A stretch of 64,000 nt of DNA from NCBI RefSeq assembly GCF_003991155.1, contig NZ_CP031293.1; one strand, written 5' to 3'. How positions within the stretch are numbered: the stretch's first letter is position 1; each line of letters begins with the position of its first letter. This document shows, piece by piece, positions 1 through 64,000 of this stretch. Below the pieces are notes generated by a model. The model saw only the letters and a list, made by a program, of their open reading frames with translations, did no database searches and was not told the origin of the DNA. The stretch comes from Escherichia coli (lineage in GTDB: Bacteria > Pseudomonadota > Gammaproteobacteria > Enterobacterales > Enterobacteriaceae). A program made the position numbers and the translations under genes.

Positions 1-567
1 AGCACTTTTTCTGATCCAAAGAACTAGTAAAACTGGTAACAGGCCTATAAAAAAAGAGTTTCTCCATCCATATACTTCAGCAAACTGAGGGATTATTTGT
101 GCCGCAATAATATTTCCAACAGAAAAACCACTTACCAAAAAAGCACTAGCTTTAGATTGAAGATTTTTAGGCCAACTTTCTACTGCATAAGTTGAAGCAC
201 ATGCATATTCACCAGACATCCCTAAGCCAACAATAAAACGGCAAACTGCGAGCATATATAAGTTTGTAGCAATACCGCTAAGGCCTGTTCCGACTGAGTA
301 AATGATAATTGCCCACATCATCATTGGCTTACGCCCATATTTATCAGCCATGGCACCAAAAAAACCGCCCCCAATAGGTCTGGCTATGAAGGCCACTGTC
401 CCTATTAAAGTGGCCTGAATATCCGTAATGCCAAGATCTGCTTTTATAATATGAAGAATGTAAAATATCATCATAAAATCAAAGCCATCAAATACATATC
501 CAAGCCATGCAGAAAAAAGAGCTTTCCGTTGTGGTGGATTAACTTGTTTATACCATACTGTTGCCAT
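1..567 (-). CDS. yjhB: MFS transporter, NanT paralogue (YjhB/NanX-like sialic acid family); N-terminal 189 codons only, gene runs off the window start
   Basis: Reverse-strand ORF starting ATG at 565-567 (MATVWYKQVNPPQRKALFSAWLGYVFDGFDFMMIF...); RBS AGGAAAC upstream; closely resembles the NanT/YjhB N-terminus; NanR operator upstream. Confidence 0.75.
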   Translation of the reverse strand, partial: MATVWYKQVNPPQRKALFSAWLGYVFDGFDFMMIFYILHIIKADLGITDIQATLIGTVAFIARPIGGGFFGAMADKYGRKPMMMWAIIIYSVGTGLSGIATNLYMLAVCRFIVGLGMSGEYACASTYAVESWPKNLQSKASAFLVSGFSVGNIIAAQIIPQFAEVYGWRNSFFIGLLPVLLVLWIRKSA

Positions 568-977
568 ATTTGTTTCCTGTGTTATTCTAATACAGCCCTT
601 AAAGTAAATATTAGGGAGCCTCAACAATATCCAGCAATAATTATATTGTCTTCAAATACGCCAGTACTATTAATTGTTATCAATACCTAATCAGTACAAT
701 CTTTTTCTCCATTTCTTCTTAACATATTTCACGCTATGAAAGATAAAACTGATACCCACCTTCAGTTTTGGGTCACCATCAAAAAAAATGTTCGCCAGAT
801 ATTCCACCACTGGCACAGTTCAACCCTGCTTCAAAAATTGACTTATTCATTGTGCTCATTTTCGTAGTCCGTTCAGGTTGAATAAAACTCCCTTAGTCAA
901 ATGAGGAAAGACTGAGAGGTTATTACTTTAGCTTACGTTATAGCTGTTTTCCTTTGCAGTATTTCTTTGCTTTTCTG

Positions 978-1000
978 TATACCTTTATACCTGTTATACC
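978..1000 (-). promoter_or_regulatory. NanR operator: three GGTATA repeats (GGTATAACAGGTATAAAGGTATA on the minus strand)
   Basis: Plus strand reads TATACCTTTATACCTGTTATACC, the exact reverse complement of the nan operator; lies about 410 bp upstream of the transporter start. Confidence 0.7.
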
Positions 1001-1596
1001 AGATCAAAAAACAAGCAATCCACATAACAAAACGCGTTTTGTTACTGATGTCACAAATTGAGCATATTTTTGTATCTGATAGTTTGTTACAAACACCACA
1101 ACCAAGATGCCTATTTCGTTTCAGCATCAACTGTTAAATTATCTGGTTGCCAACGAGAATACTGAGCTTTTTTGTCCCTAAGACTGACCGTCAACGCAAC
1201 AATCTTTGACTGTTTGACATTGTCATGCCCGCAGGCCAGCGGATCTAAAGACATCAGACTGCTTGCATCAGCCAGTTGCGTATCTGGCTATGTCCCTTAA
1301 TTGGTAAGGGTTCGAGGAACTCAACATTAACGCATTTTTCAGCGCATCACCGACAGTGTATATGAACGATTGCACTCTGACGATGGTTGATTTATTTGGT
1401 TGCATAGGGGCTAGCTAGTCTGGTACCGGAGGCTGGATCTGAAGTACTGACCCTAGGAATAACGCCGGGCTGACTCATATTCTGACCCATTGTCAGCCCG
1501 CGTGTTTACTGCTCTAGCTCATTTCCTGTTGTCAGGCATTCAATTCCCAACTGCAGGTTATGGCCCGGTGAGCGAACACCTGACGGCAGGTATCAC

Positions 1597-1770
1597 TCAC
1601 CCGGAGAAGGTAAATCCCTCAAGGGGCAGCAACTCTGCCAGTCGCTCCTCCGGCCACTCCGGCAGACGTGTCAGGACGTCTGTCAGCCAGGCATGTGGCT
1701 CCAGACCGTTGCGTTTCGCGGTTTCCAGCAAGCTCATTATTTGCGCAGCGCGTTCTCCCGCCATACGACA
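1597..1770 (-). pseudogene. IS66-family transposase (TnpC) C-terminal remnant
   Basis: Minus-strand translation ...AGERAAQIMSLLETAKRNGLEPHAWLTDVLTRLPEWPEERLAELLPLEGFTFSG* matches the TnpC C-terminus (compare the intact copy at 13952..15523); no upstream portion present. Confidence 0.6.
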
Positions 1771-1779
1771 GCCGTCAGA

Positions 1780-3642
1780 GCAGTGCGTCAGCGGGCGGCA
1801 GTTTTACCTGGGGTGCTGGCAGAGGTGGTTATGGCAGCGCCAGCCGCGATAATATCCACAGCAACTATGATTCCGTTAATGAGCAGAGCGGTATTTTCGC
1901 AGGCCGGGGTTATTTTGATATCACTGTGGGGAATCACACTCAGCTCGATGGTGCGGTGATTGCTTCGACAGCACCTGCCGACAGGAACTCGCTGGACACC
2001 GGTACTCTGGGCTGGTCGGATATCCATAACCAGGCAGACTATAAAGCCAGCTATACCGGAATCAGTTTATCGGGTGGCTCAGGGATGTCAGCCAGCCAGA
2101 TGGTGGCCTCAAATGCAATAGCCGGTGCGGCGAACGCACTTACCGGTATGTCCGGCAGCAGTGGACATGCTGAAGGTACCACGTCATCCGCCATCAGCGG
2201 CGGAAATCTCATTATCCGTGATAAGGAGAGTCAGAAGCAGGATATTGCCGGGCTCAGCCGGGACCCGGAAAACGCCAACGGCAGCATTGCACCGATATTT
2301 GACAAGGAGAAAGAACAGAAGCGTCTGCAGGAAGCGCAGGTTATCAGCCAGATTAGCGGTCAGATGAGTAATATCGTAATGACGTATGGCGAAACTGAAG
2401 CGATGAAAGCAGCCTGGAAAGAGCATCCTGGCATGAGCGATGCACAGTTGCGGGAGACTCCGGAATACAGAGAGGTCATGAAAGGCTACGGTACGGGCAG
2501 TTCGCCGCAGATGGTGGTACAGGCCATCACGGGCGTGCTGGGCGGACTGAATGCAGGGAACCCGGGGCAGGTATTGGCGGGCGGTCTGAATCCGGCAGTG
2601 GCACAGCTTATAAAACAGTCCACCGGCGATAACCGGGAAGCAAACCTGATGGCTCACGCAGTCTGGGGTGCACTTGCCGCACAACTGGGCGGAAACAATG
2701 CGGCTTCCGGTGCTGCTGGGGCATTCAGTGGTGAACTTGCAGCCTGGTATATCATTGATAACTACTACGGTGGTCGTACCGATAACCTGAGTGAACAGGA
2801 ACGTCAGCAAATCAGCATGCTGGCCACCATTGCCTCTGGTATTGCGGGGGGACTTGCAGGCAACAGTACGGCGTCTGCCGGTACGGGTGCACAGGCAGGA
2901 ACTCGGCTGAAAACAATATGCTGAACGTGATAGCCACTGAAACAGCAGCTAATACGGCAGCAGCAATAGCTGGTGCTACAGGTAATGCCAGTAAGGATAC
3001 CGGGAATGATAATAGCTGGGATACCGGTGGTGTTACGCTGGCTACGGGAACAGTGTGCTGTACGTGATCCGAGTCGCGATGGCACCCGAGGACCGGGGCA
3101 TGTGCTGAATGGCGACAATACAGACGGAAACAAACAGCCGAATCTGGGCAAAGACGTAGCGAGCGCAACGGATAAGGATAAAGCTGAGCTTGGTGGTGCA
3201 GGTGCTGGAATACCGGGGGGGATGGGGACCGGATAATGAAGAAAAAGCCCGTCATCAGGAGGTTCAGCAACAACGATTTGATGAACTGAGTAAAATATAT
3301 GATAAAAGTCACCCGGCCGGAGAGTTAACGGTGGATGGGCAGACTATCAGGCAGAGTTCGGTAAGTAACCGTTATGGTACGACGAAAGTGTTTGAAAGCC
3401 AGACTTTGACGGATAAACAGATCCACAATTACGCACAGCAACTGGCAGGCGATACACCGCTGAAAGAGGTAAAATCGGGAATCTACACGTCTAAACTATC
3501 AGATGGTTCGGTAATAACACTTAGAAACATATCTACATCAGAAGGTCAGACAGGCGCTCGTTGGACTATAGATATTCGTAATAACCAAAAGCTTACTGAA
3601 CTGGGGAATAAATATTCACGTGTGGAGATTAAGTTCAAATGA
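1780..3642 (+). pseudogene. cdiA: Orphan cdiA-CT module 1: 5-prime-truncated CdiA fragment with C-terminal toxin domain, interrupted by at least two frameshifts
   Basis: ORF 1668..2924 encodes a Gly/Ala-rich CdiA pretoxin region; (A)ENN motif at 2906..2917 is in a different frame; toxin ORF 3190..3642 in a third frame; homopolymer G7 at 3214..3220; left end abuts the IS66 remnant. Confidence 0.7.
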
Positions 3643-3995
3643 TTACTGAGTTAAGTGAAAGAGAATACAAGGAGTTGACAGACGCTGCAGAGGGACAGAC
3701 TCTTGATGCTATTTTGTGTTATTCAGTTCCTGATATTCACCCTGCAGAGTTTAGTTTTGCAGATAGAAGAGAAATCTTTTTTTGGGCATTAACCCGTCTT
3801 CTGAAAGAAGGGCGTATCAAACTCGCCAAGCACGGTAAGTTTTTGGAAGGAAGTGTTGACGAGCAGGTTGAGCGTTTTCGACAGGCATTTCCGAAAACAG
3901 AAGAAGAGATGGAAGACGGTATCTGGTTTTTTGATGAGAGTTGTCCGGGGGGGGCTGTTTGGGTGCTTGAAGATGGCTCTCTCGAATGGACCTGA
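3639..3995 (+). CDS. cdiI: CdiI-type immunity protein for module 1 (118 aa, intact)
   Basis: Start overlaps the toxin stop (ATGA at 3639-3642); small acidic AT-rich ORF immediately 3-prime of a CdiA-CT domain. Confidence 0.65.
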
Positions 3996-5112
3996 TAACC
4001 CCTTCACAGCGCAGGATGCGGCGCAGCGAGCGTATAACAACGATATGGCGGCCTCAGTTTTTGGTACCGGAGGGAACGATACAGGCTACAACGGCAGCGG
4101 TACAGGGACTGGCCGGCGGTAATCTGAGTGCAGCCCTGGCAGGTGGTGCAGCACCGTATCTGGCCGAAGTGGTGAAAACCATGACCACAGACCCGGTTAC
4201 CGGTGAGGTGAATAAGGCTGCAAATGTGGCTGCTCATGCCGTGGTGAATGCCGCACTGGCTGTGGCACAGGGAAATAACGCTCTTGCCGGTGCTGTAGGT
4301 GCAGCCACCGGCGAGGTGGTGGGAATGATAGCCACACAGATGTACGGTAAGCCGGTGAGTGAACTGAGCGAGACAGAGAAGCAGACGGTCTCGACACTGG
4401 CAACGGTTGCTGCTGGCCTGGCCGGTGGTCTGGTGGGCGACTCGGGGCTTCAGCGGTAGCCGGCGCACAGTCAGGTAAGACGACTGTTGAGAATAATTTA
4501 CTTGGCGGTAGTGAAGATGCTCAGGCTGCGTGGATACGCCAGCATGGTATCGACATGGCAACATGTGCAGAAAACCCTTCTGGTGCCGCCTGCCAGAAAG
4601 CAATGAATGAGAGGGATGCTGTAGGGCTGGCTCTGGCAACAGGTACAGTGGCACTACTCCCCGGTAGTGCTCAGGCTGTGTGGGGACTGGGAGCAAGTGC
4701 GAATGCTGGTATCAGTTATCTGGCTGATGGTACTGTAGATCCGACAAACGCAGCCATTGCAGGCTGGGTGAATGTGTTCAGCATGGGTAATGGCCTGGCG
4801 GGGACTGTGGGCTGGAATGCGGCAGGTGGTGCGCTGGGTAACTGGATTGACAACAAAGATCCTCTGTCTGGTGCAATTTCAAATGGTATCGGTTCTGCTG
4901 CCGGGTATGGTATCGGTAAAGGTATTACTTGGGGGACAGATAATATTACGAATGCTGTAGGAAAATGGGTGACAAATGGCTGGGATCCTAAGTACGATCC
5001 AACATGGATAAAATATGCTGAAGTAAATCGTAACGATATCATTCGAGAAGGCATGAAACCGAGCAATGTTCTTGGAACTGCTGGAGATATTGGCGGTTCT
5101 ATAGGATCCTAG
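3986..5112 (+). pseudogene. cdiA: Orphan cdiA-CT module 2: CdiA pretoxin fragment, VENN motif, Gly-rich C-terminal toxin domain; frameshifted; no immunity ORF downstream
   Basis: ORF 3986..4459 (..[10 protein letters not shown]..) then frame change; GKTTVENNLLGG at 4474..4506 (VENN 4486..4497) in frame with ORF 4555..5112; nothing coding in 5113..5230. Confidence 0.7.
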
Positions 5113-5230
5113 CTAGGTGGAAAAGTAACTTAGTCTGCAAGGATCAGGAGTTACAGACGGCATTGGCTTTACGCTTACCGTTTTTTTACGCGCCAGAACA
5201 AGACTATGATAGCGTTGCCCTTATAGACGA

Positions 5231-5644
5231 TCACATTATCGTCCACTCCGACTTTGCGCAACTACTGTAGAGTGGTGTACTCCGCGGCTTCTTTGAGGAT
5301 CTCAACTTCCATGTTTTTTTACCCAGCAAGGGCTGTAACTCTTTTATTTTTATAGCGGCAGCCAGTTCTGAGGCAGGAACAACATCCTCTCCGGTAGTAA
5401 CAGCAGCGAGACTTCCTTCCAGGTATTGTTTTTTCCACTTAAACAACAGACTGGGCTGAATACCATGCAAATGCGCCACATGGGACACCCTCATGCCAGG
5501 CTCCGTTGTCTGCTGAATAATGGCAATTTTTTCCTGAGGAGTTTTACGTTTACGAAGCTCCTGCCCCAGCAAAGTTCCAGTTATCTCAAAATTAGAACTA
5601 GTGTTAGACATATATCCAAGCCTATCTCTTATTTTAAGATACAT
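5231..5644 (-). mobile_element. IS transposase OrfA-like HTH protein (IS66/IS3-type accessory protein), solitary, with a frame change at an A7 run
   Basis: ..[78 protein letters not shown] then out of frame; a -1 shift at the A7 run (plus-strand T7 at 5315..5321) restores the conserved ending [16 protein letters not shown]; no cognate transposase ORF adjacent. Confidence 0.6.
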
Positions 5645-5671
5645 CCACTGTCTGGCGTTTCAAGGGGCGCT

Positions 5672-6049
5672 TCAAGTTTTTTCAGACAGTTGAACTAGTA
5701 TACCAATACATTCTTGTTCAGCATCAATGATACATGCTTGGTATGTCGGGAAAAAAACAGAGGTTTCTTTTACAATATATCCACAATCATAACATTGATA
5801 CCATTTCCAGCCTTTTTCCTGAATATAGGAAATATGTAGAAAAAGTGGCAAGACCGATTCGTCTGAGTATCCCTGTTTTTTAGCATTTTCAATGCATAAC
5901 AATTGCGAATTATATGCGTTATCTGATTGAGACAAAAGATATCCATTTTTCTCATGACAATACCATCTCCATTTATTGTCATCAGTCTTATAAAATTTCC
6001 ATATTAATCTCTGATTTCCAGATATCTTATAAATCATAATATACTCCAC
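5672..6049 (-). CDS. Hypothetical protein (125 aa), AT-rich; weak resemblance to DUF1508/YegP-type repeat
   Basis: Intact ORF; sequence KFYKTDDNKWRWYCHEKNGYLLSQSDNAYNSQLLCIENAKKQG loosely resembles the YegP-family motif; no function assignable. Confidence 0.4.
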   Translation of the reverse strand: MEYIMIYKISGNQRLIWKFYKTDDNKWRWYCHEKNGYLLSQSDNAYNSQLLCIENAKKQGYSDESVLPLFLHISYIQEKGWKWYQCYDCGYIVKETSVFFPTYQACIIDAEQECIGILVQLSEKT

Positions 6050-6079
6050 TCCCCAAGGAGACGGCCCTGGGGAAGGTAA

Positions 6080-7444
6080 TCAGTGTTCTTTTATATATGC
6101 GGCTCTGTGACGTTCAAGTTCAATTGCACCACGATGTGATAACCAGCAGAAAATGATGCAACAAATAATACCGCAGCCAAGAAGATAAAATCCGCCATGC
6201 CAGCCAATATGATCGACCATAATACCAAACAGGCTGGTGCCCAGAGACGCACCGAAGATATAGCTCATAAAACCGCGTAAGCCTACTGCAGAACCAACAG
6301 CAAAGCTGGGAACGATCTCCATAGTCTGAACGGAAGCCAGAAATTGTGGAACGTAAATCAGGCAACCAACAATGGCAGCAAAAATTGTCACCATAAACAG
6401 CGATTCACTTTTCCAGTAGCCAATCAGGCAAATGAAAATCAGCGCCATACAAATCATCGCCAATGGCATACGACGCCCTTTAAACAGTTTGTCTGACAAC
6501 CAACCGGCAAGTAGCGTGGAAGGGATTGCGGCCCATTCAAAAAATAAAAACGCGACGCTCATTTGTTCTTTAGAAAAATGTTTCACCGTCAGCAGATAAA
6601 TAGGCAACCAGCTAATCATCCCGAAGCGTACCATGTATACAAATACGTCAACCAGTGAGACATACCAGGCATTTTTATTGCGTAATACATAAGTGCAGAA
6701 AATCTGAAAGGCACTCATGTTTTCTGGTGCTTTTACCGTCTGTCGGGTATTCAGGACGACTTTTTCTTCCGGCATCATCTCTTCCAGAGAGGGTAGACCT
6801 TCCTGACGTGGGGAACCTTTACCGAGAATCAGCACAATTACCGCAAAAACGATGGCCACGCAGGCCGGAACGATATAGCTCGCACTTTGCCAGTGCTCGC
6901 TGCCGAGTAGGGCAAAAGCGGCACCAACAATGGGTGCAACAATACCACCACCGACGTTATGAGAGATATTCCAGAAAGCACCAACCCGACCACGCTCCCG
7001 GCGAGGGAACCAGTTAGCAATAGTGATGAAAGAAGGACCAACGCCCATTCCCTGGAAAAGACCATTCAGAATAACCAATACCGCAAAAATCCAGAATGCG
7101 GTGCTGAATCCCAGGCCAACGTTAACGATGGCACATAACACCAGCCCACACGCCATAAAGACTTTCGGACTGGCTTTATCGGCAAGGCTACTCATCACTC
7201 CTTTGCTGATACCATAGGCGATAAGCATACAGCTACTCAGTACGCCAATTTGTGTGGCGCTGAGATCTAATTGCTCTTTAAGATAAGGCGTCGATAAGGT
7301 GAAATTATTACGCACGATATAGTATGCAAGATACCCCAGAAATACACTAAGTAACGCCTGCATACGATAGCGACGATATGTCACCTGAATTTTCTCCGCC
7401 GGAACACTATCCGCCGCTTGCCCCGTTTTAAATATTGATAACAT
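6080..7444 (-). CDS. pgtP: Phosphoglycerate transporter PgtP (organophosphate:phosphate antiporter, UhpT/GlpT family)
   Basis: 454-aa ORF with 12-TM MFS features and close match to remembered Salmonella PgtP; divergent from pgtCBA. Confidence 0.85.
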   Translation of the reverse strand: MLSIFKTGQAADSVPAEKIQVTYRRYRMQALLSVFLGYLAYYIVRNNFTLSTPYLKEQLDLSATQIGVLSSCMLIAYGISKGVMSSLADKASPKVFMACGLVLCAIVNVGLGFSTAFWIFAVLVILNGLFQGMGVGPSFITIANWFPRRERGRVGAFWNISHNVGGGIVAPIVGAAFALLGSEHWQSASYIVPACVAIVFAVIVLILGKGSPRQEGLPSLEEMMPEEKVVLNTRQTVKAPENMSAFQIFCTYVLRNKNAWYVSLVDVFVYMVRFGMISWLPIYLLTVKHFSKEQMSVAFLFFEWAAIPSTLLAGWLSDKLFKGRRMPLAMICMALIFICLIGYWKSESLFMVTIFAAIVGCLIYVPQFLASVQTMEIVPSFAVGSAVGLRGFMSYIFGASLGTSLFGIMVDHIGWHGGFYLLGCGIICCIIFCWLSHRGAIELERHRAAYIKEH

Positions 7445-7535
7445 GTCTTCACCTGTATTTTATATTGATATGAACACTTGGAGTATTCTGACAATGAGAG
7501 TTATATAATTGAGATGAAACATCAAACTGAAAAAA

Positions 7536-7553
7536 TGTGTCACAATTGACACA
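7536..7553. promoter_or_regulatory. Perfect inverted repeat TGTGTCA-caat-TGACACA in the pgtP/pgtC divergent intergenic region (candidate operator)
   Basis: Read directly from sequence; 7-bp arms, 4-bp spacer. Confidence 0.3.
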
Positions 7554-7842
7554 AATTAATAAAATCAAAGCCTGTTTTTGACCCATTTTATTGATGCATA
7601 GACAGGGTAGATTTATGCTTTATCTGTTTTATTGTTAGCATGTGCGGATATTAACAAATCTCATGCTGATTATCGGGTAATCACTGATTAATATATTAAC
7701 GCTCTCTTTGAGCAGATGTGTTATCAGACGAAGTGTCTGAAACGGGTAATTTTTGTCTCAATGCGATTTTTGCGGTGTATTAATATTTATGACCTGGATC
7801 ACAAACCGATTTTTTAGCTGGTGCGAAATCGGCATCAAAACC

Positions 7843-9060
7843 ATGATTCTTTTACTGTTGTTGATGGATACCGGGGCCGTCAGGGCTCAACGAAATGAAC
7901 TGGTGATGGCCACCACATTCTCACCCGGAGCTACCGCGTGGATAATACAGCGCTGGCAAACAGAGCCTGAGTCGGTAATGATCCGTACGCTTAACCGCAC
8001 CAGTGCCTCACTGGAACAGTTGCTTGATACGGCCAACGTAGAAAACGTCGATCTGATCCTGACTTCATCACCAATGCTGCTCCAGCACCTTCAGGAGCAC
8101 CAGAAACTTGCCCCGTTTGATGATGCACCCGCAGAAAGCCAAAATCTGGTGCCGGAGTCGATCCGTGCAACCTCCGTTGCAGTAGCAATATCAGGTTTTG
8201 GTCTGCTCATTAATCGTCCGGCGCTTTCTGTAAAACACCTTCCTGCCCCTGCTGACTGGGACGATCTTGCTTTGCCGATCTATCAGGACGCTTTATTGAT
8301 GAGTAGTCCGTCGCGTTCAGATACTAACCATTTAATGGTTGAGTCATTACTACAGCAAAAAGGCTGGGTGAAAGGATGGGAAACGTTGCTGACAAGTGCA
8401 GGAAACCTGGTGACAATCTCCTCCCGCAGTTTTGGCGTAGCCGATAAAATAAAAAGCGGACTCGGCGTTGCCGGCCCCGTTATCGATAACTATGCTAATT
8501 TACTGTTAAATGACCCCCATCTCTCTTTTACCTATTTCCCCCGGTCTGCGGTATCTCCCACCTACGTTGCAATTCTCAAGAAAAGCCCACACGCCGATGC
8601 AGCCCGTCGCTTTATTCACTACCTGTTAAGTCCGAAAGGACAGCGTATTCTGGCCGATGCCAATACAGGAAAATATCCGGTGACACCACTTGCCGCAGAC
8701 AACCCGCGGGCAACGCAACAACAGCTCCTGATGAATCAACCCCCGCTGAATTATCACCTTATCCTGAAACGTCAGCGTCTGGTGCAGCGCTTGTTTGATA
8801 CGGCAATTAGCTTTCGGTTAGCACAGCTAAAAGATGCCTGGCGAGCGCTGCACAGTACCGAGGCACGCCTGAAGAAACCATTACCAGAAATACGTGCACT
8901 GTTAACACAAGTGCCCGTTGCAGCGGCCAGCAGTGAAGATCCCTTCTGGCTGGCACAGTTCGATAACAAAAGCTTTGCCGAGCAGCAAATGATGGAATGG
9001 CAACTCTGGTTTCTGAATAACCAGCGCCTGGCGATAAAAAAACTGGAAGAGCTGAAATGA
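7843..9060 (+). CDS. pgtC: PgtC, phosphoglycerate transport regulatory protein (periplasmic-binding-protein-like)
   Basis: ORF 7753..9060; likely start at internal Met 7843 before a signal-peptide-like segment (MILLLLLMDTGAVRA); stop overlaps pgtB start; start uncertain. Confidence 0.7.
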   Translation: MILLLLLMDTGAVRAQRNELVMATTFSPGATAWIIQRWQTEPESVMIRTLNRTSASLEQLLDTANVENVDLILTSSPMLLQHLQEHQKLAPFDDAPAESQNLVPESIRATSVAVAISGFGLLINRPALSVKHLPAPADWDDLALPIYQDALLMSSPSRSDTNHLMVESLLQQKGWVKGWETLLTSAGNLVTISSRSFGVADKIKSGLGVAGPVIDNYANLLLNDPHLSFTYFPRSAVSPTYVAILKKSPHADAARRFIHYLLSPKGQRILADANTGKYPVTPLAADNPRATQQQLLMNQPPLNYHLILKRQRLVQRLFDTAISFRLAQLKDAWRALHSTEARLKKPLPEIRALLTQVPVAAASSEDPFWLAQFDNKSFAEQQMMEWQLWFLNNQRLAIKKLEELK

Positions 9061-11066
9061 AAAACATAACGCTGTGGCAGCGTTTAAGACAGGTCAGTAT
9101 CAGTACCAGCTTACGTTGCGCATTTCTGATGGGGGCACTACTGACCCTGATTGTCAGTAGTGTCAGTCTGTATTCATGGCATGAACAAAGCTCACAAATT
9201 CGTTACTCGCTGGATGAGTATTTTCCCCGTATTCACTCTGCTTTCCTTATTGAAGGGAACCTGAATCTGGTGGTAGACCAGCTAAATGAATTTTTGCAGG
9301 CTCCCAACACCACGGTGCGATTGCAACTTCGTACCCAGATTATTCAGCATCTCGACACCATAGAACGGCTTAGTCGGGGGCTGTCATCCCGGGAACGCCA
9401 ACAACTGACGGTCATTTTGCAGGACAGTCGATCACTGTTATCCGAGTTGGATCGTGCGCTTTACAACATGTTTTTACTACGGGAAAAGGTGAGTGAGCTA
9501 TCAGCGAGGATTGACTGGTTACACGATGATTTTACTACCGAGCTTAATTCTTTAGTGCAGGATTTCACCTGGCAGCAGGGAACGCTGCTGGATCAAATCG
9601 CCTCCCGACAGGGCGATACGGCGCAATACCTGAAGCGATCTCGTGAAGTGCAAAATGAACAGCAGCAGGTTTATACCCTGGCACGCATTGAAAATCAGAT
9701 TGTTGACGATCTGCGTGACAGACTCAATGAACTCAAATCAGGACGTGATGACGACACACAGGTGGAAACTCATCTCCGTTATTTTGAAAATCTGAAAAAA
9801 ACGGCAGATGAAAATATACGTATGCTGGATGACTGGCCTGGCACCATTACCCTGAGGCAGACTATCGATGAATTGCTGGATATGGGAATCGTAAAAAACA
9901 AAATGCCGGATACGATGCGTGAATATGTCGCCGCCCAAAAAGCCTTAGAGGATGCCAGTCGCACCAGGGAAGCGACACTGGGTCTCTTCAGAACGTTACT
10001 GGAAGCGCAGCTTGGCAGTACTCATCAACAAATGCAGATGTTTAATCAACGAATGGAACAAATTGTTCGCGTTAGCGGTGGGCTGATCCTAGTGGCGACA
10101 GCACTGGCGTTACTGCTGGCATGGGTATTCAACCATTATTTTATCCGCTCACGGTTGGTGAAACGCTTTACCCTACTGAATCAGGCCGTTGTGCAAATTG
10201 GTCTGGGAGGCACGGAAACGACTATTCCTGTTTATGGGAATGATGAACTGGGGAGAATTGCAGGATTATTACGCCATACTCTCGGGCAGCTCAATGTGCA
10301 AAAACAGCAACTTGAACAAGAAATTACCGATCGAAAGGTGATAGAAGCCGATCTGCGTGCCGCCCAGGACGAACTGATTCAGACAGCGAAGTTGGCGGTA
10401 GTCGGGCAAACGATGACCACGCTGGCCCACGAGATCAATCAGCCGCTAAATGCGCTGTCGATGTATCTGTTTACAGCCCGCAGGGCCATTGAACAGACCC
10501 AGATAGAACAGGCCTGCATGATGCTTGGTAAAGCCGAAGGGGTGATTAGTCGCATTGACGCCATTATCCGTTCACTACGGCAGTTTACCCGGCGCGCCGA
10601 ACTGGAAATATCACTCCATGCCATTGATTTAGCAAAGATGTTCAGTGCGGCCTGGGAACTTCTGGCCATGCGTCATCGCCCTTTGCAAGCTACGCTTGTT
10701 CTGCCACAAGGTACAGCCACAGTTTCAGGCGATGAGGTCAGAACCCAGCAGGTACTGGTTAACGTACTGGCGAATGCGCTTGATGTTTGTGGGCAAGGCG
10801 CTGTCATTACCGTTAACTGGCAAATGCAGGGTAAAACGCTGAACGTATTCATTGGCGATAATGGCCCGGGCTGGCCTGAGGCATTGTTGCCTTCGTTATT
10901 GAAGCCGTTTACCACCAGTAAAGAAATAGGACTGGGTATTGGTCTTTCAATTTGTGTGTCGTTAATGGAGCAAATGAAAGGGGAATTACGGCTGGCATCA
11001 ACGATGACCAGGAATGCCTGTGTGGTACTGCAATTCAGACTAACGGATGTGGAAGATGCTAAGTAG
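9057..11066 (+). CDS. pgtB: PgtB sensor histidine kinase
   Basis: 669-aa ORF with N-terminal TM/sensor region, H-box (LAHEINQPLNAL) and ATPase G-boxes (GDNGPGW, GLGIGLS); 4-bp overlap with pgtC. Confidence 0.85.
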   Translation: MKNITLWQRLRQVSISTSLRCAFLMGALLTLIVSSVSLYSWHEQSSQIRYSLDEYFPRIHSAFLIEGNLNLVVDQLNEFLQAPNTTVRLQLRTQIIQHLDTIERLSRGLSSRERQQLTVILQDSRSLLSELDRALYNMFLLREKVSELSARIDWLHDDFTTELNSLVQDFTWQQGTLLDQIASRQGDTAQYLKRSREVQNEQQQVYTLARIENQIVDDLRDRLNELKSGRDDDTQVETHLRYFENLKKTADENIRMLDDWPGTITLRQTIDELLDMGIVKNKMPDTMREYVAAQKALEDASRTREATLGLFRTLLEAQLGSTHQQMQMFNQRMEQIVRVSGGLILVATALALLLAWVFNHYFIRSRLVKRFTLLNQAVVQIGLGGTETTIPVYGNDELGRIAGLLRHTLGQLNVQKQQLEQEITDRKVIEADLRAAQDELIQTAKLAVVGQTMTTLAHEINQPLNALSMYLFTARRAIEQTQIEQACMMLGKAEGVISRIDAIIRSLRQFTRRAELEISLHAIDLAKMFSAAWELLAMRHRPLQATLVLPQGTATVSGDEVRTQQVLVNVLANALDVCGQGAVITVNWQMQGKTLNVFIGDNGPGWPEALLPSLLKPFTTSKEIGLGIGLSICVSLMEQMKGELRLASTMTRNACVVLQFRLTDVEDAK

Positions 11067-12303
11067 TGAATATTCGATTCTGCTGATTGATGATGATGCA
11101 GATGTGCTGGACGCCTACACACAGTTACTTGAACAGTCAGGCTATCGGGTTTTTGCCTGTAACAATCCTTTTGAGGCGCAGGCGTGGATACAACCAGACT
11201 GGCCAGGCATTGTGCTAAGTGATGTGTGTATGCCTGGCTGCTCTGGTATCGATTTGATGATGTTATTCCACCAGGATGATCAACAGATCCCCATTCTGCT
11301 TATCACCGGGCACGGCGACGTGCCAATGGCAGTTGATGCGGTAAAAAAAGGCGCGTGGGATTTTTTGCAAAAACCGGTTGATCCCGGCAAATTGCTTTCT
11401 CTGGTTGAAGAGGCGCTACGCCAGCGTCAATCAATCATTGCGCGTCGTCAGTATTGCCAACAGACATTGCAGGTGGAGTTGATAGGGAGAAGTGAATGGA
11501 TAAATCAGTATCGGCGACGTTTACAGCAGTTGTCTGAGACAGATATTGCCGTCTGGCTCTACGGTGCCCCTGGCACAGGACGGATGACCGGTGCACGTTA
11601 TCTGCACCAATTTGGACGTAATGCACAAGGCGAATTTGTCTACCGCGAGCTGACACCAGACAATGCACCACAGCTTAATGATTTCATTGCGCTGGCTCAG
11701 GGGGGAACATTAGTGCTCAGCCATCCTGAACACCTGACGCGTGAACAGCAGTACCATCTGGTTCAGTTACAAAGCCAGGAACACAGACCTTTTCGCCTGA
11801 TTGGTATTGGAGACACCTCGCTGGTCGAGCTGGCCGCCAGCAACCATATCATCGCGGAGCTCTATTACTGCTTTGCAATGACACAAATCGCTTGCCTGCC
11901 ATTAACTCAACGCCCCGACGATATTGAACCACTGTTTCGCCACTACCTTTGTAAGGCATGTCAACGGCTTAACCATCCTGTTCCGGAAGTGGGAAAAGAG
12001 ATGCTCAAAGAGATGATGCGCCGCATGTGGCCAAATAATGTGCGAGAGCTGGCCAATGCAGCAGAACTGTTTACTGTAGGAATATTACCGCTGGCAGAAA
12101 CAGCAAACCCGTTGATGCACGTCGGAACCCCGGCACCGCTTGACAGGCGAGTGGAGGACGCTGAGCGACAGATAATCACAGAGGCGCTTAATATCCATCA
12201 GGGGCGTATCAATGAGGTTGCTGAATATTTACAAATCCCACGGAAAAAACTCTATCTCAGAATGAAAAAATACGGTCTTAGTAAGGAGCATTATAAAATT
12301 TAA
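11047..12303 (+). CDS. pgtA: PgtA, NtrC-family (sigma-54-dependent type) response regulator
   Basis: Receiver domain (LLIDDD...D), AAA+ central domain (GAPGTGR), C-terminal HTH; overlaps pgtB by 20 nt. Confidence 0.85.
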   Translation: MWKMLSSEYSILLIDDDADVLDAYTQLLEQSGYRVFACNNPFEAQAWIQPDWPGIVLSDVCMPGCSGIDLMMLFHQDDQQIPILLITGHGDVPMAVDAVKKGAWDFLQKPVDPGKLLSLVEEALRQRQSIIARRQYCQQTLQVELIGRSEWINQYRRRLQQLSETDIAVWLYGAPGTGRMTGARYLHQFGRNAQGEFVYRELTPDNAPQLNDFIALAQGGTLVLSHPEHLTREQQYHLVQLQSQEHRPFRLIGIGDTSLVELAASNHIIAELYYCFAMTQIACLPLTQRPDDIEPLFRHYLCKACQRLNHPVPEVGKEMLKEMMRRMWPNNVRELANAAELFTVGILPLAETANPLMHVGTPAPLDRRVEDAERQIITEALNIHQGRINEVAEYLQIPRKKLYLRMKKYGLSKEHYKI

Positions 12304-12324
12304 CCATCAGACTTGTGAGCTTGT

Positions 12325-12552
12325 TCATAATGTTATGTCATTTGTGTGATTCATAGACATCGTTTCAATTTTCTCAGCAAGTTCAAAGTAGTGTTCCATC
12401 GGAGTTTTACCGTTGTGAGCGCTATGAGGACGTTCCCAGTTATAGTAATGCTGCCATTCTGCCAGCAGTTCCTTCAGGTCATCAGCAGAAAGATCTACGG
12501 TAGCGTAAAACTCAGCTTTGTTCACGATCACCAACATCGTAAATGGCTCCAC
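12325..12552 (-). pseudogene. Transposase C-terminal fragment (rve/integrase-core type, IS3-like)
   Basis: 75-aa ORF containing ...HYYNWERPHSAHNGKTPMEHY..., the conserved C-terminal motif of DDE integrase-core transposases; no N-terminal part. Confidence 0.55.
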
Positions 12553-12854
12553 CTCGATACCTGCCAGTTCATGAGATTAGTCGAATCCGATGTTCCCCGC
12601 GTTATGTGCCCGAAGCGTTGTTGCCAGCCCCTGCCTGTAGCATGGACTGGTCCGGCAGCCGGTACTCGCTGCTGTTCGAATTGTTCGTGCTCTCATGGCT
12701 AAAAATCAGCACCGTTGATGCCGTCAGGAAACAACTTAAAATTAGCTGGAATGCCGTTGACGGCATTATGACTCGTGTGGTTAAGCGCGGTCTGTCCCGG
12801 ATGAAAAAGCCTTTATTAGCACGTCATATGAATGTAGACGAAGTCGCCTTTAAA
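12543..12854 (+). pseudogene. Transposase N-terminal fragment (family uncertain) disrupted by the IS66-family insertion
   Basis: ORF 12543..12908 runs into the IS66 left inverted repeat; after removing the IS the frame ends ...DEVAFKKV*. Confidence 0.4.
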
Positions 12855-12907
12855 GTAAGCGCCTCATCTGAACCGTCTGGTCTGTTTCCTCCGGCTCCAC
12901 AAAAATA

Positions 12908-13585
12908 ATGTCCATCATTTTTAATGGACACTATCGTATGGAATACCGGACCTGGATCACCGAAGCTTTACGTCTTCACTTTGAAGAACATTTACCACGG
13001 ATTGTGGCCGGACGTCGCCTGGGCGTACCAAAATCAACAGTTTGTGGTATGTTCGTGCGCTTCCGCAAAGCTGGCCTTTCATGGCCTCTGCCCGCAGGTA
13101 TGTCGGAGCGGGAACTTGATGCCCGTCTTTACGGGAGTGCCTCCACAGTACCTGTCGTACTTACTGAAAACACCGTTATGTCCGAAGTCCCGGTGGTAAA
13201 AAAACGTCCCCGGCGGCCTAATTTTCCTTATGAGTTTAAAATCGCCTTAGTGGAGCAGTCACTGCAGCCCGGAGCCTGTGTGGCGCAGATCGCCCGTGAA
13301 AACGGAATCAACGATAACCTGCTCTTCAACTGGCGCCATCAATACCGGAAAGGTGGCCTGCTGCCTTCCGGAAAAAATATGCCTGCACTGCTTCCCGTGA
13401 CGTTAACGCCGGAGCCGGATAATAAAATCCCGGCTCCGGCACAGGAACCAGAGCAGATAAATACACCGTCCGACAGTCTGTGCTGTGAGCTGGTTCTGCC
13501 GGCCGGAACTCTCAGGCTGAAAGGTGAACTGACACCGGCGTTATTACAGACACTTATCCGCGAAATGAAAGGGAGCAGCCACTGA
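12908..13585 (+). CDS. tnpA: IS66-family accessory protein TnpA (ORF as tracked; true start may be internal)
   Basis: Contains ..FPYEFKIALVEQSLQPGACVAQIARENGINDNLLFNWRHQYRKGG.. typical of IS66 OrfA. Confidence 0.7.
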   Translation: MSIIFNGHYRMEYRTWITEALRLHFEEHLPRIVAGRRLGVPKSTVCGMFVRFRKAGLSWPLPAGMSERELDARLYGSASTVPVVLTENTVMSEVPVVKKRPRRPNFPYEFKIALVEQSLQPGACVAQIARENGINDNLLFNWRHQYRKGGLLPSGKNMPALLPVTLTPEPDNKIPAPAQEPEQINTPSDSLCCELVLPAGTLRLKGELTPALLQTLIREMKGSSH

Positions 13586-13932
13586 TGATATCTCTCCCTG
13601 CAGGTTCGCGTATCTGGCTGGTTGCCGGTATCACCGACATGCGAAATGGCTTTAACGGCCTGGCCTCAAAAGTTCAGAACGTCCTGAAGGATGACCCGTT
13701 CTCCGGACACCTGTTCATCTTCCGCGGACGCCGGGGTGACCAGATAAAAGTGTTGTGGGCTGACAGCGACGGACTGTGCCTCTTCACCAAACGCCTGGAG
13801 CGGGGCCGCTTCGTCTGGCCGGTCACCCGTGACGGCAAGGTGCACCTTACTCCGGCCCAGTTATCCATGCTTCTTGAGGGCATCGACTGGAAACATCCAA
13901 AACGAACGGAACGCACTGGCATCCGCATATAA
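13585..13932 (+). CDS. tnpB: IS66-family TnpB
   Basis: MISLPAGSRIWLVAGITDMRNGFNGLA... is the canonical IS66 OrfB start; ATGA overlap with tnpA. Confidence 0.85.
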   Translation: MISLPAGSRIWLVAGITDMRNGFNGLASKVQNVLKDDPFSGHLFIFRGRRGDQIKVLWADSDGLCLFTKRLERGRFVWPVTRDGKVHLTPAQLSMLLEGIDWKHPKRTERTGIRI

Positions 13933-13951
13933 CCCGTTGTAAAGTGAGGAT

Positions 13952-15523
13952 ATGGACACCTCACTTGCTCATGAGAACGCCCGCCTGCGGGCACTGTTGC
14001 AGGCGCAACAGGACACCATCCGCCAGATGGCCGAATACAATTGCCTGCTCTCACAGCGGGTGGCGGCTTATGCTTCTGAAATCAACCGGCTGAAGGCGCT
14101 GGTTGCAAAACTGCAGCGCATGCAGTTCGGTAAAAGCTCAGAAAAACTTCGCGCAAAAACCGAACGACAGATACAGGAAGCACAGGAGCGAATCAGCGCA
14201 CTTCAGGAAGAAATGGCGGAAACACTGGGTGAGCAATATGACCCGGCACTGCCATCTTCCCTGCGCCAGTCTTCAGCCCGTAAACCGTTACCGGCTGCAC
14301 TTCCCCGTGAATCCCGGGTTATCCGGCCGGAAGAGGAATGCTGCCCGGCTTGTGGTGGCGAACTCAGTTCTCTGGGATGTGATGTGTCAGAGCAACTGGA
14401 GCTTATCAGCAGCGCCTTTAAGGTTATCGAAACACAACGTCCGAAACTGGCCTGTTGCCGGTGCGACCATATCGTGCAGGCACCAGTACCTTCAAAACCC
14501 ATTGCACGCAGTTATGCCGGAGCGGGGCTTCTGGCTCATATCGTCACCGGGAAGTATGCAGACCATCTGCCGTTATACCGCCAGTCAGAAATATACCGTC
14601 GTCAGGGCGTGGAACTGAGCCGCGCCACGCTGGGGCGCTGGACCAGTGCCGTTGCTGAACTGCTGGAGCCGCTGTATGACGTGCTGCGCCAGTATGTGCT
14701 GATGCCCGGTAAAGTCCATGCGGATGATATCCCCGTTCCGGTCCAGGAGCCGGGCAGTGGTAAAACAAGAACTGCCCGGCTGTGGGTTTACGTCCGTGAT
14801 GACCGTAACGCCGGTTCACAGATGCCCCCGGCGGTCTGGTTCGCGTACAGCCCGGACCGGAAAGGTATCCATCCACAGAATCACCTGGCCGGTTACAGCG
14901 GTGTGCTTCAGGCCGATGCTTACGGTGGTTACCGGGCGTTATACGAATCCGGCAGAATAACGGAAGCCGCGTGTATGGCCCATGCCCGGAGAAAAATCCA
15001 CGATGTGCATGCAAGAGCGCCTACCGATATCACCACGGAAGCCCTGCAGCGTATCGGTGAACTGTATGCAATCGAGGCAGAGGTCCGGGGATGTTCAGCA
15101 GAACAGCGTCTGGCGGCAAGAAAAGCCAGAGCTGCGCCACTGATGCAGTCGTTGTACGACTGGATACAGACTCAGATGAAAACACTGTCGCGTCACTCGG
15201 ATACGGCAAAAGCGTTCGCATACCTGCTGAAACAGTGGGGTGGCCTGAACGTGTACTGCAGTAATGGCTGGGTGGAAATCGACAACAACATCGCAGAGAA
15301 CGCCTTACGGGGAGTAGCCGTAGGCCGGAAAAACTGGCTGTTCGCAGGTTCCGACAGCGGTGGTGAACATGCGGCGGTGTTGTACTCGCTGATCGGCACA
15401 TGTCGTCTGAACAATGTGGAGCTAGAAAAGTGGCTGCGCTACGTCATTGAGCATATCCAGGACTGGCCGGCAAACCGGGTACGCGATCTGTTGCCCTGGA
15501 AAGTTGATCTGAGCTCTCAGTAA
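13952..15523 (+). CDS. tnpC: IS66-family transposase TnpC
   Basis: 523-aa ORF with N-terminal leucine zipper, CxxC zinc ribbon (CPACGG) and DDE domain. Confidence 0.85.
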
Positions 15524-15873
15524 ATATCAATACGGTTCTGACGAGCCGCTTACCCTTTAAAAAGGTATAGGTATATAACAGTAATATCTGATCGTAACGG
15601 ACGGACGCTGGAATTAACCGATGACCGCAGCACAGAGAGTAGGGGATGCGGACGGTCAAAGATCGCGGCGTTGGATTTTATAAATCTGTCTCCAGTAGTA
15701 GATGAACTGAATACAAAGTTGCCAGAGAGTGGTCTGTCAGGCAGGGAATCAGAAACTGGATATTATTGACTGGTACATTGTGTCGGGCTGTGTACGTTCT
15801 CCCCGGACAGACAGTCTCAGTTCGTAGAATCTATAAATTACTGCTACTGATGCTGCCGGGGAAAGGCGTAACG

Positions 15874-15910
15874 AAAAAACAGCCTCCGTTACCGGACAGC
15901 AAGGAGGCTG
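15874..15910 (-). terminator. Intrinsic terminator-like hairpin (CAGCCTCC / GGAGGCTG stem followed by T6 on the minus strand), about 190 bp downstream of papI
   Basis: Inverted repeat and U-tract read from sequence. Confidence 0.4.
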
Positions 15911-16101
15911 AATGGAGTTTACAGGATTTGCTTTTTTATAATGTCTGGCCATGCAGTAAAACCGGACAGGTTTTATTATCATGTGAGGTATTCTGACATA
16001 AAATGCTGGATTTTTATTTTGTGACGAATGCTGCAAAATTGAATCTGCACTCTGATGTAACTTTTATCTGTTTCAGTGAAGCATGCCCACAAATTGAGTT
16101 A

Positions 16102-16335
16102 TTAAGTTGTGGAAGAACAGTTTTGTCCCGCCTGCATCTCTCCTTTCAAAAACCAGTATGTTGCCATGCCTCGCCTTAATGGAGAGCGCTGAACCACACC
16201 TTCTTTTTCCAGTAATAACAGGTAATAGCGTGCCTGATAATCCGTTACCGCCAGCGCCTCCGCAATTTCTGCGGTTTTCCCTCCATTATGCCTGTTCAGA
16301 AATTCCAGTATTTCATTCTTCATATATTCACTCAT
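16102..16335 (-). CDS. papI: PapI, pap phase-variation regulator
   Basis: 77-aa [65 protein letters not shown]... matches PapI; divergent from papB. Confidence 0.95.
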
Positions 16336-16528
16336 CTCACTGTAACAAAGTTTCTTCGAATAATAAAAATCATGCTCTCTGTTATCAACGGAAAGGTATT
16401 TTTATTCTCTATGTTTGCTTTATTTGTGAAATTTAGTGAATTTGCTTTTTGTTGGCTTTATTTGATGTGTATCACATTTTGTGTGTTATTTTTCTGTGAA
16501 AAGAAAGTCCGTAAAAATGCATTTAGAC

Positions 16529-16634
16529 GATCTTTTATGCTGTAAATTCAATTCACCATGATGTTTTTATCTGAGTGTATTCTTGTTGTTGGTGTTTTAT
16601 TCTGGTTTGATTTTGTTTTGTGGGTTAAAAGATC
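16529..16634. promoter_or_regulatory. pap phase-variation switch: distal GATC (16529..16532) and proximal GATC (16631..16634), 102 bp apart, in the papI/papB intergenic region
   Basis: Two GATC sites in the expected contexts (GACGATCTTTTA and AAAGATCGTTTA) at the canonical spacing. Confidence 0.85.
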
Positions 16635-16739
16635 GTTTAAATCAATATTTACAACATAAAAAACTAAATTTAACTTATTGCGTGAAGAGTATTTCAGGGC
16701 CGGAAGCATATATCCAGGGGCCCGACAGAAGGGGGAAAC

Positions 16740-17054
16740 ATGGCGCATCATGAAGTCATCAGTCGGTCAGGAAATGCGTTTTTGCTGAATATACGCGAGA
16801 GCGTACTGTTGCCCGGCTCTATGTCTGAAATGCATTTTTTTTTACTGATAGGTATTTCTTCTATTCACAGTGACAGGGTCATTCTGGCTATGAAGGACTA
16901 TCTGGTAGGTGGGCACTCCCGTAAGGAGGTCTGCGAGAAATACCAGATGAATAATGGGTATTTCAGTACAACACTGGGGAGACTTATACGGCTGAATGCT
17001 CTTGCAGCAAGGCTTGCACCTTATTATACAGATGAGTCGTCGGCATTTGACTAA
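16740..17054 (+). CDS. papB: PapB transcriptional regulator
   Basis: 104-aa ORF MAHHEVISRSGNAFLLNIRESVLLPGS... matches PapB. Confidence 0.95.
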   Translation: MAHHEVISRSGNAFLLNIRESVLLPGSMSEMHFFLLIGISSIHSDRVILAMKDYLVGGHSRKEVCEKYQMNNGYFSTTLGRLIRLNALAARLAPYYTDESSAFD

Positions 17055-17261
17055 ATTATGGCATTCCGGAGTTTCTGGAAGATAAAAAAAGAAGTCCTTA
17101 TCAGAAAGCAGACAGGTTATATCAGTATTCTGTCGATAAATAACCTGCCCTGAAAATACGAGAATATTATTTGTATTGATCTGGTTATTAAAGGTAATCG
17201 GGTCATTTTAAATTGCCAGATATCTCTGGTGTGTTCAGTAATGAAAAAGAGGTTGTTATTT

Positions 17262-17810
17262 ATGATTAAGTCGGTTATTGCCGGTGCGGTAGCTATGGCA
17301 GTGGTGTCTTTTGGTGTAAATGCTGCTCCAACTACTCCACAGGGGCAGGGTAGAGTAACCTTTAACGGAACTGTTGTTGATGCTCCATGCAGCATTTCTC
17401 AGAAATCAGCTGATCAGTCTATTGATTTTGGACAGCTTTCAAAAAGCTTCCTTGAGGCAGGAGGTACATCCAAGCCAATGGATTTAGATATTGAGTTAGT
17501 AAATTGCGATATTACAGCTTTTAAACAAGGTCAACCAGCTAAAAACGGTAAGGTTCAATTATCTTTTACTGGGCCACAAGTAACGGGGCAGACTGAAGAA
17601 TTAGCAACTAACGGCGGTACGGGCACAGCTATTGTAGTTCAGGCTGCAGGCAAAAACGTTTCTTTCGATGGGACTGCAGGTGACGCTTATCCCCTGAAAG
17701 ATGGTGATAATGTTCTTCATTATACAGCTCTTGTGAAAAAAGCGAATGGCGGTACTGTTTCTGAAGGTGCTTTTTCTGCAGTTGCAACCTTTAATTTAAG
17801 TTACCAGTAA
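17262..17810 (+). CDS. papA: PapA major P-pilus subunit
   Basis: Start at MIKSVIAGAVAMAVVSFGVNA (signal peptide); pilin C-terminal motif; ORF track start 17229 is probably an upstream in-frame Met. Confidence 0.9.
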   Translation: MIKSVIAGAVAMAVVSFGVNAAPTTPQGQGRVTFNGTVVDAPCSISQKSADQSIDFGQLSKSFLEAGGTSKPMDLDIELVNCDITAFKQGQPAKNGKVQLSFTGPQVTGQTEELATNGGTGTAIVVQAAGKNVSFDGTAGDAYPLKDGDNVLHYTALVKKANGGTVSEGAFSAVATFNLSYQ

Positions 17811-17872
17811 TTCATCTGATTTTTACAGGGTGAGGCAAGACCCACCCTGTGTCTGACAACGACATTTAAGGT

Positions 17873-18460
17873 ATGAAGAATTTTTGTGTTCTGTTTGTGA
17901 TGTATTTCTGGAGTACATTACTTCATGCTGTATCTTCAGAGCCATTTCCTCCGCCCGGCATGTCCCTTCCTGAATACTGGGGAGAAGAACACGTATGGTG
18001 GGATGGCAGGGCTACTTTTCATGGTGAGGTTGTCAGACCTGCCTGTACTCTGGCGATGGAAGACGCCTGGCAGATTATTGATATGGGGGAAACCCCGGTA
18101 CGGGATTTACAGAATGGTTTCTCCGGACCTGAAAGAAAATTCAGCCTCCGGCTCAGGAATTGTGAATTTAACAGTCAGGGTGGGAACCTTTTCTCTGATT
18201 CCCGGATAAGGGTGACTTTCGATGGCGTCCGGGGTGAAACGCCGGATAAGTTTAATTTATCCGGTCAGGCAAAAGGAATTAATCTGCAGATAGCTGATGC
18301 CAGGGGAAATATTGCCCGGGCAGGGAAAGTAATGCCTGCAATACCATTGACGGGTAATGAAGAAGCGCTGGATTACACCCTCAGAATTGTGAGAAACGGA
18401 AAAAAACTTGAAGCCGGAAATTATTTTGCTGTGCTGGGATTCCGGGTCGATTATGAGTGA
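17873..18460 (+). CDS. papH: PapH pilus terminator/anchor subunit
   Basis: 195-aa ORF matching PapH (..PFPPPGMSLPEYWGEEHVWWDGRA..). Confidence 0.9.
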   Translation: MKNFCVLFVMYFWSTLLHAVSSEPFPPPGMSLPEYWGEEHVWWDGRATFHGEVVRPACTLAMEDAWQIIDMGETPVRDLQNGFSGPERKFSLRLRNCEFNSQGGNLFSDSRIRVTFDGVRGETPDKFNLSGQAKGINLQIADARGNIARAGKVMPAIPLTGNEEALDYTLRIVRNGKKLEAGNYFAVLGFRVDYE

Positions 18461-18518
18461 GTCACTCCGGTGAGATGTCCGGTTATTTATCTTTTTTGTG
18501 AATCTGGTGATGCGTGGA

Positions 18519-28898: not shown

Positions 28899-28950
28899 GA
28901 TAATTGCGTATATTCTGTAATTAAGATAATTGCATATCTTCTGCAATTAA
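28899..28950 (+). repeat. Two tandem imperfect 26-bp direct repeats (GATAATTGCGTATATTCTGTAATTAA / GATAATTGCATATCTTCTGCAATTAA)
   Basis: Read directly from sequence immediately 3-prime of the outer-membrane protein gene; 3 mismatches between copies. Confidence 0.6.
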
Positions 28951-28959
28951 ACAGAAATA

Positions 28960-28995
28960 CCCTGCAGTCTATTACTGCAGGGTTGTCTTTTATCT
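28960..28995 (+). terminator. Intrinsic terminator (CCCTGCAG / CTGCAGGG stem, T-rich tail)
   Basis: Inverted repeat followed by TTGTCTTTTATCTGTTTT. Confidence 0.6.
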
Positions 28996-29062
28996 GTTTT
29001 ACAGATAATTTCTGATTTTTATTATCCTGTTCTCTTCATAATAATGTTGTCGATATACTCCG

Positions 29063-30565
29063 ATGAATATCAGAAAACTGTTTTGTCCGGGCAACACCCC
29101 CCGGATTTTATTGTTTTTATTCTTTTTTGTTGTTTCTGCAATAACCACAATTGCATGCGGATACACTGAGAAGAATGCAACAGGAAATGTGCTGCTTCTG
29201 TTTCTCCTTCTGCTCCTTGCATACAGAAATACCCTCACATCCATTACAGCGCTGTTATTTCTGTTCTGTTGTGCACTGTATGCGCCTGCCGGTATGACGT
29301 ACGGTAAAATCAACAACAGTTTTATTGTCGCGTTGTTGCAGACCACAACTGATGAGGCAGCGGAGTTTACCGGGATGATTCCTGTTTATCATTTTCTGGT
29401 CAGTGCCGCGATTCTGGTATTCATGGTGATTTTCTGGCGAACACACCACCGCGGTCACCGTAACTGGCTGGCACTGCTGCTGTTCGTATTATGCTCAGTA
29501 AACAGCTGGCCGTTGCGGATGGTTAAAGGAACTGTTGTGGGGACAACTGACACATTGCGTGAAATGCAACATTATAAACAACTGAGTCAGCACGGGGCTG
29601 ACAACTGGAAAATCCTGCCGGGAACACCGTTATATGACACAATTGTTATTGTCACTGGTGAGAGTGTGCGCAGGGATTATATGTCGGTATATGGCTATCC
29701 CGTGCCAACCACGCCGTGGCTGAATACAGCTCCCGGTTTATTTATTGACGGCTATACATCGGCAGCAGCCAGTACCGTACCTTCCCTGAGCCGGACACTG
29801 ATTTATGACTATGAGCAGAACCCTGACTCCGGCAACAACATGGTGGCGCTGGCAGCAAAAGCAGGATACAGCACATGGTGGATATCCAATCAGGGAAAGC
29901 TGGGGGAGCATGATACACGCATCTCTGTTATTGCTTCTGATGCGGAGCATACCGTTTTCCTCAAGAAAGGCAGCTTTGCTTCCCGTAAAACGGATGACAT
30001 GTTGTTGTTACAGGAAACAGAACGTGCACTGGCGGATAAATCCTCTCCGAAGGTGATATTCCTGCACATGATGGGGTCTCATCCGAACCCGTGTGACCGG
30101 CTTCACTCCTGGCCGAATCATTACCTGGAGCAGTATCCCCGAAAGGTTGCCTGTTACCTCGCCAGCATCAGTAAACTGGATAACTTTCTCGGTCAGCTTG
30201 ATGGTATCCTTCGCCGGCATTCCCGTCATTTCGTCATGCTTTACTTTTCTGACCATGGGCTGTCGGTCAGCGACAGTGCTAATCCTGTTCATCATGATGG
30301 TCATGTGCAGGGAGGCTACAGCGTTCCCCTGATTATTACCGCCAGTGACATCACGTCTCATCAGTCCGTCAGCAGAAAAATCAGTGCCCGTCATTTCGCA
30401 GGTATTTTTCAGTGGCTGACCGGCATTCGTACTGAAAATATACCGCCATTCAATCTACTGACAGACGAAGATAATGAACCCATTATGGTTTTTAACGGAG
30501 AGAGGAATGTACCGGCAGACAGTCTGAAACCGCAGCCTCTGATTCTTCCGGTCAAGGGAAAATAA
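29063..30565 (+). CDS. Sulfatase-family phosphoethanolamine transferase (EptA/YhbX/OpgE-like), 500 aa
   Basis: N-terminal multi-TM region followed by a periplasmic alkaline-phosphatase-superfamily domain (..IVIVTGESVRRDYMSVYGY.., ..HMMGSHPNP.., ..YFSDHG..). Confidence 0.7.
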   Translation: MNIRKLFCPGNTPRILLFLFFFVVSAITTIACGYTEKNATGNVLLLFLLLLLAYRNTLTSITALLFLFCCALYAPAGMTYGKINNSFIVALLQTTTDEAAEFTGMIPVYHFLVSAAILVFMVIFWRTHHRGHRNWLALLLFVLCSVNSWPLRMVKGTVVGTTDTLREMQHYKQLSQHGADNWKILPGTPLYDTIVIVTGESVRRDYMSVYGYPVPTTPWLNTAPGLFIDGYTSAAASTVPSLSRTLIYDYEQNPDSGNNMVALAAKAGYSTWWISNQGKLGEHDTRISVIASDAEHTVFLKKGSFASRKTDDMLLLQETERALADKSSPKVIFLHMMGSHPNPCDRLHSWPNHYLEQYPRKVACYLASISKLDNFLGQLDGILRRHSRHFVMLYFSDHGLSVSDSANPVHHDGHVQGGYSVPLIITASDITSHQSVSRKISARHFAGIFQWLTGIRTENIPPFNLLTDEDNEPIMVFNGERNVPADSLKPQPLILPVKGK

Positions 30566-30924
30566 GCGTAATGTTCATCACCAGATTATGTACGATGAGT
30601 TTTCCACTGTTTATAGCAATTATCTTGCTAATAACCAGACAGGAGTAACCAGACCAACCGAAAACACCGGGGAGGTGATTACCCGCTGGCAGAGGAAATC
30701 CGGTTTTTTTTGATGTCAGCCATAACGTGTTTGACAATAAAACATTATGAAAGGGTGTTAATGAGTCCATGGGATAATTCATAAAAATAATTTATTGTGT
30801 TATCCTTTTCAAAAGAAATATTCAGAAGATAACCCCTGGCTGACAACCAGGGGAAGGGGACATTAACAGTGTTATTATTGGTGGATAAATTATTACTTGT
30901 GTGCAGGATACACTAATGCAATAT

Positions 30925-31998
30925 CTACTGATACTGTATGCCAGTATGTTTCATGCCTGCCGCTGAAAACGGCAATATCCAGGGCCAGACATATTCACCA
31001 TTCATATTTCTGCATTTCTGTACAATTTTCTCAGAAAGCGTCTCATCAATTCTTTCACGCAACTTCTCCTGCTGTCTTAAAATACTTTCGCATATTTCGA
31101 AATCATCTTCCTGCATCAGCATTTCGGCGCATTTAATGATTTCTGCCCGTTCATGCAGCACAGAGGAATGATTATAGAGCCAGTTTACAAACAGCAATGC
31201 TTCCGGATATTGCCCCCATAACGGGTGGTATGTGGCATAATAATCTTCGGCAGTATCCGGACCGCCTGAAAAGTTATGCCATACAGCAAGTGGAAATGGA
31301 TGCAGATTTCCGCACAGTATTTCTGCGATGTAAGTATTTGCCGCAAAGCCGCGACGAAATGCAGTTGCAGCTTTTACCAGTTCCCCATTAAGAAAATGCA
31401 GAAGGCCGAGTTCATACCAGTAAGGTGAAAATTCATCTGCATGTTCCTGCAGTATATGGCGTGCCTGTTCATGAGCGCCAGTGCGTAACAGTTCCGGTCC
31501 CAGTAGCCAGCGTGCACCATGATTATCTTCGGGATTGTAATCCAGTATTTTTTCAATGAGCATGATGGCATCCTGATGACGCCGTAAATGTGCATTTGCC
31601 AGGATTGCCGCATAGAGGGCACGAAGAAAAGGTCGGTTGTCAGGATGTATCCAGATGATTCTGCCACTGAAACCTTCAGGGATAAGACGATTGCCAACTG
31701 CCAGTCCTTTAAGGGCAGCATTCAGCGCCTTACGCGGGGCATTCTGCTCCAGAAATACGTATGCCAAGTGAGCGTGTACATCAATAAAGTCATTCTCCTG
31801 TCGGGCAAGGCGCCTGAGTTTGTTGATGTAACTTGTTTCGCTGATTTCATCCGCATCGTATGCATCAATCAGTTCTTCAAACTCATCCAGCAACGAGCCA
31901 AACCAGGTTTCCGGAAATATGAAACAGCCCTGGTTATCGTTCACTTCAAAGCGTAATTTGCCAGTCATATTCTGAACCTGTAAAAAAGGATGGACCAT
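30925..31998 (-). CDS. Hypothetical protein (357 aa), predicted all-helical/TPR-like; start may be Met 31968
   Basis: Long intact ORF adjacent to the integrase; no family recognised. Confidence 0.5.
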   Translation of the reverse strand: MVHPFLQVQNMTGKLRFEVNDNQGCFIFPETWFGSLLDEFEELIDAYDADEISETSYINKLRRLARQENDFIDVHAHLAYVFLEQNAPRKALNAALKGLAVGNRLIPEGFSGRIIWIHPDNRPFLRALYAAILANAHLRRHQDAIMLIEKILDYNPEDNHGARWLLGPELLRTGAHEQARHILQEHADEFSPYWYELGLLHFLNGELVKAATAFRRGFAANTYIAEILCGNLHPFPLAVWHNFSGGPDTAEDYYATYHPLWGQYPEALLFVNWLYNHSSVLHERAEIIKCAEMLMQEDDFEICESILRQQEKLRERIDETLSEKIVQKCRNMNGEYVWPWILPFSAAGMKHTGIQYQ

Positions 31999-32223
31999 AA
32001 TCTGCAGGCTATAAAAATTGTGATGCCTGGCATCGGTGTCCTTTTATTGTCCGGGATTAACGTTGCCCATGATAATACAGTGAATCCTGTTCTGTGGTAA
32101 GACGTTGAGTTATTGAATGAGAACCTCAGCCTGGCTGATGGTTCCGCCGGCATAAAAAAGAAATTGATTGAGGCGGGTGCTCTTCCCCTTAAGAGGAAGA
32201 GCATGTGTGTAAATGGTGTTCAG

Positions 32224-33489
32224 TCACCTTTTCAGTGGATTGTTAACTTTTGCATATTCAAACGGACTGATACCCTTATCTCTGTTTGCATCCAGAAAAT
32301 CTGCCCACCATTGCAGCATAAGCCGACGTTCTTCCAGATGTTCTGCTTTATGAATATACGCGGCACGTACTCCGTTGCGCTCCTGATGACTCATCTGACG
32401 TTCAACCGCATCTCTTGACCATAAACCGGATTCAATCAATGCACTGCACGCCATCGCCCGGAATCCATGGCCACAGACTTCCTTGGTTGTGTCATACCCC
32501 ATCACTCTGAGGGCCTTATTTACGGTATTTTCACTGATTGGTTTACGCGGGTCATGTGCTCCCGTAAAGATCAGACCATTTTCACCAGCCCATGTCTGAA
32601 GTTCTGTCAGTATGGCTACAGCCTGTTTGCTGAGTGGCACAAGATGTGGTGTTCGCATCTTGGAGCCCCGGTGTGAGAATTTTACCCCTGGCAGAGGTTT
32701 GCGTTCGGCTGGAATAGTCCACATGGCATTGTCAATATCAATTTCAGACCAGCGGGCGTATCTGAGTTCACTGGAACGAATAAAAACCAGTAAATTCAGC
32801 ATAACGGCAAGCCGGGTGACAGGCTGACCTTTATAACTGTTAATACGCGACAGAAGTTCAGGCAGACGTGAAAGATCAAGAGCGGGGCGATGCTGGCGTT
32901 TTACCGTAGTCAATGCGCCAGCCATATCCAGAGCAGGATTATATCTGATGATGCCAGACTGTACGGCATAACGCATTACGGCAGATATTCTTTGCTGCAG
33001 ACGACTGGCGATTTCATAAATTTGTTTAGCTTCTGCAGCACGAACAGGGATAAGCAGATCCGGGGTATTGAGTGTTGTGATATCCCGGTTGCCGATAAAG
33101 GGGAAAACGTGTGTTTCGAGGCTTTTGAGTACTTTATCGCTGTGTGATTGTGCCCATTGTTTATTACTGGCATGCCAGCGTCGTGCAATATGTTCAAAAG
33201 AGAGCTGTAAATCAGGGACTACTTTTTTAGCTCTTTTCTGTTCGCAAGGGTCAATCCCCTCCGAAATCAGTTTTCGGGCCTCATCCCGTTTTGTACGAGC
33301 TTCGGAGAGAGAAACTTCTGGATACACACCAAGTGCCAGAGTCTTCTCCTTACCCAGAATACGATAACGGAGACGCCAGTAACGGGAACCATTAGGATGT
33401 ACCAGCAGGAACATGCCAGCCCCGTCAGTGAGTTTATAAGCCTTGTCAGTGGGCTTTGCAGCCCGGATTTTTGCGTCAGTCAGTGCCAT
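32224..33489 (-). CDS. P4-type (CP4-57-like) tyrosine integrase
   Basis: 421-aa ORF MALTDAKIRAAKPTDKAYKLTDGAGMFLLVHPNGSRYWRLRYR... with C-terminal catalytic region; immediately downstream of tRNA-Phe in the same orientation. Confidence 0.92.
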   Translation of the reverse strand: MALTDAKIRAAKPTDKAYKLTDGAGMFLLVHPNGSRYWRLRYRILGKEKTLALGVYPEVSLSEARTKRDEARKLISEGIDPCEQKRAKKVVPDLQLSFEHIARRWHASNKQWAQSHSDKVLKSLETHVFPFIGNRDITTLNTPDLLIPVRAAEAKQIYEIASRLQQRISAVMRYAVQSGIIRYNPALDMAGALTTVKRQHRPALDLSRLPELLSRINSYKGQPVTRLAVMLNLLVFIRSSELRYARWSEIDIDNAMWTIPAERKPLPGVKFSHRGSKMRTPHLVPLSKQAVAILTELQTWAGENGLIFTGAHDPRKPISENTVNKALRVMGYDTTKEVCGHGFRAMACSALIESGLWSRDAVERQMSHQERNGVRAAYIHKAEHLEERRLMLQWWADFLDANRDKGISPFEYAKVNNPLKR

Positions 33490-33652
33490 AGTTCAGCCTT
33501 CTGAATGCGTTAAAGAGGGTACAAATTCTGTCGAACTGGGGTATACCCGCAATTATACCCACACAATGGGGTTGATGTGGGGGGAATCTGGTTGAGTTCG
33601 GTAGAATTGATTTGTAGGCAGAACGCTTAAATCGTGGTGTTCTGAAACGAAA

Positions 33653-33680
33653 AACGGACCTCCGTGGAGGTCCGTTTATA
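33653..33680 (-). terminator. Intrinsic terminator just 3-prime of tRNA-Phe
   Basis: Minus-strand CGGACCTCC-acg-GAGGTCCG hairpin followed by TTTTT. Confidence 0.6.
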
Positions 33681-33686
33681 TGAATT

Positions 33687-33762
33687 TGGTGCCCGGACTC
33701 GGAATCGAACCAAGGACACGGGGATTTTCAATCCCCTGCTCTACCGACTGAGCTATCCGGGC
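33687..33762 (-). tRNA. pheV: tRNA-Phe (GAA anticodon), 76 nt including CCA
   Basis: Reverse complement reads GCCCGGATAGCTCAGTCGGTAGAGCAGGGGATTGAAAATCCCCGTGTCCTTGGTTCGATTCCGAGTCCGGGCACCA; locus assigned as pheV from flanking yqgA/speC. Confidence 0.95.
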
Positions 33763-33867
33763 AACGGGGCGCATTAAACCTGATTCGCCTCGTCTCGTCA
33801 ATCAAATTTCTTCAATTTACTGCAGACTGCACAATCTATCATCACTTTGCCGCTATTGCACGCATTG

Positions 33868-34575
33868 TCAGGCAAACCAGGCGGTCCAGGCGGCGGAAAG
33901 CGGCATTGCCAGAAGGAGTGCTGGAAGCATGTTGACCACCGGGAACATTTTAATGCCACAGATGCGTAATCCGGTTGCCAGCAGCAATAAACCGCCTACG
34001 GCGCTGAAGTCTGCCATCATCGACGGTGTGGTCAGCGGTAATATCAGCGCGGCAGCCCACGCCAGTGTTAACTGGATGATCAGTAATGGAATGCTAATCA
34101 CCGACACCGCAATACCCAGCGAGCAGGCGAAGATCATCGCCGTAAAGAAATCAAGAAATGACTTGGCGATTAAAATACTCGGATCGCCGGTCATCCCTTC
34201 GTTCATCGCCCCGAAGATTCCGGTGCCGCTGGCGCAAAACAGGACAATAATCGCGACAAAATTCTGAATAAAAGATTCATGCGCTGGCTTCTTACGCGAG
34301 TGGTGAAACAGATTATGCGCTTTGGCGACCACTGTATTGACGCCTTTTTCCAGCAGACAAATTTCGCCGATTAATGCTCCGAGTAAGGTTGCTAAAACCA
34401 TCGCCGGAAGGTTGGCGCATTTCACCACCAGTAAAATACCAATCCCCAGCGATGCCAGACCAAAAATTGATGTCATGGAGACGCGGATACGTTCCGGTAA
34501 GCGTTGGCTAAGGAGTGCGCCGAAAACGCCACCCAGTAAGACTGCACTTGCGTTGATAAAAGGGCCGATGACCAC
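33868..34575 (-). CDS. yqgA: YqgA, DUF554 inner-membrane protein
   Basis: 235-aa hydrophobic ORF; synteny with the K-12 pheV region. Confidence 0.85.
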
Positions 34576-34982
34576 AAGAGTTCCTGTTAGCTGTATTGTT
34601 TGATTTTCTTATTATGAACTTTTGGCGCCGTCGATGGCTTGTTTGTTCGCAAAGTCCTGGCTTGCACGCTTTAGCGAAAGGTGCCATGATTGCGCGAATT
34701 TTCTCCTCTCTGTACGGAGTTTGCCCGATGCACGCCACCTCCTTACATTCTCTCGCTTATCGCCGTTTCGCGCGAAACTCTTCTCTTTTTATGCTACTGC
34801 TCATGCGGTGAAGTTAACGCACGCTCACTGCAGGACAACAGTAAAATCAGAGCGTTTCTGCTTTTACTGATGTCTGGTGGTCGGAGCTGGTGACCAGTTT
34901 GCCCCATATCTCATGGGGCAGGGTTTTCCACCTTGTCCGGTATTCTTACTTCCCCTAAACGGGTTTTGCGCTTACGAAATCA

Positions 34983-37109
34983 ATGAATATTGCCGCCAGT
35001 AGTGAACTGGTATCCCGACTTTCTACTCATCGCCGCGTGGTGGCGTTGGGAGATACTGATTTTACGGACGTCGCGGCAGTCGTCATTACCGCTGCGGATA
35101 GTCGCAGTGGCATTCTTGCGTTGCTTAAGCGCACCGGTTTTCATCTACCGGTGTTTTTGTATTCCGAACATACTGTTGAATTACCTGCGGGCGTTACGGC
35201 GGTAATCAACGGCAACGAGCAGCAGTGGCTGGAGCTGGAATCCGCAGCCTGTCAGTATGAAGAGAATTTGCTGCCACCGTTTTATGACACGCTGACGCAG
35301 TACGTTGAGATGGGTAATAGCACCTTTGCTTGCCCTGGACATCAACATGGTGCGTTCTTTAAAAAGCATCCTGCCGGACGCCATTTTTACGATTTCTTTG
35401 GCGAGAACATCTTTCGCGCCGATATGTGTAACGCTGACGTAAAATTGGGCGATCTGCTTATTCATGAAGGATCGGCGAAAGATGCGCAGAAATTTGCAGC
35501 CAAAGTCTTTCATGCCGATAAAACCTATTTTGTGCTGAACGGCACATCGGCAGCGAATAAAGTGGTGACGAATGCGCTGTTAACGCGTGGCGATCTGGTG
35601 CTCTTCGACCGTAACAACCATAAGTCGAATCATCACGGCGCGTTGATTCAGGCGGGGGCGACGCCGGTCTATCTGGAAGCTTCACGTAACCCGTTTGGTT
35701 TCATTGGCGGTATTGATGCGCACTGTTTTAATGAAGAGTATCTGCGCCAGCAAATTCGCGACGTTGCGCCAGAAAAAGCCGACCTGCCGCGCCCGTTTCG
35801 CCTGGCGATTATTCAGCTGGGAACCTATGACGGCACTGTCTATAACGCCCGTCAGGTGATCGATACCGTTGGGCATCTGTGTGATTACATTCTGTTTGAT
35901 TCCGCGTGGGTCGGTTACGAACAGTTTATCCCGATGATGGCGGATAGCTCGCCGCTGCTGTTAGAACTTAACGAAAACGATCCGGGGATCTTTGTGACCC
36001 AGTCGGTGCACAAACAGCAGGCGGGATTCTCACAGACGTCGCAGATCCATAAAAAAGATAACCATATCCGTGGACAGGCGCGTTTTTGCCCGCATAAGCG
36101 TTTGAATAATGCCTTTATGCTCCATGCTTCTACCAGCCCGTTCTATCCGCTGTTCGCCGCCCTGGACGTTAACGCCAAAATTCATGAAGGGGAGAGTGGG
36201 CGTCGGCTGTGGGCTGAGTGCGTTGAGTTGGGTATTGAGTCGCGCAAGGCTATTCTTGCGCGCTGTAAGCTGTTCCGCCCGTTTATCCCGCCTGTTGTTG
36301 ATGGCAAATTGTGGCAGGATTATCCGACGTCAGTGTTAGCCAGCGACCGCCGTTTTTTCAGTTTTGAGCCGGGGGCGAAGTGGCACGGCTTTGAAGGATA
36401 TGCCGCGGATCAGTATTTTGTTGATCCGTGCAAGCTGTTACTCACCACGCCGGGTATCGATGCCGAAACCGGCGAATATAGCGATTTTGGCGTTCCAGCG
36501 ACGATTCTGGCGCACTATCTGCGTGAGAACGGCATTGTGCCGGAGAAGTGCGATCTCAACTCCATTCTGTTCTTATTAACTCCGGCGGAAAGCCACGAGA
36601 AGCTGGCACAACTGGTGGCGATGCTGGTGCAGTTTGAACAGCATATTGAGGATGATTCGCCGCTGGCTGAGGTGTTGCCGAGCGTTTATAACAAATATCC
36701 GGTGCGCTATCGCGACTACACCCTGCGCCAGTTGTGTCAGGAGATGCACGATTTGTATGTCAGTTTCGACGTCAAAGACCTACAAAAAGCGATGTTCCGC
36801 CAGCAGAGTTTCCCGTCAGTGGTGATGAATCCCCAGGATGCGCATAGCGCTTATATTCGCGGTGAAGTGGAGTTGGTGCGGATTCGTGATGCCGAAGGGC
36901 GAATTGCGGCAGAAGGGGCGTTGCCTTATCCACCTGGCGTGCTTTGCGTGGTACCCGGGGAAGTCTGGGGTGGGGCGGTTCAACGTTATTTCCTTGCGCT
37001 GGAAGAAGGCGTGAATTTGTTGCCGGGATTTTCGCCGGAGTTGCAAGGTGTCTATAGCGAAACCGATGCGAATGGCATGAAACGGTTGTACGGTTATGTG
37101 TTGAAGTAA
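34983..37109 (+). CDS. speC: Ornithine decarboxylase, constitutive (SpeC)
   Basis: 708-aa ORF matching the SpeC fold-type I PLP decarboxylase; the K-12 annotation may begin a few codons upstream. Confidence 0.92.
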   Translation: MNIAASSELVSRLSTHRRVVALGDTDFTDVAAVVITAADSRSGILALLKRTGFHLPVFLYSEHTVELPAGVTAVINGNEQQWLELESAACQYEENLLPPFYDTLTQYVEMGNSTFACPGHQHGAFFKKHPAGRHFYDFFGENIFRADMCNADVKLGDLLIHEGSAKDAQKFAAKVFHADKTYFVLNGTSAANKVVTNALLTRGDLVLFDRNNHKSNHHGALIQAGATPVYLEASRNPFGFIGGIDAHCFNEEYLRQQIRDVAPEKADLPRPFRLAIIQLGTYDGTVYNARQVIDTVGHLCDYILFDSAWVGYEQFIPMMADSSPLLLELNENDPGIFVTQSVHKQQAGFSQTSQIHKKDNHIRGQARFCPHKRLNNAFMLHASTSPFYPLFAALDVNAKIHEGESGRRLWAECVELGIESRKAILARCKLFRPFIPPVVDGKLWQDYPTSVLASDRRFFSFEPGAKWHGFEGYAADQYFVDPCKLLLTTPGIDAETGEYSDFGVPATILAHYLRENGIVPEKCDLNSILFLLTPAESHEKLAQLVAMLVQFEQHIEDDSPLAEVLPSVYNKYPVRYRDYTLRQLCQEMHDLYVSFDVKDLQKAMFRQQSFPSVVMNPQDAHSAYIRGEVELVRIRDAEGRIAAEGALPYPPGVLCVVPGEVWGGAVQRYFLALEEGVNLLPGFSPELQGVYSETDANGMKRLYGYVLK

Positions 37110-37111
37110 GA

Positions 37112-37148
37112 ATAAAAAAACGGGTCACCTTCTGGCGACCCGTTTTTC
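37112..37148. terminator. Bidirectional intrinsic terminator between speC and nupG
   Basis: A7 run, CGGGTCACC..GGCGACCCG hairpin, T5 run. Confidence 0.7.
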
Positions 37149-37157
37149 TTTGCGTAA

Positions 37158-38414
37158 TTAGTGGCTAACCGTCTGTGTACCTGTCGGGACACGAACGTGT
37201 TTATATTTGAACATCGCCATGAACGCGAAGGCCAGAACCACGGAGTAACCTGCGAAAATCAGCCATACGGTCTGCCAGTCGGTAATGCCGTTTTGGGTGT
37301 ACATCTCAACCACTTTACCGCTCACGATGCCGCCGAGGATACAGCCGAAGCCGTTGGTCATCATCAGGAACATCCCCTGCGCGCTGGCGCGAATTGCCGG
37401 GCTAACTTCTTTTTCGACAAACACCGAACCAGAGATGTTGAAGAAGTCGAATGCGCAACCGTAAACGATCATCGACAGTACCAGCAGTACAGTACCGAAC
37501 GGAGTCGGGTCGCCGTAAGCAAACAGAGCAAAACGCAGGATCCACGCCACAATACTGATCATCATTACGTTCTTAATACCGTAGCGGCTTAAGAAGAACG
37601 GGATGGTCAGAATGAACAGGGTTTCAGAGATCTGCGAAATCGACATGATGATTGACGCATGCTGCACGATGAAGCTGCTGGCAAACATCGGATCTTTGTC
37701 GAAGCTGTGCAGGAAGGTATTACCGAACATGTTGGTAATCTGCAGTTCCGCGCCCAGCAGCATTGAGAAGATGAAGAAGATTGCCATACGCTTGTTTTTA
37801 AACAGAGCGAATGCATCGAGGCCCAGCAGGGTTGTCCAGCTCTGATTCGCTTGCTGTTTAGCAACCGGAATATGCGGCAGAGTCAGGGTAAACAGAACCA
37901 GAATGGCGGAAAGCGCTGCGCCAATATACAGCTGCATGTGGCTTAATTCGAAGCCGGACAGGCTCACCACCCACATTGCCATGATAAAGCCGATGGTGCC
38001 CCAGATACGGATTGGCGGGAAGTCAGTAACGATATCCATCCCGGCATTTTGCAGGCGATAGTAAGAGATGGTGTTGATTAACCCAAGCGTTGGCATATAA
38101 GCAAACGAGTTAATCAATATCACAAGGAACATCGCCTCCGGCGTAGTGACCTCTGCCGCCATGAACAGCGTGATAGCGCCAATGGTGTGGCAAATGGCAT
38201 AGACCCATTTCGCACTTAACCATTTGTCGGCCACAATCCCCAGCAGCGCAGGCATAAAGACCGCGGCGATACCCAGTGAACTATAAACTGCGCCAATAGA
38301 AGCACCGTCAAACTTCAGGGTAACAAACATATAGGAGCCGAGGGTCGTCAGCCAACTTCCCCACAGACAGAACTGCAGAAAAGAGAGGATTTTCAGCTGC
38401 AGCTTAAGATTCAT
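37158..38414 (-). CDS. nupG: Nucleoside permease NupG
   Basis: 418 aa from MNLKLQLKILSFLQF...; ORF track start lies upstream in frame. Confidence 0.92.
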   Translation of the reverse strand: MNLKLQLKILSFLQFCLWGSWLTTLGSYMFVTLKFDGASIGAVYSSLGIAAVFMPALLGIVADKWLSAKWVYAICHTIGAITLFMAAEVTTPEAMFLVILINSFAYMPTLGLINTISYYRLQNAGMDIVTDFPPIRIWGTIGFIMAMWVVSLSGFELSHMQLYIGAALSAILVLFTLTLPHIPVAKQQANQSWTTLLGLDAFALFKNKRMAIFFIFSMLLGAELQITNMFGNTFLHSFDKDPMFASSFIVQHASIIMSISQISETLFILTIPFFLSRYGIKNVMMISIVAWILRFALFAYGDPTPFGTVLLVLSMIVYGCAFDFFNISGSVFVEKEVSPAIRASAQGMFLMMTNGFGCILGGIVSGKVVEMYTQNGITDWQTVWLIFAGYSVVLAFAFMAMFKYKHVRVPTGTQTVSH

Positions 38415-38615
38415 GTTAATTTCCTCACATCGTGATGCGGATGAGTGTTTGAAAAAGCACATTTGACCGTGCGAGATGATGGGATTCTATCAACTTCGCG
38501 GACTGGTTTTTTGTTACCTGTGGCAAATAATTGCAAACATTCCCAATTTGCAAAACGAAATTGTGATGTGGATAACATTTTTGCCCCTGAGCATCGTCAG
38601 GGGCGGTTAGTGGAA

Positions 38616-39722
<1,107 letters not shown>

Positions 39723-39759
39723 TTATGCAAGTTGCCGGAGGCGTGCTCCGGCACTGTTT

Positions 39760-40038
<279 letters not shown>

Positions 40039-40062
40039 TCATCCTCTTTATCGACTCACGCG

Positions 40063-41115
40063 CTAAACCGGCGCGCCAGTGCGTAACTGCTGTAACAAAC
40101 GCTCCACGGGAGCCGCCAGGCCAACTGACGGCGGTTGCGCTAAGTTATACCAGAGCGCATTGTCTTCATCCATGCAGCCGGTGAATGACGACACGGGAAG
40201 CCACATAGGCACAATATCTAAGTGGAAATGGCTGAAGGTATGCCGAAACGCGGTCAGCTGCGTCAGGTTATCGGCAGCAATCTGTCGTTGCGCCAGCCAC
40301 TGCCGCAAACTTTCTTCATCGGCAAACTGCGGGAAACAGTATAAACCGCCCCACAATCCACTCGGCGGACGCTGCGCCAGCAATACTTCATCTTCGTGCT
40401 GTAACAGCAAAAAGTAGCCGGTGCGCTCTGGCAGCGTCTGTTTCGGTTTTTTGCCCGGATAAAGCGACCAGCTATTGTTGGCGGCGGCAATACATCCGTT
40501 TTGTAGCGGACAGAGCGAACATTTCGGCTTAGAGCGCGTACAAATCATCGCGCCCAAATCCATCATCGCCTGATTAAACCGTTCCACGCCAACCGCGGGC
40601 GTCACCTGCTCGCTCAAACTCCATAGTTTATTCTCGACCTCTTTTTTCCCAGGCCAGCCGCTTACAGCATAGCAGCGCGCCAGCACGCGTTTGACGTTAC
40701 CGTCGAGAATCGGAAAGTGCTTACCCAGAGAAAGCGAGAGAATCGCGCCTGCGGTGGAACGCCCGACGCCCGGCAGTGCTGCAACTTCCTCAAAGGTTTC
40801 CGGGAATTTACCGCCGTGTAGGGCCGCCACTTGTTGTGCCGCTTTATGTAGGTTGCGCGCGCGGGCGTAATAGCCAAGCCCGGTCCACAAGTGGAGAACT
40901 TCGTCGAGCGGCGCATTGGCGAGATCGGTCACCGTTGGGAAGCGCGCCATAAAGCGTTCAAAATAGGGGATAACGGTCGCAACCTGAGTTTGTTGCAACA
41001 TCACTTCTGAGAGCCATACTTTGTAGGGCGTCTTGTCAATTTGCCAGGGCAGCGTTTTCCGCCCGTATTTATCGTACCAGTCCAGAACCTGGGCTGAAAA
41101 TTGCGACGCTTGCAT
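40063..41115 (-). CDS. mutY: Adenine DNA glycosylase MutY
   Basis: 350 aa from [25 protein letters not shown]...; HhH-GPD and C-terminal 4Fe-4S cysteines. Confidence 0.92.
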
Positions 41116-41275
41116 GGTCACCGAATTCACTGTTGTTGGGGGCAAGATTGCAGCACAGCGACGGCAGGGTGTAAACCGGAACTTTCCGCAGCCACGGCCT
41201 TATCATGCTTGCATCCGGCAACTAACTTTGGATAATGCCCGTTTTCAGAACACTTTCACAAGCGACTAAATCTTT

Positions 41276-41995
41276 ATGAAAAACGACGTCATCTCACCGG
41301 AATTTGATGAAAACGGCCGCCCGCTGCGCCGTATCCGTAGTTTTGTGCGCCGCCAGGGGCGACTGACCAAAGGCCAGGAACATGCGCTGGAAAACTACTG
41401 GCCGGTGATGGGCGTTGAGTTCAGCGAAGATATGCTGGATTTCCCTGCGCTTTTTGGCCGTGAAGCGCCGGTGACGCTTGAGATTGGTTTTGGCATGGGC
41501 GCGTCGCTGGTGGCAATGGCTAAAGATCGCCCCGAGCAGGACTTCCTCGGCATTGAAGTGCATTCACCGGGTGTTGGTGCGTGCCTGTCTTCTGCGCATG
41601 AAGAGGGCTTAAGCAACCTGCGCGTGATGTGTCACGATGCGGTTGAAGTGCTGCATAAAATGATTCCTGACAATTCATTGCGCATGGTGCAGCTCTTTTT
41701 CCCTGACCCGTGGCACAAAGCGCGCCATAATAAACGCCGTATCGTTCAGGTGCCGTTTGCCGAGCTGGTAAAAAGCAAACTGCAGCTGGGGGGCATATTC
41801 CATATGGCGACCGACTGGGAACCTTATGCGGAACATATGCTTGAAGTGATGTCTTCTATTGACGGTTATAAAAACCTGTCAGAGAGCAATGATTACGTAC
41901 CGCGTCCGGCATCACGTCCGGTGACGAAATTTGAACAACGTGGTCATCGTCTTGGTCACGGAGTATGGGACTTAATGTTCGAGAGGGTGAAATAA
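41276..41995 (+). CDS. trmB: tRNA (guanine-N7)-methyltransferase TrmB
   Basis: 239-aa ORF with SAM-binding motif. Confidence 0.92.
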
Positions 41996-42321
41996 TGGCA
42001 AAGAACCGTAGCCGTCGTCTGCGTAAAAAAATGCACATCGACGAATTCCAGGAATTAGGATTTTCGGTGGCATGGCGATTCCCGGAAGGTACATCGGAAG
42101 AACAGATTGATAAAACCGTTGATGACTTTATTAACGAGGTTATCGAACCGAACAAACTGGCCTTTGACGGCAGCGGATATCTGGCCTGGGAAGGTTTGAT
42201 CTGCATGCAGGAAATCGGCAAATGCACCGAAGAGCATCAGGCGGTTGTGCGTAAGTGGCTGGAAGAACGCAAACTGGAAGAGGTACGCACCAGCGAACTT
42301 TTCGACGTTTGGTGGGACTAA
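41995..42321 (+). CDS. yggL: YggL (DUF469) protein
   Basis: 108 aa from [23 protein letters not shown]...; overlaps the trmB stop. Confidence 0.88.
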   Translation: MAKNRSRRLRKKMHIDEFQELGFSVAWRFPEGTSEEQIDKTVDDFINEVIEPNKLAFDGSGYLAWEGLICMQEIGKCTEEHQAVVRKWLEERKLEEVRTSELFDVWWD

Positions 42322-42352
42322 GAAAGCATACGGGCGATGACAAATGCAAAAC

Positions 42353-42436
42353 TGCCTGATGTGCTACGCTTATCAGGCCTATAAAGATGCACGATCGAGT
42401 AGGCTGGATAAGGCGTTTACGCCGCATCCGGCATGG
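42353..42436. repeat. REP/BIME element (two REP-like palindromic units)
   Basis: GCCTGATGTGCTACGCTTATCAGGCCTA and GTAGGCTGGATAAGGCGTTTACGCCGCATCCGGCA. Confidence 0.8.
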
Positions 42437-42504
42437 AAAACGCGCACTTTGTTATCAATCTGGGGCCAGCAAATGCTGGCCTGATTTGTTCTTGAGGGAA
42501 GACT

Positions 42505-43224
42505 ATGATGCGCAAAATGCTGCTGGCGGCAGCACTTTCAGTGACGGCAATGACCGCTCACGCCGACTACCAGTGCAGCGTCACGCCGCGTGACGATGTG
42601 ATTGTCAGCCCGCAAACCGTGCAGGTGGAGGGCGAAAACGGCAATCTGGTGATCACGCCAGACGGCAACGTGATGTATAACGGTAAGCAATATTCCCTGA
42701 ATGCCGCCCAGCGCGAGCAGGCGAAGGATTATCAGGCTGAACTACGTAGCACCCTGCCGTGGATTGATGAAGGCGCGAAAAGCCGCGTCGAGAAAGCCCG
42801 TATTGCGCTGGATAAAATTATCGTTCAGGAGATGGGCGAAAGCAGCAAAATGCGCAGCCGTCTGACCAAACTTGATGCGCAGCTGAAAGAGCAGATGAAC
42901 CGCATTATCGAAACGCGCAGCGATGGCCTGACGTTTCACTATAAAGCCATTGATCAGGTTCGTGCCGAAGGCCAGCAATTAGTGAATCAGGCAATGGGCG
43001 GAATTTTACAGGACAGCATTAATGAAATGGGCGCGAAAGCGGTGCTGAAAAGCGGCGGTAACCCATTACAGAACGTGCTGGGAAGCCTGGGCGGTCTGCA
43101 ATCCTCAATCCAAACCGAGTGGAAAAAGCAGGAAAAAGATTTCCAGCAGTTTGGCAAAGATGTTTGTAGCCGCGTTGTGACTCTGGAAGATAGCCGCAAA
43201 GCCCTGGTCGGGAATTTAAAATAA
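42505..43224 (+). CDS. yggN: YggN (DUF2884) periplasmic protein
   Basis: 239-aa ORF with signal peptide; synteny. Confidence 0.88.
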   Translation: MMRKMLLAAALSVTAMTAHADYQCSVTPRDDVIVSPQTVQVEGENGNLVITPDGNVMYNGKQYSLNAAQREQAKDYQAELRSTLPWIDEGAKSRVEKARIALDKIIVQEMGESSKMRSRLTKLDAQLKEQMNRIIETRSDGLTFHYKAIDQVRAEGQQLVNQAMGGILQDSINEMGAKAVLKSGGNPLQNVLGSLGGLQSSIQTEWKKQEKDFQQFGKDVCSRVVTLEDSRKALVGNLK

Positions 43225-43399
43225 TCCTCTATTTTAAGACGGCATAATACTTTTTTATGCCGTTTAATTCTTCGTTTTGTTACCTGCCTCTAACTTTGTA
43301 GATCTCCAAAATATATTCACGTTGTAAATTGTTTAACGTCAAATTTCCCATGCAAAGCTAAGGGATAATGCGTAGCGTTCACGTAACTGGAGGAATGAA

Positions 43400-44446
43400 A
43401 TGGAGTTTTTCAAAAAGACGGCACTTGCCGCACTGGTTATGGGTTTTAGTGGTGCAGCATTGGCATTACCCAATATCACCATTTTAGCAACCGGCGGGAC
43501 CATTGCCGGTGGTGGTGACTCCGCAACCAAATCTAACTACACAGCGGGTAAAGTTGGCGTAGAAAATCTGGTTAATGCGGTGCCGCAACTGAAGGACATT
43601 GCGAACGTTAAAGGCGAGCAGGTAGTGAATATTGGCTCCCAGGACATGAACGATGATGTCTGGCTGACACTGGCGAAAAAAATTAACACCGACTGCGATA
43701 AAACTGACGGCTTCGTCATTACCCACGGTACCGACACGATGGAAGAAACCGCTTACTTCCTCGACCTGACGGTGAAATGCGACAAACCGGTGGTGATGGT
43801 CGGTGCAATGCGCCCGTCCACGTCTATGAGCGCAGACGGTCCATTCAACCTGTATAACGCGGTAGTGACCGCAGCTGATAAAGCCTCCGCTAATCGTGGC
43901 GTACTGGTAGTGATGAACGACACCGTGCTTGATGGCCGTGATGTCACCAAAACCAACACCACCGATGTAGCGACCTTCAAGTCTGTTAACTACGGTCCTC
44001 TGGGTTACATTCACAACGGTAAGATTGACTACCAACGTACCCCGGCACGTAAGCACACCAGCGACACGCCGTTCGATGTCTCTAAGCTGAATGAACTGCC
44101 GAAAGTCGGCATTGTTTATAACTACGCTAACGCATCCGATCTTCCGGCTAAAGCACTGGTAGATGCGGGCTATGATGGCATCGTTAGCGCTGGCGTGGGT
44201 AACGGCAACCTGTATAAAACCGTATTTGACACCCTTGCAACCGCTGCGAAAAACGGCACTGCAGTAGTGCGTTCTTCCCGCGTACCGACGGGCGCTACCA
44301 CTCAGGATGCCGAAGTGGATGATGCGAAATACGGCTTCGTCGCCTCTGGCACGTTGAACCCGCAAAAAGCGCGCGTTCTGCTGCAACTGGCTCTGACGCA
44401 AACTAAAGATCCGCAGCAGATCCAGCAGATCTTCAATCAGTACTAA
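43400..44446 (+). CDS. ansB: L-asparaginase 2 (periplasmic)
   Basis: 348-aa ORF with signal peptide and TGGTIAGG active-site motif. Confidence 0.95.
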   Translation: MEFFKKTALAALVMGFSGAALALPNITILATGGTIAGGGDSATKSNYTAGKVGVENLVNAVPQLKDIANVKGEQVVNIGSQDMNDDVWLTLAKKINTDCDKTDGFVITHGTDTMEETAYFLDLTVKCDKPVVMVGAMRPSTSMSADGPFNLYNAVVTAADKASANRGVLVVMNDTVLDGRDVTKTNTTDVATFKSVNYGPLGYIHNGKIDYQRTPARKHTSDTPFDVSKLNELPKVGIVYNYANASDLPAKALVDAGYDGIVSAGVGNGNLYKTVFDTLATAAKNGTAVVRSSRVPTGATTQDAEVDDAKYGFVASGTLNPQKARVLLQLALTQTKDPQQIQQIFNQY

Positions 44447-44452
44447 TCACTT

Positions 44453-44480
44453 CGCCCCGGTATCGTGCCGGGGCTTATTC
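44453..44480 (+). terminator. Probable intrinsic terminator after ansB
   Basis: GCCCCGG-tatcgt-GCCGGGGC hairpin followed by a weak T-rich tail. Confidence 0.4.
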
Positions 44481-44562
44481 ACTTCAGACTCACGTCCATT
44501 GCCAATTTTTATTACCCTAATGATAATCACCGGAATAAATTATTCCGCGCGAGGGTTTTCGG

Positions 44563-45570
44563 GTGAAAAAGCAATGGATTGTTGGTACGGCGCTGCTTAT
44601 GTTGATGACTGGTAATGTCCGGGCAGATGGTGAACCGCCAACTGAAAATATCTTAAAAGATCAATTCAAAAAGCAGTATCACGGCATTCTCAAGCTTGAT
44701 GCCATCACCTTAAAAAATCTTGATGCTAAGGGTAATCAGGCCACCTGGTCAGCGGAAGGCGATGTCTCTTCCAGTGACGATCTCTATACCTGGGTCGGTC
44801 AGTTGGCAGATTACGAGCTGCTCGAACAGACCTGGACGAAAGATAAACCGGTGAAATTCTCGGCGATGTTAACCAGTAAAGGAACGCCCGCGTCTGGCTG
44901 GTCGGTGAACTTTTACTCTTTTCAGGCGGCAGCCAGCGATCGTGGGCGGGTGGTTGACGATATCAAAACCAATAATAAATATCTGATCGTGAATAGCGAA
45001 GATTTCAATTATCGCTTTAGTCAGCTTGAGTCTGCATTGAATAACCAGAATAACTCGATTCCTGCACTGAAAAAGGATGTAAAAGCGCTTGATAAGCAAA
45101 TGGTGGCGGCGCAGAAAGCAGCGGATGCATATTGGGGAAAAGATGCAAACGGTAAGCAAATGACCCGCGAAGACGCCTTTAAAAAAATTCACCAACAGCG
45201 TGATGATTTTAATAAACAGAACGATAGCGAGGCGTTCGCGGTTAAATATGACAAAGAGGTTTATCAACCGGCGATTGCGGCATGTCATAAACAGAGTGAA
45301 GAGTGTTATGAAGTGCCGATTCAGCAGAAGCGAGATTTCGATATCAACGAACAACGGCGACAGACTTTTCTGCAATCACAAAAACTTAGCCGTAAATTGC
45401 AGGATGACTGGATAACGCTCGAGAAAGGGCAATATCCGTTAACGATGAAAGTTTCAGAAATAAACAGTAAAAAAGTCGCGATTTTGATGAAAATTGACGA
45501 TATCAACCAGGCTAATGAACGCTGGAAAAAAGATACCGAACAACTGCGGCGCAATGGGGTGATTAAGTAA
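44563..45570 (+). CDS. yggM: YggM (DUF1202) periplasmic protein
   Basis: 335-aa ORF with signal peptide; synteny. Confidence 0.85.
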   Translation: MKKQWIVGTALLMLMTGNVRADGEPPTENILKDQFKKQYHGILKLDAITLKNLDAKGNQATWSAEGDVSSSDDLYTWVGQLADYELLEQTWTKDKPVKFSAMLTSKGTPASGWSVNFYSFQAAASDRGRVVDDIKTNNKYLIVNSEDFNYRFSQLESALNNQNNSIPALKKDVKALDKQMVAAQKAADAYWGKDANGKQMTREDAFKKIHQQRDDFNKQNDSEAFAVKYDKEVYQPAIAACHKQSEECYEVPIQQKRDFDINEQRRQTFLQSQKLSRKLQDDWITLEKGQYPLTMKVSEINSKKVAILMKIDDINQANERWKKDTEQLRRNGVIK

Positions 45571-45590
45571 TTTTTGCGATGACGCAAGAG

Positions 45591-45630
45591 TTGTAGCCGG
45601 ATGTTGCGTACACGCCGCATCCGGCAATAC
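45591..45630. repeat. REP element
   Basis: GTAGCCGGATGTTGCGTACACGCCGCATCCGGCAATAC. Confidence 0.75.
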
Positions 45631-45634
45631 AAAT

Positions 45635-46771
45635 TTACTCAGCCAGAAAAAGCTCCAGCAGCGAATTTAAAAACAACTTCCCATGTTCCGTTATCTGCCA
45701 GTAATCCGCACATTCTGTGAGATAACCCTGAGCGATAGCCTCGTCTAACTGTGGGCGAATAACCTCTTCTGAAAGGCCAGTATACTGGCTAAACTCCACG
45801 CGCGGCGCAGGTTCCAGCAAACGGAAGCGATTCATAAAGAACTCAAATGGTTTATCTGCGGCTTCGACATCACGCTGGCTTTCCAGATACCGCCCCTGCA
45901 TAAAACCACGTGGATGACGCGTTTTGGTGGTACGCAGAATGCGCCCATCCGGGAAGGTCACTTTGCCATGCGCGCCGCAGCCAATACCGATGTAGTCACC
46001 AAAGCGCCAGTAGTTGAGATTGTGCTGGCACTGATAACCGGGTTTGGCGTAAGCGGAAGTTTCATATTGCTGATAACCCGCTGCGGTTAATAACTGATGC
46101 CCCTGTTCGAAAATGTCCCACAGCGCGTCATCGTCCGGCAGTACAGGAGGGCGCGAGCCAAACAGCGTATTGGGTTCGATGGTCAGTTGATACCAGGAAA
46201 GATGCGGCGGATTCAGTTCAATAGCCTGGCGCAGATCGCCTAGCGCCTCTTCCAGTGATTGATCCGGCAGCCCATGCATCAAATCGAGGTTAAAGCTACG
46301 TAACCCTAAACCGCTCGCCAGATTTGCCGCTCGTTTCGCTTCTTGCGGGCCATGAATGCGCCCAAGTCGTTTCAGCTTTTCTTCGCTAAAACTCTGTACG
46401 CCAATGGAGATGCGGTTCACACCAGCACGCTGATAATCAACAAAGCGATCGGCTTCAACCGTACCAGGATTCGCTTCCATCGTAATTTCTGCATCCGCTG
46501 CCAGCGGCAAACGCGCACGTACGCCGTCCAGCAGCGTTTGCATCGCCGGGCCGGAAAGCAGGCTCGGCGTACCACCGCCAATAAAGATTGTCTTTACTTC
46601 ACGGCCCTGAGCGTAAGCCACATCGTTGTTCAGATCGTTAAGCAGATGCTGAACATAATCGTCGTGCGGCACTTCTCCTTTCAACGCGTGAGAGTTGAAA
46701 TCGCAGTACGGGCATTTCTGCACGCACCACGGGATGTGAATGTAGAGACTCAGCGGCGGTAATTTAACCAT
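45635..46771 (-). CDS. hemW: Radical-SAM heme chaperone HemW (YggW)
   Basis: 378-aa ORF with CxxxCxxC radical-SAM motif ([10 protein letters not shown]). Confidence 0.9.
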
Positions 46772-47357
46772 TACGTAAAGCGTCCAGCAGCAGTTTCAAC
46801 GCCTGACCACGGTGGGAAATGGCGCTCTTTTCTTCGCGAGTCAGTTCGGCAGCGGTTTTCCCTTCGGAAGGTACGAAGAAGATTGGATCATAACCAAAGC
46901 CGCCAGTACCCGCAGGTTCACGAGTAATCACGCCTGGCCAGCTACCGTGGCACACCAGCGGAGTCGGATCTTCCGCGTGACGCAGATATACCAGCACGCA
47001 GTGGAAACGCGCCTGACGTTGGTCGTCCGGTACGTCTTTCATTGTTTCCAGCAGTTTTTGCAGATTCTTTTGATCGGTCGCGTCTTCACCGGAATAACGC
47101 GCGGAGTAAATACCCGGCGCGCCACCCAGCGCATCTACCGCCAGACCGGAGTCGTCGGCAATTGCCGGTAAACCGGTCACTTTTGCCGCATGGCGCGCTT
47201 TCAGAATCGCGTTTTCGATAAAGGTCAGGCCGGTTTCTTCAGCGGAATCTACGCCGAGGTCTGTTTGGGCAACGATATCAAGACCGAAGTCGCTAAGCAG
47301 CGACGCCAGCTCACGCACTTTACCGGCATTGCCGGTTGCGAGGACAACTTTTTGCAT
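46764..47357 (-). CDS. rdgB: dITP/XTP pyrophosphatase RdgB
   Basis: 197-aa ORF, Ham1 family; 8-nt overlap with hemW. Confidence 0.92.
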
Positions 47358-47364
47358 AGGATAC

Positions 47365-47655
47365 CTAATTAATTAACGCCGCGATTTCTGGCGGGATTTG
47401 TTGCGGATTAATGATTTTAATTTGTTTGTGGCGGCCAAGTTCGCCTTTTTCAATCACCACCTGGCTTTTGGCAACCCGGAATTGCTTACCGAGAAACTTC
47501 ACCAGATGGCTGTTGGCCTGGCCGTCAACCGGCGGCGCGGTAATGGCGACTTTTACCTCGTCGCCATGTAAACCGACAATAGAATCACGGCTGGCTTTCG
47601 GCTGAATATAGAGCCGTAAAACCAGACCGTCATCATTAACTGTTACGGCACTCAT
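47365..47655 (-). CDS. yggU: YggU (DUF167) protein
   Basis: 96 aa from [24 protein letters not shown]... Confidence 0.85.
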
Positions 47656-48218
47656 AACGCCATCCACAGCCCCGGCAGCAGCATATTTCCGGTCGCCTGC
47701 AAGACTTCTGCGACACCCATATTGATGACATACAGCAGCAGAACGAGGATCATCGGCGAGAAATCAATCCCACCCATTGCCGGTAGCAAGCGGCGAATCG
47801 GGCGCAGCAGCGGATCGGCCAGCTGAATCAGCACGTATTCAATCGGGCTACGACCCTGGCTTACCCAGCTCATAATCGCCATCACCAGCAGGACCCAGAA
47901 AATCAGCAGGCCGATGGTTTTCAGCAGAATCAATAAACCGGCAATCCAAATGATTGGCAGGAAGGTCACCACTTTAAACAGCACGATGGCTTTAATGAAA
48001 CTGAGAATATAGGCAACCAGCAGCGAGGCGCTATCAATGGGGCCCATTGCCGGAATAACGCGGCGCAGTGGCCCGATAATCGGCTGCGTTACCTTCACTA
48101 CAAACTGTGAGAAGGGGTTGTAAAAATCACAATGAGCCCACTGCATCCAGATGCGTAATAACAGCACCATGGTATACAGCTCAATGACCGTTGAAAGCAG
48201 GAAAGTCAACGTATTCAT
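47652..48218 (-). CDS. yggT: YggT family inner-membrane protein
   Basis: 188-aa hydrophobic ORF; overlaps the yggU start. Confidence 0.88.
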
Positions 48219-48235
48219 GGCGTTCCTTTAATTCC

Positions 48236-48940
48236 TTATTTTTTAGAGTAACCACGCGCACCAAAAATTGCAGTGCCGATACGAACCATCGTGCTACCTG
48301 CCGCAATGGCGGCTTCCATATCGTCCGACATTCCCAGAGAGAGCGTGTCGATATGCGGGTAGCGCGTTTTCAGTCCGGCAAATGCTACAGCCATTTGGCG
48401 TGCAACTTCAAACTGCCTTACATATTCTGACTCAGGCGCAGGGATTGCCATCAGCCCGCGCAGACGTAAACGCGGTAGTTCAGCGACCGCAGCTGCCAGC
48501 TCGTCCAGTTCAGCCAGTTGAATCCCGGACTTACTGTTTTCATCACTAATGTTAATTTGAATCAGTACGTTAAGAGGGGGAAGTTCTGCCGGGCGCTGGT
48601 CGTTCAGGCGGGTAGCGATGCGCAAACGGTCGATGGTATGACACCAGTCGAAATGCTCTGCCACCAGGCGGCTTTTATTAGACTGCAACGGGCCAATAAA
48701 ATGCCATTCTAATCCTGTTACGCTCAGTTCCTGAAAGTGGCGAATTTTATCTACCCCTTCCTGAACGTAGTTTTCACCAAATTGACGCTGCCCGGCATCA
48801 ATGGCTTCTGCGATGGCGCTCGCAGGTTTTGTTTTACTGACTGCAAGCAGCGTAATTTCTTCTGGAGAACGGCCGCAACGCGTTGCAGCCGCTGAGATTT
48901 TGTCCCGGACCTGTGCCAGGTTATGCGCAATATCGTTCAT
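48236..48940 (-). CDS. yggS: PLP-homeostasis protein YggS
   Basis: 234-aa ORF, alanine-racemase-N-like fold; lysine in ..LLAVSKTK.. Confidence 0.92.
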   Translation of the reverse strand: MNDIAHNLAQVRDKISAAATRCGRSPEEITLLAVSKTKPASAIAEAIDAGQRQFGENYVQEGVDKIRHFQELSVTGLEWHFIGPLQSNKSRLVAEHFDWCHTIDRLRIATRLNDQRPAELPPLNVLIQINISDENSKSGIQLAELDELAAAVAELPRLRLRGLMAIPAPESEYVRQFEVARQMAVAFAGLKTRYPHIDTLSLGMSDDMEAAIAAGSTMVRIGTAIFGARGYSKK

Positions 48941-48957
48941 TTTCCGAGGATCTTAGT

Positions 48958-49938
48958 ATGAATATGGAAGAAATTGTGGCCCTTAGTGTAAAGCATAACG
49001 TCTCGGATCTACACCTGTGCAGCGCCTGGCCCGCACGATGGCGTATTCGCGGGAGAATGGAAGCTGCGCCGTTTGACGCGCCGGACGTCGAAGAGCTACT
49101 GCGGGAGTGGCTGGATGACGATCAGCGGGCAATATTGCTGGAGAATGGTCAGCTGGATTTTGCTGTGTCGCTGGCGGAAAACCAGCGATTGCGCGGCAGT
49201 GCGTTCGCACAACGGCAAGGTATTTCTCTGGCGTTACGGCTGTTACCTTCGCACTGCCCGCAGCTCGAACAGCTTGGCGCACCACCGGTATTGCCGGAAT
49301 TACTCAAGAGCGAGAATGGCCTGATTCTGGTGACGGGGGCGACGGGGAGCGGCAAATCTACCACGCTGGCGGCGATGGTTGGCTATCTCAATCAACATGC
49401 CGATGCGCATATTCTGACGCTGGAAGATCCTGTGGAATATCTCTATACCAGTCAGCGATGTTTGATCCAGCAGCGGGAGATTGGTTTGCACTGTATGACT
49501 TTCGCATCGGGATTGCGGGCTGCATTGCGGGAAGATCCTGATATGATTTTGCTCGGAGAGCTGCGTGATAGCGAGACAATCCGTCTGGCGCTGACGGCGG
49601 CAGAAACCGGGCATCTGGTGCTGGCGACATTACACACGCGCGGCGCAGCGCAGGCAGTTGAGCGACTGGTGGATTCATTTCCTGCGCAGGAAAAAGATCC
49701 CGTGCGTAATCAACTGGCAGGGAGTTTACGGGCAGTGTTGTCACAAAAACTGGAAGTGGATAAACAGGAAGGACGCGTGGCGCTGTTTGAATTACTGATT
49801 AACACACCCGCGGTGGGGAATTTGATTCGTGAAGGGAAAACCCACCAGTTACCGCATGTTATTCAAACCGGGCAGCAGGTGGGGATGATAACGTTTCAGC
49901 AGAGTTATCAGCAGCGGGTGGGGGAAGGGCGTTTGTGA
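48958..49938 (+). CDS. yggR: PilT-like type IV pilus retraction ATPase homologue YggR
   Basis: 326 aa from MNMEEIVALSVKHNVSDLHL...; Walker A GATGSGKST. Confidence 0.9.
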   Translation: MNMEEIVALSVKHNVSDLHLCSAWPARWRIRGRMEAAPFDAPDVEELLREWLDDDQRAILLENGQLDFAVSLAENQRLRGSAFAQRQGISLALRLLPSHCPQLEQLGAPPVLPELLKSENGLILVTGATGSGKSTTLAAMVGYLNQHADAHILTLEDPVEYLYTSQRCLIQQREIGLHCMTFASGLRAALREDPDMILLGELRDSETIRLALTAAETGHLVLATLHTRGAAQAVERLVDSFPAQEKDPVRNQLAGSLRAVLSQKLEVDKQEGRVALFELLINTPAVGNLIREGKTHQLPHVIQTGQQVGMITFQQSYQQRVGEGRL

Positions 49939-49968
49939 CGTTGCTGTGTCTGATACGAATTGTAAATA

Positions 49969-50067
49969 TGCCCGATGCGCAAGCTTATCGGGCCTACAAG
50001 GGAAGCGTAACTTTGAATTCGCACTCACTGTAGGTTGGATAAGGCGTTTACGCCGCATCCAACATGA
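49969..50067. repeat. REP/BIME element (two REP-like units)
   Basis: TGCCCGATGCGCAAGCTTATCGGGCCTACAAGG and TGTAGGTTGGATAAGGCGTTTACGCCGCATCCAACATG. Confidence 0.8.
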
Positions 50068-50111
50068 AACAACGAGCACATTGTCAGAAATCTGTGCGCT
50101 AGTAAATCGCC

Positions 50112-50528
50112 TTAATATCCCTGCTCGAAATAGCTTTCGAGAATAATAACCGCAGAGGCAGAGTCGACTTTGCCTTTGTTGAGCGCCCGATAGCCGCCCT
50201 GTTCAAACAGACCGGAACGTGCCTCCACGGTGCTAAGACGCTCGTCATGGAGCTTTACTTCAACACCGAAACGACCATGAATACGGTTGGCAAATTTACG
50301 CGCTCTGGCGGTTAACGGCTGTTCGGTGCCGTCCATATTCAGCGGCAAACCGACGATGATTTCGTCCGGCTGCCACTCTTTCAGTAAACGCTCGATAATG
50401 TTCCAGTCCGGCGTACCGTCCTGCGCTTTAATTGCAGGCAAAGGGCGAGCGGTGCCGGTAATGCGTTGGCCGACCGCTACGCCAATGCTTTTGGTGCCGA
50501 AGTCGAAGGCGAGTAAGGTTCCACTCAT
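50112..50528 (-). CDS. ruvX: Putative pre-16S rRNA nuclease / Holliday-junction-resolvase-like RuvX (YqgF)
   Basis: 138 aa from [21 protein letters not shown]...; ORF track start lies upstream in frame. Confidence 0.9.
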
Positions 50529-51091
50529 CAGGCGTGTCCTGCCACACCAGGCATGGTGAGAATATCCACACCAATCAGTTTTGCCGCCTCGCGCCAGCGG
50601 TCCGCAATCGGCGTTTTGAACAGAATATTCAGATCTGCCGGGGCCGTTAGCCACGCGTTATCGAGAATTTCTTGTTCCAGTTGACCTTTCTCCCAGGAGG
50701 CATAACCCAGAGCCACCAATACGTCAGACGGTTGTTTATCGGTGCCGAGCGTTTCCAGCACATCGCGGGAAGTGGTCATCACTGTGTTGTCTGAAATGCG
50801 AATGCTGGAAGCAAAATTGGAGGGCGGAGTATGCAAAATAAACCCGCGATCTTCAGCCAGCGGACCGCCGAGCATAACCGGTTTATCCAGACGGATTGAT
50901 TCATCACGCGGCTCCGGCGTGATCTTCAGCTTTTCCAGAATCCCTTCAATTTTGAGATTTTCCAGCGGCTTGTTGACGATGATCCCCATTGCACCATTGG
51001 TATTATGTTCGCAAATGTAGACCACGGAACGACGGAAAATCGGATCCTGGAGAGCAGGCATGGCAATAAGAAAGTGATGCTGTAAATTCAT
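50528..51091 (-). CDS. yqgE: YqgE (UPF0301) protein
   Basis: 187 aa from [30 protein letters not shown]... Confidence 0.9.
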
Positions 51092-51199
51092 TGTCAGAGG
51101 TTCTGTTTCCTGGTTCAAAAAAGCAACAGCGCCCAGTATGCGTGGAAAGAAGGGCGCTGTCACTCAGAGTCTCAACGAGATCCTTCTCGCTAAGGTGGG

Positions 51200-52150
51200 T
51201 TACTGCTGCTGTAAACGTGCTTCGATGGCATCCATTAACATTCCGGTAATCGACACCGGAAACTCTGCTTCAATCTCACGAATACAGGTTGGGCTGGTGA
51301 CGTTAATTTCAGTCAGACGGTCGCCGATGATATCCAGACCAACAAAAATCAGCCCTTTTTCTTTCAGCGTCGGCCCAATCTGACGGGCGATTTTCCAGTC
51401 ACTTTCCGTCAGCGGACGAGGTTCACCGCGACCACCGGCAGCCAGATTGCCACGGGTTTCGCCCCCCTGCGGAATACGCGCCAGGCAATACGGCACCGGC
51501 TCGCCATCCACTACCAGCACGCGTTTGTCGCCATCTTTAATGGCTGGCAGGTAATTTTGCGCCATGCAGTAGCGAGTGCCATGCTCAGTCAGGGTTTCGG
51601 CAATCACGCCGAGGTTTGGATCACCTTCTTTCACGCGGAAAATCGACGCGCCGCCCATACCGTCCAGCGGCTTAAGAATGATGTCGCTGTGTTTTTCCCA
51701 GAAAGCTTTTAGCTGCGCTTTATTGCGTGTGACCAGCGTTTCTGGTGTTAAGTCAGAGAACCAGGCAGTGAACAGTTTTTCGTTACAATCGCGCAGGCTC
51801 TGCGGCTTGTTAACGATCAGCGTCCCTTTATCTTCGGCACGTTCCAGAATATAGGTCGCGTAGATAAACTCGGTATCAAACGGCGGGTCTTTACGCATCA
51901 GGATCACATCGAGATCGGCCAGCGGCAGATCCTGCTCACCCGTGAACTCGTACCATTTATCGTAGTTCTGTTCGACGCTCAAAGTACGGGTACGAGCGCG
52001 AGCCTCACCATTGATCAAATAGAGATCGGCCATCTCCATATAGTGAAGTTCGTAACCACGACGCTGTGCTTCCAGCAACATAGCGAAACTGGAATCTTTC
52101 TTGATGTTGATGTTTGCGATGGGGTCCATCACGATGCCGAGCTTGATCAT
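51200..52150 (-). CDS. gshB: Glutathione synthetase
   Basis: 316-aa ORF MIKLGIVMDPIANINIKKDSSFAMLLEAQRRGYE...; ATP-grasp. Confidence 0.95.
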   Translation of the reverse strand: MIKLGIVMDPIANINIKKDSSFAMLLEAQRRGYELHYMEMADLYLINGEARARTRTLSVEQNYDKWYEFTGEQDLPLADLDVILMRKDPPFDTEFIYATYILERAEDKGTLIVNKPQSLRDCNEKLFTAWFSDLTPETLVTRNKAQLKAFWEKHSDIILKPLDGMGGASIFRVKEGDPNLGVIAETLTEHGTRYCMAQNYLPAIKDGDKRVLVVDGEPVPYCLARIPQGGETRGNLAAGGRGEPRPLTESDWKIARQIGPTLKEKGLIFVGLDIIGDRLTEINVTSPTCIREIEAEFPVSITGMLMDAIEARLQQQ

Positions 52151-52162
52151 TATTCTTCTCCG

Positions 52163-52894
52163 TTAGCCCAAATCGCCAAAACGCACTTGTAGCGCGGTAA
52201 TGGCGGTGAGCGCAGTTGTCTCAGTACGCAAAACGCGAGGTCCCAACAGGATATCAGTAAATTGATAGCGGGCAGTCATGGCAATTTCATCTGCCGATAA
52301 ACCGCCTTCCGGGCCAATCAGCAGGCGGACGCGTTCGACCGGTAACGGCAACGTATTGATGCTGTTACTGGCGCGCGGGTGAAGATTCAGTTTCAGTCCT
52401 TCATCCTGCTCTGCACACCAGGCTTCCAGATCCATCGCTGGACGGATTTCCGGCACCCGGTTACGGCCACACTGCTCACAGGCAGCAATTGCAATCTTCT
52501 GCCACTGCTGGAGCTTCTTGTTCAGACGTTCACTATCCAGTTTAACGCCGCAGCGCTCAGAAAAAAGTGGCGTAATGAGGCTTACACCGAGTTCGATCGA
52601 TTTCTGGATAGTAAATTCCATTTTTTCACCACGCGACATCACCTGACCGAGGTGAATATGCAGCGGAGATTCGCGATCGTCGATCTGGCCTTCCAGCACC
52701 TTCACTTCCACGCTTTTTTTGCTGGCGCTGGTAATTTCGGCGTCAAAGACCTGGTTGCTGCCGTCAAACAATTGCAGCGCCTGTCCCGGCCCCATACGCA
52801 GTACGCGCCCGATATGGTTGGCGGCATCTTCGCAAAGCGCGATGTGAGAATGGCTGGTCAGTGGTTCAGGATGATAAATGCGGGGGATACGCAT
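52163..52894 (-). CDS. rsmE: 16S rRNA (uracil1498-N3)-methyltransferase RsmE
   Basis: 243 aa from [12 protein letters not shown]... Confidence 0.9.
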
Positions 52895-52973
52895 AGTTAA
52901 AAATCCGCGTCGTCTCCCCACGCGGTTGTACGCGTGGGGTAGGGGTTAACAAAAAGAATCCCGCTAGTGTAGG

Positions 52974-53681
52974 TTAGCTCTTTCGCGCCTGGCAAGCGCG
53001 TTGCACATACGGGTTATGATTGCCCTGCACCTTCGCGATGCGTTCATCACGCTCGCACTCCCAGTCGGTAACTGGATACATCTTGTCCCATGCGTTGAAC
53101 AGCTGCGTTTGCTGACGAGAGAGTGTCAGGTTGTATTGGTCACGCATATAGAAGTAGGTGCGCGCAATGGCACCGCGTGCACGCGCTGGTGGCTCGGCAA
53201 CTTTTTCTTTGAAATCGACCTTCATGGCGCATTGACCGTACTGGCCTTCACCGCCATTCCACTGGCTGTACATAAAGTTGCCGCGATCGCCATTCACCTC
53301 ACCGACTGACGGCTGCAGGTTATGCATATCGCTTTCCATCTTGCGATAGACCGGATCTTTGGCGCAATTTTTACGTCCACCGTCCTGCCAGCACTGGCGC
53401 TGGTGACCGAATTGCCAGGCAGGAACGACGTGTTCCCACTCTACGCGGCTGGCACGGTTTTCATTTTTTCGCACCTGATAGCCGCACGATTGCAGATCAA
53501 CAACGCCTTTTTTGCCCTGCCAGTTAATTTTACATCCGCAATAAAACGTACCGGGCGCGTCAGCGTGGACTTTTACCGCCGCGGCTTTCGCTTGAGAAAA
53601 ACTATTGATACCTTCGGCCAATGCCGGGCCGGAAAATGCTGCGCTCAGTACCACCGCAGCAATAGACAAATAACGGTACAT
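52974..53681 (-). CDS. endA: Periplasmic endonuclease I
   Basis: 235 aa from [22 protein letters not shown] (signal peptide). Confidence 0.92.
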
Positions 53682-53775
53682 CACTTACTCCGTGTTAAAA
53701 CGAGCCAGCAACGTAGCGAAAGTTGTTTTGGTATGCAATCAGCCAGATCAGGAAAGTTCCTGATAGTTCAGGTGG

Positions 53776-54273
53776 TTATTTCGCAACCAGCTGTTCGCCG
53801 CAGTGAACACAGCGATAGACGGCTTCGCCACGAACTACGCGATTATGACGGCGTACGGTAAGCTGATGCTCCTGGCACTTGCAGCGGTAGGGGAAGGTGT
53901 TGCGGCGCACGGATTGCAGTTCGAACTGATGCGTACGGCGGGCGGGAACGCCCAGCACGCTTTCCATCATCCACTTCCACTCTTTGCCATGTGGCGCTAC
54001 GCGGCCGAAATGTTTCCATACCAGCAAATGTGCCAGTTCGTGCGGCACCACTTCTTCAATAAAGGCTTCACTGTTTTCCAACAGCAAAACGGGATTGAGA
54101 CGAATTTCATAGCTTTCCAGCCAGGCTGTTCCGGCAGAGGTTCCGCGCTGGGTGTAAGAGAGTTTTGGCTCCGGGTAGTTACGCCCTAGCTTCAGGTTGG
54201 CCTGGGCGAGTTTTTCCCGCAGGCGACGCATAACGGCCTGTTGGATGGCGATAGGGAGACGGGATGTTTTCAT
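53776..54273 (-). CDS. sprT: SprT (YggI) zinc-metalloprotease-like protein
   Basis: 165 aa from [23 protein letters not shown]...; HExxH (HELAH) and C-terminal zinc-ribbon cysteines. Confidence 0.9.
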
Positions 54274-54315
54274 AGCGGCAGAGGATAGAGCGAAGAAAAG
54301 ATGACTGCAAGAGGT

Positions 54316-54341
54316 GGCTTCCTCCATGATGGGAGGAAGCC
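54316..54341 (-). terminator. Hairpin between galP and sprT (probable galP terminator)
   Basis: GGCTTCCTCC-catgat-GGGAGGAAGCC inverted repeat; T-rich tract on the minus strand. Confidence 0.5.
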
Positions 54342-54349
54342 TGAGGAGA

Positions 54350-55744
54350 TTAATCGTGAGCGCCGATTTCGCGCAGTTTACGACCTTTCATCAGATTACG
54401 TTCAATATGTTCCAGCGAAACGTGTTTGGTTTCCGGTACCAGCCACAATGTCAGCAGGATAAACAGTACGTTCAGAGCAGCATACACCCAGAAGGTGTTG
54501 GCGTTACCCAGCGTGTTGAGCATGGTCAGGAACGTTGCGCCAACGATCATGTTGGCAATCCAGTTGGTGGCAGTGGAGCAGGTGATGCCAAAATCGCGGC
54601 CTTTCAGCGGCTGAATTTCGGAGCACAGTACCCAAATCAGCGGACCGGCACTCATGGCAAAACCGACAATAAACATCAGCAGCATGGCGATGGCGAAATA
54701 CTGCGCCGACGAAGAGTGGATACCGATATGCATCATTGTACCGAGTACGCCCATACCAGCAGCCATCACCAGGAAGCCCAGCGTTAGCGTTGGTTTACGT
54801 CCCCAGCGGTCAACAAGGCCGATTGCGATAAAGGTGGCAAGTACGTTGGTCAGGCCGACAATCACTGTCCCCCACATTTGCTCGGTGGTGTTGGTATAAC
54901 CCGCCAGTTCGAAGATTTTCGGCGCGTAATACATGATGACGTTCATCCCGGTGAATTGCTGCATTACCTGCAATAGTACGCCAAGGAACACCGCGCGGCG
55001 GAAGTTGCTGTTCTCTTTAAACAGCGCCCAGCCACTCTGTTTAACCTGCAAACTTTCACGGATTTCATCCAGTTCGCGTTTCGCTTCCGCGCTGGTGTCA
55101 CGCAGGCGTAGCAGCACGCGTTCGGCATCAACAAAACGGCGTTTGGCGGCAAACCAACGTGGGCTGTCTGGCAGGAAGAAGACACCAATCAGCAGCAAAA
55201 TTGCCGGGATGATAATCACACCCAGCATCCAGCGCCATGCACCGGTGTAGCTGAAGGCGGTATCAGAAAGATAAGCGCCGAGGATCCCGATAGTGATCAT
55301 CAACTGATACATCGAGATCATACTGCCGCGAATTTTTTCCGGCGCAATTTCAGAGAGGTACAGCGGTGCGGTATAAGAGGCCACACCCACCGCCAGCCCC
55401 AGCAGAACGCGGGAAAGAATCAGTACTTCAACGTTTGGCGCAGCCGCAGAGAACAGTGAACCGGCAACAAACAGGATTGCGCCGATCATCAGGCTCTTTT
55501 TGCGCCCGAGTTTAAAGGAGAGCCAGCCGCTGCCCACCGCACCGACTGCCGCACCGAACATCATGGAGCTTACGACCCATTCTTGCGTGTGCGAAGTAAT
55601 CTGGAATTCATCTGCAATAAACGGCAGTGCGCCAGCAATTACACCGATATCCAGGCCAAAGAGTAATCCCGCCAGAGCGGCAAGGAAGCAGACGAAAAAC
55701 GTCATTGCCTTGTTTGACCGCCCCTGTTTTTTAGCGTCAGGCAT
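54350..55744 (-). CDS. galP: Galactose:H+ symporter GalP
   Basis: 464 aa from [42 protein letters not shown]...; sugar-porter MFS. Confidence 0.95.
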
Positions 55745-56134
55745 GATGCCCTCCAATATGGTTATTTTTTATTGTGAATTAAGATAGGTGAGTACGACGT
55801 AAAAAGATGTGAAGCAAATCACATCAGTGTAATCGCTTACACTAACATTTATCTTAGTTATGATTTAAGTGCATGAAAATAATTGAGTTATATCATCATA
55901 GATTAAAGGTTGTTATCTGCAATTAAGACTTTACTGAAAAGAAATGTAACAACTGTGAAGGCTGAATAATAATATGAAAATATTACAAATATTTGGCTGG
56001 CGTGGTTGGTGTAATCGGTTTCAGTAGTGATGATAATTTGCGGTAAAACGTGTTGAGGAAGAATGATGTTATTGTGCGGTCGGTTTTTTTGCCGGATGCG
56101 GCGTGAATGCCTGTCCACCGCGGTGAGGTAAAAG

Positions 56135-56158
56135 AAAAAGGCCAGCGCGAGGCTGGCC
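56135..56158 (-). terminator. metK intrinsic terminator
   Basis: Minus-strand GGCCAGCC-tcgc-GCTGGCC hairpin followed by TTTTT. Confidence 0.7.
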
Positions 56159-56180
56159 TTTGAAAGCAGGTGAAGAAAGA

Positions 56181-57335
56181 TTACTTCAGACCGGCAGCAT
56201 CACGCAGCAGCTGCGCTTTGTCGGTTTTTTCCCACGGGAAATGTTCACGACCAAAGTGACCGTATGCTGCGGTTTCTTTGTAGATCGGGTGCAGCAGATC
56301 CAGCATCTGAATCAGACCGTATGGGCGCAGGTCGAAGAATTCACGTACCAGCAGAGTCAGTTGTTCAGAAGGCACTTTCTCAGTACCGAAAGTTTCTACC
56401 ATGATGGAAGTCGGTTCAGCCACGCCGATTGCGTAGGAAACCTGAATTTCACAACGATCGGCCAGGCCAGCAGCAACAATGTTTTTCGCGACATAACGTG
56501 CTGCGTAGGCTGCGGAACGGTCCACTTTTGATGGATCTTTACCAGAGAATGCACCGCCACCGTGACGCGCCATGCCGCCGTAGGTATCAACGATGATTTT
56601 ACGACCAGTCAGACCGCAGTCACCCATCGGGCCACCGATAACGAAACGACCGGTCGGGTTGATGAAGAATTTGGTGGCAGAAGTCAGCCATTCAGCGGGC
56701 AGAATCGGCTTGATGATCTCTTCCATTACCGCTTCTTGCAGCGATTTCTGGTCGATCTCTTCAGAGTGCTGAGTGGAAAGCACGACAGCATCAATGCCAA
56801 CGATTTTGCCGTCGTCATACTGGAAAGTCACCTGGCTTTTCGCGTCCGGGCGCAGCCACGGCAGAGTGCCGTTTTTACGCACTTCAGCCTGACGCTGTAC
56901 CAGACGGTGTGCATAAGTGATAGGTGCTGGCATCAGCACGTCGGTTTCATTAGTTGCGTAGCCAAACATCAGACCCTGGTCACCTGCGCCCTGTTCCAGC
57001 GGATCGGCACGGTCAACGCCCTGGTTGATGTCAGGAGACTGTTTACCGATGGCGCTCAGAACCGCACAGGAGTTAGCGTCAAAGCCCATGTCGGAATGCA
57101 CATAGCCAATTTCGCGAACGGTATTACGGGTGATCTCTTCGATGTCTACCCAGGCGCTGGTGGTGATTTCGCCGCCAACTAAAACCATGCCGGTTTTTAC
57201 GTAGGTTTCGCAAGCAACGCGTGCTTTCGGATCCTGTTCGAGGATCGCGTCTAAAACGGCATCAGAGATTTGGTCAGCAATTTTGTCAGGATGCCCTTCA
57301 GAGACGGACTCGGACGTAAAAAGGTGTTTTGCCAT
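56181..57335 (-). CDS. metK: S-adenosylmethionine synthetase
   Basis: 384 aa from [30 protein letters not shown]... Confidence 0.97.
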
Positions 57336-57375
57336 ATTTAATATCACCTAAAGAGAATTTGGTTAGCTCAAACTG

Positions 57376-57642
57376 TTGTGTGGATTTTCTGTGGTAGCGG
57401 ATCCTACCACGACTCTGCAGGTTAAAAACACTGGCAGTCTGAGTGTTAATCGGTATGGATGGATTAACATCTGGATGGCTATTTTAGGTCAGTTCTTCAC
57501 CCAATTTCCACTTTTTTTTGAATCGTGTCTCATTCTGTTAAAAACGTGGCTGGAAATTTTTCCTGACAATGCTGGCATTCTGCGTATTTATCTTTTGCAA
57601 TTTTCTGCCATTGTGGGGTATAAAACGCGGCGCGCGGCTTAA
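57376..57642 (+). CDS. yqgD: Small ORF in the position of K-12 yqgD (uncertain)
   Basis: 88-aa ORF; assigned only by position, orientation and approximate length relative to the K-12 map. Confidence 0.3.
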
Positions 57643-57854
57643 ATAAAAAGCACACGACGTTTCTTTCGTGTTGCCACTTCCAGCCGGGTTGAAAACAGAG
57701 TTTTGGCTTGTGGGTTCGTCTTAACAGGCGGCCGTGGAGGTGATACGAAATAATGAACCGTTGTCTGCTGCTTAACCTGTCTCACCGTTCTGGTGAAGAT
57801 TCGTTCCCCGCACTCTGCATCTCTGCTTTGCATACCTGCCGATGTTATACCCAT
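57639..57854 (-). CDS. yqgC: Small ORF in the position of K-12 yqgC (uncertain)
   Basis: 71-aa ORF; assigned by position, orientation and length only. Confidence 0.3.
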
Positions 57855-57989
57855 CTCGGCGCTTCTCAGGATTCAAGAGCTGGTTACAGCTACTGAGGAC
57901 TGAACAAGGGCGCTCTTGTAAAAACAAGAGTTTTCTCGTGGTTTCGCCGAACTGTCACACTTACGTTCGGTTATGTGCTTAATAATGTT

Positions 57990-58121
57990 ATGAAAAAGAA
58001 ACCGGTTGCGCAGTTGGAGCGTCAGCATTCACTGCTGGAAAATCCATGTGCTTATGGGTTGTTATCGCAGTTCCAGGCTGCGATAGTCGTTAACTGTTTT
58101 ACACTTAATAAAATAATTTGA
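57990..58121 (+). CDS. yqgB: YqgB small protein (43 aa)
   Basis: [43 protein letters not shown]; immediately upstream of speA. Confidence 0.7.
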
Positions 58122-58129
58122 GGTTCGCT

Positions 58130-60106
58130 ATGTCTGACGACATGTCTATGGGTTTGCCTTCGTCAGCGGGCGAACACGGTGTACTACGCTCCATGCAGGA
58201 GGTTGCAATGAGCTCCCAGGAAGCCAGCAAGATGCTGCGTACTTACAATATTGCCTGGTGGGGCAATAACTACTATGACGTTAACGAGCTGGGCCACATC
58301 AGCGTGTGCCCGGACCCGGACGTCCCGGAAGCTCGCGTCGATCTCGCGCAGTTAGTGAAAACTCGCGAAGCACAGGGTCAGCGTCTGCCTGCACTGTTCT
58401 GTTTCCCACAGATCCTGCAGCACCGTTTGCGTTCCATTAACGCCGCGTTCAAACGAGCGCGGGAATCCTACGGCTATAACGGCGATTACTTCCTCGTTTA
58501 TCCGATCAAAGTTAACCAGCACCGCCGCGTGATTGAGTCCCTGATTCATTCGGGCGAACCGCTGGGCCTGGAAGCCGGTTCCAAAGCCGAGTTGATGGCG
58601 GTGCTGGCACATGCTGGCATGACCCGTAGCGTCATCGTCTGCAACGGTTATAAGGACCGCGAATATATCCGCCTGGCATTAATTGGCGAGAAGATGGGCC
58701 ACAAGGTCTATCTGGTCATTGAGAAGATGTCAGAAATTGCCATTGTGCTGGATGAAGCAGAACGTCTGAATGTCGTTCCTCGTCTGGGCGTGCGTGCACG
58801 TCTGGCGTCGCAAGGCTCGGGTAAATGGCAGTCCTCCGGCGGGGAAAAATCGAAGTTTGGCCTGGCGGCGACTCAAGTACTGCAACTGGTTGAAACGCTG
58901 CGTGAAGCCGGGCGTCTCGACAGCCTGCAACTGCTGCACTTCCACCTCGGTTCGCAGATGGCGAATATTCGCGATATCGCGACAGGCGTTCGTGAATCCG
59001 CGCGTTTCTATGTGGAACTGCACAAGCTGGGCGTCAATATTCAGTGCTTCGACGTCGGCGGCGGTCTGGGCGTGGACTATGAAGGCACCCGTTCTCAGTC
59101 TGACTGCTCCGTAAACTACGGCCTCAATGAATACGCCAACAACATCATCTGGGCGATTGGTGATGCGTGTGAAGAAAATGGTCTGCCACATCCGACGGTA
59201 ATCACCGAATCGGGTCGTGCGGTGACTGCGCATCACACCGTGCTGGTGTCGAATATCATCGGCGTGGAACGTAACGAATACACGGTGCCGACCGCGCCTG
59301 CAGAAGATGCACCGCGCGCCCTGCAAAGCATGTGGGAAACCTGGCAGGAAATGCACGAACCGGGAACTCGCCGTTCTCTGCGTGAATGGTTACACGACAG
59401 CCAGATGGATCTGCACGACATTCATATCGGCTACTCTTCCGGCACCTTTAGCCTGCAAGAACGCGCATGGGCTGAGCAGCTTTATTTGAGCATGTGCCAT
59501 GAAGTGCAAAAGCAGCTGGATCCGCAAAACCGTGCTCATCGTCCGATTATCGACGAGCTGCAGGAACGTATGGCGGACAAAATGTACGTCAACTTCTCGC
59601 TGTTCCAGTCGATGCCGGATGCGTGGGGGATCGACCAGTTGTTCCCGGTTCTGCCGCTGGAAGGGCTGGATCAAGTGCCGGAACGCCGCGCTGTGCTGCT
59701 GGATATTACCTGTGACTCAGACGGTGCTATCGACCACTATATTGATGGTGACGGTATTGCCACGACAATGCCTATGCCGGAGTACGATCCGGAGAATCCG
59801 CCGATGCTCGGTTTCTTTATGGTCGGCGCATATCAGGAGATCCTCGGCAACATGCACAACCTGTTCGGTGATACCGAAGCGGTTGACGTGTTCGTCTTCC
59901 CTGATGGTAGCGTAGAGGTAGAACTGTCTGACGAAGGCGATACCGTGGCGGACATGCTGCAATATGTGCAGCTCGATCCGAAAACGCTGTTAACCCAGTT
60001 CCGCGATCAGGTGAAGAAAACCGATCTTGATGCTGAACTGCAACAACAGTTCCTTGAAGAGTTCGAGGCAGGTTTGTACGGTTATACCTATCTTGAAGAT
60101 GAATAA
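58130..60106 (+). CDS. speA: Biosynthetic arginine decarboxylase
   Basis: 658 aa from [49 protein letters not shown]...; ORF track start at 58118 is an upstream TTG. Confidence 0.97.
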
Positions 60107-60120
60107 TTAAGATTATTCCG

Positions 60121-60165
60121 CTGGCGGGGCGATTTATTTACGTAAATCGGCCCGCTTTTTTTTTA
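60121..60165 (+). terminator. Intrinsic terminator after speA
   Basis: GCGGGGCGATTTA..TAAATCGGCCCGC hairpin followed by T9. Confidence 0.75.
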
Positions 60166-60251
60166 TATATTCTTAAAAATAATTTAGCTGCTTTTCTTAT
60201 TAAATAATCTCCCTACAATCGCTGCATTAATTAAATGCAGAGGGAACGGTT

Positions 60252-60983
60252 ATGAAAAAATGGAAAGTACGTAACGCGTTGATAGCATTAGCCGTGCTGC
60301 TGGCCGGTTGTTCCAGTAATGCGCAGTATAATAGCAGTGCATCGGGTAATGTCGGCACCGCCTGGGGTGGGGATGTGCACTCAACGGTTCAGGGCGTATC
60401 TGCTGAACGAGCCTGGCGCGATCCGGCAGAGATGATCGTTATTAGTTATTCGACTAATGTTCCTTCCGGCTACGACCGCGTTTATAGCATTCGTATTAAC
60501 GAACTGGAATATGCTATTCGCGATGGTAATTTTAAATCTCTACCAATTACGCGGGTTTATGATTCATCCAATAATGAACCACGCTATATTGTCCATGCCA
60601 GAGTCGGAATGAATTATCAATTATATGTCCGTAATTACAGTCGTAACACCAACTACGAGATCGTTGCTACGGTTGATGGCCTGGATGTGCTGAACGGCAA
60701 GCAAGGTTCGCTGAATAACAACGGTTATATTGTGAATGCCGGAGATTCGTTAGCGATTAAAGGATTCCGCAAAGATAAACATACCGAAGCGGCTTTTCAG
60801 TTCGCCAACGTTGCTGATTCCTACGCAGCCAATTCGGCGCAAGGCGATGTGCGTAATACCGGTGTAATCGGCTTTGCCGCCTTTGAATTACAAGGCCCGG
60901 CGAAAAACGCGCTGCCGCCGTGCTCTGGACAAGCCTTTCCGGCAGATAACAATGGCTATGCGCCGCCACCGTGTCGGAAATAG
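60252..60983 (+). CDS. Predicted lipoprotein of unknown function (243 aa) between speA and speB
   Basis: Signal peptide with lipobox LLAGC; RBS AGGGAA; own upstream AT-rich region and downstream terminator. Confidence 0.7.
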   Translation: MKKWKVRNALIALAVLLAGCSSNAQYNSSASGNVGTAWGGDVHSTVQGVSAERAWRDPAEMIVISYSTNVPSGYDRVYSIRINELEYAIRDGNFKSLPITRVYDSSNNEPRYIVHARVGMNYQLYVRNYSRNTNYEIVATVDGLDVLNGKQGSLNNNGYIVNAGDSLAIKGFRKDKHTEAAFQFANVADSYAANSAQGDVRNTGVIGFAAFELQGPAKNALPPCSGQAFPADNNGYAPPPCRK

Positions 60984-61050
60984 CAACCTCGCTTGATGCC
61001 TCGCCCATTTAAGGCGATAATTAGCACAAACTTGTGTTTCGCAAATCCAA

Positions 61051-61091
61051 CCCTTCCTCGTCGGGCCTAACGACGCGGAAGGGTTTTTTTA
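61051..61091 (+). terminator. Intrinsic terminator after the lipoprotein gene
   Basis: CCCTTCC..GGAAGGG stem followed by T7. Confidence 0.7.
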
Positions 61092-61118
61092 TATCGACTT
61101 TGTAATAGGAGTCCATCC

Positions 61119-62039
61119 ATGAGCACCTTAGGTCATCAATACGATAACTCACTGGTTTCCAACGCCTTTGGTTTTTTACGCCTGCCGATGAACTTCCAGC
61201 CGTATGACAGCGATGCTGACTGGGTGATTACTGGCGTGCCGTTCGATATGGCCACTTCTGGCCGTGCGGGGGGGCGCCACGGTCCGGCAGCGATCCGTCA
61301 GGTTTCGACGAATCTGGCCTGGGAACACAATCGCTTCCCGTGGAATTTCGACATGCGTGAGCGCCTGAACGTCGTGGACTGCGGCGATCTGGTATATGCC
61401 TTCGGAGATGCCCGTGAGATGAGCGAGAAGCTGCAGGCGCACGCCGAGAAGCTGCTGGCTGCCGGTAAGCGTATGCTCTCCTTCGGTGGTGACCACTTTG
61501 TGACGCTGCCACTGCTGCGCGCTCATGCGAAGCATTTCGGCAAAATGGCGTTGGTACACTTTGATGCCCACACCGATACCTATGCGAACGGTTGTGAATT
61601 TGACCACGGCACCATGTTCTATACCGCGCCGAAAGAAGGTCTGATCGACCCGAATCATTCTGTGCAGATTGGTATTCGTACCGAGTTTGATAAAGACAAC
61701 GGCTTTACCGTGCTGGACGCCTGCCAGGTGAACGATCGCAGCGTGGATGACATTATCGCCCAGGTGAAACAGATTGTGGGTGATATGCCGGTTTACCTGA
61801 CCTTTGATATCGACTGCCTGGATCCTGCTTTTGCACCAGGCACCGGTACGCCGGTAATTGGCGGCCTGACCTCCGATCGCGCCATTAAACTGGTACGCGG
61901 CTTGAAAGATCTCAACATCGTTGGGATGGACGTAGTGGAGGTGGCTCCGGCATACGATCAGTCGGAAATCACCGCTCTGGCTGCGGCGACGCTGGCGCTG
62001 GAGATGCTGTATATCCAGGCGGCGAAAAAGGGCGAGTAA
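61119..62039 (+). CDS. speB: Agmatinase
   Basis: 306-aa [46 protein letters not shown]...; arginase-family metal-binding motifs. Confidence 0.97.
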
Positions 62040-62074
62040 GCGCCAGATAAGAGGCGCGCGGGTGATGTGCCATT

Positions 62075-62113
<39 letters not shown>

Positions 62114-62129
62114 TCGGCACTACCTGGCT

Positions 62130-62888
62130 TTACTTAACTCCATCCGCGCTCATACGATCGCGAATATGCTGGGCGCGTTCGGCGGATGCAGGATGGTCGT
62201 CAAACATTGAGCTTTGGCGGCCTTCTTCTAGTTTCGCCAGTTTTTCAAAGCTGGTGGCAAGACCTGCCGGGCTGATACCGCGTTGGCGCAGCAAATCGTA
62301 GGAGTAATCATCGGCCTCTGATTCCTGACGTTGGGTAAATTGCGAATTGACTAGCTTTTCGCCCAGGTCTCCCAGTTGTGATTGTGACAAACTGCCGACA
62401 ATTCCGCCTGCAGAGGCCGCCGCAACGCGAATTGCGTTTGTACCAAGTGCTACCTGCATTCCTTTCTTCACATGGCCTAATGCCACGTGCCCCATTTCGT
62501 GACCGAGCACCGCTTCGACTTCGTTATCCGTCATCATATCCATCAGCCCGCTATAGACGCGGATACAGCCGTTAGCCATTGCAAAGGCGTTCACATTCTT
62601 CGCCATATACACTTTGTAATTCACCGGCTGACCGTTGATGTTATCGCCTAACGCGCGAGAAATTGTCGTCAGACGTCTAGCATATTCGCTATTGGCTGGC
62701 GCAATCGTCGCTTTGCTGTCCATCTCCTGGCATGCCTGATCGCTCAGTTTTTTCACCTGCGCATCACTCAAACTGTAAGCCTGAAAAGCTTCCGCTCCTG
62801 ATGAGAGCAGTCCACTGGAGTCCATATTCTGGCAACCGGTCAGCACCGTAGCCACGCTCATTGCTACCAATAAGGCGCGAATTTTCAT
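62130..62888 (-). CDS. loiP: Outer-membrane metalloprotease LoiP (YggG), M48 family
   Basis: 252 aa from MKIRALLVAMSVATVLTGC (lipobox); HEMGH zinc motif. Confidence 0.92.
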   Translation of the reverse strand: MKIRALLVAMSVATVLTGCQNMDSSGLLSSGAEAFQAYSLSDAQVKKLSDQACQEMDSKATIAPANSEYARRLTTISRALGDNINGQPVNYKVYMAKNVNAFAMANGCIRVYSGLMDMMTDNEVEAVLGHEMGHVALGHVKKGMQVALGTNAIRVAAASAGGIVGSLSQSQLGDLGEKLVNSQFTQRQESEADDYSYDLLRQRGISPAGLATSFEKLAKLEEGRQSSMFDDHPASAERAQHIRDRMSADGVK

Positions 62889-63165
62889 GTTTTCTCTTCC
62901 GCACAAGGTCAGGATTATTCTAAAAATGCGCCGTTTGCAGGTGAATCGACGCTCAGTCTCAGTATAAGGAAAAGCGCAGCGGACGGGCGAGTGGATTGCG
63001 CAACATGCGAGCATGATCCAGAGATTTCTGAAGCGGCAAAAGGATGTTCCATGTACATGACGAGCGGCTTGCGGTAAATTGTTGGCAAATTTTCCGGCGT
63101 AGCCCAAAACGCGCTGTCGTCAAGTCGTTAAGGGCGTGCCCTTCATCATCCGATCTGGAGTCAAA

Positions 63166-64000: not shown

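Follow-up and report, generated by a model that had tools for sequence, protein, structure and literature searches.

Structure of the locus

The window analysed here is a stretch of 64,000 nucleotides from an Escherichia coli contig (NZ_CP031293.1, assembly GCF_003991155.1). It contains a complete, ISCro1-like insertion sequence of the IS66 family which lies within the remains of an ISL3-family transposase gene, close to the pap genes (Table 1). The IS66 family is recognised in part by terminal inverted repeats that are imperfect, about 20-30 bp long and begin with GTAA, and by an 8-bp target-site duplication, and both are present here. The right end, read as its reverse complement (GTAAGCGGCTCGTCAGAACCGT), agrees with the left end at 19 of 22 positions, and a copy of CCTTTAAA directly touches the inverted repeat on each side, the two copies being perfect matches of a sequence that occurs once at empty sites. 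A sequence-only reading of this DNA had described an intact, nested IS66-family element with a perfect 8-bp duplication. The boundaries, inverted repeats and open reading frames (ORFs) all bear this out, and the limits of the repeats and duplication hold on realignment, the end given in that reading (15561) being the last base of the right-hand CCTTTAAA.

Table 1. Features of the insertion, its target and the related fragments, in coordinates of the window
Feature	Position	Strand	Details
Another IS66-family member, 3' end fragment	1440..1773	-	TnpC C-terminus 1597-1773, PF13817 E=1.2e-18
IS481-family terminal fragment	12336..12521	-	transposase C-terminus and terminal inverted repeat (12336-12367); ~92 bp internal deletion
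ISL3-family (ISEc53-like) transposase gene, decayed internal fragment, left part	12519..12854	+	insertion target
Target-site duplication, left copy	12847..12854	.	CCTTTAAA, 8 bp
IS66-family insertion sequence, complete, ISCro1-like	12855..15553	+	2,699 bp
Left terminal inverted repeat	12855..12876	+	GTAAGCGCCTCATCTGAACCGT; 19/22 complementary to right end
tnpA	12908..13585	+	225-aa HTH accessory protein; NF038385, PF01527
tnpB	13585..13932	+	115-aa IS66 accessory protein; PF05717, NF033819
tnpC	13952..15523	+	523-aa DDE transposase; PF13007, PF13005, PF03050, PF13817, NF033517
Right terminal inverted repeat	15532..15553	+	ACGGTTCTGACGAGCCGCTTAC; pairs with left end
Target-site duplication, right copy	15554..15561	.	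CCTTTAAA, 8 bp
ISL3-family fragment, right part, resuming past the element	15562..15640	+	alignment crosses the in-silico excision joint

The three transposition genes have no internal stop codons, and their products match the family profiles well above the cutoffs. TnpA covers the whole of the NF038385 (IS66_access_TnpA) profile (positions 1-190 of 190; E=5.8e-86, 286.9 bits against a cutoff of 150), and TnpB matches both PF05717 (E=2.7e-40) and NF033819 (E=5.2e-38, 128.9 bits, cutoff 50). TnpC has the leucine zipper, zinc finger, DDE and C-terminal domains, with PF03050 matched over positions 1-283 of 284 (E=1.5e-103) and NF033517 at E=1.4e-141 (472 bits, cutoff 180). The ATG of tnpB shares one base with the stop codon of tnpA in the sequence TGATG (13583-13587). 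The element has both the TnpC domain set and the overlapping upstream tnpA and tnpB genes that are expected of the IS66 family. From what is known of this family, TnpC would be the DDE catalytic subunit and TnpA, with its HTH domain, and TnpB would be required accessory proteins, while tnpA, tnpB and tnpC may be translated as a coupled operon. When TnpC and TnpB were used as queries in sequence searches of the PDB, no solved relative came up, and a narrow full-text search returned no papers on the IS66 mechanism.

Relationship to ISCro1 and other known elements

The first description of ISCro1 came from Citrobacter rodentium ICC168, which has 24 copies of it (PMC3072379). The copy used for comparison is located in the last 5 kb of plasmid pCROD1; there was no ISCro1 in positions 1-50000 of this plasmid or in pCROD2. 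The two elements are collinear and gap-free over their full length with 95.15% nucleotide identity, and have the same length, ORFs of the same size (225, 115 and 523 aa) and the same GTAAGCG... ends. They differ by 131 substitutions, three of which are in the left non-coding end, and protein identity is 210/225 (93.3%) for TnpA, 112/115 (97.4%) for TnpB and 510/523 (97.5%) for TnpC. Synonymous codon differences outnumber non-synonymous ones by 88 to 31, which indicates purifying selection. By the ISfinder convention, isoforms have at least 95% nucleotide and/or at least 98% transposase amino acid identity to the reference. Compared in this way with the pCROD1 copy, the element would fall at the border of the ISCro1 isoform threshold. 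Identity to the element in the window is 95-96.7% for E. coli copies called 'ISCro1 family' in NCBI annotation; the TnpC of the window element (WP_021563310.1) is named there only as 'IS66 family transposase'.

The IS66 prototype IS679 is about 2.7 kb in size, with a tnpA-tnpB-tnpC operon in which tnpA and tnpB overlap, inverted repeats of about 20-25 bp and an 8-bp duplication, and its transposition reportedly needs TnpA, TnpB and TnpC. The element described here resembles IS679 in gene order, tnpA/tnpB overlap, inverted repeats, duplication and size, although IS679 is a separate named element. What lies in the window is an ordinary copy of a well-known, ISCro1-type insertion sequence, and nothing about it points to anything new.

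Copies at least 99.9% identical to this variant were found at other loci, where they are bordered by the 8-bp duplications ATTTTTTC, CCACATTA, GCAGAATC, TTATTAAG and TTATGAGT, and a further copy, 99.3% identical, has the duplication TCTATATC. Since near-identical copies are associated with different duplications, the variant appears to be currently active in E. coli. One of the copies that are 100% identical (at L015) has flanks which are themselves IS66-type repeats.

The target of insertion

The ORF beginning at 12543, which had been taken for a decayed and disrupted host ORF, is indeed both decayed and disrupted. It matches PF13542 (HTH_Tnp_ISL3, E=5.6e-9) and positions 69-135 of NF033550, as is expected of the ISL3 family, and at the DNA level the fragment corresponds to nucleotides ~159-576 of the ISEc53 coding sequence with 88% identity over 418 bp. 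It is therefore an internal piece of a transposase gene, truncated at both ends and frameshifted by deletions of 1 nt and 2 nt. The same frameshifts are found in genomes with an empty site, which shows that the target had already decayed when the element was inserted.

To the left of it, a minus-strand ORF of 75 aa (12325-12552) matches rve_3. This had been read as an IS3-like C-terminal fragment; it is a decayed fragment as proposed, although the IS3 label was rejected, as the NCBIfam profile NF033577 for IS481 (E=1.5e-10) scores better than that for IS3 (E=1.1e-6). The DNA of 12336..12521, its terminal inverted repeat included, shares 92-98% identity with elements annotated as IS481/ISEc18, and together with the profile scores this places the fragment in the IS481 family. 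Both the inverted repeat and the internal deletion were seen by alignment to an intact copy (in L027).

Empty and filled sites

When the element is excised in silico, leaving one CCTTTAAA, a continuous sequence is restored as the sequence-only reading had anticipated, and at least 24 complete E. coli genomes match it over 1,200 bp with 100% identity. An empty site with a single CCTTTAAA is present in L011, L012 and L013. In the last of these, strain Combat2C1, alignment of the left arm stops at 12854 and that of the right arm starts at 15554, and the eight bases that are common to both alignments are the single CCTTTAAA; it follows that the insertion structure is not due to chance. The filled site was found in only one of 5,426 complete genomes, that of FDAARGOS_1284, which is 99.99-100% identical to the window and 100% identical across the element itself. 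It is also present in about 14 draft contigs (L014 and 12 similar, and L022), with flanks that are 100% identical. In FDAARGOS_1284 the element as query gave two megablast places, the second of which may be a partial or distant IS66.

The identity of the empty sites, the restriction of the filled site to one lineage and the existence of 100% identical copies of the element elsewhere all suggest that the insertion is recent, as had been proposed, and on these comparisons it appears to be confined to a single clonal lineage. The filled site could thus be used as a marker of that lineage.

Origin of the insertion

We consider it highly probable (about 0.95) that an ISCro1-type IS66 element transposed into a dead ISL3-family transposase remnant, and that this was a recent event in one clonal lineage which is most likely neutral. 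The ISL3 remnant, along with that of IS481, bounds the pap (papG-III) fimbrial module on its left side, within an E. coli pathogenicity island that is associated with pheV. In the proposed mechanism the DDE transposase would cut the target with an 8-bp stagger, the inverted-repeat ends would be joined to it and repair of the gaps would duplicate CCTTTAAA; the product of such cutting and joining, inverted-repeat ends joined to a target with duplicated CCTTTAAA, is what is observed. The locus offers a clean and datable case of one insertion sequence nested in another at a module boundary in a pheV island of the uropathogenic type. Beyond annotation, the importance of the insertion is small.

A functional role is conceivable, in that read-out transcription from tnpC or an altered local DNA structure might change the phase-variable expression of P (PapG-III) fimbriae through papI and papB, but this seems very unlikely. 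The genes tnpC and papI point towards each other, and the end of the element is 549 bp from the papI stop codon. However the element interrupts only a pseudogene beyond the 3' end of papI. The regulatory intergenic region between papI and papB (about 16336-16739) does not include it, and it is also beyond a hairpin followed by a run of T residues that can be recognised in the sequence downstream of papI (about 15886-15915). A scan for promoter and terminator consensus sequences around the element and papI gave nothing above shuffled expectation. The insertion is thus most likely neutral on the evidence of its position. In favour of a functional role, there is a known parallel in ST131: an ISCro1 that sits 440 bp upstream of afaA, within the afaF-afaA regulatory region, measurably reduces afa transcription (PMC8764528). 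The two cases are alike in the type of element, the proximity of a fimbrial operon, the genomic island setting and the presence of other insertion sequences at the same spot, but in the afa/dr case the element is inside the regulatory region, whereas here it is downstream of papI, outside that region and in a dead transposase gene. The more specific proposal that the lineage-specific insertion changes PapG-III fimbrial expression or phase variation, by read-out transcription or by an altered binding of nucleoid proteins, is if anything even harder to credit; if it were true, the effect on pap would parallel that reported for the afa operon.

The pgt-pap junction as a hotspot

The sequence-only reading also regarded the pgt-pap junction as a recurrent hotspot. 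The traces of three families (IS481, ISL3 and IS66) within about 3.3 kb, and strain K56-43-un, in which the same debris has a different left neighbour, support this in a historical sense, and in ST131 ISCro1 likewise occupies a spot rich in insertion sequences upstream of the afa fimbrial operon (PMC8764528). For the present day the claim is unsupported, as the debris is uninterrupted in about 42 of the 43 complete genomes that carry it, the one exception having the insertion, and this particular insertion seems to have occurred just once. That the junction is a hotspot still active in insertion and recombination, at which recombination between the two IS66-type sequences, separated by 11 kb, can lead to inversion or deletion of the pgt segment, is therefore, in our view, a decidedly improbable reading.

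The recombination part of it can be regarded as largely refuted already. It depended on a decayed TnpC fragment at 1597..1770, which is real (Table 1) but belongs to a different element. Its amino acid identity to the intact TnpC is 38% over 50 residues, blastn of the 1597-1773 fragment against the intact element found no nucleotide similarity, and the longest exact match is 10 nt, while RecA-mediated recombination needs roughly 20-30 bp of identity. The fragment is also on the opposite strand. Taken together, these observations rule out homologous recombination between the two in practice.

To the suggestion that the element brought DNA from its flanks with it, through homologous recombination or within a composite transposon, and that the repeat of CCTTTAAA is a coincidence, we attach almost no weight: some plasmids do have ISCro1 adjoining ISEc53, so that a donor with both exists, but these are only about 94-95% identical to the window, the flanks in the window show 100% identity with empty-site chromosomes as far as the 8-bp CCTTTAAA, and the same variant is bordered elsewhere by 8-bp duplications of unrelated sequence. 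The plasmid arrangement was rejected as a case of shared nesting, since ISCro1 there is beside ISEc53 and not inside it, and the adjacency is coincidental.

The corrected labels (IS481, ISL3/ISEc53-like and an unrelated IS66 fragment) should forestall the mistaken inference of an IS66-mediated inversion or deletion of the pgt segment. The fragment at 1440..1773 is 91% identical in nucleotide sequence to the IS66-type flank of copies of the element at two other loci (L015 and L023).

Structure and family of the element

The insertion between the pgt and pap modules extends from 12855 to 15553 (2,699 bp), since its terminal inverted repeats (left, GTAAGCGCCTCATCTGAACCGT; right end, as reverse complement, GTAAGCGGCTCGTCAGAACCGT) sit there with identical octamers, CCTTTAAA, abutting them. 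The sequence-only reading had proposed an intact IS66-family element nested with an 8-bp duplication, and repeats, octamers, three ORFs and family profiles agree on this; its repeats and duplication hold, and only the end it gave, 15561, is the final base of the right duplication, not of the IS. The stop of tnpA and the start of tnpB overlap (TGATG), and 19 nt separate tnpB from tnpC.

Matches of the three proteins to Pfam and NCBIfam models were full-length and high-scoring: TnpA to NF038385 'IS66-like element accessory protein TnpA' (286.9 bits, 1-190 of 190) and also PF01527, TnpB to PF05717 (E=2.7e-40) and NF033819, and TnpC to PF13007, PF13005, PF03050 (E=1.5e-103), PF13817 and NF033517 (472 bits). 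The product, inverted-repeat ends joined to the target with an 8-bp duplication, is what a staggered cut would leave. From family knowledge, TnpC would act as DDE catalyst, with TnpA and TnpB as required accessory proteins, roles reportedly described by Han et al. 2001. A PDB sequence search found no solved relatives of TnpC or TnpB. Beta-clamp-binding motifs have been reported in IS66 proteins (PMC3971601).

Features of the insertion and its surroundings
Feature	Position	Strand	Details	Basis
tnpA	12908-13585	same as tnpB, tnpC	225 aa	ORF list, sequence reading
tnpB	13585-13932	same as tnpA, tnpC	115 aa	ORF list, sequence reading
tnpC	13952-15523	same as tnpA, tnpB	523 aa	ORF list, sequence reading
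Terminal inverted repeats	12855-12876 and 15532-15553		19/22 complementary	Repeat search, direct check
Duplicated octamer	12847-12854 and 15554-15561		copies identical	
IS481 terminal inverted repeat	12336-12367	minus (fragment)		Alignment to intact copy L027
IS66 TnpC C-terminus	1597-1773	minus		PF13817, E=1.2e-18
IS2-type (IS3-family) OrfA remnant	5231-5644	minus	frameshifted	NF006928, E=1e-34
Tyrosine integrase gene	32224-33489		adjoins tRNA-Phe	
tRNA-Phe	33687-33762	minus	island end	

Empty and filled sites

In-silico excision (12855..15561 removed, one octamer kept) restored a continuous sequence, as predicted: the 1,200-bp product has full-length 100% matches in 24 or more complete genomes, and in 43 genomes at least 80% of it is covered. 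In three empty-site loci (L011, L012 and L013, the last from Combat2C1) the left alignment stops at 12854 and the right one starts at 15554, and the same 8 query bases, the signature of target-site duplication, are common to both. The filled site (query 12255-16161) occurs in one of 5,426 complete genomes, that of FDAARGOS_1284 (NZ_CP070170.1), to which the window is 99.993% identical over the first 30.5 kb (two substitutions in 1-30553) and 100% over the remaining 33.7 kb (none). The window therefore stems from the lineage of FDAARGOS_1284, or from a further assembly of that strain, not from NZ_CP070170.1 itself. Draft assemblies, located by exact TnpC protein look-up, have the pgtA-IS-papI order at L014 (with 12 similar places) and L022, the 7.5-kb loci being 100% identical. 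One filled complete genome and identical draft loci show that the insertion has become fixed in a single clonal lineage; this confinement, with the 100% identical empty sites, supports the recent insertion that had been supposed.

Relation to ISCro1 and copies elsewhere

The IS query was matched in 3,049 of the 5,426 complete E. coli genomes, in which copies annotated as 'ISCro1 family' share 95-96.7% identity with it, and plasmids of Escherichia, Klebsiella, Shigella and Salmonella commonly carry the IS as well. ISCro1 from plasmid pCROD1 of C. rodentium ICC168 aligns without gaps across all 2,699 bp at 95.15% identity, with 510/523 (TnpC), 112/115 (TnpB) and 210/225 (TnpA) identical residues, and codon differences are synonymous in 88 cases and non-synonymous in 31. 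The IS is a variant of the well-known ISCro1, at the isoform border, an element of an already known kind in an ordinary situation. ISCro1 has expanded further than any other IS in C. rodentium, to 24 copies (PMC3072379).

Copies 99.9-100% identical to the IS lie at other loci within different 8-bp duplications (ATTTTTTC, CCACATTA, GCAGAATC, TTATTAAG and TTATGAGT), and copies of 99.3% and 95% identity within TCTATATC and GTTTAAAG, respectively. This shows that the variant in the window is actively transposing and that 8 bp is its normal duplication length. The nine different ISCro1-type duplications (L002, L006, L009, L010, L015-L023 and the window) average ~71% A+T, and two contain TTTAAA, which in this small sample gives a hint that AT-rich targets are preferred. 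Near-identical copies at L005/L018/L020, L007, L008 and L003 lack matching 8-bp flanks, L007 and L008 having a common right flank (an S6 peptidase gene) and different left flanks, a pattern that points to adjacent deletions or IS-mediated rearrangements in those genomes. A group II intron splits the copy of 98.6-98.7% identity in H6 and H7 (E. coli 1105; Z0117EC0098, canine), with reverse transcriptase/maturase genes annotated within the IS match.

Older debris and the island

The disrupted ORF (from 12543) has an ISL3-type HTH (PF13542, NF033550), and 12519-12854 plus 15562-15640, read across the excision joint, are 88% identical to the ISEc53 transposase gene (nt ~159-576) and carry one 1-nt and one 2-nt deletion. 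What had been taken for a decayed host ORF is decayed indeed, and is a doubly truncated, frameshifted internal fragment of an ISL3-type transposase; because the empty-site genomes are identical here, it was already dead when the IS inserted. The minus-strand fragment next to it, previously labelled IS3-like, is not of that type: it fits the IS481 model better (E=1.5e-10 vs 1.1e-6), and at the DNA level it shares 92-98% identity with annotated IS481/ISEc18 elements. Its homology to the intact IS481 copy of L027 extends to 12521, with a ~92-bp internal deletion relative to intact elements (L027 alignment; ~12370-12386; L011). A short repeated motif, TTTCTCAG...CAAGTTCAA, flanks this deletion. 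A second version of the pgt-pap junction (CU42ET-1 and five others) keeps the 92 bp, and since these six genomes do so at the same junction, two alleles of the IS481/ISL3 debris are in circulation.

Traces of three IS families do lie between the pgtA stop (12303) and papI (16102-16335), but the active hotspot proposed there is not borne out: 43 complete genomes carry 80% or more of the debris, and in only one of them is anything inserted. The debris travels with pap, as in K56-43-un it precedes papI but comes after unrelated genes, and this is the mark of a mosaic boundary between modules. IS remnants also sit at other module boundaries of the window, at 1440-1773 and, just before pgtP, in the form of the IS2-type remnant. 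Pathogenicity-island mosaics typically have junctions like this one, which is not a demonstrated preferred target.

The second IS66 fragment had been offered as a partner for recombination across 11 kb. It is inverted relative to the intact IS, has 38% identity to intact TnpC over 50 aa and no blastn similarity to the IS, and shares with it no exact match longer than 10 nt; the two are not credible partners for homologous recombination. It matches at ~91% identity another IS66-type sequence, which flanks the L015/L023 copies in a region annotated ISEc23/ISEc43-like. Both what the sequence-only reading observed and the core of its interpretation are right; its IS3 label, recombination partner and active hotspot are not.

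The tRNA-Phe end and integrase, with core chromosome (yqgA, speC ... tkt) beyond, identify the pathogenicity island as one of the pheV type. Its cargo comprises nanXY, orphan VENN toxin modules, pgtPCBA and a papG-III operon, in which papG occupies about 24169-25176. Orphan VENN-motif pre-toxin (CdiA-CT-like) fragments follow one another at 1926-5112, adjoined by the IS66 fragment of 1440-1773; going by the annotation of FDAARGOS_1284, the small ORFs downstream of them are probably immunity genes. A long ORF (1668-2924) overlaps the TnpC fragment on the opposite strand.

Possible consequences for pap

The IS disrupts a pseudogene only. An ISCro1 copy that lies within the afa regulatory region of ST131 reduces afa transcription (PMC8764528), whereas the IS in the window lies outside the papI-papB control region, convergent with papI and 549 bp from its stop codon. 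A consensus scan for promoters and terminators around the IS and papI gave nothing above chance, and a regulatory effect on pap is possible but unsupported. A hairpin with a T-run can be read between the IS and papI at about 15886-15915.

What the first reader, a model, noticed from the sequence alone, without database searches (positions are those of the whole stretch)
16336..16739. Intact pap epigenetic phase-variation switch
The papI/papB intergenic region has the two GATC sites at the canonical 102-bp spacing with intact papI and papB, so this P-fimbrial operon should be phase-variable through Dam/Lrp/PapI. The operon is complete from papI to papX with no frameshifts, unlike the neighbouring toxin modules.
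Basis: partly seen in the sequence, partly recalled or inferred. Interest (0 to 1): 0.35.

Follow-up and report, generated by a model that had tools for sequence, protein, structure and literature searches.

The report
Standard P-fimbria on/off methylation switch
This is the well-known DNA-methylation switch that turns P fimbriae on and off in uropathogenic E. coli. It is intact here, but it is ordinary and found in about a quarter of sequenced E. coli genomes.

Summary
Window 16336-16739 is exactly the 404-bp gap between papI (16102-16335, minus strand) and papB (16740-17054, plus strand). It holds only two GATC sites, at 16529 and 16631, 102 bp apart. Each lies in an identical, inverted 11-mer, ACGATCTTTTA.

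A CRP-like site, both divergent promoters and the T-rich PapB-site region are in the positions described for pap. All twelve genes from papI to papX are full length. PapG is the class III allele.

The window is E. coli FDAARGOS_1284 apart from two SNPs. The regulatory gap matches 1,244 of 5,426 complete E. coli genomes and is 95% identical to both CFT073 pap switches, with the GATC boxes unchanged.

Methylation states and switching cannot be shown from sequence, and dam and lrp lie outside the window.

Nothing here is new: this is a textbook system. "Intact" still carries some information. About half of the papB-carrying genomes hold a papB frameshifted in a T9 run, and the window keeps T9 in frame. 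Interest is low.

The parts
16102..16335 (-). papI. A 77-aa winged-helix co-regulator that, by established knowledge, redirects Lrp to the distal sites.
   Evidence: ORF. Pfam FaeA family E=3e-31, full-length match. Matches the PapI NMR structure 2HTJ at E=1e-42 with 4 substitutions. 93.5% identical to CFT073 P1 PapI. PGAP names the identical protein WP_000006211.1 PapI.
16360..16388 (-). papI promoter: -35 TTGATA (16388-16383), 17-nt spacer, -10 TATTAT (16365-16360). The implied start is near 16353.
   Evidence: Best sigma-70-like match in the region, 10 of 12. The implied start lies 115.5 bp from the centre of the CRP-like site. That this matches the published geometry rests on my own knowledge.
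16389..16455 (.). T-rich region of about 9-bp periodicity between the papI promoter and the CRP site. It is the expected high-affinity PapB site 1 and includes the nonamer CTATGTTTG (16409-16417).
   Evidence: [quoted passage not shown] Other E. coli copies carry 1-4 extra copies of CTGTGTTTG inserted at 16408/16409. Binding here is inferred, not tested.
16461..16476 (.). CRP(CAP)-like site TTTGATGTGTATCACA, centre 16468.5.
   Evidence: Located. It lies 60 bp upstream of the distal GATC, as described for pap (PMC9820224), and 215.5 bp from the inferred papBA start. One variable position (16467) among 10 aligned copies.
16511..16537 (.). Distal GATC box (Lrp site 5), with GATC-dist at 16529-16532 inside ACGATCTTTTA (plus strand).
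   Evidence: The 20-bp GATC context is identical in all 11 copies. One variable position (16519) in the 27-nt box among 10 aligned copies.
16538..16625 (.). 88-bp interval between the boxes. By the published model it holds the two inner Lrp sites. The sequence is variable but the length is constrained.
   Evidence: 26 of the 48 variable positions fall here, yet the GATC spacing stays at 102 bp in 10 of 11 copies and no multi-base indel occurs here. G-N2-3-TTT(T/A) motifs were found at 16560-16569 and 16591-16599. The Lrp site assignment is inferred.
16626..16652 (.). Proximal GATC box (Lrp site 2), with GATC-prox at 16631-16634 inside ACGATCTTTTA (minus strand).
   Evidence: One variable position (16639, in 20KM2222) among 10 aligned copies. 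Its 3' end overlaps the papBA -35 hexamer.
16648..16684 (+). papBA promoter: -35 TTTACA (16648-16653), 17-nt spacer, -10 TAACTT (16671-16676). The inferred start is near 16684.
   Evidence: Hexamers located. No variable position in 16648-16676 among 10 aligned copies. The weak -10 fails the generic scan, as expected for an activator-dependent promoter. The assignment rests on the CRP-site distance and is inferred.
16740..17054 (+). papB. A 104-aa regulator and first gene of the operon. It contains a T9 run at 16835-16843 that is in frame here.
   Evidence: Pfam PapB E=1e-36. 100% identical to PapB of CFT073 P1 and P2. The T8 variant in other genomes truncates PapB.
17262..25176 (+). Structural and assembly genes papA, H, C, D, J, K, E, F, G. 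PapG is the class III allele.
   Evidence: Coordinates and lengths. Fimbrial subunit, usher and chaperone family hits. PapG_N E=2.5e-111 and PapG_C E=3e-58. PGAP label papG-III.
25439..25990 (+). papX. A 183-aa MarR-family regulator at the operon end.
   Evidence: Pfam MarR E=3.6e-11. 100% identical to CFT073 PapX, same accession WP_001298062.1.

Best explanation
The region is the canonical regulatory switch of a P-fimbrial (pap) operon with a class III PapG adhesin, on a pheV-tRNA pathogenicity island of E. coli.

The mechanism below is taken from the established pap model and is inferred here by homology.
- OFF state: Lrp binds cooperatively to the three promoter-proximal sites, centred on the proximal GATC box at 16626-16652, which overlaps the papBA -35 element. 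This blocks RNA polymerase and shields GATC-prox from Dam, while the free GATC-dist is methylated.
- Switching ON: after replication, PapI (16102-16335) raises Lrp affinity for the ACGATC-containing distal box (16511-16537). Lrp-PapI moves to the distal sites and shields GATC-dist. Dam then methylates GATC-prox, which prevents Lrp from returning.
- Activation: with CRP-cAMP at 16461-16476, the papBA promoter (start near 16684) fires. PapB then binds the T-rich region next to the papI promoter and raises papI transcription. This closes a positive loop that makes the ON state heritable.

Shown here: the presence, position, orientation and conservation of every cis element, and intact papI, papB and the rest of the operon.

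Inferred: protein binding, methylation patterns and actual switching.
For: - Two GATC sites 102 bp apart are the only ones in the gap.
- Both lie in inverted exact copies of ACGATCTTTTA, unique in the window, within a 27-nt inverted repeat.
- PapI-family and PapB-family ORFs are divergent and full length.
- A CRP-like site lies 60 bp upstream of GATC-dist, and the promoters fit the published geometry (PMC9820224; PMC11316696).
- The gap is 95.0-95.3% identical to CFT073 P1 and P2, with identical GATC contexts and identical PapB.
- Among 10 aligned copies the two boxes each have one variable position, while the 88 bp between them have 26. The spacing nevertheless stays at 102 bp in 10 of 11 copies.
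- All 12 genes are intact.
Against: - There is no direct evidence of methylation state or switching for this sequence.
- dam and lrp are outside the window and were not checked.
- PapI carries four substitutions relative to the solved PapI (E45, V47, M67, N72). Their effect on Lrp binding is unknown.
- The window has the shortest form of the PapB-site region, with no extra nonamer.
- Two positions, 16609 and 16696, differ from all nine other aligned copies. These could change switching rates.
Confidence: 0.9

Rival explanations
1. The switch is structurally intact but strongly biased or effectively locked, most plausibly OFF, in this allele. Possible causes are the PapI variant (E45/V47/M67/N72), the minimal PapB-site region with no extra nonamers, or clade-specific substitutions between the GATC boxes and in the papB leader. 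The operon would then not be usefully phase-variable under normal conditions.
For: - Four PapI substitutions relative to 2HTJ and CFT073.
- The shortest of five length classes of the gap.
- Positions 16609 and 16696 differ from all nine other aligned copies.
- From my own knowledge, CFT073 P1 and P2, which differ by similar small changes, are reported to switch at different rates.
Against: - The elements known to be critical are unchanged: the GATC sites, ACGATC, the boxes, the promoter hexamers, the CRP site and PapB.
- The 404-bp length class is the commonest (38 of 58 sampled full-length records) and is the class of CFT073 P1.
- The same PapI protein (WP_000006211.1) recurs in unrelated bovine, canine and human isolates. 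That argues it is a maintained, functional allele.
Confidence: 0.08
2. The 102-bp GATC pair is a chance arrangement in an AT-rich intergenic region, with no regulatory meaning.
For: A second GATC pair at exactly 102 bp occurs inside pgtA (11278/11380), and about 0.6-1 such pair is expected per exact spacing in this window.
Against: - Exact inverted 11-mers around both GATCs are unique in the window.
- There is a 27-nt inverted repeat.
- The 20-bp GATC contexts are identical in 10 of 11 copies, against a variable background.
- PapI and PapB genes flank the gap.
- The same arrangement occurs next to PapI-like and PapB-like ORFs in Edwardsiella hoshinae.
Confidence: 0.01

Closest known systems
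pap operon P1 of E. coli CFT073 (pheV island) and its papI-papB switch
   Same: - Same chromosomal setting: a pheV tRNA island with the same integrase-side genes.
- Same gene order, papI to papX.
- The same 404-bp gap and the same 102-bp GATC spacing, with identical GATC boxes.
- PapB and PapX are 100% identical, and PapC and PapD are over 99% identical.
   Different: - 20 substitutions in the gap, mostly between the boxes.
- PapI is 93.5% identical.
- PapA is a different serotype variant (63% identical).
- PapG is class III here and class II in CFT073 (58% identical).
- There is no hly cluster between the island end and pap in this window.
pap operon P2 of CFT073 (pheU island)
   Same: Same boxes, same spacing and same PapB. 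PapI shares N17 with the window allele.
   Different: The gap is 422 bp because of two extra CTGTGTTTG nonamers in the PapB-site region. No papX is annotated next to papG in P2.
prs / class III PapG P-related fimbriae (for example strain J96; my own knowledge, not retrieved here)
   Same: A class III PapG adhesin on an otherwise pap-type operon with the same regulatory region.
   Different: Not compared directly.
Other pap-family Dam/Lrp switches (sfa, foc, daa, fae, clp, pef), plus the Edwardsiella hoshinae loci found here
   Same: Two GATC boxes about 102 bp apart, together with a PapI-like and usually a PapB-like regulator (PMC2909390). The Edwardsiella loci L071 and L073 show 103-bp and 102-bp spacing next to FaeA-family and PapB-family ORFs.
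   Different: These control different fimbriae and have divergent box flanks. PefI is reported to act as a repressor (PMC12388093).
agn43 and gtr Dam/OxyR epigenetic switches
   Same: Competition between Dam methylation of GATC sites and a DNA-binding protein gives heritable ON and OFF states (PMC2909390).
   Different: They use OxyR rather than Lrp and PapI, and they have a different number and context of GATC sites. There is no sequence relationship.

Membership tests
pap-type Dam/Lrp/PapI epigenetic phase-variation switch | Two GATC sites in the regulatory gap, 102 bp apart. | tested here: met
   GATC at 16529 and 16631, the only two in the gap. The feature definition comes from PMC2909390.
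pap-type Dam/Lrp/PapI epigenetic phase-variation switch | Each GATC lies in a conserved box that carries ACGATC and a G-N3-TTTT Lrp half-motif, with the two boxes inverted. ACGATC is the PapI-dependent Lrp recognition sequence according to Hernday 2003; this is my own knowledge. | tested here: met
   ACGATCTTTTA at 16527-16537 (plus strand) and 16626-16636 (minus strand). GATCTTTT motifs on opposite strands. A 27-nt inverted repeat. The 20-bp GATC contexts are identical in 10 of 11 E. coli copies.
pap-type Dam/Lrp/PapI epigenetic phase-variation switch | A divergently transcribed PapI-like (FaeA family) gene. | tested here: met
   ORF 16102-16335 on the minus strand, Pfam FaeA E=3e-31. Matches PDB 2HTJ PapI at E=1e-42.
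pap-type Dam/Lrp/PapI epigenetic phase-variation switch | A PapB-family regulator as the first gene of the fimbrial operon. | tested here: met
   ORF 16740-17054, Pfam PapB E=1e-36. 100% identical to CFT073 PapB.
pap-type Dam/Lrp/PapI epigenetic phase-variation switch | The proximal Lrp/GATC box overlaps the main promoter, so that Lrp binding represses it. A CRP site lies upstream of the distal sites. | tested here: met
   The box at 16626-16652 overlaps the -35 TTTACA at 16648-16653. The CRP-like site at 16461-16476 lies 60 bp from GATC-dist (PMC9820224). The promoter assignment is by geometry and homology, not by mapping.
pap-type Dam/Lrp/PapI epigenetic phase-variation switch | Reciprocal methylation of the two GATC sites in ON and OFF cells, with bimodal, heritable expression. 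| not testable with these tools
   This needs methylation-sensitive digestion or 6mA sequencing, plus reporter assays.
pap-type Dam/Lrp/PapI epigenetic phase-variation switch | Dam and Lrp are encoded by the host. | not tested
   Neither gene lies in the 64-kb window. Both are core E. coli genes (my own knowledge).
P fimbriae (pap) chaperone-usher operon, PapG class III | Gene order papI-B-A-H-C-D-J-K-E-F-G(-X), with usher, chaperone, pilin subunits and a PapG adhesin, all intact. | tested here: met
   Family hits. PGAP annotation of the near-identical genome. Lengths, absence of internal stops and identity to CFT073.
P fimbriae (pap) chaperone-usher operon, PapG class III | The PapG allele is class III. 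| tested here: met
   PGAP labels the FDAARGOS_1284 protein, which differs by 2 residues, as papG-III. It is only 58% identical to CFT073 PapG-II. No direct comparison was made with a reference class III sequence.

The most novel reading that the evidence does not exclude
The pap regulatory region may carry a genetic tuning layer on top of the epigenetic switch. Two features suggest it.
- Copy number of a 9-bp unit (CTGTGTTTG, 0-4 extra copies) in the PapB-binding region next to the papI promoter.
- A T9 homopolymer inside papB, whose T8 form truncates PapB.

Either could set or abolish switching rates between lineages, and possibly by slippage within a lineage. On this reading the window shows the minimal-nonamer, in-frame-T9 state. 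The nonamer difference between CFT073 P1 and P2 may already be described in papers I could not retrieve, so even this may not be new.
Probability: 0.1. Interest if true: 0.3.

Novelty: already known. Interest (0 to 1): 0.08.

Why it matters
The pap switch is the founding example of bacterial epigenetic inheritance, and P fimbriae are a classic urovirulence factor. Finding an intact copy therefore predicts that this strain expresses a class III P fimbria in only a subpopulation of cells. That is useful for annotating the strain, but it adds nothing to the understanding of the system.

The context is mildly useful. Roughly half of the papB-carrying complete E. coli genomes hold a frameshifted papB, so "intact" is not a given.

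Tried and rejected
1. Genome-contig scan with CGATCTTTT-N{80,100}-AAAAGATCG. It was meant to test whether the 102-bp spacing is favoured across bacteria.
- The pattern was too permissive for 298 Gb. Roughly 100-200 chance hits are expected.
- The spacing histogram was essentially flat. It cannot be used as a test, and this was my own design error.
- Its only useful by-product was the set of Edwardsiella hoshinae loci.

2. Primary pap papers. Totsika 2008, Holden 2007, Hernday 2002 and van der Woude & Baumler 2004 are not held. The exact published Lrp site boundaries and PapB footprints could not be checked. I therefore do not give an order for the flanking sites 1, 3, 4 and 6.

3. Literature search for ACGATC with PapI and Lrp. 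It returned only unrelated papers.

4. Chance explanation of the 102-bp pair. The spacing alone is not significant, but the box context rules chance out.

5. Rfam scan of 15500-17900. There was no RNA family in the switch itself, and one unrelated hit downstream of papI.

6. Recurrent slippage at the papB T9 run. This was tested with chimeric haplotype queries.
- The T8 form is overwhelmingly one linked allele (651 records).
- Only 13 and 5 records carry the odd haplotypes.
- Two Nissle 1917 assemblies disagree with each other, so homopolymer sequencing error is an equally good explanation for the odd records.

Full report
**1. What is at the coordinates**

Window 16336-16739 is exactly the 404-bp gap between two divergent ORFs.
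- ORF 16102-16335 on the minus strand encodes 77 aa. It matches Pfam FaeA, the PapI family, over its full length (E=3e-31).
- ORF 16740-17054 on the plus strand encodes 104 aa and matches Pfam PapB (E=1e-36).
- The first ORF also matches the solved PapI structure 2HTJ at E=1e-42, with four substitutions.
- The gap is 32% G+C, against 49% for the window.

**2. The GATC pair**

The gap contains only two GATC sites, at 16529 and 16631, 102 bp apart.

The spacing by itself is not statistically remarkable. The window has 190 GATC sites, about 0.6-1 pair is expected at any one exact spacing, and a second 102-bp pair lies inside pgtA at 11278/11380.

The context is what matters.
- Each GATC sits in an exact copy of ACGATCTTTTA, on opposite strands. 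These are the only two copies in 64 kb.
- They lie within a 27-nt inverted repeat that is 85% complementary (16511-16537 and 16626-16652).
- Both therefore carry ACGATC and GATCTTTT (G-N3-TTTT). From my own knowledge of Nou 1995 and Hernday 2003, these are the PapI-dependent and general Lrp recognition features of pap sites 5 and 2.

**3. Other cis elements**

- A CRP-like site, TTTGATGTGTATCACA, lies at 16461-16476. It is 60 bp upstream of the distal GATC, as reviews describe for pap (PMC9820224).
- The papBA promoter has TTTACA (16648-16653), a 17-nt spacer and TAACTT (16671-16676). This puts the start near 16684, which is 215.5 bp from the centre of the CRP site. From my own knowledge that matches the published CAP position of -215.
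- The best generic promoter match in the region is TTGATA-17-TATTAT on the minus strand (16388-16360). It serves as the papI promoter.
- Between the papI promoter and the CRP site lies a T-rich stretch of about 9-bp periodicity. PapB site 1 is reported there (PMC11316696).
- The proximal GATC box overlaps the -35 hexamer. This fits repression of papBA by Lrp bound at the proximal sites.

**4. The operon**

Downstream lie papA, H, C, D, J, K, E, F, G and papX.
- All are full length with no internal stops.
- Their lengths equal CFT073 P1 except for the serotype-variable PapA and one-residue differences in PapF and PapG.
- Family hits fit the expected pilin subunits, usher, chaperone, PapG_N/PapG_C and MarR.
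- PapG is only 58% identical to CFT073 PapG-II. PGAP labels the protein papG-III in the near-identical genome. This is therefore a class III (prs-type) P-fimbrial operon.

**5. Origin and setting**

The whole window equals E. coli FDAARGOS_1284 (NZ_CP070170.1, 756751-820750) apart from two nonsynonymous SNPs in papG.

The operon sits on a pheV-tRNA island.
- The integrase and tRNA-Phe lie at about window 32.2-33.8 kb.
- An IS66 element lies about 580 bp beyond the papI stop codon.
- Further upstream are pgtABCP and orphan VENN-motif toxin fragments. One fragment is annotated as frameshifted and incomplete.

**6. Comparison with known switches**

- The gap matches 1,244 of 5,426 complete E. coli genomes, mostly at 95-99% identity.
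- It is 95.0% identical to the CFT073 P1 gap and 95.3% to P2.
- PapB is identical, and the 20-bp context of each GATC is identical.
- Among 10 aligned copies, 48 positions vary. Of these, 26 lie in the 88 bp between the boxes, and each 27-nt box has one variable position. The papBA -35 to -10 region has none.
- The GATC spacing is 102 bp in 10 of 11 copies. One bovine isolate has 101 bp.
- All multi-base length variation lies outside the inter-GATC interval.

The literature gives exactly this as the family signature: two GATC boxes at 102 bp plus a PapI-like protein (PMC2909390).

**7. Mechanism**

The mechanism is the established pap model, applied here by homology (summarised in PMC11316696; PMC4546395; PMC9820224).
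- OFF: Lrp on proximal sites 1-3 blocks papBA and protects GATC-prox from Dam, while GATC-dist is methylated.
- ON: PapI shifts Lrp to distal sites 4-6, GATC-prox becomes methylated and blocks Lrp from returning, and CRP and PapB activate transcription. PapB also raises papI expression, which gives a self-sustaining ON state.

The cis elements and the intact regulators are shown here. Binding, methylation and switching are inferred. dam and lrp were not checked because they lie outside the window.

**8. Rivals**

- A biased or locked switch. This could arise from the PapI allele (E45, V47, M67, N72), the minimal PapB-site region, or the two positions that differ from all nine other aligned copies (16609, 16696). 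It cannot be excluded, but it is unlikely. The critical elements are unchanged, the 404-bp form is the commonest, and the same PapI protein recurs in unrelated isolates.
- Chance. This is excluded by the box context and its conservation.

**9. Side observations**

- Nonamer copy number. The gap comes in lengths of 404, 413, 422, 431 and 440 bp. The difference is 0-4 extra copies of the nonamer CTGTGTTTG at 16408/16409, in the PapB-site region.
- papB homopolymer. papB contains a T9 run at 16835-16843. A T8 form truncates PapB in DA33135 and AVS0754.
  - Exact-match counts give 651 records with the T8 allele (with linked SNPs) and 636 records with the window's T9 80-mer.
  - Only 13 and 5 records carry the recombinant haplotypes.
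  - Two Nissle 1917 assemblies disagree with each other.
  - So about half of the papB-carrying genomes have a broken papB. It is mostly one inherited allele, and the few odd cases may be sequencing error.
- Edwardsiella hoshinae carries four loci with the same inverted boxes at 102-103 bp. Of the three examined, two lie next to PapB-family ORFs, and one of those (L071) also has a PapI-family ORF.
- Rfam family AS-pc02 matches 15773-15949 on the minus strand, downstream of papI. I did not follow it up.

**10. Verdict**

The feature is a textbook system, present in about a quarter of complete E. coli genomes and identical to a deposited genome. Novelty: already known. Interest: low.

Noticed in passing
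window 16835-16843 (papB nt 96-104); related loci L011 and L012: papB contains a T9 homopolymer, which is in frame here. A T8 form frameshifts and truncates PapB in other E. coli. At least one exact copy of the T8 allele (with linked SNPs G66/T74) is present in 651 complete-genome records, against 636 records with the window's T9 80-mer. Chimeric haplotypes are rare (13 and 5 records), and two Nissle 1917 assemblies disagree. The T8 form is therefore mostly one inherited allele, and slippage cannot be told from sequencing error for the rest.
   Followed up: partly
window 16408/16409; loci L005-L009: The papI-papB gap occurs in lengths of 404, 413, 422, 431 and 440 bp. The cause is 0-4 extra copies of the nonamer CTGTGTTTG in the presumed PapB site 1 region. 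The window and CFT073 P1 have the shortest form, and CFT073 P2 has two extra copies.
   Followed up: partly
locus L010 (E. coli CE0026a, bovine), positions 594 and 695: One sampled pap switch has a 101-bp rather than a 102-bp GATC spacing, because of a single-base deletion in a T run just upstream of the proximal box. Its papI and papB are annotated as intact.
   Followed up: no
window 15773-15949 (minus strand): Rfam AS-pc02 (RF02876, 'antisense to pHK01_099') matches at 53 bits (gathering score 40, E=1.6e-11). It lies in the 580-bp stretch between the IS66 element and the 3' end of papI.
   Followed up: no
window 24485 and 24652 (papG codons 106 and 162): These are the only two differences between the 64-kb window and E. 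coli FDAARGOS_1284. Both are nonsynonymous changes in the PapG class III receptor-binding domain: R106 v K and N162 v D.
   Followed up: partly
loci L070-L073 (Edwardsiella hoshinae NBRC 105699): Four loci carry inverted CGATCTTTT / AAAAGATCG boxes with 102-103 bp GATC spacing. In L071 the pair lies between a FaeA/PapI-family ORF (303-515, minus strand) and a PapB-family ORF (941-1270, plus strand). L073 has a PapB-family ORF next to the pair.
   Followed up: partly
window about 1926-6200: There are orphan VENN-motif (contact-dependent-inhibition type) toxin C-terminal modules with small downstream ORFs (one of them DUF596). One module is annotated as frameshifted and incomplete. They are followed by the pgtP and pgtCBA phosphoglycerate transport genes, which also flank pap P2 in CFT073.
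   Followed up: no
window 16240-16274 (inside papI): A terminator-like hairpin on the plus strand, CCGCAATTTCTGCGG followed by TTTT (16260-16274), lies antisense to papI. It overlaps papI nt 74-96, the segment reported to pair with the sRNA PapR (PMC4546395).
   Followed up: no

What the first reader, a model, noticed from the sequence alone, without database searches (positions are those of the whole stretch)
28899..28950. Tandem imperfect 26-bp direct repeats immediately 3-prime of the outer-membrane protein gene
Two head-to-tail copies with 3 substitutions sit between the stop codon and the terminator hairpin. They could be a remnant insertion-site duplication, a protein-binding element or a small-RNA pairing region; they are not part of any coding frame.
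Basis: seen in the sequence. Interest (0 to 1): 0.3.

Follow-up and report, generated by a model that had tools for sequence, protein, structure and literature searches.

The report
Duplicated weak hairpin after adhesin gene
The two 26-base repeats are real, but they are an old, locus-specific duplication of a small weak hairpin in the tail of an E. coli adhesin gene (hek/hra/tia family) that changes about as fast as silent sites and is sometimes lost, so it is most likely an ordinary, nearly neutral feature.

Summary
Window 28899-28924 and 28925-28950 are two head-to-tail 26-bp units with 23 of 26 bases identical. They lie between the TGA stop (28879-28881) of a Hek/Hra/Tia-family outer-membrane adhesin gene and its terminator hairpin (28959-28983). 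This is the only tandem repeat in the 64-kb window.

I compared 140 homologous loci, which gave 56 distinct 3'UTR alleles:
- The element exists only in this E. coli intergenic region (about 1,060-1,150 of 5,426 genomes, 1-4 places each).
- The duplication predates the hek/tia split.
- One copy has been lost at least twice, by 26-bp and 22-bp deletions; 29% of sampled loci carry one unit.

Evidence for function is thin:
- Diversity in the repeat (about 0.13) equals that of third-codon positions (0.13-0.17). The terminator stem is at 0.07.
- The hairpins are weak (-2.4 to -6.4 kcal/mol).
- Wobble pairs show no strand bias.
- Covariation rests on one stem position (G-C versus A-T).

Best reading: a slippage-born, nearly neutral duplication of a small 3'UTR hairpin. 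A functional RNA stem-loop or a DNA-binding palindrome cannot be excluded. Interest is low.

The parts
28126..28881 (+). Hek/Hra/Tia-family outer-membrane adhesin gene (251-codon ORF; RefSeq annotates a 246-aa product from an internal start). Its 3'UTR carries the repeat.
   Evidence: ORF. Annotated 'outer membrane protein' or 'invasion outer membrane protein Tia' at homologous loci. Homologs carry PF13505 OMP_b-brl. Hra-family literature: PMC5539235.
28882..28898 (+). 17-nt spacer between the stop codon and unit 1; variable among alleles.
   Evidence: pi 0.152.
28899..28924 (+). Repeat unit 1: GA-TAATTGC-GTATATTCT-GTAATTA-A. A 7-bp stem with one G.T (G.U) pair at stem position 6 (8 bp with a second G.U) and a 9-nt loop. 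RNA dG is -3.7 kcal/mol on the + strand and 0.0 on the - strand.
   Evidence: This unit is degenerate in several allele classes and deleted in about 29% of sampled loci.
28925..28950 (+). Repeat unit 2: GA-TAATTGCA-TATCTTC-TGCAATTA-A. A perfect 8-bp palindrome with a 7-nt loop; RNA dG -6.4 kcal/mol. This is the better-kept, terminator-proximal unit, and the one that remains in strain F8.
   Evidence: (I5). Pair 55-67 is A-U in 16 alleles, G-C in 13 and unpaired only in the 8 tia alleles.
28951..28958 (+). Purine-rich spacer (ACAGAAAT) between unit 2 and the terminator. It can extend the terminator helix by pairing with TCT after the stem.
   Evidence: RNAalifold pairs 76-78 with 113-115; pair 77-114 is GC:22 GU:8 AU:4 AC:3.
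28959..28993 (+). Intrinsic terminator of the adhesin gene: 10-bp stem ACCCTGCAGT/ACTGCAGGGT, 5-nt loop, T-rich tail.
   Evidence: The stem is conserved (pi 0.072) and the loop is free to vary (pi 0.385). 95% of cells are paired.
28998..29025 (+). Promoter-like site (TTTACA-16-TATTAT, 10 of 12 matches) upstream of the downstream phosphoethanolamine-transferase gene. This is context, not part of the repeat.
   Evidence: a consensus match only.
29063..30565 (+). Phosphoethanolamine-transferase (sulfatase-family) gene. The repeat is found only in alleles where this gene, or its remnant, follows the adhesin gene.
   Evidence: CptA/EptA-type models, all below cut-off. RefSeq annotation. Linkage shown.

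Best explanation
The finding is an old tandem duplication, most simply produced by replication slippage, of a 26-bp AT-rich quasi-palindrome. It lies in the 3' untranslated region of the hek/hra/tia adhesin gene, just upstream of that gene's intrinsic terminator.

Shown:
- Each unit is a 7-8 bp inverted repeat with an 8-10 nt loop.
- The two-unit state is ancestral to the diverged hek, hra and tia alleles.
- Copy number still drifts through short deletions between the repeats.
- The element occurs only at this one E. coli locus.
- Its sequence changes at about the same rate as third-codon positions.

Inferred:
- The region is transcribed as the tail of the adhesin mRNA, where each unit can form only a weak AU-rich stem-loop.
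- It has no strong sequence-specific role. At most it is a dispensable accessory to the 3'-end structure.
- The apparent compensatory G-C to A-T change in the stem is a single event. It could come from weak selection for pairing or from template-switch 'correction' of a quasi-palindrome.
For: 1. The element is real and specific to this locus. TRF result. It is the only array in the window. The 75-nt and 30-nt queries hit 1,154 and 1,063 of 5,426 E. coli genomes, at 1-4 places each, always unannotated intergenic DNA. There was one hit among 100,044 species-representative genomes and nothing real in plasmids or phages.

2. The duplication is ancestral. Units 1 and 2 keep their own loop signatures (ATATTC versus ATCTTC) across hek, hra and tia alleles.

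3. Loss is tolerated. Strain F8 has an exact 26-bp loss leaving unit 2. The common GATAATAATTAC... single-unit type differs from the two-unit allele U42 by a 22-bp deletion. 40 of 140 sampled loci carry one unit.

4. The evolutionary rate is near neutral. Diversity (pi) is 0.080 for unit 1 arms, 0.191 for the unit 1 loop, 0.157 for unit 2 arms and 0.124 for the unit 2 loop, a length-weighted mean of about 0.13. Third-codon positions give 0.166 (hek) and 0.127 (transferase). The terminator stem gives 0.072.

5. The structure is weak. Unit hairpins are -2.4 to -6.4 kcal/mol and several are 0.0. RNAalifold predicts only the terminator.

6. There is no strand signal. G.U-type wobbles number 5 on the + strand and 7 on the - strand.

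7. Pairing is mostly inherited rather than covarying. 92.8% of cells are paired against 89.8% after shuffling. 'Pairs with a change on both sides' is 2 against 1.9 in shuffles.
Against: 1. Stem position 6 of unit 2 is A-U in 16 distinct alleles and G-C in 13, with no mismatched intermediate outside the tia alleles. No shuffle out of 500 reaches the observed percentage paired or covariation score. The tool itself warns that related sequences can give this result without any structure.

2. In the haplotypes tabulated, all but one rare tia variant (seen once) keep at least one unit with 6-7 Watson-Crick pairs: unit 2 in non-tia alleles, unit 1 in tia alleles.

3. Within-unit pairing is supported over the cross-unit alternative, which suggests the local hairpin is what is kept.

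4. Two units have persisted since before the hek/tia split even though direct repeats are prone to deletion.

5. The 3' half of the unit 2 loop (TTCTG) is invariant or nearly so across all 37 aligned alleles, including tia alleles whose stem is broken.
Confidence: 0.5

Rival explanations
1. Functional RNA stem-loops. The units fold in the hek mRNA 3'UTR and act in cis (mRNA stability or processing, RNase E entry, binding of ProQ or Hfq). Alternatively they form the body of a 3'UTR-derived small RNA that ends at the hek terminator, with the conserved UCUUCUG loop as a pairing surface.
For: - The element lies between a stop codon and an intrinsic terminator on the coding strand.
- Within-unit hairpins are kept in 92-94% of cells, with a G-C to A-U double change and a G.U form in the window's unit 1.
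- Most tabulated haplotypes keep at least one good hairpin.
- The loop motif TTCTG is invariant or nearly so, even where the stem has decayed.
- The window's 3'UTR folds better than every shuffle (z = -4.25), although much of that comes from the terminator.
Against: - There is no excess of + strand G.U over - strand G.U (5 versus 7).
- The hairpins are marginal, at -2.4 kcal/mol in the commonest single-unit allele.
- RNAalifold does not recover them.
- Diversity equals the third-codon benchmark.
- There is no Rfam family; the only hits are terminator-driven and far below gathering scores.
- The one UTI89 small-RNA study I could read reports only PapR, which lies outside the pap island, and C271.
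- The candidate pseudoknot between loop and downstream tract is paired in only 69.6% of cells.
Confidence: 0.25
2. DNA-level protein-binding palindromes. TAATTRC-N9-GYAATTA would be an operator for a dimeric regulator or a nucleation site for a nucleoid protein (H-NS, Lrp or IHF type) in this AT-rich island. It would affect the adhesin gene or the promoter of the downstream phosphoethanolamine-transferase gene, roughly 60-90 bp further on.
For: - A perfect 8-bp palindrome in unit 2.
- Symmetric behaviour on both strands, with no strand bias in mismatches.
- A weak hairpin energy does not matter for a duplex-DNA site.
- A promoter-like site for the next gene lies at 28998-29025.
- The element is strictly linked to the presence of that downstream gene.
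Against: - The half-site centres are 16 bp apart, about 1.5 helical turns, which puts them on opposite faces of the DNA. This is awkward for a simple dimer (general knowledge).
- A protein site would be expected to conserve its half-site sequence. Instead both arms switch together from G/C to A/T.
- The arms are no more conserved than silent sites.
- A full terminator sits between the units and the downstream promoter.
- No other copy of the palindrome exists in the window or elsewhere in E. coli genomes, so no regulon is visible.
- No regulator was identified.
Confidence: 0.15
3. Remnant of an insertion or excision event. The two units would be a target-site or attachment-site duplication left behind by a mobile element.
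For: - The locus lies in a tRNA-Phe-anchored island with an integrase 3.3 kb away.
- IS elements insert repeatedly within about 100 bp downstream.
Against: - The copies abut with nothing between them.
- 26 bp is far longer than typical IS target duplications (general knowledge).
- Each unit has its own internal palindrome.
- The duplication is shared by all diverged allele classes with orthologous units 1 and 2.
- None of the 140 loci has an element between the units.
Confidence: 0.03

Closest known systems
Accessory stem-loops in bacterial 3'UTRs upstream of intrinsic terminators (including the bodies of 3'UTR-derived small RNAs such as CpxQ or SroC; named from general knowledge)
   Same: Location between stop codon and terminator on the coding strand. 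One or two small hairpins followed by a strong terminator. Total 3'UTR length of about 100-115 nt.
   Different: There is no evidence here of processing, an internal promoter, chaperone binding or a conserved single-stranded seed. The stems are much weaker. The sequence is not conserved above the silent-site level. No Rfam family matches.
REP/BIME and other small intergenic palindromic repeats of enterobacteria (general knowledge)
   Same: Short imperfect palindromes in 3' intergenic regions, sometimes in tandem, with variable copy number between strains.
   Different: REP-type elements are G+C-rich, have stable stems and are dispersed in hundreds of copies per genome. This element is AT-rich and weak, and it is confined to one locus at 1-4 places per genome that match the number of hek/hra/tia paralogs.
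Slippage-generated tandem duplications and quasi-palindrome template-switch mutation in E. coli (general knowledge)
   Same: Head-to-tail copies with no spacer. Exact-unit (26 bp) and near-unit (22 bp) deletions in other strains. Both arms of the inverted repeat changing in concert at one position.
   Different: These are mutational mechanisms, not functional families. The persistence of two units since before the hek/tia split is longer than might be expected for a freely deletable repeat.

Membership tests
Dispersed palindromic repeat families (REP/BIME, ERIC, MITE-like) | Many copies dispersed around the genome | tested here: not met
   The unit alone (30-mer) and the 75-nt segment occur at 1-4 places per genome, median 1, only at this locus. 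There are no further copies in the window.
Dispersed palindromic repeat families (REP/BIME, ERIC, MITE-like) | Stable, G+C-rich stem (REP) or terminal inverted repeats flanked by target duplications (MITE) | tested here: not met
   The stem is 7 bp with 6 A-T pairs, at -2.4 to -6.4 kcal/mol. No terminal-repeat or target-duplication architecture is present.
3'UTR-derived small RNA or structured 3'UTR regulatory element | Lies on the coding strand between a stop codon and an intrinsic terminator | tested here: met
3'UTR-derived small RNA or structured 3'UTR regulatory element | Structure supported by compensatory changes and by strand-specific G.U tolerance | tested here: inconclusive
   One covarying stem position (A-U 16 / G-C 13) gives 0 of 500 shuffles reaching the observed score, but 'pairs with a change on both sides' is 2 against 1.9 in shuffles. 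Wobbles number 5 on the + strand and 7 on the - strand. RNAalifold predicts only the terminator.
3'UTR-derived small RNA or structured 3'UTR regulatory element | Sequence conserved above the neutral level (seed or protein-binding motif) | tested here: not met
   Repeat pi is about 0.13, against 0.127-0.166 at third-codon positions. Only the short TTCTG loop motif is invariant or nearly so.
3'UTR-derived small RNA or structured 3'UTR regulatory element | A discrete stable transcript, or chaperone binding | not testable with these tools
   No expression data are available. The UTI89 small-RNA study reports only PapR and C271 and does not mention this locus.
Known RNA families (Rfam 15) | A match at or above the family's gathering score | tested here: not met
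   The best hits are rli40 at 29.3 bits (gathering score 100) and trpB motif at 27.7 bits (gathering score 59). Both sit over the terminator hairpin.
Operator for a dimeric transcription factor | Inverted half-sites, conserved in sequence, spaced about one helical turn apart | tested here: not met
   An inverted repeat is present, but the half-site centres are 16 bp apart, both arms switch together from G/C to A/T, and arm diversity is at about the silent-site level. Actual protein binding cannot be tested here.
Target-site or attachment-site duplication left by a mobile element | Direct repeats that flank, or once flanked, an inserted element; present only in the lineage where insertion occurred | tested here: not met
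   The copies abut in all two-unit alleles, none of 140 loci has an insert between them, and the duplication is shared by all allele classes.

The most novel reading that the evidence does not exclude
The tandem AU-rich stem-loops plus the hek terminator form a roughly 100-nt 3'UTR-derived regulatory RNA, or a docking platform for a chaperone such as ProQ or Hfq, that is specific to pheV-type pathogenicity islands. The near-invariant UCUUCUG loop, or the spacer just before unit 1, would pair with target mRNAs; that spacer has a 16-nt perfect complement inside the core gene yggN in this window. Copy number (one or two hairpins) would tune adhesin expression or this cross-talk between island and core genome.
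Probability: 0.08. Interest if true: 0.45.

Novelty: new member of a known kind. Interest (0 to 1): 0.15.

Why it matters
It matters little. If the near-neutral reading is right, the repeat is a tidy example of how a slippage duplication of a small palindrome can persist and drift in copy number for a long time in a virulence-gene 3'UTR. It could also serve as a cheap typing marker for hek/hra/tia alleles (one unit versus two, G-C versus A-T stem). If the minority reading is right, it would add a pathogenicity-island-encoded 3'UTR element that controls a widespread ExPEC, EAEC and ETEC adhesin, which would be of moderate interest to specialists in RNA regulation of virulence.

Tried and rejected
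1. RNA strand-specific signal. My first impression was that two of the three substitutions between the window's units keep pairing as G.U on the + strand. This did not survive the wider sample: across 28 distinct units the wobbles are 5 on the + strand and 7 on the - strand.

2. Long cross-unit hairpin. The minimum-free-energy fold of the window sequence pairs unit 1's left arm with unit 2's right arm. I rejected it because 14 of 25 cells are unpaired at the covarying position and no measure exceeds the shuffles.

3. Pseudoknot or alternative helix between the pyrimidine-rich loop (TCTTC) and the purine tract before the terminator. It is paired in 69.6% of cells and the register differs between alleles.

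4. Dispersed repeat family. Rejected.

5. PapR small RNA of UTI89. It is stated to lie outside the pap island. My attempt to test complementarity to papI failed because the coordinates I transferred from L002 do not apply to this window, and I did not pursue it.

6. Known RNA families. Only terminator-driven hits below threshold.

7. Conservation in more distant homologs. Paralogs with 65% protein identity or less, in E. coli and Salmonella and in other genomic contexts, have unrelated 3' flanks. They therefore gave no deeper covariation test.

8. Matches by eye to Fur, PmrA, PhoP, IHF, H-NS and AggR/Rns consensus sites (from memory). All were partial, for example about 10 of 19 for a Fur box and 7 of 10 for the H-NS motif. 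I make no claim from them.

9. Literature search for the repeat sequence itself: no papers.

Full report
**1. The observation**

The sequence at 28899-28950 reads GATAATTGCGTATATTCTGTAATTAA | GATAATTGCATATCTTCTGCAATTAA. Tandem Repeats Finder reports period 26, 2.0 copies, 88% matches, no indels and score 83. It is the only array scoring 50 or more in the whole 64-kb window. A degenerate 26-mer with up to 3 mismatches finds only these two sites, against 0.00 expected from shuffles.

The repeat starts 17 nt after the TGA stop of the ORF 28126..28881. It ends 8 nt before a terminator-like hairpin (28959-28983; 10 pairs, 6 of them G-C, with a T-rich tail). No ORF of 40 codons or more overlaps it. 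A 25-codon TTG-start ORF on the - strand would be frameshifted by the copy-number variants described below.

**2.

Each unit is itself an inverted repeat. Unit 2 is a perfect TAATTGCA-N7-TGCAATTA (I5). Unit 1 is TAATTGCG-N7-TGTAATTA, which pairs only with two G.T (G.U) pairs. The object is therefore a tandem pair of small AT-rich hairpins or palindromes.

**3. Context**

The upstream gene belongs to the Hra family of outer-membrane adhesins and invasins (Hra1, Hra2, Hek, Tia, Hes). RefSeq annotates homologous loci as 'outer membrane protein' or 'invasion outer membrane protein Tia'. The family is described in PMC5539235.

The downstream gene (29063..30565) is a sulfatase-family phosphoethanolamine transferase (and RefSeq annotation). 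A pap fimbrial operon lies upstream at a 100%-identical locus (L002). An integrase-sized ORF starts 3,343 bp after the stop codon, followed by tRNA-Phe at 33687-33762. This matches the published layout of pheV islands, where the integrase is 3,342 bp from the hes stop codon.

**4. Distribution**

- A 75-nt query covering the spacer and both units hits 1,154 of 5,426 complete E. coli genomes.
- A 30-mer covering one unit hits 1,063 genomes.
- Both queries hit 1-4 places per genome (median 1), always in unannotated intergenic DNA and never on plasmids.
- A 23-specified-base pattern anchored on the end of the coding sequence found more than 120 metagenomic contigs. It found one contig among 100,044 species-representative genomes, a MAG labelled Bacteroidetes that I take to be mis-binned.
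- Plasmid and phage collections gave only chromosome-sized records or small fragments filed as plasmids, plus AT-rich Enterococcus matches at E-values of 0.01-0.2.
- More distant paralogs (65% protein identity or less, in other genomic contexts, including one from Salmonella) have unrelated 3' flanks. Only alleles followed by the transferase gene carry the element.

The element is therefore a single-locus, E. coli-specific feature and not a dispersed repeat.

**5. Allelic series**

The 140 loci gave 56 distinct 3'UTRs and 26 repeat-region haplotypes.

- Units 1 and 2 keep their own loop signatures (ATATTC versus ATCTTC) across hek, hra and tia alleles. The duplication therefore predates the divergence of those alleles. 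The proteins are about 62% identical, and the 3' end of the coding sequence is about 84% identical at the DNA level.
- One unit has been lost at least twice. Strain F8 and one metagenomic contig have an exact 26-bp deletion that leaves unit 2 in an otherwise near-identical allele. The common GATAATAATTAC... type differs from the two-unit allele U42 by a 22-bp deletion.
- 40 of the 140 sampled loci (29%) carry one unit. The sample is not unbiased.

**6. Is the hairpin kept?**

Within-unit pairing holds in 92.8% of cells. Unit 2 is an intact 7-bp stem in almost all non-tia alleles, while unit 1 is often degenerate. In tia alleles the situation is reversed.

At stem position 6 of unit 2, 16 distinct alleles have A-U, 13 have G-C, and only the 8 tia alleles are unpaired. 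The cross-unit helix favoured by single-sequence folding is contradicted, with 14 of 25 cells unpaired. A candidate pseudoknot is paired in only 69.6% of cells.

**7. Why I do not read this as strong evidence for function**

(a) All the covariation comes from one stem position. The alleles carrying each state form coherent groups, so it may reflect a single event. 'Pairs with a change on both sides' is 2, against 1.9 in shuffles. The tool warns that related sequences can beat every shuffle on the other measures without any structure.

(b) Shuffling the partner letters still leaves 89.8% of cells paired. Most of the pairing is therefore inherited conservation of an ancestral palindrome.

(c) I measured diversity on one matched set of 78 distinct alleles:

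| Segment | Diversity (pi) |
|---|---|
| Unit 1 arms | 0.080 |
| Unit 1 loop | 0.191 |
| Unit 2 arms | 0.157 |
| Unit 2 loop | 0.124 |
| Third-codon positions, hek | 0.166 |
| Third-codon positions, transferase | 0.127 |
| Terminator stem | 0.072 |
| Terminator loop | 0.385 |

The length-weighted mean for the repeat is about 0.13, the same as the third-codon benchmarks. The true terminator shows the expected contrast between a constrained stem and a free loop. The repeat does not.

(d) The stems are weak, at -2.4 to -6.4 kcal/mol, and several units are at 0.0. RNAalifold recovers only the terminator.

(e) G.U-type wobbles show no strand preference: 5 on the + strand and 7 on the - strand. This removes my initial impression of an RNA-specific signal.

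(f) One unit is dispensable in nature (section 5).

**8. What remains in favour of some constraint**

- The compensated position has no retained intermediates in unit 2.
- All but one rare haplotype tabulated keep at least one good hairpin.
- Two units have persisted for a long time.
- The TTCTG motif in the unit 2 loop is invariant or nearly so, even in tia alleles whose stem has decayed.

These points keep the functional-RNA and DNA-site rivals alive but do not favour either. For a DNA operator, the 16-bp spacing between half-site centres and the concerted change of both arms are awkward. For an RNA element, the weak energies and the lack of strand bias are awkward.

**9. Verdict**

This is a real, previously undescribed feature; no paper in the searchable library contains the sequence. 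It is nonetheless ordinary: an ancient, locus-specific, copy-number-polymorphic tandem duplication of a weak AT-rich hairpin in the 3'UTR of the hek/hra/tia adhesin gene, evolving at about the neutral rate.

| Reading | Confidence |
|---|---|
| Slippage-born, nearly neutral duplication (best explanation) | 0.5 |
| Functional 3'UTR stem-loops or small RNA | 0.25 |
| DNA-binding palindromes | 0.15 |
| Insertion remnant | 0.03 |

Interest: 0.15.

Noticed in passing
window 28890-28905 (+) versus 42816-42831 (+): The spacer plus the start of unit 1 (CTCCTGAACGATAATT) is perfectly complementary over 16 nt to the mRNA of the core gene at 42505..43224 (PRK10626, which I take to be yggN from its position between trmB and ansB). 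My estimate of the chance expectation is about 0.004 for this window. However, the 16-mer is not conserved in tia or single-unit alleles, so it is probably a coincidence.
   Followed up: partly
L015 (about 1490-1527), L016 (about 1375-1388), metagenomic allele U12 (L043/L094/L126): IS elements (IS3 family in L015 and L016) are inserted inside or just after the hek terminator in several strains. They replace the downstream transferase gene but leave the repeat intact. The stretch of about 100 bp after the repeat looks like a recurrent insertion site.
   Followed up: no
L002 20964-23903; L005, L006, L011, L017: The phosphoethanolamine-transferase gene downstream of hek is often inactivated: split by IS4 in L002, frameshifted in L005 and L011, truncated in L006 and L017. 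It is an intact 500-codon ORF in the window.
   Followed up: no
L011, L012, L014, L017: The adhesin gene itself is truncated at its 5' end next to IS1, IS3 or IS21 elements, or replaced by a short hypothetical ORF, in some strains. The 3'UTR repeat and terminator remain in place.
   Followed up: no
metagenomic allele U52 (L115) and L147: Some alleles are mosaics. U52 combines a hra-type repeat region with a tia-type terminator and downstream region. L147 combines a hek-type spacer with a single unit and an F-type terminator. Recombination breakpoints therefore fall within this 3'UTR, which limits tree-based counting of events.
   Followed up: partly
window 28951-28958 with 28986-28990 (alignment A1 columns 76-78 / 113-115): RNAalifold extends the terminator helix by three pairs across an internal loop. 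One of them covaries (GC:22, GU:8, AU:4, AC:3).
   Followed up: no
tia alleles, e.g. L013 about 940-960 (AAGATATTTATATATCTT): In tia alleles the unit 2 stem has decayed, but a different palindrome (GATAT-TTAT-ATATC) spans the same stretch and is what folds there (sixth sequence).
   Followed up: no
window 28126 versus RefSeq start (L002 20042, equivalent to window 28141): The longest ORF gives a 251-aa product, but RefSeq annotates a 246-aa product that starts 15 nt downstream. The true start codon of this hek allele is unresolved.
   Followed up: no
window 28993-29019: A 27-nt stretch after the terminator is 70% identical to the unit 1 / unit 2 junction (repeat finder family D2), and a third GATAAT lies 79 bp after the second. 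This could be a decayed third unit or chance similarity in AT-rich DNA.
   Followed up: no

Follow-up and report, generated by a model that had tools for sequence, protein, structure and literature searches.

OpgE (YbiP), the closest characterised relative of the enzyme analysed here, has been shown to put phosphoethanolamine (PEtN) on osmoregulated periplasmic glucans (OPGs); its gene also stands alone, and both proteins are alike in size and topology (PMC3818809). Its homologues PtdA and PtdB of Haemophilus ducreyi, a bacterium with no OPGs, do not modify lipid A, yet they influence surface charge and resistance to defensins (PMC4406763). Enzymes of the OpgE type can have other targets, since these two proteins act where OPGs do not exist. 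A precedent for serotype conversion by PEtN is given by Lpt-O/Opt of Shigella flexneri (PMC3458804). As regards accessory copies in Escherichia coli, a survey of genomic islands published in 2018 used the name YjgX for those located at pheU, pheV and selC (PMC6174562). That survey aside, the yjgX of K-12 appears in the literature only as a neutral integration site or as a false-positive control, and this literature is uninformative because the K-12 copy is a pseudogene. In the literature search, no biochemical data were found on any member of the YjgX clade.

Here we describe an intact gene of this kind in a stretch of 64,000 nucleotides of E. coli DNA (the window, in what follows). We consider it likely that it codes for a functional inner-membrane PEtN transferase of the YjgX clade, an accessory sister of OpgE, for which a glycan would be a likelier acceptor than lipid A.

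The yjgX-type gene and its pheV island

The features of the region, with their positions in the window, are the following.

28141..28881, + strand: Hra-family (Hek/Hra1/Hes/Tia-like) outer-membrane beta-barrel gene, a putative assignment; present in the ORF list and in PGAP as 'outer membrane protein' WP_001045028.1
28959..28983, no strand: GC-rich hairpin with a 10-bp stem and T-runs on both strands, terminator-like, between the outer-membrane protein gene and the transferase gene
28998..29025, + strand: sigma-70-like promoter match TTTACA-16-TATTAT, 10 of 12 positions of the consensus, the best of the region, 38 bp upstream of the ATG
29063..30565, + strand: YjgX-type phosphoethanolamine transferase CDS, from the ORF list, an identical PGAP CDS, Pfam/NCBIfam matches and dN/dS
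29063..29593, + strand: N-terminal helical membrane domain (about aa 1-177), from PF08019, hydrophobic segments, AlphaFold2 helices and Foldseek
29639..30400, + strand: periplasmic catalytic domain of sulfatase/alkaline-phosphatase type (aa 193-446), from PF00884, PDB/Foldseek matches and invariant columns
30552-30782, - strand: 76-aa ORF, hypothetical protein WP_001335175.1 (PGAP), antisense to the transferase gene and sharing 14 bp with its 3' end
30925..31998, - strand: gene of a TPR-like hypothetical protein, flanked by the integrase and transferase genes (ORF list, PGAP)
32224..33489, - strand: P4-type tyrosine integrase gene (NCBIfam NF007246, 5e-75; PGAP)
33687..33762, - strand: tRNA-Phe (pheV), integration site of the island (ARAGORN, annotation)
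33868-34575, - strand: yqgA, just beyond tRNA-Phe (annotation)

The transferase ORF starts with ATG and codes for 500 amino acids followed by a stop. The identical ORF is called by PGAP as WP_059337646.1, 'phosphoethanolamine transferase', in E. coli FDAARGOS_1284, whose sequence shows 100% identity to the window between 24000 and 36000. An earlier sequence-only reading of this DNA had proposed the same ORF, which is borne out by the identical CDS and by a Pfam match far beyond chance. No second transferase copy was found in the whole 64-kb window. In K-12 derivatives, 79% of the query aligns, at 91% nucleotide identity, with a locus annotated as 'phosphoethanolamine transferase; frameshifted; internal stop; missing N-terminus'. 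Given this closeness at the DNA level to yjgX and a position beside the integrase gene of a tRNA site, the window gene belongs to the YjgX group, and by sequence comparison the ORF corresponds to the K-12 pseudogene yjgX in its intact form. Other intact E. coli alleles present 92-98% DNA identity and are also int-proximal, at pheV and pheU.

From the attachment site, the island carries tRNA-Phe, the P4-type integrase gene, the gene of the TPR protein, the transferase gene, the Hra-family outer-membrane protein gene and the pap operon. The integration site is pheV, because yqgA marks it. That the enzyme is island-borne, as the same reading had claimed, agrees with the tRNA-Phe located 3.1 kb from the transferase gene, with the integrase gene, with yqgA and with a lower GC content (0.40-0.47 across 27-33 kb and 0.44-0.47 around the gene, vs 0.50-0.55 for the core genes on the right-hand side). 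No distal att repeat of the island was found in the window. Leftward of the outer-membrane protein gene, the island contains a gene for a hypothetical protein of 122 aa, a frameshifted GTPase remnant, papX, a complete pap operon with papG-III, an IS66 and a pgtABCP cluster. The latter, a phosphoglycerate transport cluster of Salmonella type (pgtP, pgtC, pgtB, pgtA), occupies approximately 6080-12300 of the window, in the same pheV island and upstream of the IS66 copy and the pap operon. This arrangement fits that of the LAA island, in which the Hra-family gene hes is found 3.3 kb from the pheV integrase gene (PMC5539235).

Some of the neighbouring genes deserve a comment of their own. The TPR-like protein (WP_000147021.1, 347-357 aa) is present in some pheV/pheU islands and absent from others (two of the islands examined were without it), and it gave no informative family match (NCBIfam far below cut-off; none in PADLOC or PHROGs). 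The 76-aa ORF is frameshifted in strain RM10809-3, and may be a spurious call. The frameshifted GTP-binding protein remnant and the 122-aa hypothetical gene (at about 26446-26830 and 27555-27923) lie upstream of the outer-membrane protein gene; the remnant presumably resembles YeeP, as in CP4-type islands. In Salmonella, an intact GTPase gene directly precedes the pair formed by the outer-membrane protein and transferase genes, and a DUF932 gene follows it. Since the pair is flanked in this way, its position suggests that it occupies the cargo slot of flu (Ag43) in CP4-44-type elements.

With regard to transcription, the terminator-like hairpin and the promoter-like site lie between the outer-membrane protein gene and the ATG of the transferase gene, which suggests that the latter is a transcription unit of its own. 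No clear Shine-Dalgarno sequence was seen before this ATG. Regulation through a PmrA box, as for eptA and cptA, was rejected: there is no match near the transferase gene, and the matches found across the window are at chance level.

The outer-membrane protein gene and the transferase gene stay paired in the E. coli alleles examined. In Salmonella, the transferase of the pair is 57% and the outer-membrane protein 52% identical to those of the window, and in the 6.6-kb E. coli plasmid CP088763 the values are 43% and 59%, the last over a retained fragment. The putative Hra-family assignment follows the description given in PMC5539235 rather than reference Hek/Hra1 sequences. According to that work, Hra-family proteins work alone in HB101. 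In other species, several transferase homologues are found without the outer-membrane protein neighbour or without the integrase gene. An obligate two-gene module was therefore rejected, in view of the separating hairpin and promoter-like site, of the homologues that lack the neighbour and of the autonomy of Hra proteins (PMC5539235). The co-inheritance is real, and the Hra-family gene is a frequent, non-obligatory partner of the transferase gene. A loose echo of this adjacency is seen in K-12, where the core gene opgE (9674-11821 of the extracted locus, ompX included) is convergent to, and directly beside, ompX, another gene for a small outer-membrane beta-barrel; the resemblance is probably coincidental.

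Fold, catalytic residues and relatives

The protein presents the two domains expected for a membrane PEtN transferase. The Pfam Sulfatase family (PF00884) matches aa 193-446 with 2.2e-37, and EptA_B_N (PF08019) gives a weaker match, 8.8e-5, over aa 44-172. The membrane domain contains four hydrophobic segments and cytoplasmic loops rich in K/R. In the AlphaFold2 model, which was built on the alignment of 48 homologues (mean pLDDT 89, helices around 90; pTM 0.82), the predicted helices are 14-31, 39-54, 57-80, 108-127, 135-146 and 149-177, the last one being a long linker helix that is followed by an alpha/beta domain. When this model was compared with the PDB by Foldseek, the catalytic domain of EcEptC came first (6a82, 8e-18), and next were full-length MCR-1 (9nww) and NmEptA (5fgn), aligned over about 550 columns. 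By sequence, the best solved structure is also an EptC (5zzu, 6e-18).

The catalytic Thr and the metal ligands, whose loss would have spoken against the family, are all in place. When eight sequences were aligned with MAFFT (the query, OpgE, YhbX, EptC, EptB, EptA and two homologues from plasmids), a set that includes all six E. coli paralogues, the few invariant columns were G199-E200, T238, H335, H340 and D397-H398, and E200, T238, H335, H340, D397 and H398 are also invariant across the 48 homologues. These residues belong to the motifs GES (E200), SDHG (D397-H398) and LHxxGSH (H335/H340), and T238 falls on the final Thr of the 'CGTST' motif in MCR-1, the phospho-accepting nucleophile T285. 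In addition, E98, located in the membrane domain in the periplasmic loop/helix segment 'TTDEAAEF', is invariant in the alignment of 48 homologues, and the pair C344/C364 is conserved in at least 90% of them. The sulfatase-fold domain, the multi-helix N-terminus, the Thr nucleophile and the Glu/Asp-His/His set of metal ligands are the features of the membrane PEtN transferase family (YhjW/YjdB/YijP/YbiP; EptA, EptB, EptC, OpgE, MCR). On these sequence features, the ORF encodes a protein of this family, with PEtN transfer as its predicted activity, and the family proposed in the sequence-only reading is supported as essentially correct.

The same reading had separated the enzyme from the chromosomal set eptA/eptB/eptC/opgE, and in pairwise BLASTP the identity to the K-12 paralogues is indeed only 21-32%:

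OpgE: 30% identity over 513 columns, full length, 9e-75
YhbX: 32% identity, catalytic domain only, 5e-27
EptC: 24% identity over 523 columns, 3e-24
EptB: 23% identity over 268 columns, 1e-11
EptA: 21% identity over 237 columns, catalytic domain only, 2e-7

All NCBIfam models remained far below their curated cut-offs. The best one was CptA, with 107 bits vs a cut-off of 404; the EptA models gave 37.6 and 58.3 bits vs 660 and 561, and those of MCR-3, -4, -5, -8, -10 and -13 only 17-34 bits vs 1075-1250, so that the EptA/MCR family score is not reached.

These values bear on the comparison with plasmid-borne MCR proteins that had been drawn from the sequence. The superfamily and its catalytic residues are common to both, and the protein is shorter than EptA/MCR, as had been noted (by about 40-50 aa); the analogy with MCR and colistin resistance is weak, with MCR/EptA models at 17-38 bits vs curated cut-offs of 660-1250. 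If the enzyme were a lipid A PEtN transferase of MCR/EptA type, it would lower the susceptibility to polymyxins or antimicrobial peptides, and the common fold, together with the diverged homologues carried by plasmids (e.g. pO104_H7, 52% identity), would fit such a role. We find it very improbable: the identity to EptA is 21% and limited to the catalytic domain, the gene lacks an upstream PmrA box, and it is present in more than half of the complete E. coli genomes. Furthermore, we know of no colistin-resistance phenotype linked to a yjgX-type gene, which also counts against this reading, as does the fact that the OpgE-like PtdA and PtdB do not modify lipid A (PMC4406763).

In a neighbour-joining tree of 85 sequences, the query belongs to a YjgX clade, which has the OpgE clade as its sister and is not nested inside it; YhbX branches next, and EptC, EptB and EptA are outside the OpgE/YjgX/YhbX group. 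The YjgX clade includes the E. coli alleles, the Salmonella homologue (57% identity, a full-length ORF), the 52% homologue of STEC plasmids such as pO104_H7, chromosomal genes of Erwinia, Pantoea and Enterobacter lignolyticus (38-50% identity) and, more distantly, members in Aquitalea, Acinetobacter and Snodgrassella. One homologue reaches 66% identity. As to the plasmid-borne relatives, that of pO104_H7 is located near espP on large STEC IncF/IncI plasmids (5920-7455 of the extracted locus), and pYLPM7d, a mobilisable E. coli plasmid of 4,088 bp, carries a 31%-identical relative at 870-2402 of the record.

The true opgE is found elsewhere as a core gene, in 5420 of the 5426 complete E. coli genomes at no less than 95% identity; therefore, the window gene is an extra paralogue and not a displaced opgE. 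With 30% identity and a position in a sister clade, it is not an orthologue of E. coli OpgE. A second OpgE, one that would put PEtN on OPGs and duplicate or boost the core enzyme, is nevertheless plausible, though in our view less likely than not. OpgE is the nearest characterised relative and aligns over its full length, the length and the topology of 4-5 helices are similar (PMC3818809), and automated pipelines, as well as the authors of a genome-wide association study (GWAS), label the gene 'putative opgE' (PMC8946752). Against this are the separate clade and the low identity, the near-universal presence of opgE, in view of which a redundant copy under purifying selection needs some other rationale, and the other targets that OpgE homologues reach in bacteria without OPGs (PMC4406763).

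Two further origins or roles were rejected. A part in an anti-phage defence system was dismissed because PADLOC gave no match for the transferase or for the four neighbouring proteins. A phage-borne conversion gene was discarded because no phage record with a close or full-length homologue was found; the matches in the phage collection were limited to weak, CptA-like ones, most of them to records that are bacterial or unannotated, and PHROGs gave only two families, both of unknown function.

Distribution, selection and predicted acceptor

Of the 5426 complete E. coli genomes, 2973 carry the transferase gene; one genome may have it at as many as five sites, and nearly all copies are chromosomal. 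The order tRNA-int-(TPR)-transferase-outer-membrane protein recurs at pheV and pheU, with entirely different cargo after it from island to island, which may be sfa/foc fimbriae, ato genes, a TerB/helicase cluster or other fimbriae. In the island with sfa/foc fimbriae (strain WGS1363), the transferase gene is split by an IS1. Among the carriers, only 1450 retain at least 80% of the gene, i.e. nearly its full length. Considering this frequent decay, of which the K-12 pseudogene and the IS1 insertion of WGS1363 are further cases, the gene is dispensable in many backgrounds.

Where it is intact, the gene is under purifying selection, with dN/dS values of 0.11-0.19 at dS 0.11-0.23 among four intact E. 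coli alleles. This selection argues against a decaying passenger, that is, an intact-looking but unexpressed ORF with no current function in the host strain. Pseudogenisation is certainly frequent across E. coli, the ribosome-binding site is weak or absent, and deletion of the K-12 remnant gave no antimicrobial-peptide phenotype (PMC4808223), but that copy was already a pseudogene. The catalytic residues are all kept, an ORF of full length is retained as far away as Salmonella (57% identity), and a promoter-like site lies upstream; the chance that the gene is such a passenger seems to us slim.

For a functional transferase of the YjgX clade, our preferred reading, we infer activity, lipid donor and acceptor by analogy with the family. 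YjgX-type genes are carried near the integrase end of E. coli islands associated with tRNA genes. As in other members of the family, the helical membrane domain of the product would take phosphatidylethanolamine from the outer leaflet of the inner membrane, and the Zn-dependent periplasmic domain would move PEtN onto Thr238, with formation of a covalent intermediate and release of diacylglycerol. The PEtN would then be passed to a hydroxyl or phosphate of the acceptor on the periplasmic side. This acceptor is most likely a periplasmic or envelope glycan, whether OPGs or a sugar of the LPS core, O-antigen or ECA, in preference to the phosphates of lipid A, and with a non-lipid-A acceptor no MCR-like colistin resistance would be expected. 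An autonomous enzyme fits the data, because homologues occur in other species without the outer-membrane protein gene or the integrase gene. It should be noted that the sequence-only reading held that the substrate could not be inferred. Having OpgE as the nearest characterised relative narrows that statement, but by sequence the 30% identity and the separate clade do not fix the acceptor.

The gene cannot be called unrecognised, since it is already annotated, named and reported in island surveys and in a GWAS; its annotation, its name and its island context are already known. In that study of bloodstream infections, published in 2022, unitigs mapping to the gene associate with a urinary portal of entry (PMC8946752). 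The yjgX-type gene is physically linked to pap, LAA-type and other pathogenicity islands. As a more speculative view, to which we give little credence, YjgX-type enzymes could be conversion-like modifiers of the surface, carried in the attachment-site arm of P4-integrase islands, and could contribute in their own right to the urinary-tract association that is credited to the linked pap. They may in this respect be analogous to the O-antigen modification genes found beside int in serotype-converting phages, and the PEtN may be placed on a non-lipid-A structure, such as the LPS core/O-antigen, ECA or the surroundings of the Hra-family adhesin that is inherited together with the transferase. If so, changes would follow in charge, adhesion, resistance to serum or antimicrobial peptides, or phage adsorption. 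Knowing the acceptor would tell whether the GWAS signal reflects linkage to pap and nothing else, and would close a genuine, if modest, gap in what has been catalogued of envelope modifications in E. coli.

Comparison with described transferases and with yjgX of K-12

The gene is not a new kind of system, and the data argue against a hidden MCR-like determinant of colistin resistance. The yjgX of K-12 (b4575), which is associated with leuX in KpLE2, adjoins a P4-type integrase gene at a tRNA gene, like the window gene; however, it is N-terminally truncated, frameshifted and flanked by IS2, whereas the window copy is intact and located at pheV. Lpt-O/Opt of S. flexneri, an O-antigen PEtN transferase of 506 aa encoded on pSFxv_2 (PMC3458804), resembles the YjgX enzyme in being borne by a mobile element, in its length of about 500 aa and in its sulfatase-superfamily domain. 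As the closest analogue it was rejected despite this similar size and mobile carriage, because there is no detectable similarity between both proteins (BLASTP E 0.33); PGAP places Lpt-O in the LTA-synthase branch.

Among the enzymes that do share detectable similarity, EptA/MCR-1 (5fgn, 9nww) has the same two-domain architecture, aligned over the full length, and the same catalytic Glu, Thr, Asp and His, but the identity is 21%, the family cut-offs are not reached and the YjgX enzyme is shorter. EptC/CptA (5zzu, 6a82), the PEtN transferase of heptose-I phosphate, is the best structure match by both sequence and fold and the best NCBIfam model; nevertheless, at 24% identity it scores below the CptA cut-off and lies outside the OpgE/YjgX/YhbX group in the tree. 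The closest parallel is with OpgE, similar to the YjgX enzyme in length (527 vs 500 aa), in topology (4-5 helices), in its single-gene organisation and in the C344/C364 pair. Both differ in that they form separate clades, and in that opgE is a core gene, whereas the window gene is accessory, multi-copy and island-borne.

Follow-up and report, generated by a model that had tools for sequence, protein, structure and literature searches.

The ORF beside the integrase gene in the stretch of Escherichia coli DNA that we analysed (64,000 nucleotides, hereafter the window) is, on sequence comparison, almost certainly sisA, the allele of the shiA-like inflammation suppressor genes that is found on the pheV island. 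An earlier note on this DNA had proposed the ORF as a candidate for an undescribed function. That description does not hold: sisA is a known, named virulence-associated gene of uropathogenic E. coli and is related to Shigella shiA. Genetic studies exist for sisA in CFT073 and for shiA in Shigella (PMC13340028, PMC7545054, PMC2978726). Taken as a whole, our best explanation is that the ORF is sisA, that its product is a scaffold and that it affects inflammation indirectly. We consider this combined reading rather probable.

Identity of the ORF as sisA

Both published sisA qPCR primers, which are those of Lloyd et al. 2009 as printed by Hagan et al. 2010 (PMC2978726), match the ORF without mismatch. 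The two primers face each other and enclose a 303-bp amplicon. The reverse primer is specific, matching solely two pheV-type copies (L001 and L004) among the 26 loci compared and none of the selC copies, whereas the forward primer is common to the selC-type alleles in the same comparison. Even with 3 mismatches allowed, the sisB-specific reverse primer (sequence from PMC3256949) does not match the window; it does match a selC allele (L003).

The window protein is identical to SisA of CFT073 (Lloyd et al. 2009, Infect Immun 77:5322; C_RS16890) at 345 of 347 positions. The two differences are the conservative substitutions H67Y and R129Q. Gene order is also shared, with tRNA-Phe (pheV) followed by a P4-type int and then the gene. 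The loci differ further on: the transferase gene is intact in the window and is followed by a gene for a Hek/Tia-like outer membrane protein and the papG-III operon, whereas in CFT073 it is truncated by IS66 and followed by hly.

We also compared the protein with ShiA from the SHI-2 island of Shigella flexneri (Moss 1999; Ingersoll 2003, 2006). Both proteins are 347 aa long and align without gaps at 288 of 347 identical positions, or 83% (cluster representative P0021). This value agrees with the published 83.3% identity of SisA to S. flexneri ShiA; the corresponding figure for SisB is 96.8% (PMC13340028). Like sisA, shiA is the first gene after a tRNA-associated integrase, but it belongs to a different allele class, and its island lies at selC with aerobactin cargo. 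SisB and the selC-type ShiA-like proteins (REL606 ECB_03517; the LAA, SE-PAI and tia-PAI islands) show about 86-87% amino acid identity to the window protein; nucleotide identity to the divergent selC-type alleles is only 85-89%. Their genes stand in the same kind of module, consisting of int, the TPR gene and a convergent phosphoethanolamine transferase gene, often followed by tia, hes or leoABC. A tRNA-integrase-shiA-orf-tia module is known from SE-PAI, LAA and the tia island (PMC7371111, PMC7545054). A search for sisB in the stretch at the aspV end of CFT073 did not find it there.

Database names are consistent with this identity. The 90%-identity cluster of the window protein has 2684 members, some of them named 'ShiA-like protein', and the top AFDB match, at 99% identity, is Q6KD66, 'ShiA homolog [Escherichia coli]', which in UniProt is the long form of the sisA product. 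The PGAP 'tetratricopeptide repeat protein' at the pheV position has been equated with SisA (PMC13340028). In one review ShiA is described as a 'putative quinone reductase' (PMC7545054, section 'PAI iuc/iut'); Pfam, NCBIfam and fold searches gave no oxidoreductase similarity, and we rejected this name.

The sisA gene and its island

The intact 357-aa ORF of the earlier note is present, and its position beside int and its convergence with the transferase gene are as the note had described (Table 1). The start supported by homologues, at position 31968, gives a protein of 347 aa. The RefSeq start, the alignment of 60 homologues and the length of 347 aa given for a ShiA-like protein in the literature (PMC3256949) together indicate that the 10-codon upstream extension is probably not translated and that the 357-aa form is probably not the real product.

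Table 1. Features of the sisA locus, in window coordinates.
Feature	Position	Strand	Basis and remarks
PapG-III adhesin, end of pap operon	24169-25176	+	island cargo beyond transferase
MarR-type regulator SfaX/PapX	25439-25990	+	island cargo beyond transferase
Frameshifted 'GTP-binding protein' pseudogene	26442-26821	-	annotated in the identical ECONIH2 region
Hypothetical protein, 122 aa	27555-27923	+	island cargo beyond transferase
Hek/Hra/Tia-family outer membrane protein	28126-28881	+	island cargo beyond transferase
Phosphoethanolamine transferase, 500 aa	29063..30565	+	ORF list and annotation; convergent with sisA; context, functional link putative
76-aa ORF	30552-30782	-	between sisA and transferase; RefSeq hypothetical protein in several genomes (WP_001335175.1 and relatives)
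Terminator-like hairpin, 9 pairs, 6 G-C	30833..30853	-	72 nt past sisA stop; pattern match only
sisA CDS, stop codon included	30925..31968	-	RefSeq start, 347 aa; N-termini of 60 homologues align there
Maximal intact ORF, 357 aa	31998->30925	-	window ORF list
Upstream in-frame extension, 10 codons	31969..31998	-	first ATG; gives the 357-aa maximal ORF
sisA qPCR primer match	31444-31468	+	no mismatch
sisA qPCR primer match	31727-31746	-	no mismatch
Sigma-70 promoter-like site, TTACCA-17-TATTAT	32072..32100	-	int-sisA intergenic; consensus scan 9/12; pattern match only
P4-type tyrosine integrase, 421 aa	32224..33489	-	ORF list and annotation; upstream of sisA, same strand
tRNA-Phe (GAA), pheV insertion site	33687..33762	-	ARAGORN; ECONIH2 and CFT073 annotation

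The tRNA gene lies near yqgA, speC, nupG and mltC. Judged by these flanking genes and by an exact match to E. coli ECONIH2, the locus is the pheV tRNA island of E. coli. As cargo, sisA occupies the left end of a pathogenicity island of uropathogenic E. coli, where it directly follows the P4-type integrase gene at a distance of 225 nt. Sequence comparison further identifies sisA as a real gene, horizontally acquired and under purifying selection. Its GC3 is 0.43, compared to 0.58-0.65 in adjacent core genes. The case for a real gene under purifying selection comes from a dN/dS of 0.13-0.18 against divergent alleles and from a profile search of the full library, which returned 243 family representatives at E <= 1e-30.

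Several other features of the island were observed. The 76-aa ORF lies downstream of the terminator-like hairpin, overlaps the 3' end of the transferase gene by 14 nt and is kept even at a selC-allele locus that has no transferase gene (L003); it may be spurious. The frameshifted pseudogene may derive from leoA, as a relic of an ancestral int-shiA-transferase-tia/leo module; this candidate assignment is made because leoA, leoB and leoC stand beyond the transferase gene at one selC island (L016). Deeper cargo in the matching genome includes pgtABCP, degraded contact-dependent-inhibition genes (cdiA / VENN-motif) and nanXY.

SisA is predicted to be a helical-repeat scaffold

SisA is computed from its sequence to be an acidic, soluble protein of 347 aa, 40 kDa and pI 5.4, in which we found neither a signal peptide nor a hydrophobic or membrane segment. 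Pfam gave weak TPR matches to the window protein, the best of them TPR_16 at E = 0.0017 and none at E <= 0.001. Across the family, 14 of 60 members matched TPR_19 at E <= 0.001, and the family profile matched the TPR domain of OGT at E = 5.8e-12 among PDB sequences. The window protein by itself had no match to PDB sequences with phmmer.

An AlphaFold2 model built on 60 homologues reached a mean pLDDT of 92.9 and a pTM of 0.88. It begins with a beta-hairpin, continues with 17 helices and is almost wholly helical. Based on this model, SisA very likely has a compact all-alpha fold of the TPR scaffold type, a solenoid of antiparallel helix-pair repeats. No enzymatic or catalytic domain was found by Pfam, NCBIfam or fold searches. 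The earlier note had described the protein as alpha-helical or TPR-like with no catalytic motif, and the weak Pfam matches and the model bear this out. The alignment of 60 homologues contains 18 invariant positions, four of which are tryptophan; among the invariant residues are N111, R162, R205, W230, W251, W263, R274 and W330 (347-aa numbering). The generic bacterial TPR scaffolds MamA, PilF, YbgF and LapB lack the conserved N-terminal beta-hairpin of SisA and its C-terminal helical extension with invariant Trp residues.

The type III secretion chaperone SctY (NCBIfam) was rejected at 17.9 bits against a cut-off of 70, and PEP-CTERM PrsT (NCBIfam) scored 21.1 bits against a cut-off of 312. 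LapB, the automatic name of two homologues, was also rejected, with SisA lacking the membrane anchor and the TM-score being about 0.3. PHROGs and NCBIfam gave nothing above threshold for the window protein.

Resemblance to Rqc1/TCF25

The best structural match of the SisA model in the fold search was the C-terminal domain of eukaryotic Rqc1/TCF25. The SisA model shares the fold of this domain, for which the 9OFV entry in turn contains an AlphaFold model placed into density of low resolution. The window protein has no Pfam match to Tcf25 (PF04910). Among 60 SisA family members, just two match Tcf25 at E <= 0.001.

Sequence evidence for a link to Tcf25 is indirect and comes by way of a large sister group of bacterial proteins of about 280 aa. 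hhalign joined the SisA family to this group at 99.9% probability (E = 4.5e-31, 245 columns). All five members examined in the short group match Tcf25 (best E = 4.4e-11), as do most of the 120 relatives listed. When the family alignment and the short-group profiles were run against PDB sequences, they retrieved generic TPR proteins, including the OGT TPR domain at E ~1e-10 to 1e-12, and never Rqc1. Because OGT scores in these searches and Rqc1 is not retrieved, the Tcf25 signal could be cross-talk within the TPR clan. Eukaryotic TCF25, sought with the short-group profile, was not among the 120 matches listed.

Rqc1 binds the 60S subunit through a basic, disordered N-terminal region (PMC12215860), whereas SisA has no such extension. 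Its own N-terminus is acidic, with 2 basic and 5 acidic residues among the first 30. To our knowledge, E. coli has neither Ltn1 nor ubiquitin. The Ltn1 RING and ubiquitin are partners of Rqc1 (PMC12215860). On the strength of the model, SisA is similar to the Rqc1/TCF25 C-terminal scaffold and may share a distant ancestry with it, but we do not class it as a member of that family. We found no mention of an Rqc1/TCF25 likeness of SisA or ShiA in the searchable literature.

The short bacterial TPR group comprises at least 360 clusters, and its named sources include Anaerolineales, Dehalococcoidia and Nitrospirae. The one context examined for it (L020:7001-7846) is ordinary and chromosomal; genes for DnaJ and HSP20 lie some 6 kb from it. 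Separately, a SisA homologue of Rhizobium rhizogenes (L010:7705-8990, L011:286-1655) lies 51 nt downstream of a paralogue of the ribosomal protein S21 gene and near an imuA-imuB-dnaE2 mutagenesis cassette, a DNA ligase gene and an SRAP gene. The S21 neighbour is worth recording given the fold resemblance to Rqc1/TCF25, as a single case.

Distribution of sisA in E. coli

We searched 5426 complete E. coli genomes. A gene of the sisA family occurs in 1961 of them, with up to five copies per genome, and the copies fall into two bands of identity, at >=99% and at 80-90%. A contiguous stretch of tRNA-Phe, int and sisA is present in 1361 genomes, and sisA contiguous with an intact transferase gene in 483. 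Divergent alleles sit at selC directly after an integrase gene and are followed by the transferase gene and then by tia, leoABC or other cargo. The pairing of sisA with the transferase gene thus recurs at selC islands, and it is also found in one non-tRNA context. Across the family there is no conserved partner: no gene is common to the 13 non-E. coli contexts examined.

SisA homologues are carried by mobile elements of many bacteria

Full-length homologues with 35-55% identity occur in Morganella, Xenorhabdus, Azovibrio, Verrucomicrobium, Methylobacterium and Rhizobium. Homologues are also encoded on 80 plasmids, 47 of them conjugative, from Serratia, Klebsiella, Aeromonas, Pseudomonas, Photobacterium, Rhizobium and other genera. 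Family members stand alone as mobile-element cargo, and animal pathogens are clearly not their only hosts. The suggestion of mobile-element cargo in the earlier note is right.

Cargo of this kind could serve in conflicts between mobile elements, as a single-gene anti-phage defence, an anti-defence function or an anti-plasmid function. The neighbours of some distant homologues fit such a role. They include a DISARM-like cluster (Helicase_C, MZB and PLD), TIR and DruA genes in a metagenome-assembled genome, AbiEii and HipA with transposases in Verrucomicrobium, Schlafen-type/AAA genes in an ICE-like region, and Fic with a methylase and a NERD-kinase in Azovibrio, in a cluster that also encodes an AlpA-like HTH protein and a helicase. 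In Methylobacterium the neighbours are MqsRA and a relaxase. The recurrence of the gene on tRNA islands, conjugative plasmids, ICE-like regions and Tn3-family transposons points the same way. However, two homologue contexts are ordinary-looking chromosomal neighbourhoods, and adjacency is weak evidence here because defence islands are gene-dense on mobile elements. PADLOC-DB 2.0 gave no defence family at E <= 1 for the window protein, and there was no informative PHROG match. The 50,697 phage records searched contain no SisA homologue, a result that speaks against an anti-defence role borne by phages. SisA also lacks any effector domain, such as a nuclease or an NTPase, and a partner gene is not conserved beside it. 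We therefore regard a role in such conflicts as improbable, and the defence or anti-defence function guessed at in the earlier note received no direct support.

Four loci place a ShiA-like gene directly before a serine recombinase/resolvase gene. They are found in Klebsiella pKPC_CAV1193 (L024:1813-6577), Serratia pQC19 (L023:5001-6577), Morganella (L009:141-4901) and Xenorhabdus (L014:72-3442), and their ShiA-like proteins are 52-56% identical to SisA. In Morganella, Serratia and Klebsiella the start of the recombinase gene overlaps the stop of the ShiA-like gene by 4-34 nt; in Xenorhabdus the recombinase gene begins 4 nt past the ShiA-like gene, leaving a gap and no overlap. On the upstream side, Morganella, Xenorhabdus and Klebsiella have a divergent Tn3-family transposase gene, and Serratia pQC19 has a same-strand gene for an unnamed hypothetical protein. 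The overlaps and the short gap suggest that the ShiA-like gene and the recombinase gene are co-transcribed and translationally coupled at these loci. A shiA-like/Tn3-resolvase operon is undescribed in the searchable literature.

This arrangement raises the question of whether SisA-like proteins are accessory factors of the adjacent recombinase, acting in island excision and integration or in the resolution of Tn3 cointegrates. Besides the close spacing at the four loci, three of which carry a Tn3-family transposase gene, the contiguity of int and sisA on the same strand in 1361 genomes and again at selC is consistent with such a role. Many homologues, however, adjoin no recombinase gene, and SisA has no DNA-binding domain. 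In E. coli strain 746 an IS element has taken the place of the integrase gene, and the shiA-like gene persists without an intact one. The position as first cargo after int may merely reflect the history of the islands. We judge an accessory role in recombination to be very unlikely.

Long matches of 450-650 aa in the family, which we suspected of being TCF25-like, are actually bacterial fusion proteins. P0266 carries an N-terminal 'plasmid pRiA4b ORF-3-like' domain (PRiA4_ORF3, PF07929) fused to its SisA-like domain, and P0243 and P0248 look similar by eye. P0251 consists of an unknown N-terminal region, a SisA-like domain and a Cys-rich C-terminus; this zinc-ribbon-like end is shared with P0262 and absent from P0258. 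In these six multi-domain proteins the SisA-like domain is recognized at E ~1e-42.

Mode of action

The name 'inflammation suppressor' implies a model in which SisA is a host-directed effector that leaves the bacterium and interferes directly with innate immune signalling. The in vivo phenotypes agree with this model. As summarized in a review, shiA dampens inflammation in Shigella infection models, with fewer PMN and T cells recruited (PMC7545054), and by the account given in a later study, sisA and sisB of CFT073 dampen the early host response in the kidney and bladder in murine urinary tract infection (PMC13340028). sisA is expressed in the urine of women with urinary tract infection (PMC2978726), shiA is anaerobically induced together with the effector OspI, and TPR proteins are common protein-binding modules. 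The protein itself speaks against export. It has no signal peptide or hydrophobic segment, its sole secretion-related match is the subthreshold one to SctY, and the review describes ShiA as a predicted cytoplasmic protein (PMC7545054). The distribution argues in the same direction: homologues at 35-55% identity, with the 18 invariant residues, occur in soil and water bacteria and on mobile elements. Moreover, the non-pathogenic laboratory strain REL606 carries the gene, and in enteroaggregative E. coli (EAEC) it is about equally common in cases (35%) and controls (36%) (PMC3256949). We consider a secreted, host-directed SisA unlikely.

We instead favour a cytoplasmic scaffold because export signals are absent, the predicted solenoid is non-enzymatic, the protein is strongly conserved in environmental bacteria and the gene shows no association with EAEC disease. 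SisA would act inside the bacterium, scaffolding partner proteins. Its closest predicted structural relative, the C-terminal domain of Rqc1/TCF25, positions partners on the ribosome quality-control complex. Lower inflammation would then be an indirect result of altered bacterial physiology or an altered bacterial surface, and not the work of a secreted immunomodulator. We give even chances to this view of SisA as an intracellular protein-protein interaction scaffold with an indirect anti-inflammatory effect. No molecular mechanism for SisA or ShiA is reported in the searchable literature, which describes the phenotypes by secondary citation.

In a 2026 study, removal of a 5.5-kb block from hes to sisA reduced virulence, biofilm formation and adhesion (PMC13340028); the deletion spans both genes, so an effect of sisA is inseparable from one of hes. 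The transferase gene, which corresponds to the 'sulfatase ORF' of SE-PAI, encodes an LPS-modifying enzyme beside an 'inflammation suppressor', and it could confound the phenotypes of island deletions. A change in LPS, and with it in inflammation, might come from this enzyme. However, CFT073, the strain for which the phenotype was described, has the gene only in truncated form, so the transferase cannot be required.

A broader proposal is possible, and we hold it only tentatively. ShiA and SisA may form the mobile-element branch of a large bacterial TCF25/Rqc1-related family, with a primary role inside the bacterium, for example in control of translation or proteostasis or in conflict between element and host. 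One sub-branch would share a transcript, and probably translational coupling, with the resolvase gene of Tn3-family transposons, and the anti-inflammatory phenotype would be secondary.

sisA has been named since 2009; catalogues of virulence genes list it, and about a third of sequenced E. coli carry it. What goes beyond the searchable literature is the presence of homologues on mobile elements of many non-pathogens, the Tn3-resolvase operon among them, and the structural likeness to Rqc1/TCF25. These observations suggest that the label 'immunomodulator' describes a phenotype of the gene and not its function. If this reading is true, the use of sisA and shiA as virulence markers would change.
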